Shown piece after piece: positions 1 through 64,000 of a stretch of 64,000 nucleotides of DNA (positions are counted from its first letter, which is position 1; each line of letters opens with the position of its first letter). The stretch spans positions 1,665,425 through 1,729,424 of the forward strand of contig JAHRHZ010000068.1 in the NCBI GenBank assembly GCA_024137785.1, given 5' to 3'. The position numbers and the translations under genes are program-made. The DNA comes from Ginglymostoma cirratum (taxonomy: Eukaryota). Under the pieces are notes generated by a model. That model worked only from the letters and a program-made list of their open reading frames with translations. It made no database searches and was not told the DNA's origin.

Positions 1-380
1 GACATTGAATGGAAAATACTGCTGTCTCATGCATTGTCATTTCTTCTGAATTTGATAAAAACATGTATAGGAAAAATAGATTGTATGTTACAGCATTTGA
101 AACTGTCTCAGTGGTTAACAATAAACCGTGTAAGCTTTACTTCTTGACTCTAGGAAAATGGCACATATGCATTCCTTTCCCATAAATTTCCGATGAAGAC
201 CAAAGTCTTAGTTCTTGATGAAATATGGTTGCTTGACAGGACTGCCATTATTGATACATTTGTAGCAGAATTGAATTCAATGGTTTTTTTTTTTTAGCCT
301 GGCCTTGGCAACACTTACAATTTATACTTCCTTTCTTTTAGATACAATATTGAATGTTCTCTTCTTTGTACTCACTATAG

Positions 381-514
381 AANNNNNNNNNNNNNNNNNN
401 NNNNNNNNNNNNNNNNNNNNNNNNNNNNNNNNNNNNNNNNNNNNNNNNNNNNNNNNNNNNNNNNNNNNNNNNNNNNNNNNNNNNNNNNNNNNNNNNNNNN
501 NNNNNNNNNNNNNN
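381..514 (+). CDS. FOXP1: Probable FOXP1 canonical forkhead exon 18a hidden in assembly gap
   Basis: A pyrimidine tract plus tag (ttcttctttgtactcactatag, ending 380) is followed by 'aa' and then 132 N. Canonical exon 18a starts with AAT (NAVRHNLSLHKC...), is about 122 nt and lies just upstream of 18b. Inference only; the sequence itself is missing. Confidence 0.5.
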
Positions 515-519
515 TGTTT

Positions 520-1150
520 GATTGCTTGAAACTCCTAGCATAGCTAGCTCCCATGTAGTTTAATCTACAGCTAATGGCTGCTTGCAGGTGATGGAGGGGA
601 GGGTGTCGCTTGGTTATATATTCTTGCTATCTAGGAAATGTGGGGCATGGAAAGCAAGTGCTTTGTCACAGGGTCCTTTCCCCTTGTTTTCCAGTCTGTG
701 TATGCCATGGTGCCCACCCTGTGTCCTTTCCATCTGCTTGCCTAGTGTTCTGCATCATATGCTTCTGCTTGCAGGCTACACATATTAACCCCACAAACCA
801 TTTGCTTATTTCATTTTTTTTTCTCCTTTCCCTTACCCAACCCTTGTGTGTGATTTTTGTTCTCTCCCAAATCCCGTTACCCTTGTTTGTCTTTTCCATC
901 GCATCTGCTTGACTGCTGCTATAATCCCAGGGTGCCATACGCACCAATTTGTCACTACATAAGTGCTTTATCAGAGTAGAGGATGAGTTTGGGTCCTTTT
1001 GGACTGTTGATGATGAAGAATTTAAACGTGGTCGCCACATTCAACGAGGCCGTCCTCGAAAATACTACCCTGATGAAAGCTTTGATGAACAGTTTGCACA
1101 GTAAGAGCTTTTGCTTGCTACTATTTTGCTTCTGCTTTGCATTGCATGGT
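520..1150 (+). promoter_or_regulatory. Splicing-regulatory region around exon 18b (YGCY cluster; UGCAUG)
   Basis: About 15 YGCY motifs (MBNL type) in 520-930, three of them at 906-920 next to the acceptor; four more at 1112-1136; TGCATG (RBFOX type) at 1143-1148. Confidence 0.55.
931..1100 (+). CDS. FOXP1: FOXP1 alternative forkhead exon (exon 18b / FOXP1-ES type)
   Basis: Acceptor cccag|GGT at 929-930 and donor CA|gtaag at 1101; 170 nt. Translates [56 protein letters not shown](H), which closely matches mammalian FOXP1 exon 18b as I recall it ([57 protein letters not shown]). Ends in phase 2 and joins in frame to the exon at 5293. Confidence 0.95.
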
Positions 1151-4100
1151 TACCATCTGTCAGATTGCCCTGAGTTAAATATGAATAACTGTTTCTGTAC
1201 TGTAGTGTATGTTGTTGCATTAAAGTTGATGATCCTGTTATTGACCAAGTTGCAGATTATTCAAAGTGCAATATTTCTGTAATTAAACCAAGCTCTATTT
1301 TAGAAAGTCTTTCCAGTAATTGGTTAAAGAGAAGGTTCAGGTTACATCATGAAATTTTCTTCCAAACTCAGCTTATTATTAGTACTGTTCCCCATTATTT
1401 ACACAGTCTGATCTCAAGGGTCTAAACGCACAAGAAGCAGTCCTTATGAGGAACTCTTAAGAATCCTAACAGCTGAGTTTTGGGATAGAAGGAATTTAGC
1501 CTTTGACTTTTATGGACAATGCAGAATAATCATCTGTGAATGACTTTTGAAAAATTGATCAGATTGGGGCTATGTAAATGAAGCAAGACATTAAATTATC
1601 ATACGATATCATGAGTGCAATTTACTTCACACATGTTTCAACAGGTTCCAAATACTCATCATGAAAAGTGCAGCACAATGCTTTCAATATTTGTATTATT
1701 CCACTTCAAATGTGAAAAGTAGCAACATATTATGCAGTGTCACTTTCACCCAGTGCAAGGGTTCAACAATGATATATTTCAAACATGGAACAAAGAAACA
1801 TAGCCTTTATCTCACCATAATGTATGATGTAAAAGAGAAATCAAACACTAAATTTACTAACTAGTCATGATTGAAATGCAACAATTCATCAAGTCTGTTG
1901 TTCACATGATCACATATCTCTTGCTGAATCTTTTAGATTTAGTTCACTTTGTTCATCAAGCAGATTTCCCACTACCATGCAGGCACATCCATTGATCTAC
2001 ACTTATACAAATATTCAACTGTTTTGCTAGGTGACGCCACAACTTCTTCCATTTGAACTGTAAGTTTTAAAGTAAATTCTGTACAAGTTCATTCATTTCA
2101 TTGCAATACACAGCAGATTATACACAGTGGAATTTGCAATCAAAGTTTTAACATACAGTGGATAGTAATGTATTTCAGCCATTTGCCATGCAGCAACATA
2201 TCATTCAATACATTTGTGCTTATTTTCAGAACAGCTGGTTGGGGGAAAAGAGAAAAATTATGGAAAGATAGAATCCTGGAATAATCCTGTATCAAAATAT
2301 TCAAGTCTTAATCAAATATACTCATTCAAATTGCTGCAGGACATAGTGATGCTTATTGTCAGATTCACAAGATTCTAGTCCAGCTATTGATGGAGTTGTT
2401 TAAGATAGTGGAGGACTTCACTTTGGGGGAAGCCCAACTGTTAACGGTAGAACTACCATTATATGTCTGTAAGATTCCTCATCACACTCCCTGCTGGGTG
2501 AGTAAGTCGCCATGTGGTCACAGTAGCAGAAAACCTAAATAAAGATGGTGGGGGGAGCGTGCGATCTAGGACATGGTATAAATAGATGGTGACTAAAGAA
2601 TAAATTCTTATTTGACAAGGTGATTAGAATAAAATGATAACATGAACCTTTTCTTTAATACTTTAAAATCTTTGTGATGTACAACCAGTCCATTCTAAAC
2701 AGTGAAAAAATACTCTGCCTCAGTACGTATTTCAACTATGAACATAAAAATGTTTTGTGTCCAGGCAAATACAAATGAGGCTGTTGTGGTAAGCTAATTG
2801 TTTCAGACTTGTAGAAAGTTGTCTTATTATCCCATCACTTTTTTATCTGTATTTTTTTAAACTCTATTACTGGCTCAGTAGTAAATGCACTGCATGATAC
2901 ACCAATCAGACAAAGAAGTCGCTTGAATCAGCTGCTTAGTCTCTGTATTGCAACTGATAATTAGGAATTGTTCTGCATACCCAATGCTGCTCAGTTTACA
3001 GTATAGGTAATTGGAGGCATGTTTATGAACATTATTACTCTAGATTAGAGTCATTCTTCCATCCCATGCTTCTGCTACATCTCAGGACCCTCTCCTCCCA
3101 ATGTATTTTGAGACTTCAGGACTCCCTCTACTTTTAAACACCACAATGACTTCAGTCCTGTAAAATATCAGCATCTCCAACAAAATGCTTCCATGCTGTA
3201 CTTATTTACACAAGCTTGAGCTATATCCATTATTACCTAAACCCAGGAATTTCCTGTGTTTGTCCTGACAACTCCCTAAATCCAATGCAATCCACCACTG
3301 TATTGCCATTAGATGCCTGATAGATACATGCAATCTGCAATATCAGATAAAATATTATAACTTCTAAGGAATGAAGACCATTTCTAGGTACTAACACAAG
3401 TCAGTCCTCCAGTGCAGTATTCCACTAGGTGATAATCTAACCAGTTGCTTTTATGTGTGCATCCTAATGAAGGATTTTGTGCAGATATTTGAGCCTGTAG
3501 GCCCAAACCTCGGGCTTCCAGATAACAGCAGTTGGCAGCCCTGCCAGGAGATGAGGATACTGCTCCAATCAGAAGGAGAGCTTGAGTGCACCTCAAAATG
3601 AAGCTGTTCTTAGAAATATCAATGCAACTCCAAAAATAGGGACCCAATGCTGTAAAGACTTTGCAGTGGAGGGATAACCTCTCTGCCAAATTTATTTTGT
3701 TCGTGCCTGTAGGATTTCCTCTGCACAGCCCCTGTTGTTGAATTGCGGAGCCTGCAATTGCAACATCCTCGCAACCTCTTTCTGGGAGGTGCCTTCAAGG
3801 AGCTCAATCAGCAGGCTGGCAACTCGGCAACACCAATGGCTGAGTGCTGGACTGCAGCTGCCTGTTGAGGACACATTGCTGGCTGTCACTTGAAGACAGA
3901 TAAATGATAAAATGGAATTGCTGACAGCTCTCAGAGTCAGTGATGTGGAGCAGCCCCTGATCCCAGATGGCTCCTCTTTGGGGTGCAGAGTGCTCAAAAA
4001 GGAGTCTACTGATCATGAAAGTGGCTCAATTGGGCTCTGGGTAGATGGCAGACCTACCGACTTTCCAACATTAGCAAAATGGAACTGGGTAGGAAGGTGT

Positions 4101-5292
4101 TGAGCATGCTACCTGATGTCTTCTACACTACTTTATCACTCTTTTTGCCATCACCTCATGCACAAAGGACTGAGAATATCCAGTTGAAGATATTCTGTGA
4201 TATAAATTATCTGAAATAAAGAAAAATCAGCATTTTTCCTAACTGATCATGAGCAATGTCATGGAAGGTTCGTTTGTGTATTGTGGAAGTATATATTTCA
4301 GATTTATATCGGCAAAAATTCCTCCAAGCCAGTCAGTTTTTTTTTGATCATAGCATCTTAGTAAACCTCCAACAAAGCAATCATGATAGATAGGATAAAT
4401 GTAAATTAGCCTGCCCCATCCCACACAATCTTAATTTTTAACATCCCAATTCTTGCATTTATCTACTATTCATATTACATTTATTTTCTGCCAGTCATCT
4501 TACAAAATGTCACCTACTTAATATCTGCATCTTGCAGTATTCTTTCTCATTCTCTGTATAACCATTCCCATTTCACTTTTATAAGTCTGGTTAATCTAAT
4601 GCTCAATCTTATTTATTTGTTTGCCAAAAGGCCAAGATAATAGTTGGGCTTCAGCATGTATCCATTGCACTCAAAAAATGTGTCCAGCAGCTTTATACTC
4701 TGAGCCATGAAAACTAATACTCATCAACTCCAAACTTTTTTTGAATAGTTGCAAAATCTAGAAACTGAACATTGTTTCTGTGAGTCATATCTTTGAACAA
4801 TATCAGCAAGAATTCTTGCTAACATTACATATGCAGCCACTTTTACTTTGAATTGTATGCATTTGGATAGAATGCCACTTTACTTCTGGCACATTACTTT
4901 GAATCAAATTATATAGGGATTAAATAGGATTATGTTTTTGTCCTCTGTCTACATCAAAGATCTACAGAGACAAATCCATTTGCTGAATGATATCCAAATA
5001 AGTTAATAAATAAATATAGTTTGCAGTTTAGTTTAAAAAGCTATTTAAAAGCTTTTTTTATAAATTGTGCTTTAAATGGAACCACAACCATTACTGTAAC
5101 TTTAAATTCAAATTAATTGGCTAAAAGATCGGCAGTGTCAGTTAAAGAGCTTCTTTCAATTTTGAGACCATTATAGAAGTATTTTTTCTCTGTTAGAAGA
5201 ATGGAACTTAATACACTAATACCTACAGTACATCAGTTACTTATTCAAAATGGATTGTGAATGTTACTAATCTTTTGTTTCCTTATACACAG

Positions 5293-5362
5293 CAACCCTT
5301 CTATTATAAAAAATATACAGACCAGCCTTGCATATGGATCACCACTTAATGCTGCTTTACAG
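5293..5362 (+). CDS. FOXP1: FOXP1 coding exon following the forkhead domain
   Basis: acag|C acceptor and CAG|gtaag donor; 70 nt; (H)NPSIIKNIQTSLAYGSPLNAALQ, similar to FOXP1 [23 protein letters not shown]. Confidence 0.93.
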
Positions 5363-7514
5363 GTAAGATCAACAAATGCCTCCAGTCTGTAAAGTCCACA
5401 GTACCCATAGCCTTTGCTCCACATTGAGTCTTTCACTAATTAGATATTAAAATTTAATTTCTTTAAAACTTTTTAAGTGTATAAAGCAATAAGCCTAAGG
5501 GCAAATGTGTTGTAACCCACTAGAGAATTAGCTGGTTGTTTCACGTTTTGAATATTGTGGCAAAAATTAAAAGTTCACTTATTAATATTTATCAGTGGTA
5601 TCATAATTTCCACCATCTTATTTCAGAAATTTGCTAGAGGGAAAAGAACCATAAGTGTAATTACTCTAGCACAACTATTAATGACTCAGTGATGGGATAC
5701 AGTGTCACATGACCCCCTATTGTTACTAGTGCTGTGGAGGAAACACGAAGGCAGCTTGATTTCTGCTCAGTCTCTGTTATCATTAACATAGTTTGTGTTT
5801 TCTAAAGTCACAAATTTTATTTATATGGGAATTTTGGCACATGTATCTTTTTCTTCCACTGGTGTGATTGATTCAGCCACTTTTGGCTACAGGTAACGTA
5901 TATTCTCCACAGTAGTGTCCCGTGATTGTTTGTGACATGAGGTGCAATTGCAGTAGGGACAGCTCATGTCCTGCTACATATTCCTTCCTCTGTATTGGAA
6001 CACGTCACCATTGTACAACATGGTTAAATGCTGACAGCCCACCTGAAGCAAGTGATATAGGAAAACAAGCAAGGGAGCATTTCAAGTGGTAACTTTTTCT
6101 TGCAATTTAAGGGGATTAGCCAAACTGCTAATAATTAGGATTTGTAAAGAATACTTTATTATTGCACTGTTTTCTAAGCGTTAAGATCTTGCAACACTCA
6201 CAACTGCAGTGGGGCCAAGAATGAGTCGAGGCTCGAGTAGATCTGACTAGCTCTCAGTCTGGAGTGCTGATGCATTAATGCCCTTAGCCTTGGAATCTGT
6301 AATCTGTACAGCCCAAAAAACAATCCCCTGTTTGCTTACACATTTTGTCCTGTGTTGCGCAGCATACAGATCCACAGCATTCTTTCCCACTGGCAGACAT
6401 GAGAAAAGCCGCATGGTTGTGTGACTCATCTGTAGGGTCTCCAACTAAACTTTTGAGAATCCAACACTGCTGCTGCCCCTAAACACATGTTATAGTCAGT
6501 AAAATACATTCATTTTGGGTAAGCAGCACTTTTGTCTACAAATGCCATCAGCGATGTACGTAATGATTCTTTTGGTGTTTTGATTACCGAAGCATGTGTT
6601 GACCTCTAACACTAGAAAAATGAGAAAAAATGTTAATAGGTGCCTTGAAGAACAATAGTAAATACCTTTTGCTGTCAGCTTGCAATCTCTGGAGACACAT
6701 GAAACAGCTTTAAAGCTTGTTTTATCTTGCAGAAGATATTAAAAATTGTAAGCAGTTTTGTAGCTTTTTATATATATGAGCTGTAGAGGCATAAAATAAA
6801 GCTGCAGCAATCACCAACCTCCATGCATATCATCTTAGTATTTAACCCATGGATAATCATAGCATTTAACATATTTAACTACATTGCCAAAGTGCAAATA
6901 TATTTACAATTGGGTGCTGTCCCACTGAAGCAAATAATACAATGGTTATGTGGTTTAAAACATTCAATAAAATGTGCATGTTCAATAGGCATACAATTGG
7001 AAACTATTGAAAAAGAAAACATTCAGTAATAAAATTGGGCTGGTGACCATGAAGTACCACATTGAAATCTGATCTAGATTTTCCAAAAAGCGATATGTCG
7101 TGTTTCAAATCAACGTTTACATTCACGATAAGTTCCTGATTTCTGCCTTTTCATATTGGCTAGCATGTATCTTCCTGGCAGTCAAATTCAGTTCAAGATG
7201 AGACATTTCTAGAATTGGTCCTTAAATGTTTATAATCTATTATTGTAAATCAATGATAGGTCAGTGAAAAAGACAAATTTATCTTCATAGAGACACAAAA
7301 GAAAATGCAACCCTGATTCCATTCCCTGAGGACAGAGAGTTCAAACCTTCATACCAAATGGTTGATGGTAATGAAAGGAAAGGAAGGACTTGTATCCAAA
7401 AAGAAGCTTGCTTCAGCATTTTGTCAGTTTGTACTAAAACCATGATATGGAGAATGTGCAGCTGATAGGGTTAGGGGATCAATCAGAATATTGACGTCTG
7501 AGTACGATGACATT

Positions 7515-8665
7515 TAGAGTCAGATATATATAGCACGGAAACAGACCCTTTGTTCTCACTCATCCATGCTGACCAGATATCCTAAATTAATCTAGCCCCA
7601 TTTTCCAGCATTTGCCACATATCCCTCTAAACCTTTCCTATTCATATACCCATCCAGCTGCCTTTTAAATGTTGTAATTGTACCAGCCTCCTCCACCACC
7701 TCATTCCATACATGCACCACCCTCTGTGTGAAAAATGTTGCCATTTAGGTCCCTTTTAAATCTTTCCCCTCTCACCTTAAACCTATGCCCTCTAGTTTCG
7801 GACTGTACCACCCCAGGGAAAAGACCTGGTCTATTCACCCTATCAATGCCACCCATGATTTTATGAACCTCCATAAAGTCACCCCTCAGCCTCTGATGCT
7901 CCAGGCAAAATAGCCCCAGTCTATTCAGCCTCTCCCTATAGCTCAAACCCTCCAATCCTGGCAACATACTTGTAAATTTTTTTTTTTTTTTTTTTTTTTT
8001 TTGAACCGTTTTCAAGTTTCACAACATCCTTCCTATACCAGGGAGACCAGAATTGCACGCAATATTTCAAAATTGGCCTAACCAATGTCCTGTACAGCCA
8101 TAACATACCTCCGACTCCTATACTCAATGCTTTGACCAATAAAGGCAAGCATACCAAACACCACCTTCACTATCCTATCCATCTGCAACCCCACTTTCAA
8201 GGAACTACGAACCTACACTCCAAGGTCTCTTTATTCAGCAAACTCCCCAGGACCTTACCACTAAGCATATAAGTCCTGCCCTGATTTGCCTTTCCAAAAT
8301 GCACAGCTCACATTTATCTAAATTAAACTCCATCGGCGACTCTTAAGCCCACTGGCCCATCTGATTAAGATTCTGATGTACTCTGAGGTACCCTTCTTCA
8401 CTGTCCACTAACCTCCAATTTTGGTGTCGTCTGCAAACTTGCTAACCATACCTCCTATGTTCACATCCAAACCATTTATATAAACAACGAAAAGCAGTGG
8501 ACCCAGCACCGATCCTTGTGGCACACCACTGGTCATAGGTCTCCAGTCTGAAAAGCAACTCTCCACCACCACTCTCTGTCTTCTACCTTTGAACCAGTTC
8601 TGTATCCAAGTAGCTAGTTCTCCCTGTATTCCGTGTGATTTAACCTTGTTTACCAGTCTACCATG
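7515..8665 (-). mobile_element. CR1-clade LINE, 5'-truncated 3' fragment
   Basis: Minus-strand ORF pieces LYRTLVRPILKYCVQFWSP and LPGLEGLSYRERLNRLGLF..RLRGD..TRGHRFK, typical of the CR1 ORF2 C-terminus; 3' tail at about 7515; internal poly-T expansion near 7980-8002. Confidence 0.9.
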
Positions 8666-8754
8666 ATTTGCTGTGGGTTACATAACACTTGCATTTTATG
8701 CAAGTACATTCAAAATAAAGTGTGAACATTAATTAGGATGACACTAAAGTGAAA

Positions 8755-8855
8755 TAATGCAGATGCTGAACATCTGAAATCAAAGTAGAAAGGTGTTGGA
8801 AATACACAACTGGTCTGACAGTGTCAGCAGAGAGGGAAAGAGAGTTAACATTACC
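8755..8855 (-). repeat. Old Penelope-tail-like short repeat relic
   Basis: tgcagatgctg...gaaatacacaac.ggtctgacag...agagagggaaagagagttaacatt resembles the reverse complement of the tail relics at 59.5 kb and 63.8 kb. Confidence 0.45.
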
Positions 8856-11423
8856 TTTTATTGAGCAGAACCAGAGCAGTTAAGGGTTATTTATAAGGGT
8901 TATTCTGACTCTCATGTTGGCACTGACTCGTAAGAGTTGCAATCAAAACCCAAGAAATAGAAAGTTGAAAAGTGTTAGTTGATGAATTTTTGCCAGGAAT
9001 TTATTTAGTTCTTCTACTAGAATTAGCGCAAATGATGGAGAGAGCCCCTTGAGAAATTCATCTCATACAGTTTAGTTGGAGCTAAGTTTCCAAGTTATGA
9101 TTTGCCGATGCCAACCTTGATTTATAAAAGACTAAAGGTTATAGGAAGCGTAAAATATTGAGTTTCCAGTCTTGAGGACTGAAAAGAAATTACGTGAAAT
9201 GTACTGTGCTCTGAACCTTGACCTTAGTAGGGTTGTAGACCACGTAGGTGTGTGTGACATGCATGTCAATGTTTAAAGAAAAGCAATGGCTTGACATTTC
9301 TTACAGACATGGTTAGTTTATTCTACTATTCTACACAATCTATTACAGTAATAAGATGCAGACAATAACCTTAAAACTGCTTGTTGTGTTTTCGGCAGAA
9401 ACACACTGGTAACTTGAAGCTACAAATTTTTGGCAAGTGAAGGCTGGGTTGGACCAAGGCGTACTGTTTTGTTCAGTTCGGTCGAAGGAACCAGTTGCTT
9501 AGTTGTCTTTAAACATCATGATACAGGACCATAACGAAAGGATGTAGCCATTCGATTTACAGCAAAGTCTGTCATCTCTGTTATAGACTTTCCATAATCA
9601 TATTTTGCAAATGTTTATGCCATTAAATCTCAAAAATCAGTCTCTAAATTCCTTGTTTGTGTTTGCCAGTCAAGTTTGTTTGAGGTAAGATATATATTTT
9701 TGAAGTAATTTCTCTGCAATTTTCCATGGAGACATTGATTCATATGTGACACATTTCCAGATCTATAGGTTACTGGCTAGTTCCTAACCTCACTCTTTAA
9801 CAGTGAAGACATTCAGCAAGTTCCAACAGGCTATTCGAACATAATGGGCAGCTCCCCTGTGAAAATTAATATTTTATTTTGCTGTGGGCTTTTACTTCTG
9901 ATTTGTAATTCTAACAAAAATGTAGATAATCAAAATTATTAGCGAACTACTAATCCAAAAATAGATTTACAAAACTTTATGAAATTTAAGAGGAAAGTTA
10001 AATTATTACTCATTAAAGCCAGATTAATGCCTATTGATGAAAAATCCATACATTTGGACAATGTGGAAAATATTTTTAGCAGGCATTACTGTCTAGGCCT
10101 GATTTCAAAATACTGTCTTCAAGAGCAGGACAGAGTTTTTGACCTGCACACAAGCAGCTGCCATTGCTGAGTATCTCCTGGTAGATTAGTACTACGCATG
10201 GAGAGAAAAGGAGGTGCAGCAATCAGCTGCACAGGCATGACAACAAACTGATCACTGTTGAAATTAGGTTCAGTTGGGAGACTAGCTGAGATTTGCTAAC
10301 TGACTGAAGAAGACTTTCCACAAGCCTCTTTTAAGAACTTATACAGGATATCTCACCCATCTGCCGCTTTACCAGGCACTTCATTAGAGCAGTAACTTAA
10401 GCCCTGTACTGGTGCATGGCTATTTTAGTAAACTTAAGTATCACAGGCACAGTTAGTCAATATGTTATGAATTAGGACCTTTGCAAAGTGAAGAATGTCA
10501 TTGATTGTGTACAGGCATTTTTGTATCCATTCTGTCACATGCCTAAATAGGAAAGACTTTTACCTATTTCCAAAAAATACACAACCCACATAAGAAAATA
10601 ACTTAATGCCTGGTGCTTTTAAAATATACCTGGTATTTTCATTCTTGAGACTGTAAAGCATCCAGAGCACTTTAAAGAAAGACATTTAACATTATGGCAT
10701 ACACTTATACTGCTGCACAACTCTCACAGCAGAACATATATGTTGACACAAATAGATAAACCAGGGATCACCAGTTTTGCAAAATACAGTAGTAGAATAT
10801 AGACTGACAGTGGTAATTTTCATAGCAGATAATAATGCTATTACTAAATGCCTCACAAAGAACTAATTGAATAAATTTGAGCACAACAAAGATTATGGCT
10901 CAAACAGCAATCAGCCAAACTTCCATTCTAATTAGGGACATAGTTGTGTCAAGTTCTGCTTACACAGTTCCTCCAGTAAGCTTTTTGCAGTGAGACTGTA
11001 TATGTTGTCGTTGAATCTCTGCATTCCTATGCAGTCACAATACTTTTGTAACTGTTGCATGGAGCTATTAATGCAGCCTTTGGTTTGCTTTTGAACAGTT
11101 GACTTATTTTCTGCATGGTAGAAGATAATTATCTGCAAGATCTAAAGAGTGAATTTACTTATCTTTAGTATTGTGTTTAATGAATTTTACTTGTGTTTTG
11201 TGTTGGTTATTGATGTGGCCTCTTATCATGTGTCTCTGGTTAAATGAATAACACTGTTAGGTAACTGCATGGCCAGATGACCATCTTTAAGAGACACCTA
11301 AGGTTTGTTACCTGTACCTTTAATTAACACAAATCTGTATCAGTCTCCTTTGCTGGAATCACTATTAACTCTTATTTTCTGACTTGGCACCTGTGTGATA
11401 GCCTTGAGGTTACATCCCTACCA

Positions 11424-11530
11424 GGGATAGGTAGGAATGTGGAATCGAGGCCATAATCAGATCAGTCATGATCTTATTAAATGGTAGGGTGGGCTTACAG
11501 GGCCAAATGGTTCAGCTCTGATTTCTTTTA
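11424..11530 (+). repeat. CR1 3'UTR relic
   Basis: gaggccataatcagatcagtcatgatcttattaaatggt..gggccaaatgg is similar to the CR1 3' end at 54480-54560. Confidence 0.55.
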
Positions 11531-13124
11531 TAACTGCTGGAGACCAACTGTGTTGTCACTGAATCCATTCTTCACAGTGATCTGTAATCCATGATCCATT
11601 TGAATTTACATTATGGTTCTGAGAAACAATCACAGCTGAAGCTTCATAACAATTGGCACAAAATTGTTTGAGAGACCCCCTATGTGTCAGGCTGTATTAC
11701 TGAAGTTAGTGTATCGGGTGCTCAGCAGCAGATGGCTATATAAATAGTCCAAAAAATTTGTCTTCATAAAAACGACAGAGATAATATGGACAATTTACAT
11801 ACCTCCTTCATTAAAAAGCAGGCCTATTAAACACCATTGAGTTAATTTTTGACTTGGGCTTTCCCAGTGTTCACCCTGTCCACTGGCAGTCATTTTTTGT
11901 GGGGACATCGTTTGGAAATTGTGAACTTTACATTTCTTCACATACACTGGTACTAAGTCAACTTCTGTAACCTGAGTGTAGAAGCAAAAATTATTCTTCC
12001 CAAATATTCATGAAAGATCATCAAAAGAAAGTTGCCATGAATAACAAAGTAAGGGAACATGTCAATTTTTTCACCAATATTAACAAACCAAGGAAAATAC
12101 ATTTCTACGAAGAGAGAAATTCATGCTAATTTGAGCAGTGTATTCTTAATTCATGTTTTTTTTAACTTGTTACATACAGTCTGTATATATTGACACATTG
12201 ATATAATTTACATGGTATATCGGAGACATTGTGACAAGTATTAGGTGTCGACAGCCAAATATGTAGCCTCACAAAGTAAATCTGCTTTTCCTTCCTTCTG
12301 TTTAGTGAGAGTATTTTTTGTTGATAGACATCACTATGTTTTATAGTCTGTGCTTGACAGTCTCTTGTAAGTTTTGCTTTTGATAGACAAGCAGTGTAAA
12401 TTCAGATAATAGGGTGATTTGTCCTCTTGGAGTTTCTTCCTGTAGGATATTTGCTTGCCATACTGTTTTATATTATGTGATTTACATAAGCCTGTGATTT
12501 GCATTTGTAAAATCTTTCTTGCTACATCCCTGTGAACATTTCAATATATTTCTTGCATATGACGTTTATAAAGTTCTACTCTTATTTCCATATGTACGTT
12601 GTGTTGATGCTTCACAGCAATAATCATGTCTTATGCTGATTTTTTTTTTTAGCTTGTGCAGATTTGCTGTCAGGTGCTCAAAGTGTTTTGTATAAACGCT
12701 GTGTTCTCTGCATTGTCATATTCTGTACCACATTTGGGACTGTCCTACTATATCTTAGAAGGCTGTGTTAAATACCTATTGTTTGGTTTACAAGTTCATG
12801 TTGACCATCATAGGGGAAGAAGAATTTTAAAGTGTGCACTAAGCAATGTTGTAACGATATTGTGCATGAAGTGATCAACTGTTCTGGATTTTCTATAATT
12901 CATTCTATAATTTGCTGCTACATCCTGTGTCCTGGGACATGCTTGTCCTGAATTCTGTCAGTTGAGATGGGCTTTGATTGTGTTCCAGCTGTTGTCCAGG
13001 AGGAAGTTTCAGCATGTAACCATCAGTACCAGGTTAGGCAACACAGGTATCAAAGTCAGGCGAGTAGTCAAGGAGAGACTACACACCCTCACCAGCAACC
13101 CCATAACCAACTATACTTTCTATA

Positions 13125-13290
13125 TATACATGAACTTACGAATTAGGTCATTTGGCTCCTTGAGCCTGCTCCATGGATGGAATGTGCAAGGTCGTGACTG
13201 ACTGTAACCTAAGCTCCACATTCCTACGTACCCTCACTATTCTTTCAACCCTTGTTTACCAAGAATCTATCCACCTCTGCCTCAAATAAA
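13125..13290 (-). repeat. CR1 3'UTR relic
   Basis: aggtcatttggctccttgagcctgctcc...aagaatctatccacctctgcct resembles the reverse complement of the CR1 3' end at 54.4-54.56 kb. Confidence 0.5.
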
Positions 13291-14086
13291 GGGGATATTT
13301 TGCTCTTTATAAGAGTTCCGATGGAACTGCTGAAGGTTCATTGTTAAAGGTGTATTGTAGGTTGTACATTTCTGCTTCCAGCAACCAAAATTGTATTCAA
13401 GAAAATTGGACATTTTTAATCCATCTATTTGTGCTTTTCTAAACAAAAAGCCATAAGTAGCAGTGAAAAGGGCATAAATCTTTTTTTAACAAAGGAGAAA
13501 ACTATAACACTGTGCATTTATTTCTCTCAGCAGTTTTAAAGAAAAAAGAGTAAATCCGAGTACACTGCAGTGTTCTCACTTTAATAATCTTTGATTTTCA
13601 AGTAGTTTTTATATGATCCATTGTTGAAATGGGAGATGTGCCAATTTTTAAGAGCAGTTTTATGAAATATAATTTAGTTAGCAGTACAGTAAAAATACCA
13701 GTCAATCACAACACACCTACAATAATGATCCATTAACGCTTTTCAAGCAACTAACGAGCCACTTTACTGGTAAAAATGATGAGACGATCATGAATCCAGT
13801 GGTAGAGTCTGAAGGCTGTTGAGAAATGACTGAACAGCAAGGTTATGAAGCCCACTTTGCAGACTGGGCATAATGGAAAATCTGGCAATGTAGTATAGTG
13901 TAAGATCTGTGCATTTTCATACATTGCCCTATCTGGTAGGAAGGTGTACATAAAGTTGACAGAGGTTGCCATGACTGAACTAATCTTAGTGTAATTTGCA
14001 AGAGATGAGGTGGGATGGAGTTTTCTTCTGCATTTGAATAGAAAAGCTAAGGAATAAAGAATGTTGTGATAATTGTTTGGAACTTT

Positions 14087-14421
14087 TAGAATCGTAGAAT
14101 CCATATAGTGTGAAAGCAGGCCATTCAGCCAATGCCGACCTTCCAAAGGGTATTCCACCCAGACCCACCTTCCTATCCTATCCCTGTAACCCTGCATTTC
14201 CCATGGCTAATGTACCTAGCCTGCACGTCCCTGGATACAATGGGCAATTTAGCATGGCCAATCCATCTAACCTGCACATCTTTGGAATGTAGGAGGAAAC
14301 CCAAACAGATATTCAGAGAATGTGCAAACTCCACACAGACAGCCGCCCAAGGCCGGAATCGAACCCAGGTCCCTGGCACTGTGAGACAGCAATGCCTAAC
14401 CATTGAGTCAACATGTCACCC
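14087..14421 (-). mobile_element. tRNA-derived SINE (HE1 / V-SINE-like) with CR1-type tail
   Basis: Minus strand has A-box-like TGACTCAATGG and B-box GGTTCGATTCC, the central GTCTGTGTGGAGTTTGCACATTCTC..AAAGATGTGCAGGTTAG V-domain-like core, and an ATTCTA-type tail; second copy at 30151-30449. Confidence 0.85.
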
Positions 14422-15199
14422 TTAATGCTGAATTTTCTCAGAAATCGGCTGTGTCAATTTTGGTAAGATTCATGGCGGCTTTAACTCCATGATGCCTAGA
14501 ATGTGTTCTCGTTCTGTGTTCCAACACTTCCCTTATTACCTATGCATCATGGCCCTATGGTGCCCCGCTCATTGCATTCTCAAACTAGCTATAGGAGCTA
14601 GTACTCACCATTACAAGGATATCCAGGGACCCTTGGTGCTGGGGCCATCCTTGGACCCCAGCCATGTACCTGATCAAGCATTGACAGTCTAGAGTTGCAC
14701 TTCACAGTGCACGTAGACAGAGAGGAGCTACAAACCAATGCTTCTCACAGATGGCATGCTAACACTCAGTTACATGTAATGTGCACATTTGTTATCTATT
14801 GCAATTTGAGAACCAAGCCATACAGCTTACCTTGGCCTCATCCTATCTTTCAACCCTCTCTAAGTCAGTGCTATTTATTTTCCAATGTCCAATGTAGCTG
14901 AGCATCTTCTCCATGTTTGGTGTGGGACCATTATATGCAGAAAAGCCTTCCAATAGTTCATAATGTTCATTTCTGTTCAGTAACAGCAAAAAGAGAACAA
15001 AAAAACCAAACACAGAAACTGTGTTTGTCTCTGGGAACAGTAATGGACTGCCTTTTGACTGTAAATTTGTTGTTAGTTGATCTAGCTCTCAGCTACTGGA
15101 ACTGCATGTCAATTAACTCCTGTCAGGCCGATTGCTCTTGACGCTGAACTGCTGTATTATGCTGAAGGTGATGTCCCTCCTGCTCATTGTCCTCACTTC

Positions 15200-16150
15200 C
15201 TTCCTTGGAAGACGGCTGCTGCTCTCCTAGCTCTTCACCATCCAACATGCTCACAATTTTCCTTGTGCTGTTGTGCAGTTCAGAGCATGCCGGGCTCAAT
15301 GGAATCTCCGCTTTGGGAGGCTAATTGCCTACTCCATCAATGCCCTGGTCGAAGGATGAGCTGCATTGCAACTACCTGCAGCCTCAGTCAGGGAGTTGTG
15401 AAATAGCCTCGTCTGCCATGGTCACAGATTATAACCCTTGCCTCCAGTAATGATCCTTGTAAGGCATGCTGCCCTTGAAGTGAAGCAGGATCATGAGAGT
15501 TTTCAAGATTATAGGCATCATGGCAGCTCCCGGATAGGTGATGCATATTTCTAGGCTGTGGTGCCAATGATCATAGGCCATTAGCACATTGATGGAATGG
15601 AATCCTTTTCACTAGATGAGCTCAGCTGTGTTATTGTAGGTCCTTCTCAATGCAACGTACAGAGTTTATCGGGTTCTGCATCTGGGGGAAGGCCCCTGTG
15701 CTGGCAAAGCAAGCAGTCCAGGCTGCAGCCCTGAACCCATCAATAGGGAAATGAGATGAAGTGGTGGATTCTGGCACAACTTGCATCACTAACAGCCTAG
15801 TTACATTTGTGGGCTAAGGATTTCAAGGTCCCAGTCAGGTCTTAGTGGGTTCTCAGAAGGAGCTGGTCACATAAAAAGTTAGTGCAGCTGCCATCTTGAC
15901 AGCCAATACCCTGGACACCGCCATCCCTCACCGACCCCCCCCACCACCAACACTACCACCGCCACCATCCCTCTACATTGCAGGTCCTGCTGTAGCACAT
16001 GGCACCGTTCTGTGACAATGTGCCTGGATATTGCCTGTCTGTGACAACACTGCATCTCATTCCTCTGCAGGAAATGGCATCGAGGATGATAGATTATGAC
16101 CCTTCTGAACCTGATCTGCATCATGAGGGGATCTTCAGATGCAATGTCTT
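15200..16150 (-). mobile_element. Decayed PIF/Harbinger transposase
   Basis: Minus-strand frame-shifted motifs in the expected order: AFPQMQNPIN (cf. GFPQVQGAID), KGFHSINVLMAYDH (15567-15608), YPG/SCHDAYNL, and LL/GGKGY (cf. LLGDKGY). Confidence 0.8.
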
Positions 16151-19100
16151 CATGTGGAGGCTATCTAGCATCTGCTGGAAGTTGCTGTTGGCTTTGGGCT
16201 TGCTGACTTATCTGTTTCTGCTGCAACTCTCTGTACCTTTCTAGAATGTCAGCAAAAGCAGCAGTTACCCCTGCTGTGGCTGGATGCAGTGATCATGTTT
16301 TCAATGAAGCTGTGTAAGTATTGTAAGAAAGAGAACAGCTCCTTAGTTATATGAGGAATTAGCACTTGCATTACTCTAAAATGATGGTTTGGCATCGTCC
16401 TCTACACAGTAGGACATAGAGCACTCCAGCAAGGAAAGGCTTCTCCATGGATATTTGAGATAGGGACCTTTATTCTGAATGCAGCACATTGTGTAGCAAA
16501 GACACTGGCGTTGCTGGATGAGTGCTAAGATTCCTTCCAGCCCAAATCATCCGAGAAAAGGATTATTGCATGTGAAAGCATGTTGGAAAATACCAACAGT
16601 TCAAGGTGAAAGGGAAACTGTTCCATGCCCATATGCAGCCTATGAGATCTCACATTATCTTTGCAATTGTGCTTCACAAGTATCTCTCTTAAGGTCGTGT
16701 GTGGTTACACGTGCTTCAGAGATGACCATCTTCAGTCCTCATTGACCAGTGACATGCTCACAATTGTTTGTGACCACCACTTGTGCCCCACACAATTGGA
16801 CAATATGTGCATTTCACCTAAAATGGTACTATGATTAATGATGGCGTCACCCTGTGCTGTGTAAGTGCCTGACTAATGATTAATGATTAGTAACAAATCG
16901 AACGTGCATGTTCAGACAGAAATGAACTTTTGCACCACCCAGTCTGAGTGTGGTGGCTGTAATTTTTCATTTCCAGTGTGCATATACTAGTCGGGTGTAC
17001 ACAGAGTGCAGTGTTGGTCCCTCATAGCACAAAGTCTCGGGATCAGCCTTTGATCATCAAAGGACTTCCAAGTTCCTTTCTTGCTGGCCCTCCCTGGCAA
17101 GCTCACCAGTATCCCTCCACACATTCCCACCTACAACACTTGAAATTGTGTCTTCAGCTCTTGTCATTACACTCTAAATCTTGAGCCTCTGATTTTCTTA
17201 TGGCCACTATTGTACTGTGAAGGTCCCCCCGTACTTGTGAATTTGATAACTCTCCCTCCCACAGGAGCTCGTGCCATCCAATTGATTATTGTTGCCTGCC
17301 ATTTATACGTTGACTTTGCCTTCTTTCACAATTATTGCCCTCTCTTTGTCCTAGTTTGCAATCTCTAATCCCCAGAGTTGAATTCTCCCACTTCACACAG
17401 CAGTGGACCTTGATAACAATGCTTAACTTACACTGAGCTGACCCCTACATCTGACCATCAGTGACCTGTCTGACTGATGCACATTCCTGACTGATGAATG
17501 ACCAGACGCCTGACCGATCTCTTTGCAGCTTTCTATATGATGAACCATGAATCCCCTGCCTGTTTGCACTGGACCTGCAGGACTGATTATGGCCCATTTC
17601 TCACATTGTAGTGATACAGCACTCACTGTCCTCAACTCTAACGATACAAGCATACAAATGACTGTGTTTAAGCCCTTGGACTGAGATTGAACAATACATT
17701 TTGGCTTACACTACTGGGACCCCCGATTAATGACAATTTCCCTTGATTGAGGACCATTGTCCTTAGACTTTAAGACATGTACATTTGTTTGATGCCCAGG
17801 CAGTGTGTTTGCCCTGTTCTCTGCTAGCACATGGTGCAGATTTGACATGAACACAGTACGGTGCCATACAGTGATTATATACATCCATCGGACTGTTCAC
17901 TGCAGATGACCATGACAACTGCCTGGCTTTGTGTCTGCACTGGAAAGCAAGGCAAGACAGAAGTACTTTCAGCTTTTGAGCTCTGATCAAGGGGGCAAAG
18001 TGCAAAAAGGCAAGGCAAAGCAAAAATCCAGTGAGCATTGAAGTAGGTACAAAGTGAGTGAGCATTAAAAAAACAAGCAAACAGCACTAATCAAATCCAT
18101 TAGTTACGTGCCTGTCCTTGCATTCAATGAAAGATGCCAAAGTGTAGCACAGAAACGAAGAATAGAACTGTAATGTACACAGGTTATAGATGTACCATGA
18201 TGATGAAGTGAGGCTGGCAAACGTCTGTGGTCAGCGGGTCCATGTGGTCGCTGCCCATGGAGACTGTTCTGAGCTGTTGCTACTTGGTGTCCAAGATGGA
18301 GGTGGATGAGCAAGAAGCAAGGCTGAGTAACCATTCTGACTTGCTTGTTGGGAATTGCCACCATCTAGTTTCAATCGAGTAGATGGAAGAGGCATATTGA
18401 GGCAAGATTGGGTAACAATGAAAAGTTCATAAATGTAAATAGGCCTATCACTGCTCACTAGTGAAAATCTTGCCTCAATGTTCAACACTAGATTGGAAAA
18501 TTGGAATTCTTGCCATCAAGAAGTTTCTTGCTGGTTGTCTACCACAATTTTCCCAGCTTTCTCATTAATGCTCACGTCAATCAGTGCCTGGGAAGATTCC
18601 AGCCTCACCACTGATTTTTAATTAAGTTTGAACAACTTGAAAGATTGTGCACATCATATTTAGGCATCTAGTGAATTAGTGTGGTATGAAATTTGGAAAA
18701 AATTGGCACTGAAGACTTGTGTATGAGCAATCAACAATCCAACCCTAAGGAGAACTGGTGTAATTACAAACAGTGGTTTATATGTTCGTTCAAAGGTAAG
18801 TAAAATTGGAGATGAGGTTAACGAAAATGTTTTCTCCACCATGATAAGGCCTTATACCTTGCTGTATTTTATTAACTGATGGTGTCAAAGATACCATTGC
18901 TTGATACAAAATGTTCGAGTAAATGAAATTGTGGACTCCTATTGTGGCATGTCAAAGATTGAGATTATGTTGAGAGTGGCATTTTGTGAAAGGAGGAAGT
19001 TGCCATATGAGACTGTTGAATTCTACATCCTCCAATAAGGGAACTCCCATCACTGCATATTATGAAATGTAGAAATTGATCTTTGAGGCCTAAAGAAAAT

Positions 19101-20479
19101 TAAATCCAGGCCAAACATTTTAACAAAGGCAATAAGTTGACATGGAAGGCCTTTAATAACGCCACAAACATGAAAATGTCAGAGACAGTGTAAGTTGCAA
19201 ATCACATTGAGCTCCACCAGATTTCAGGCGGATCTAAGGTACGACAGCCAAGTTCATATTTTCCAAGTCCGAAATGTAACTGCTAATCTTTCTCTAGCAG
19301 CCACCAACAATTTTTATGCCCACATTTCCAGTCAGGCTACCATGTGTATGGCAAGTTTGGAAACATCCTGGTATCATTCAGAGGTAGAAGATGAGTAATG
19401 TCCCAGAGCATTTTCAAGAACACTTTTTAGCTATGCACCAGGTTAAAGTAATGATAAGTCTAAAATTATTTGCAGAGTTTAAAAATCCTTGAATGCACAT
19501 ATGAGTAATGTAGGAGGATAAATTATAGAGTCATAGAATCATACAGCATGAAACAGACCCTTTAGTCCAACCAGTCCATGCCAACATGTTCCCAAACTAA
19601 ACTAATTCCACATGCCTTCATTTGGCTCATGTCTCTCCCAACCTTTCCCATTCATGTACTCATCCAAATGTCTCTTAAATGTTGTAACTGTACCTGCCTT
19701 CACCATTTCTGGCAGTTCGTTCCACACACTAACCACTCTCTGTAAAAAAAAAAAGGAAAAGCTTGCCCTCATGTCCTTCTTAAATCTTTCTCCTCTCACC
19801 TTAAAAATATACCCTCTAGTTCTGAACTCCCCCCCACCTTAGTGAAAAGACGTTTGCTATTCACCTTATCTATGCCCCTCATGATTTTATAAAACTCAAT
19901 AAGATTACCCCTCAACCTCCTACATTCCAGTGGAAAGAGGTCCTAGCCTATCCAGAGATAAAAGGTACTGCAGATGCTGGAGAATCCGAGATAACAAGGT
20001 GTGGGGCTGGATGAACACAGCAGGCTAAGCAGCATCATAGGAGCAGGAAAGCTTGACGTTTCGGGCCTAGACCNNNNNNNNNNNNNNNNNNNNNNNNNNN
20101 NNNNNNNNNNNNNNNNNNNNNNNNNNNNNNNNNNNNNNNNNNNNNNNNNNNNNNNNNNNNNNNNNNNNNNNNNNNNNNNNNNNNNNNNNNNNNNNNNNNN
20201 NNNNNNNNNNNNNNNNNNNNNNNNNNNNNNNNNNNNNNNNNNNNNNNNNNNNNNNNNNNNNNNNNNNNNNNNNNNNNNNNNNNNNNNNNNNNNNNNNNNN
20301 NNNNNNNNNNNNNNNNNNNNNNNNNNNNNNNNNNNNNNNNNNNNNNNNNNNNNNNNNNNNNNNNNNNNNNNNNNNNNNNNNNNNNNNNNNNNNNNNNNNN
20401 NNNNNNNNNNNNNNNNNNNNNNNNNNNNNNNNNNNNNNNNNNNNNNNNNNNNNNNNNNNNNNNNNNNNNNNNNAAGCTT

Positions 20480-20507
20480 GACGTTTCGGGCCTAGACCCT
20501 TCATCAG
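20480..20507 (-). ncRNA. Minimal type I hammerhead ribozyme motif
   Basis: Reverse complement reads CTGATGA-A-GGGT(CTAG)GCCC-GAAAC-GTC: conserved core boxes, stem II hairpin, and palindromic loop-less stem III (ACGT) ending in a GUC cleavage triplet. Stem I is weak. Confidence 0.7.
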
Positions 20508-20512
20508 ATTTT

Positions 20513-20540
20513 CTGATGAAAGGTCTAGGCCCGAAACGTC
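20513..20540 (+). ncRNA. Minimal hammerhead ribozyme motif (sense to FOXP1 pre-mRNA)
   Basis: CTGATGA-AA-GGT(CTAG)GCC-C-GAAAC-GTC; one mismatch at the base of stem II relative to the minus-strand copy. Confidence 0.6.
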
Positions 20541-22389
20541 AAGCTTTCCTGCTCCTATGATGCTGCTTGGCCTGCTGTGTTCATCCAGCCCCACACCTTG
20601 TTATCTCCTAGCCTATCCAGCCTATTTTAAAAATCAAACCCTCCATTCCCTGCAACATCCTGGTAAACCTTTTCTGAACACTCTCCAATTCAATAATATC
20701 CTTTCTATAACAGGGTGACCCAAAGTGCACACGGTACTCCTGAAGAGGCCTCACCAATGTCCTGTACAACCTCAACATGACGTCCCAACTGCTATACTCA
20801 AAAGTCTGAGCAATGAAGGCCAGTGTGCTAAATGCCTTCCTGACCACTGTCTACCTGTGAAGGAAATTTCAAAGTAAATATCTATATCGAACCCCTAGGT
20901 CTGTCAGTTCTACAACACTACACAGTGCCCTATCATTAATTGTATAAGTCCTGCCCTTGTTTGTTTGTTTTTTTAAAAATGCAATTCCTTGTATTTATTC
21001 AAATTAACCTCTATCTGCCACACCTCAGCTCATTGACCCAATTGTTCAAGATTTCCTTGTCATCTTAGATAACCTTCTTCACTGTCCATTATACCTCCAA
21101 TTTTGGTGTCAGCTTCCAACTTAGTAACCATGCTTCCCATATTCTCATTCAAAAGTCCAAGTTACCAGTGTCTATCATTCCACGCTCATCAATCTTTTTG
21201 GTTACTTTTTCAAAATATTCAATCAAGTGAGACACTATTTCCCTCCCACAAAACCATACTGACTATCCCTAATCACTCCTTGCCTGTCCGAATGCATATA
21301 AATCCTATCTGTCAGAATCACGTCCAACAACTTATCCACCATTGATGTCAGACTCTCAGGTCCACAGTTCTCTGGCTTCTCCTTACAGCCTTTCTTAAAT
21401 AAAGGCACAACGTTAGCCACCCTCCAGTCCTCGTACAACTCACCCGTGGTTATAGATGGTACAAATATTTCTGCTAGGGGCCCCACAATTCCTCCCTAAG
21501 TTCCCACAATATGCTGGGATATCACTTGATCAGGTCCCAAAGATTTATCCACTTTTGTGCTGTCTAAGGTGTCCAGTTGTTCCTCTTCGGTAATGTGAAA
21601 CTGTTTTCAAAACATCAATATTGATGAAATTGAGAGGGGATATCAAGAGTTATATTCAGACATAAAGCAAGAATAAAGCAGTACATAGAAGATAACAGCA
21701 AAAGAAGATTAAAAATGAAAGTCAGTGCTTCACAACTTACTTTAACTGTGGGAACAATGGAACAGGAGTAGGCCATTCAGCCCACTGAGTCTGGCAATAC
21801 CATTATTCCATGTTTGGTGAAGTTATTGTTTGGTTTGAATACAGTGTCAGCAGATCATGCAAATGCAGATATGTTTTGTGAATGATTCATTTTTGCTGCT
21901 CAATGAACCATTCAATTAATGGATGACCTAAAGGGTGTGATGATGAGAAATTTCAGAAGTAATGTTCATGTTTCTCTCAGTGCAGACTAGACAGTTTTCT
22001 CTTCTGACAGAGTAATTCCACAGTGTGCAACAGGTTTCACATTTTGCAAAATAATGTTAAAACATACTCCCAGGACAGGTTGAGTTTGCTTAAGCCTGAC
22101 ATCAATAGCAAGTCAAATGTAGAAAAGAATGAATGCATTTTGCCCTTAAAGACAGATAAAAGTAAGGCATAAGAGTTGGACATTTGATAGGCACTCCACT
22201 GTTAGAAAGTGAGCTTAGATATTTTTTTAAAAAGCAAAAGGTTTCACAATATCAGGGTGTATCAAGCTATGTCATAGCTAATGAATTGGAGTGACTATTG
22301 ATAAGAAAAACACAAGCACTTTTATTTAACGGTAAGGATTCTAAACCGCTCCCTCCCAACCTATAAACCTCTCCTCCTGCCCAAAAAGA

Positions 22390-22570
22390 ACAAATAAATG
22401 ATCTGTTTTGGTGACATTGTTTGATGGGAGATATTGACTAGGATATCAAGTGAACAAATTGTATCAAGGAGCTTTTTAAATACACCTTTTCAGAGCAATG
22501 CAAGACTCAAATGACAACACCACTGGCACTGCAACATTCCTCCTTCATACTGAAGTCTCTTAGTTTAACG
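22390..22570 (-). repeat. Ancient SacSINE/Deu-domain-like SINE relic
   Basis: atctgttttggtgacattgtttgatgggagatattgactagga...cactgcaacattcctc resembles my recollection of the shark SacSINE1 reverse strand and the relic at 23020-23262. Confidence 0.4.
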
Positions 22571-23019
22571 AGCAGAAACTTATCACTACTGTACCACCTA
22601 TAACCACCCAATCTGGCAATAAGTATCAGAACATGCATAAACATTTTGCCTCAGTTGTTTATGTGGTGTAGCTAAGAAAGCATAAGGCAGTGGAAAACCA
22701 TTACAAATGGCTATGAAAATGAATTCAAACAGCACATAGTTTGCTCAGTGTTCTATGCTCAGTCAGATCAATCCCCTAAGAACATGTTCTTCAGTCATGC
22801 AATTACAAAAAAAGCATAGGAATAGCCAGCTGATCGTGGGTTACTATACATGTGTTCCACACAAGTGCAGGCATCACTTCCAAAAGCTATGATGTTATGG
22901 CAGTGAACTGAAGTAACTGCATCAGATTTAGTCATGTCAACAGTTGGTGAGCTTTTTGTATCCCGTGCAGTTTGCCAGTTGGTCAAGTTATAACCAAACA
23001 TTGTTATTCCTCAACAAGA

Positions 23020-24500
23020 AAAGAAAACACCTTGCTTCTTTACAACACTTTTCATGGCTTCACATTGTCTACATGTCATCACTGTAAGTCAGAATAGGAC
23101 AATGTATATGTTTAGAAATATGCTCAGAGCAGGATCTCGCGAACAGTAATATGAAATGACCTGATGGTCTGACTTGTTAAAGTAGTGTTGACTGAGGGAT
23201 TAGTGTTAACTAGGTCATCAGGAGAACTCCCAACTGTTCATTGTCCAGGAAATCTCATGCCTATCTTCGGAGGCATGGGATTGAGGGTGATTTAGCTGTT
23301 TGGATCAGAAATTGGCTAGCTGTAAGAAGACAGAGGATGGTGGTTGATGGGAAATGTTCATCCTGGAGTTCAGTTACTAGTGGTGTACCACAAGGATCTG
23401 TTTTGGGGCCACTGCTGTTTGTCATTTTTATAAATGACCTGGATGAGGCCGTAGAAGGATGGGTTAGTAAATTTGCAGATGATACTAAAGTCGGTGGAGT
23501 GGATAGTGCGGAAGGATGTTGCAGGTTACAGAGGGACGTAGATAAGCTGCAGAGCTGGGCTGAGAGGTGGCAAATGGAGTTTAATGCAGGAAAGTGTGAG
23601 GTGATTCACTTTGGAAGGAGTAACAAGAATACAGAGTACTAGGCTAACGGTAAGATTCTTGGTAGTGTGGACGAGCAGAGAGATCTCAGTGTCCATGTGC
23701 GTAGATCCCTGAAAGATGATAGGGTTGTTAGGAAGGCGTACGGTGTGTTAGGTTTTATTGGTAGAGGGATTGAGTTTCGGAGCCGTGGGGTCATGTTGCA
23801 GCTGTACAAAACTCTGGTGCGGCCGCACTTGGAGTATTGCGTACAGTTCTGGTCACCGCATTATAGGAAGGATGTAGAAGCATTGGAAAAAGTGCAGAGG
23901 AGATTTACCAGGATGTTGCCTGGTATGGAGGGAAGGTCTTATGAGGAAAGGCTGAGGGACTTGAGGCTGTTTTCGTTAGAGAGAAGATTAAGAGGTCACT
24001 TAATAGAGACATACAAGATGATCAGAGGATTAGATAGGGTGGACTGTGAGAGTCTTTTTCCTCGGATGGTGACGGCTAGCATGAGGGGACATAACTTTAA
24101 ATTGAGGGGTGATAGATATAGGACAGATGTCAGAGGTAGATTCTTTACTCAGAGAGTAGTAAGGGCATGGAATGCCTTGCCTGCAGCAGTTGTAGACTCG
24201 CCAACTTTAAGAGCATTTAAATGATCATTGAATAAACATATGGATGATAAGGGAATAGTGTAGGTTAGATGGGCTTCAGATTGGTTTCACAGGTCGGCGC
24301 AACATCGAGGGCCGAAGGGCCTGTACTGCGCTGTAATGTTCTATGTTCTATGTACCAGGGCACAAAGGGTTTAAACGTAACTTATCGTCAACAATGCAGT
24401 GGTCTCAGTTGTGCATGTAAGTGTCAGCCATTGCTCAGTGGTAGGACTCAGAATCTTGGAGTCCAAAGATTACAGTTTCATGGCTTACATTAGAGAATCT
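23020..24500 (-). repeat. Ancient SacSINE/Deu-domain-like SINE split by CR1 insertion
   Basis: Left part (gtgttgactgagggattagtgttaactaggtcatcaggagaactccc) and right part after 24353 (gggtttaaacgt..caatgcagtggtctcagttgtgcatgtaagtgtcagcc) look collinear with a single SINE consensus as recalled. Confidence 0.45.
23263..24352 (+). mobile_element. Young 5'-truncated CR1-clade LINE (RT C-half + tail)
   Basis: Near-intact ORFs with [30 protein letters not shown] and LYKTLVRPHLEYCVQFWSPHY; ends in an (ATGTTCT)n microsatellite tail. Confidence 0.95.
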
Positions 24501-24690
24501 CCTCATAATCTAAGGAATATGTTGATGTAGGGTATGCCAGCCTTGTGCTGTAATCCATCTTACAAAAGAGAGTGAATTTTAACACGGAAGCAATTTTCAG
24601 GTAGCAAGGTTGTGACTAATGCAGCTGGTGCTTGCCTCCTCTCCATGTTGAATTGCAGGAAGCTCCCAAACCTATCCCAAAAACAGAAGG

Positions 24691-24890
24691 AACACAGTGT
24701 GCAGCTGGAGGAACACAGCAGGCCAGGCAGCATCAGAGGAGCAGGAAAGTTGACGTTTCAGGTCGGGATCCTTCTTCAGAAATGACCCGAAACGTCAGCT
24801 TTCCTGCTCCTCTGCTGCCGGGCCTGCTGTGTTCCTCCAGCTCCACACTGTGTTATCTCAGACTCCAGCATCGGCAGTTCTTACTATCTC
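24691..24890 (+). mobile_element. Palindromic Penelope-derived mini-element (older subfamily)
   Basis: Inverted arms acacagtgtgcagctggaggaacacagcaggcc.. / ..cctgctgtgttcctccagctccacactgtgt with tail ctcagactccagcatcggcagttcttactatctc; minus-strand core CTGAAGAAGGATCCCGACCTGAAACGTC; tail nearly identical to the 3' end of the element at 43.7-45.6 kb; no clear TSD. Confidence 0.8.
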
Positions 24891-25391
24891 TGTGTGACCA
24901 ACAATAGAAGCGTTGTTTTAGTGTTGCAGTTGTCTGCTTGGTGCTGAAGTGAGGATTATAGAGAAGGGCTCTGCATTAAGTGTGAAAGAGATATTTCTGT
25001 GCCAAAGCATTCAACCTCTGAATTTTGTGTCAAAACCTGCAGTTGGAGGAAAGCACAGAGTTGGGAAAATTTAGACCAGGCGCAGTACAAAGCCAATACA
25101 ATAACTGCAAGGAAAGTAGACCCAGAATTGCATGATTTGCTGAACATAAATGGAATGAAAACTGTTATGATTCTTGATCATTGCTGGCTTGCTGGTCTTG
25201 AGGTTACAAGCACCCAATCACTAATACTCCATACAGAAGGTAAGCCTGTGATTCTGGCTTTTGCAACTTAGGTGTTAGTCATGAATTTTTTTTGTAGGCA
25301 TAAACTGCAGACTGGCTAATGCTGCTATCACCTGTCACAAGAAATTCAGTGATAATTGTGACAGTGGAATTTAGTCTTAAGAGGCAGCACA

Positions 25392-25603
25392 GATCTATAC
25401 AGCTGGTAGAGATGCTAGCTCCTTAAAAACTTCTTTAGAAAATAAGTAAATGGGCTAAATGGCTTTTGAAGTATTGAACATATGACCTGGCCAAGTAGGT
25501 CCCCTGGCTGGCCTCATCTGTGCAGCCTTTTTAATAATTAACTGCAACTCAATGAAGCCTAATCACTGTTGTCACAGCAATTCATTTTTCTCCTCTTCCC
25601 AAT
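25392..25603 (+). repeat. Direct repeat copy 1 (about 212 bp)
   Basis: Matches 26721-26933 with about 7 differences by manual alignment. Confidence 0.95.
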
Positions 25604-50822: not shown

Positions 50823-52149
50823 GTACTCCATAGCACTTTGGGCTTTACATGTTGTAATGTAAGAAGGTGCACTTGATGCACATGGAGTGATCACCCAGTC
50901 AGTGACTGTAGGGGTTCAGACTGGGTTGTATGAAGAAGCGTCCATCTGTTTGATCATTTGGTAGAGGAGAACTTGAGTTTTGCTGAAAAAATGGCAGATT
51001 TTGTTGAAACCTTTCGACCTGGACTCATCGGCACATTTTGCAAGAACACCAATTCGATGGGAAAACCAACATTTATACTGCATATGAGAGCAATGCCGAT
51101 TGGTTGGCAAGTGGGCTTTGATTGGTAGAGATGCTTTCATGAATGATGATTGACAATTACCAGCCAGGTTTGTTTAAATTTTAAACTGGGCATGTTGATG
51201 CTTATTGGTCAGAGCATTGCCCTGAGAAAGGACTCAGCGAATGGCAAATTTATTTTGTCAAGTTGAAAACAGCGCAGTGTGTGTACATTTTCTTCCTATC
51301 TGCTTGAGGGCACATGACATCCTCTGTGAGGAGATTCACGACTTTTATGTCAATCGAGATCCAGCAAAGTGGATAACCAGTGGATAGTGGAGATGTGCAT
51401 AGACATGTGGGCCACCAGCTCATCCATAAATTGAATACAACCAAGGCATCTAGAGATTTCCCCAGTCACTCATCCATCTTAAGTTAGCAGGAAAGTGCAA
51501 ATGAGGAACATCTGCCTATTTCTTCTGGAACACTTCAGTGGGCAGTTTCTTAACCTCTCTGCCAGTGCCTCAAGTTGACATGACAACAGAAGAGGGTGAA
51601 GTTAGTGCAAGACCAGGAATTTCTAAACCTCAGGCAACTGAAGGAAAGCTGCCATCCCTTGCCACAAAGCAGCATGATTGGCAACATTCCTGCACCTAAC
51701 TGCAAGCACAGACAGAGCATTAGGCAGGAATGCCAGTGAGTGTTAAGAAGAGCCTTGGCCTGTATTTGGCTTTCACAGGTGGAAAGATTATGTAAATATG
51801 AAGATTTAGTTCTGTTGTGCATCTCAAAAAATCCTTCATTCATACTAGCTGCTTCTCATTCCCATTCTTGCTGCCCAATCTTGTCTCAGCTACAGCCTTG
51901 GACTCACACAATGGATAAAACCATGTCCACTCAGTGTATAAGGATCTTGCCATGTCTGCTGAGGATGAGTAGTGAGCAATGGAGTGTAAAATGAAGGAGA
52001 CAATAGCAGAACTGATTAAATGTAAGATTCATTTGGGTGTAAGCCTTCCTTGCACATTTTTCTTTGCACCTTGCCTGTGAGCCAAAGTGTTTTTTTTATC
52101 TTCCATCACCTGGTCAGTTGACTCCTTCATATCTCCATCCTGGAGGAGG

Positions 52150-53000
52150 TATCATGATCAACAATGTCCCAATTAATCAAGAGCTCCACCTCCCTGCAGA
52201 CGACTGCAATATTGAACTGGGAAATATTAAAGAGCTTCATCTAATTGGTCCAAGAAACTGATTGGCCCACTGTGTGGCCTTTCAGGTATTGTACTCTCCC
52301 TCTGCATTTGAGTGGTATCCTCATGGACATCAGTGACCATGTCCACCGAGGGTAGCCTTTGTCTTTGACTATGTATCCCAGAAGGCATGCAGTAGGGATT
52401 CCTAAAAAGCTGTGGCATTTGCATCTGCTGCAATATGTGGATCTTCATTCTACTTCCCAGGTAAAAGGTACACATCTAAAGAATTTAATTCTGGTGGCTG
52501 CAGAACAGTATAATGTTGATGGAATGGAAGGCATTCCTGTTGATGAAAGCCACTTGGTTGATGAAAGCTTTGATGGCCCCATCTGTACAATCAATGATAT
52601 TTTTCACCTGCGGAATCCACAGCTGGTCCCAAAGATGATGATCCTCTCCACCTGACTGCCCAGGCTGGTGTTATTTCATATCACAGGCCCTCTTCAACAT
52701 GATATGAATCAACTCCGTGATGGGCTGCAGCCTGGGAGATCCCACACCAGCTCCTAGCAGATTACCAGTAAGAGCTGAAGGTGGAGCATTGATCATCAAC
52801 ACCATTGCCATTGTGTGCCCACTAATCCACATGAATTTCAGATCATCTTGCCAATTGGCACAGGGGATCAGTGATGATCTCTCTAAGCAACTACAATCTT
52901 GGCTCACACTGCTGCTCAGTTACTTGAAGAGAGTTTCACCTCAGGGGGTACACTTTTGGAGAATGTCTCTGGAGAAGGCAGTTGGCATGTCCCTTATATC
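52150..53000 (-). mobile_element. Decayed PIF/Harbinger transposase
   Basis: Minus strand VKNIIDCTDGAIK, FINRNAFHSINIILFCSH (52512-52547 region), YLGS and KDKGYP (52349-52366) in Harbinger order. Confidence 0.8.
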
Positions 53001-53344
53001 TTTCTCCAGTGCCCGACTCCTAGGCTGCTGCTTTTGCTGCTCCTGAGGTCTTGATGTACTCCTACTCCCTCACTCTGAATGGCCCCTTTTTCACAATGGG
53101 AGGAGCCCAAAACCTGGGTGAAGAAAGCCCATGGCAGCTGGCTAAACATCTTCACCGAAGAAACTGAGTAGATGTCATGTAGCTACAGATCATACAAACG
53201 AAGCAGCGTGCATTTGAAAAACATTATATAAGGTGGCAGTTGTAAACCGTGAGAGTCAAGTTCAATGCATGTACCTAATGTAGGGAAGCATTGCATCTGT
53301 GTATGTTATTGTGTGATGATCGAATATAAGTTATTTATATGGCT

Positions 53345-54130
53345 TAGTCATAGAATCATAAATAAAGGACAATGCAGAAGTAGGCCATTCTCCATTGAGA
53401 ATGCACCAGATATATGAATGAGCAATACAGTAAGTCCTACTATTCTGACAGCTTTTCCTCCTACAAACAATTGTCCAATTCTTTGCTGGAGCTACTATTG
53501 ACTCAGAACCAAGCATACTATTAAGCAGTACATTAAAAATATCACTTAGTCTGAGCATAAAAACGTTGTTCTCATGTTGTATCAGATTCTTTTGCCCATC
53601 ACCTTGATGCTATGCCCTTTGGTTATCAACTGTCCAAACAGTTTCTCTCTATTGATTTTATCTCCACCTTTCCTGATGTAAACATCTCTATCAAAGATCC
53701 TCTTAGTCTTCTTCTCTGTGAGAAGAACATGCCTAGCTTCTCCAGTCCGTCCATATGATCGTAATCCTTCATGCCCAGAGCTATTCTATGTAAATTAATC
53801 ATTCATTGTAAATTTCTTAGTTACTCCCGTTCCCAATCCCTCATGTCCTTCCCAAGGTATGGTATCCAGAATTGGTAAATGACCTAACTGGGGCTACTGT
53901 TTTATATTGGTTTAGCATAACTTCCTGACTTTGATAGTCTATACTCCTTGTTATAAAATCCCAAATCCCATTTGCTTTAGCAACTACATTGTTAACTTAC
54001 CCTGAACCTTCAAAGATTTGTAATTTGTAATCACACTCAGGCTCTGCTCTACTTGCACAACTTGTTAAGCTATACTATCTAAGTTGTATTGTCTCGCTTC
54101 ATTCTTCCTACAAAATAAATCACCTTAAGT
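53345..54130 (-). mobile_element. Very old CR1-clade relic
   Basis: tcatagaatcata tail..gaagtaggccatt start, with CR1-like reverse-strand blocks downstream. Confidence 0.5.
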
Positions 54131-54189
54131 TTTCTGTTTCAAGTTTTCTTTTCAGTTTTGAATTAGCCCATCCCATGCATACTGACTGA

Positions 54190-54575
54190 AGTCTAGATGA
54201 AGTGATGACTTGATTGAAACCAATAAGGTCCTGAGAGGGTTTGACAGAATGGATGTGGAAAGGATGGTTCCTCTGGTGGAAGAATGCGAACAAGGGGCCA
54301 AAACAAATGGCTTCCATTTAAGACAGAAATTAGAAAGTTTTTTTCATTGTCCCTCAGAAGGTAGTGAGTCTTTGCAACTCTCTTTCTCAAAAGGTGGTGG
54401 AAGCAGAGTCTTTGAGTATTAGTAAGGCAGAGGTAGACAGATTCTTGGTAGGCAAAAGGCAAAAGATTATCAGGGAATGTAGAATTGAGGCTCCAATCAG
54501 ATTAGTCATGATCTTATTAAATGGCAGAGCAAACTTGATGGGCCAGGCGTCCAACTCCTAACTCATATGTTCATA
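54190..54575 (+). mobile_element. CR1-clade LINE 3' end
   Basis: DLIETNKVLRGFDRMDVERMVPL..VVSLCNSLSQKVVEA..KAEVDRFL followed by a CR1 3'UTR. Confidence 0.8.
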
Positions 54576-54909
54576 TGCCCACACATTCCTTCAGCCTCTT
54601 TGTATTCTCTTGAAATCTATTTCTATCTTCTTCATTGTTATTACATTTCCAAATTTTAAGGTGCATATTTCAAAATTGTGTTCTGTTCTTCCAAGTCCAA
54701 GACATTGATCTGTATCAAAGACATCAGTGGTCCAAATACTAAAAGTTGGGAAATGCTACCGTTTATCTCCCTCCAGTCTGAGGAACAGCCATTTTCCACA
54801 ACTTTGTTTTCTCTCCATAGTCAATTTAACAATACTCAGCTGCTGCCTTTTATATCCTGTAGGCTTCAATTTAGCTAAGAACCCTAATGTGTCATAAGCA
54901 AATTATGTA

Positions 54910-55230
54910 TTGTATTCTTTCGGAGGATGGGGGCTTCACTGGCTTGGCAGCATTCATCATCAATCCCTAGATGCCCTGGAGAAGGTGGTGATGAGCTGCC
55001 TTCCTGAACCACTGCGGCCATATGGTATTACCATAACCACAAGTTCCAGAATTTTGACCATTGACCTTCAAGGAATGGCAATATATTTCCAAATCAGAAT
55101 GGCGAGTGGCTTGGAGTGAAACGTGTAGGTGGTGGTTTTCCCATATATCTGCTGCCATTGTCCTTCTTGATAGTAGATGCTGCAGGTTTGGAAAGTGCTG
55201 TTGAAGGAAGTTTGACAAGTTGGTGCATTG
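54910..55230. repeat. Dispersed LINE-end-like repeat
   Basis: Same family as 31110-31390 and 57850-57965. Confidence 0.6.
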
Positions 55231-57180
55231 CATCAAATGCCTTTTGAAAGTCCTTATGCACAATAGCAACACACTTCAACAAATGGGTGCTAGCTTGCTT
55301 TATTGGTCCATATTCTCTAAGTGGCTGCCAATTTTCTCATGGTTAGGTATTTTTTAACCCCTTCCACTTGGTCAAAGTTAAACCAACTGATTTTTTTTTA
55401 TGCTTCTCCCCATTTTTGAATAAAGTTGTAACATATTTTTGGCTTTTGGTACCACATCGCTGTCTAAGAATGTTTGAAAGATTTGTGGCCAGCATTTTCC
55501 CAATTTCTATCCTTACTAAAGATAAAACCTATTACTTTAAGTTTTTCCAGTACCTTCTTTTTTAAACTATTTTATCTCCTCCAGTATCTTGGTGAACTCT
55601 TTATTGGTTATAGGTTGTATTCCTTGTTACATACCAATGCAAGATAATTAACAGGAATTCTATGCATGGATTCAAACTCCAAAAGATCTCCATTTAGGGC
55701 CCTAACTGGCCCACCACTCCACTGGCAAATTTTTAACTGCTAATGTGCTTACAAGAGACATTGGGCATCCTCTTTGTACAAATCTATTCGTACAGTGTCT
55801 AGTTTCCATTCCTATTTCTTTTTACACTTCTCGATGATTTCTTTATATTCATCTCGAATCTTCTTTTTATAATCAAGCTGACATTTGTCAAATGGTCCCG
55901 TTTTCTGCTCCATCCTATTATAGAGCTCTTTTGTCATCAATGTTGCTCTGATTTTAGTTGCAATACCTTACCTCCTTCTGGGAATGCGCTCAAGACTGTT
56001 ATCAAATTAAATCCTTTTCAAGGTCTTTTATTGCTGTCTGCCTGTCTGTGCCTCCAAATTATCCTGGCCAGGTTCCCAATCAATTTGGTAAATGAGACTT
56101 TGTCCATGTAGGGATTTTCATTCTGGATTGTTCCCTGGTCCTTCTCCTTAAACTTTGATACTATGATCCCTATCCCTGACATGCAGCTTGATTGTGACAT
56201 TCCCCAATCGATCCATTTAATTTCTTAGGAATAGATCTAGTAACACTTCCTTTCTGATTGCGCTGGAAACATATTGATCAAGAAAATAATTCTTTTGGTA
56301 ATAAGGGAAGAAGCTTTGTTCATGGTTAAGAGCACCCTGGTTTCAAAGGAGATATAATAAAAGACTAATGCGAGATGAAATCATATGTCAGAGTTGGGGT
56401 GGGGGCAGTGGTGAATGTGGGGAGGTGAAGACTCAAGTAGATGGGTGGTGTAGGGACCTGGGGAGGTGCAAAATCTAGGCAAAAGGCTATCAGGAATGGG
56501 TTCTGGATATTCAGGATCTCACTGTTATTCTTGAGAAGATGCTGGTGAACTGCAGTCTGTACATCTGTGCGTGCTAGTCTATAATAACTTAATTTTGTTC
56601 TCTTTGTAAATCAAACTTTTCGATAGACTTTCACAAGTGTATTGCACAAACAATATAGAATGTTATTGGTTAGCGTTACACTGATTATTTAGTATATAAA
56701 AGGACTTTCTGTTGTTATATCAGACTTAAATCTTATATTTGATTCTAAATTGATGAAAAAATCCTTCATAACTGGAATATTGAGTCAATCTACAACATTG
56801 CGGAGTTTGAAACAGCTACAGTGCCTAGTGGAGTCATTATGGTTGTTACAAACCACATCCTTAGAACAAGAGCGCAATGAGTAGCCCAAAATCCCCTGTC
56901 AAGTATACATTTATATTTAGAATGCAAAGCAGGAAAAGCAAAGAGTTTAAGGTTATGAGCCATAAGTACTACAAAATATGGCTATAATGTACCCACTCAA
57001 CAGCTCTCATTGCTTTAGCTCCTATAATTTTGGTAACACATGCTGCACAACTACTTCCTTTTCTCAGACCGAATGGTATTGATCCTCCGTTTAAAGTCAT
57101 GTGCAGTCATGTAGGGAGGGAGTGGGTGCGGAATGAGGCAAGAGGAGAGAAGGAAGGAGAATGATGTTGGGGAGAAGCTG

Positions 57181-57280
57181 GTTAATCATAGCAACAATTT
57201 AGAATAGCCTCAGCTGTTACCATGGTGATGACAACAGCTAGGGATCAGCGAAAAAAGCCAATGACAGGAATGCAAATCCT
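57181..57280. promoter_or_regulatory. Candidate regulatory element (two X-box-like motifs, CCAAT, octamer)
   Basis: GTTAATCATAGCAAC (57181-57195), GTTACCATGGTGAT (57216-57229), CCAAT (57258-57262) and ATGCAAAT (57270-57277) in unique sequence. Confidence 0.35.
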
Positions 57281-59454
57281 GTACAGCTTTGATGTTGAAA
57301 CTTTTAGATTTCCTTTGTTCTCTTGTATGTATCTATTCATAGGATAAAAATTTTGTATTTTCACTGAACTTATAACTGTCGTGCAGGAAAATCAATATTC
57401 TCTTTCAAGTCTTCATTTCTGCTTCAATATTGGGTGTCCTCGCTTTGTACAGTGTAAATAGTGAGGCACATTGTAAGTGTACCTATTCTCAGAGGACCTC
57501 CCTGCCCCAGCTCTTGCTGGGTCTCATTCACAGACTTTTATGACTTGTAATTTAAACATGTGTTTCTGTCACCACAATGGGTTGACTCAGTACTGCAGTT
57601 CTCCTCTGACTGGTAAGTGCCATTTCCAACATGCCTCGTGGTAAAATAACAGACAATTTTATAGAATTTAAGGGTAATGTTCATGGACAAGTCTCCATCT
57701 AAGAGCTTAAAAATAAGGCAGCAGTAACAGTGGAGTCTGACTGAATGCCTGGAATAATGTTACTATTCAATAAAAGATACCAAACACTTTGGGTAAGACT
57801 CCATACAATCCCCTAACAGTATACTACATCACCCTATTTTTTATTATTAGATCATAGGGTAGGTGTTGAGATCGAGGCAAGTATCCATCATCCTTCCCTA
57901 AGTGGCCCTGAGAAGGTGATGGTGAACTGCTTCTTGGCTCATTGCGGTTCATAAGGTGTAGGTACATATCATATGACATCTCCTTGACTTACACAAATAC
58001 TCTCATACTTTCTATCATCATTTTCTCCATCAGTTGCATCAGTCTTTTAACACTCCACCATAAATGAAGAAAGACAATACTTTGAATGAGATATCTTTTT
58101 ATTTACCTTATGTGAATTTTATAAGGTTCTAGCTGTTTCTGTTCGATTGTACTTTTCCTCCATTTAAGTGTTGATTCCTTCCTAAATTACATTCCTAAGG
58201 CTTTTGGAATCCAAGTTGGATTACAAATTTCTGAGTGACTTACACATCACAATTTAACGGTTCTGCATTTTGCAGTGTCTCAACTTAAGATAAAAGCACC
58301 AACAATACAACAAAGTAAAATATGATCGATACTGAACATTTGAAATGCAGAAAATCTCAGCAATACTTGTCTCGTCAGACAGAATCTTTGAAGAAGCAGA
58401 GTTAACATTTTAGATGAATGATTCCATAAAAACTTGGATAAGCTATAAATGGAATAAGTTTTAAGCAAGTGAAACTTCCAAGGATGGAAAAGAGAATAAG
58501 AGGTACGATCCATGGTAGGGTAGAAAACAGGACAGATTAGATAACAAAACAGAAGGTGGTGCCTAGAAAAGGTGTGAATGGCAGAACAAAGAGCAGCTAC
58601 CATCAGAAAACAAAAACAAGGGACAACTCTGAGGCTTAAAACTTGCTTCCTTTTAGGGTAACGAAAATGGAAATTATCAATGACTTTGTCATGAAATTGA
58701 GTGGGCACTTAAGGAAAATAAATTTACAGGGCTACAGGTATAGAGTCAAAAAATGGGACTGACTTGATTGATTCGCAATATAGGAAGCAAGCATAGATGT
58801 AATGGACAAAATGACATCCTTCTATGTGTCAATGGCATCTTGAGCCAGGTTTACAAATGAGTTTGGTGCAACGATCTGATGTGACCAACATTGGCAAATT
58901 GCAGTCCTAGAGGTCATCTCCAGATACTTTGAGGAGAGCTACAAATTTTCAAGGCGCTACCAGGGTGGGGAAGGTTGCTTGCTGCCAATTAATGGTTCAT
59001 GAAGCCCCTTAAAAAGCTTATTAAGGGACTGGGACATTAGAGAATGCAGTTTTAAAAACCTTGTTTTGGTGGATTTGTCCAGTCTGGCCATAGAGATTGT
59101 TGAGGGTCCGAAGAAAAGATCATTATCTGACAAGGTAAGTCACTGGACCCTCAGATAATCAGGGCAGGATGATGGAGATTACCTTGAGTTGGCAATCATT
59201 TATCCTCTATTGCCTTCTGATCAGCTGCCTGTCCTACTTGCCAGGCTGTGTTAGGCCCCACTATGGCTGTAGCCTCCTTTTGCTGAAGGCACCAGGTAGG
59301 GAGCTGACAAATCGTGGATGCACCAGATGCAGCCAGAAACATTTATTTCCCAATGAGTTTGCCTCTGCAGATTAGGCATTTACGTTTTAAAATAGAAAAA
59401 TGACAAAATTACAGCATGACTGATCAAAAGATCCAGCTCAGTGAGTCTATGATC

Positions 59455-59810
59455 CTTTGAAAGATTCATCAACCTGAAATATTGACTCTTGTTTCTCTCT
59501 CCAAAAAGGTTGCCAGGGCTGCTGAGTATTTCCAATATTTCTAGCTTTCATTTTGAATTTAATACCATTCACACACATTGTGGTTAAACCAGCTGAGCCA
59601 ACAAAGATGTTGCAAGGTGTGGTTTTGTTTAATAAAGTGCAAAATTACAAATCAGCACAATTAGTAATTCATACCATTCAATTGTGATTAGGTTTACACT
59701 ATGTAGAACAAAACCAGAAATTGCTGGAGAAGTCAGCAGGACCGGCAGCATTTGCAGAGTCAAAGCTGAGTCAATGTTTCAGGACCGGCGACCCTTCTTT
59801 AGAACTTCTT
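59455..59810. repeat. Two old Penelope-tail/hammerhead relics (+ at 59455-59550, - at 59705-59810)
   Basis: acctgaaatattgactc..tttctctctcca..gctgctgagtatttcca on +; on - strand tctaaagaagggtcgccggtcctgaaacattgactc..tgctgccggtcctgctgacttctccagc. Confidence 0.55.
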
Positions 59811-62800
59811 TTTGTACTATATGAGCAGTGGCTGCTTATTAAACAATTTTCTTTCCTATTATCTAGCCTTCCCAACTTGTCATTTTGATTCTCAGGTGCT
59901 AAGTTTTGCAGGGTTTTGTTTCACCACAGGCTGTCAGTCTTCTAATACTTTTTCAAACAGTTGTTCTTCGCATGTGTGAGTGTTAGCTGTTTGTTCAATT
60001 ACGGAGAACAGTAAGCTGCCAGCAAGCCTTCTGGTTAATGGCACATTGCAGCATCATGTATAGTACATTTAGCAATTAAATCATCATTGGGGGAACTGCA
60101 GCCAAAATATTTATGCATATGAAAATTATTCAGATAAGGATATGTTTAATTCACAGATTGCCAAAACATTGAGCTTACATTTAACATTGCATTAAAAAAT
60201 ATCTCACCTCATTTCAACCTAGAGAAGAATTATTTTGAAACAGCAAACAGCTATCAGGGTAAAAGTATCCTTTGGAGACTACAAATTACAGTTGTTAGTC
60301 TGTTTTGAGGTCTTCTCACTAACTAAGGTGGATCATTAAATTGACTTGAAGTAGGATCATAAGTTTCAATAGAAGCATCTCCAAAAAACAGCACATTAGA
60401 GATGTTCTCCATATCTTTTGGACCATATGATGAAAGATAACTTCATCAATGTCAACAAACAGTGCATTGGATGGATTAATTCCTAGCTCCAGCACTAAGT
60501 ATACTTCCTGGCTGGAGAATTCGGATGATTAAAGGGATAACTATCACAAAAGCATTCTGATTTCTAAACTTGCATCAACAACCTCATTGCCTATTGTATC
60601 AGGAAGTACACTGATTCAGTGTATGAGCCCAACACAATCGAAGTGCTCGTCCAAAATCTGCTGAATATACTTCAATCTCATTCAGCTGATGCAAACTATC
60701 AGTGAAATATATTTCACATACACCCAGCTAGTACAATCAGTTATCTAGTAACATTTAAACTAATGTGATGGATATTTTGTACTGTCAGATGAAATCAGAT
60801 CAAAAACACCCCAGAGCTTTGTGAGGTGTGGCTTCTAACATTGCTGTTTTCTTCTGGCCAAATATCCACACTATTTCAGTCCAGCCTAAACAAACTCTTA
60901 ACAGGAAAATGCGAAATGTTGATTCTGTTCACCATCTTGCAAGCAGTGTGCCTGAGGGAGTAGTCGTACCTCATATATTTGAAAATGTATACTTCCACAT
61001 AGTCATCAGAGAAACCCACAGGAAATTCCTTTGCTTCTAAATAGCACACAGCAGACCTGCTACCAAGTGTTACCTTTAGAGATGGCTTCTGTGAGACTTC
61101 TCAATTGCCAAGGAGAACTGAGCAACATAGCTAGTATGTTCAAGCAAGGCTCTTACCTGACAAAGCCCCAGATGGAACCATTGATGGCATTAATTTCATA
61201 GAAGACAGGTTTAAACTGTTGTAGGGATAAAGTTCTTGCCAGAAAATGTTTTCGTTAGAAATTCAGAAACTGGCAGCTTTCATTGCTGGGAACAGGATCA
61301 GAGAGAGAGAAGAAAAACTACTTCAGGGGTTTGGAATTAATGACTGCAGCCATTTTTGCACATAAACACACCAGCCTTTTCATGGAGCCGTTCAGCCAAA
61401 GCCTGTAGTCATTTGAGCATTGTCCTTTGTTACAAACAGTGAGAACGGAAACAAAAAAAGACTCTAAATGTCTCAAATTAAATTGACAGAAGAAAAAGAG
61501 CACTGAAATGATCTTCTCCATGACAGGAAGAAAGGAACCAAGTTAAAATTCCTTAAACTTGAAGCAAAATTCTCTGTATATTGATCTCCCTAAGATTTTG
61601 ACGTTTATGCTTCTGCATGTAATAACCATAACTGTCTGACAATCAGGGTTTTTTTCCCAACAAAGAAAGAGCACACCTTTGAAAAATAATAAGAAGTTGC
61701 CAAAAATTAAGTAAGATAGGGAAAAAAGAAATTTAAGTGTGGAGAAATAACGCTTTGGATTTAGTTCAAAAGGAATTGATGACGGATGAGTTGGGGATGC
61801 TTACTAGGGCATGGGAAGGGAACATTATGTGATTGGCTAAAACTATGCATTCTTGAAAGTCAAACCTCCTGGAAAAACTACTGCTATGGAATTTGCTGTC
61901 TTTGGATCATTCCCACAGTATGTGGAAATGACCACTGGAAAAATAGAATACAGTGCTATAGGTTTAGTGATTAATCAACCACTTTGGAGGTTTTCCAAAT
62001 AGCATCGCTCTGAATCTTTTGTATGACATTGTTACATTTCTCCAAACTGATCTTAACACTGAGAATTTAACTGAACTTTTATACCCAGGGCCATCTGCGC
62101 CAAGCCAAATCCATTTTGTGAGAAAGAAAGATCTGTTTTTACAAATGGAAATCTTATGATCACATATGGCCTTTAAACTGGAGATCTGCAACATCCACTC
62201 TGCATTAAAGGAGTGGGTTTTTTTTGTGATTTCTATTTAATGAGCAAAAGGCACTCCTCAATCTCCAGATGGGACTTTTCTTTTAAAAAAAGTACTCTAG
62301 CAACTGCTCAAAAAAAAAACAAAGTAGTTTCTTCAGCACACAGTGAAATTTCCAAGTCCTACTTTCCTTCCGCAAAATGTGGAGTTAATGATGGGATAGT
62401 GGTGAAACTAACCTTTTTCGGTAAAAGTGTCAAACTACAAATTGAGAATATCGGCCTTGACATGGTTGCAGGAGACCTATTATTTGAAATTTTTTAAAAA
62501 ATTTAAAAATTGGATATTTTTGATTGGCATGTCATTGGTGGGGAAACTAGAAGTTAGTCATTCTATTTATTTCAATCTTGAGGAGAATTTTATTGCTGCT
62601 CAGAATTTGGCAGGATTTTCCCATATACTTTTGCCTGGCATAATAGTTTATTCGTAGGGAGAATCATTTTCTGCACATATGTTAAAGCACTTCTGTTAGT
62701 AAATATGTATGAGCCTCCCACTCTTGCCACTGATCCCTGAGTGTATTTATCATTTCCATGCGTTAATTTTATGTGGATAGTAAATTACTCAACTAAATCA

Positions 62801-62905
62801 CACATTTTCCATAGATGGCAGAATAACCTTATCAAGCTGGAAACAAAGGTTCTGATTCCTGACCATATTCCCAATAACTTACTGCACATAATGCCAACAG
62901 CTCAG

Positions 62906-63040
62906 AGATAATGGGTACTGCAGATGCCGGAGAATCCGAGATAACAAGGTGTGGAGCTGGATGAACACAGCAGGCCAAGCAGCATCCTGCTCCTATGATG
63001 CTGCTTGGCCTGCTGTGTTCATCCAACTCCACACCTTGTT
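62906..63040 (-). mobile_element. Palindromic Penelope-derived mini-element lacking the hammerhead centre
   Basis: Same arms, joined at agcagcatc|ctgctcctatgatg; 15-bp TSD atgccaacagctcag at 62891-62905 and 63041-63055. Confidence 0.9.
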
Positions 63041-63764
63041 ATGCCAACAGCTCAGTTTGGTGTGAAATGACATCTGTATAGAAGCAGGGACTGGACAAAT
63101 AATGAAGCTCGGAAGAGCCAATCTGTGTTTGAATCTATTTGCAAGTGCCCATAACCTTAGATGCTGGCATGAAATTACAAATTGTATACATTCTTTCAAT
63201 GTGCAATTAGAAGAGTCAAAGAGCATTGCTTCAGTTATGTACAGCCCATCATGCTAGGTTAATGTGGTACACGCTGTCTAGGAAAGTCTTGCCTAAAACA
63301 ATCCAAGAGATTTTTTCCTGATCTTCAGGGGGTCTATGGTCAATTCCACCATGGCCCTAGTCAAAGCATTGTGTCTATGCTTGGCCTCAGACAGGGGATT
63401 CTATGTTGGAGTCATCAGTCATTGTCGCAGATGGTAACCCTTGTCTCCCAGTAACCATGTGTGAAAGTCCTTGATTGTTTACCATATTCCTTCATACAGT
63501 GGGGCATGGAACATCAATGAGAAGGGCCAGGGACTACCTCTGCCTTTGACATAGGGACCTTATTCCAACAAACGCTGCACTAGCCATCTTGAGTAAAGAA
63601 AAGATCGGAGTTTGTAAATACTGTATGATCACCCACTCCTTATCCTCCTCCCCATCCCCAACATCATCTTAACAAAGTCAGCATTGCATTTCAGAGCATT
63701 TTGCTGAATACCTACAGTTTAAAGTAAGATGATATCAGCTCTGTGCCCTTGTACAACCTATGAG

Positions 63765-63868
63765 ATCTGAAGATGAATCATATTACACACAAAATGTTAA
63801 CTCTGTTTCATTGTTCTCAGATGCTGCCAGACCTGCTAAGTTTCTCCAGCATGTTTCGTTTTTATTAT
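63765..63868 (+). repeat. Old Penelope-tail relic
   Basis: ctgaagatga...aaaatgttaactctgtttc..cagatgctgccagacctgct.agtttctccagca has the same layout as the Penelope 3' end at 45483-45560. Confidence 0.55.
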
Positions 63869-64000
63869 CTATGAGACCTTGTATTGTATTTTTGGATTGT
63901 GGCCTACGACTGAAACTTTAAACATCGTCTGTGAGATGCTTCATGAGATGACTATGTTCAATCTGCAAAGACCAGTGGCAAAGTGAGGATTACTTCTGAT

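Follow-up and report, generated by a model that had tools for sequence, protein, structure and literature searches.

The alternative forkhead exon 18b of FOXP1 in a shark: orthology, splicing context and possible regulation

Introduction

Alternative forms of the FoxP forkhead domain are old, and Santos et al. (2011, PMC3002244) have placed the A/B exon pair behind them at the base of Bilateria. The FOXP1 event is likewise listed as "Bilateria" in the accessible part of PMC8373072, where an orthologue in a shark, ray or lamprey was required before any deeper search and 84.3% of 236 such events were common to sharks. The same source and its supplement, as far as accessible, give human exon A as 122 nt, exon 18b as 170 nt (chr3:70972011-70972180) and the intron between them as 374 nt. 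The base-contacting residues have been modelled as Asn550 and His554 (FOXP2 numbering), for which mouse B has Gly and Thr (Santos et al. 2011, PMC3002244), and FOXP1-ES, the product of human 18b and mouse 16b, binds a CGATACAA-like motif instead of GTAAACAA (Gabut et al. 2011, via the accessible part of the review PMC11701043).

The sites where exon B is used are less uniform across reports. Mouse B was detected in six adult tissues, brain included (Santos et al. 2011, PMC3002244), FOXP1-ES is described as specific to ES cells (PMC11701043 on Gabut et al. 2011, partial text), and mouse 16b as unregulated in neuronal cells and developing cortex (PMC8989529, partial text); the mouse data thus disagree, pointing to broad adult use, ES cell specificity and a lack of neuronal regulation. 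In the fly, isoform B is expressed in the embryonic CNS (PMC3002244) and has been linked to operant self-learning by an RNAi knock-down that was not detectable at the mRNA level (PMC4070984, partial text). MBNL1 is the dominant repressor of 18b in human cells. A further point of comparison are exons with distant branch points, which are marked by long AG exclusion zones (165 human cases at ≥150 nt; Gooding et al. 2006, PMC1431707, in the accessible text, the main part of which does not mention FOXP1).

The literature searched, with most subscription papers outside that scope, held no shark-specific study of exon B; shark FoxP is treated at the gene level only in the accessible part of PMC11998571, and further literature cited comprises PMC8189919, PMC13044900, PMC6219247 and PMC6238376 (each in partial text). 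Here, we analyse exon B and its surroundings in a 64,000-nt stretch of Ginglymostoma cirratum DNA (the window).

Results

Identity of exon B and its gene context

The initial annotation had proposed an intact, open 170-nt exon with canonical splice sites, corresponding to FOXP1 exon 18b, and both parts of this proposal hold. The exon is framed by AG at 929-930 and GT at 1101-1102, and the frame from 931 runs through 56 codons without a stop, while the remaining two plus-strand frames contain stops; a start codon is unnecessary for an internal exon. Its product comprises recognition helix 3, the strands and wing, and a basic tail. The coding features of the locus, all on the plus strand, are:

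931..1100, plus strand: FOXP1 alternative forkhead exon B (human 18b, mouse 16b), 170 nt, phase 0 to phase 2
5293..5362, plus strand: following FOXP1 exon, 70 nt, which continues the frame of exon B and, judged by phase, that of exon A
31627..31793, plus strand: penultimate FOXP1 coding exon, 167 nt
37521..37665, plus strand: last FOXP1 coding exon, ending at the stop codon

Joined together, these four exons form a single open frame through the stop, and the resulting peptide differs from catshark model P0009 at four of 183 residues. A search with the exon B peptide returned 157 homologues, of which the best 120 were examined; one of these 120 was identical over the full 56 residues, the FoxP1-B isoform X6 of Scyliorhinus torazame (XP_072328365.1; catshark model P0009, E 2.7e-30). 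Among the other genomes indexed for comparison, no look-alike stretch turned up. Primate models share 93% identity, and the 52 of 56 residues shared with macaque are unevenly spread, with 45/45 in the first 45 residues and 7/11 in the last 11, in line with the near-identity that had been claimed. Among solved FOXP forkhead domains, the peptide matched the C-terminal half of seven distinct sequences at E<=0.001, with Thr at the position of the FOXP3 His. Judged by these similarities, the matches to exon B are not due to chance, and together with the 170-nt length of the human exon and the in-frame join to three FOXP1 exons they confirm 931-1100 as the shark orthologue of FOXP1 exon 18b. Assignment to FOXP2 or FOXP4 was rejected, as identity to FoxP1 models is 95-100% over the three downstream exons and the named best matches are FOXP1; a processed pseudogene was rejected given the introns and canonical sites.

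Exon B is under nearly the same constraint as canonical exon A, because it shares 52/56 residues with macaque and shark exon A shares 39/40 with fox, whereas the downstream exons are lower (17/23, 42/56 and 35/47 identical to macaque). The origin from a cartilaginous fish, suspected from the outset, is borne out and narrowed to a shark by the last two exons (103 residues; ungapped comparison, three models with indels left out): a whale shark model is identical, most other shark models differ at 1-4 residues, two rays and Heptranchias at 6-7, and bony vertebrates at 23-38. No good match to the 5' half of the forkhead domain was present within the 64-kb window. A 26-kb intron (5363-31626) separates the exon at 5293-5362 from the penultimate coding exon. 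Six AATAAA sites lie at 40154-42454, 2.5-4.8 kb beyond the stop codon, which suggests that a long 3' UTR with alternative ends may be encoded there.

Compared with human 18b and mouse 16b (FOXP1-ES; PMC11701043, partial text), the shark exon is alike in gene, 170-nt length, phase, position just downstream of A, and Gly and Thr in the recognition helix. It differs from the primate form by four substitutions, all within the last 11 residues beyond the forkhead core, and from the human locus by a predicted A-B intron of 428 instead of 374 nt; the next intron in the shark is 4.2 kb long. A further close counterpart is isoform X6 of S. torazame, with a fully identical exon B peptide between the same neighbouring exons, although it is a predicted model from another shark species with four differences in the 103 residues of the last two exons.

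Recognition helix and age of the exon pair

The altered recognition helix noted in the initial annotation is present, with Gly for Asn and Thr for His at the base-contacting positions of helix 3. The B motif occurred in 110 of the best 120 of 157 homologues, always beginning with Gly, and the other ten were off-pattern. Outside the vertebrates, an exon search found B-type exons in arthropods, a snail, a nemertean and amphioxus (best 150 of 467 matches), and the helix motif counts in this set, taken from cluster representatives, were 83 for Asn/Thr, 46 for Asn/His, five for Gly/Thr and three for Ser/Thr. The named Asn/Thr carriers were insects, a copepod, a barnacle, the snail and the nemertean. 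The amphioxus B-type isoform (P0317) has a diverged helix with Asn followed by Tyr at the His/Thr position and, by its residues, reads as a third recognition variant. Two further B-type exons (P0268 and P0292) carry Ser at the first contact position and a vertebrate-like GRH in the tail; they are possibly an invertebrate chordate intermediate. No named cyclostome was found among the matches looked up.

In a tree built from 23 exon peptides (36 columns; two rows dropped out at extraction), A separated from B at 100/100 and the window exon fell within B; a gar row labelled A is actually a B form and was placed with B. The peptide is conserved to arthropods at 27 of 36 positions, and in a set of 51 distinct vertebrate B peptides changes were concentrated in the tail, most positions of the forkhead being invariant. 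The shark exon thus groups with bilaterian FoxP isoform B (PMC3002244), with which it has His to Thr and the EDDFGSFW and RGRPRK motifs in common; unlike the named invertebrate B exons (arthropods, snail, nemertean, amphioxus), which keep Asn at the first contact, it has the vertebrate Gly. Since invertebrate B keeps Asn and shark B has Gly, the change from Asn to Gly arose after the amphioxus split and before the split of sharks and bony fish. The proposal that the switch predates the bony/cartilaginous fish divergence is therefore true, but it understates the age of the pair, already published as bilaterian (PMC3002244, and PMC8373072 in its accessible part) and seen here in invertebrate B exons.

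Canonical exon A

The expected location of the canonical exon is largely masked by a run of 132 N at 383-514:

381..502, plus strand: putative canonical exon A (human 18a, 122 nt), placed by geometry, with only the first two bases readable

Ahead of the N run, a pyrimidine tract, an AG at 379-380 and two bases fitting the first Asn codon of exon A are readable. Shark exon A comprises 40 codons plus 2 nt in chondrichthyan models, and human exon A measures 122 nt (PMC8373072, partial text), so the putative exon would run to 502, and the N run would cover its donor as well. Exon A would accordingly lie about 430 nt upstream of exon B, with a predicted intron of 428 nt. From this geometry, we hold with high confidence that exon A lies at 381-502, almost wholly in the N run, at about human spacing, and the readable sequence of the window had no other exon A match.

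Exon A models were present for all 15 chondrichthyan species among the best 120 of 839 matches. In this set, 30 of 31 cluster representatives were type A and one was type B, a count that may hide more B forms among the other members of larger clusters. Catshark is represented by A forms (X3 and X7) and the B form X6. Two other runs of 400 N (20074-20473 and 49081-49480) are flanked by similar short repeat sequence, the first with an identical 25 nt on either side, a pattern expected of assembly gaps within a repeat; the 132-N run has no such flanks.

Splicing signals around exon B

The following features on the plus strand surround exon B:

775..928, plus strand: AG-free zone upstream of exon B, 154 nt, 75% pyrimidine
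781..803, plus strand: intronic element some 150 nt ahead of exon B that includes a branch-point-like motif (785-790)
515..930, plus strand: A-B intron as far as it can be read, with 15 YGCY (MBNL-type) motifs, of which three lie no more than 25 nt from the acceptor
1101..1170, plus strand: 5' end of the downstream intron with five YGCY motifs and one TGCATG at 1143-1148

The AG-free zone ranks second among 4098 AG-to-AG gaps on the plus strand of the window, and the AG-free stretch measures 24-54 nt at the three other FOXP1 acceptors. The longest gap lies within a 145-bp, two-copy, C-rich tandem repeat (45128-45417) in a GC-rich patch at 44001-46000 (GC 0.505, 45 CpG) that is probably a repeat element. 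The motif at 785-790 is a candidate distant branch point, and a conventional branch-like motif is also present about 18 nt from the exon B acceptor. In comparisons with 14 unspliced ORFs, the best window match of the translated intron fell in the A-B intron for ten (E 3e-4 to 0.06, pyrimidine-biased), a likeness to be taken as a lead only given the weak E-values; short peptides matching the upstream element, spotted post hoc, occurred in five of the 14, at 138-147 nt upstream of exon B versus 150 nt here.

An upstream count of 15 YGCY motifs was reached by 6 of 2431 windows of the same length (top 0.3%); since 86 of 1000 dinucleotide shuffles reached it too, the density is suggestive only, and the downstream count is not above dinucleotide shuffles (576/1000). 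The TGCATG hexamer, which we take to be an RBFOX-type motif, lies 43 nt downstream of exon B, where about 0.075 would be expected per 150 nt from the 31 sites on the plus strand of the window. With mutually exclusive exons that have AG exclusion zones (PMC1431707 and, for Tpm1 exon 3, PMC3643581, both in partial text), the shark exon shares a zone of >150 nt whose 5' end carries a branch-like motif, as well as UGC/YGCY clusters; it differs in that the distant branch point is only a candidate, alongside a proximal one. The AG-free zone, the distant-branch-point-like element and the YGCY clusters suggest that MBNL-type repression may be as old as the split between sharks and bony fish.

Discussion

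A probable mutually exclusive exon pair

We consider it very probable that the locus harbours a tandem-duplicated, mutually exclusive exon pair for the second half of the forkhead domain, with A in most transcripts and B in a regulated minority. Both exons are 3n+2 long, so either one alone keeps the frame and skipping both shifts it, and in the frame check A and B together met a stop at codon 16 of B; exclusivity at the protein level thus requires no special device. Double inclusion would introduce this premature stop and likely lead to decay. Eight public gene models (P0002-P0008 and P0115) carry the motifs of both exons in a single protein and are probably prediction artefacts of a mutually exclusive pair.

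Because B swaps two base-contacting residues of helix 3, the protein should read another motif, as does human FOXP1-ES, and with its first 45 residues identical to the primate form the shark protein should bind DNA alike, i.e. its preference would shift from GTAAACAA towards a CGATACAA-like motif. In most cells, B might be kept off by MBNL-type binding around the weak, extended acceptor, to be released where MBNL is low, most likely in oocytes, the early embryo or progenitor cells; elsewhere, inclusion would be low.

Where exon B might be used

The initial annotation left the use of the exon in sharks as the open question. RefSeq-type isoform models are usually built on transcript alignments. 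Catshark isoform X6, a predicted model, already includes exon B between the same neighbouring exons, so the question is answered in part, with this model as indirect support for use of the exon in sharks. The further suggestion of a function unrelated to mammalian ES cells does not follow from the shark exon, which may well have a role in the oocytes or early embryos of sharks.

Another reading, which is quite possible without being the probable one, is that exon B is real and used, but mainly in a neural role or in general low-level tuning, as fly B, and not as an MBNL-gated switch of early embryos or stem cells. The embryonic CNS expression of fly B and its tie to operant self-learning (again with a knock-down undetectable at the mRNA level), the detection of mouse B in brain and five other adult tissues, and the TGCATG site 43 nt downstream would all agree with it. 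However, the dense YGCY motifs beside the acceptor agree with human MBNL repression, and mouse 16b is unregulated in neuronal differentiation.

It is improbable that conservation of the stretch reflects chiefly a non-coding or decay-coupled (poison) function, with little B protein being made in sharks. The rarity of B in annotation (1/31 chondrichthyan models, counted on cluster representatives among the best 120 of 839 matches), the premature stop upon double inclusion and the eight gene models that join A and B sequence might be read in this way, but exon B has an open frame in the right phase, conservation of its peptide extends to arthropods (27/36), and the invariant forkhead and variable tail of the 51 vertebrate B peptides are as expected of a coding exon. 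Still less credible is an absence of exon A in this species that would leave B as the sole 3' forkhead exon, since the lack of an exon A match in the readable window sequence is set against a pyrimidine tract, AG and expected two bases before the N run, space for exactly 122 nt plus a donor, and A models for all 15 chondrichthyan species among the matches listed.

Implications for FOXP1 evolution

A more far-reaching idea, which we regard as speculative and rather unlikely to hold in full, is that the whole FOXP1-ES module was present in the jawed-vertebrate ancestor: the change from Asn to Gly and an MBNL-repressed acceptor with a distant branch point would both have been acquired on the vertebrate stem, sharks would switch specificity in oocytes and the pluripotent early embryo as human ES cells do, and B would be neural in invertebrates.

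In kind, the shark exon B is already known, as the pair has been published as bilaterian and the exon is annotated in catshark. What the shark copy adds is a minimum age, since it takes the vertebrate Gly variant and the unusual acceptor layout back at least as far as the ancestor of jawed vertebrates, and it offers an outgroup for asking whether the link of exon B to pluripotency is ancestral to vertebrates or a mammalian co-option.
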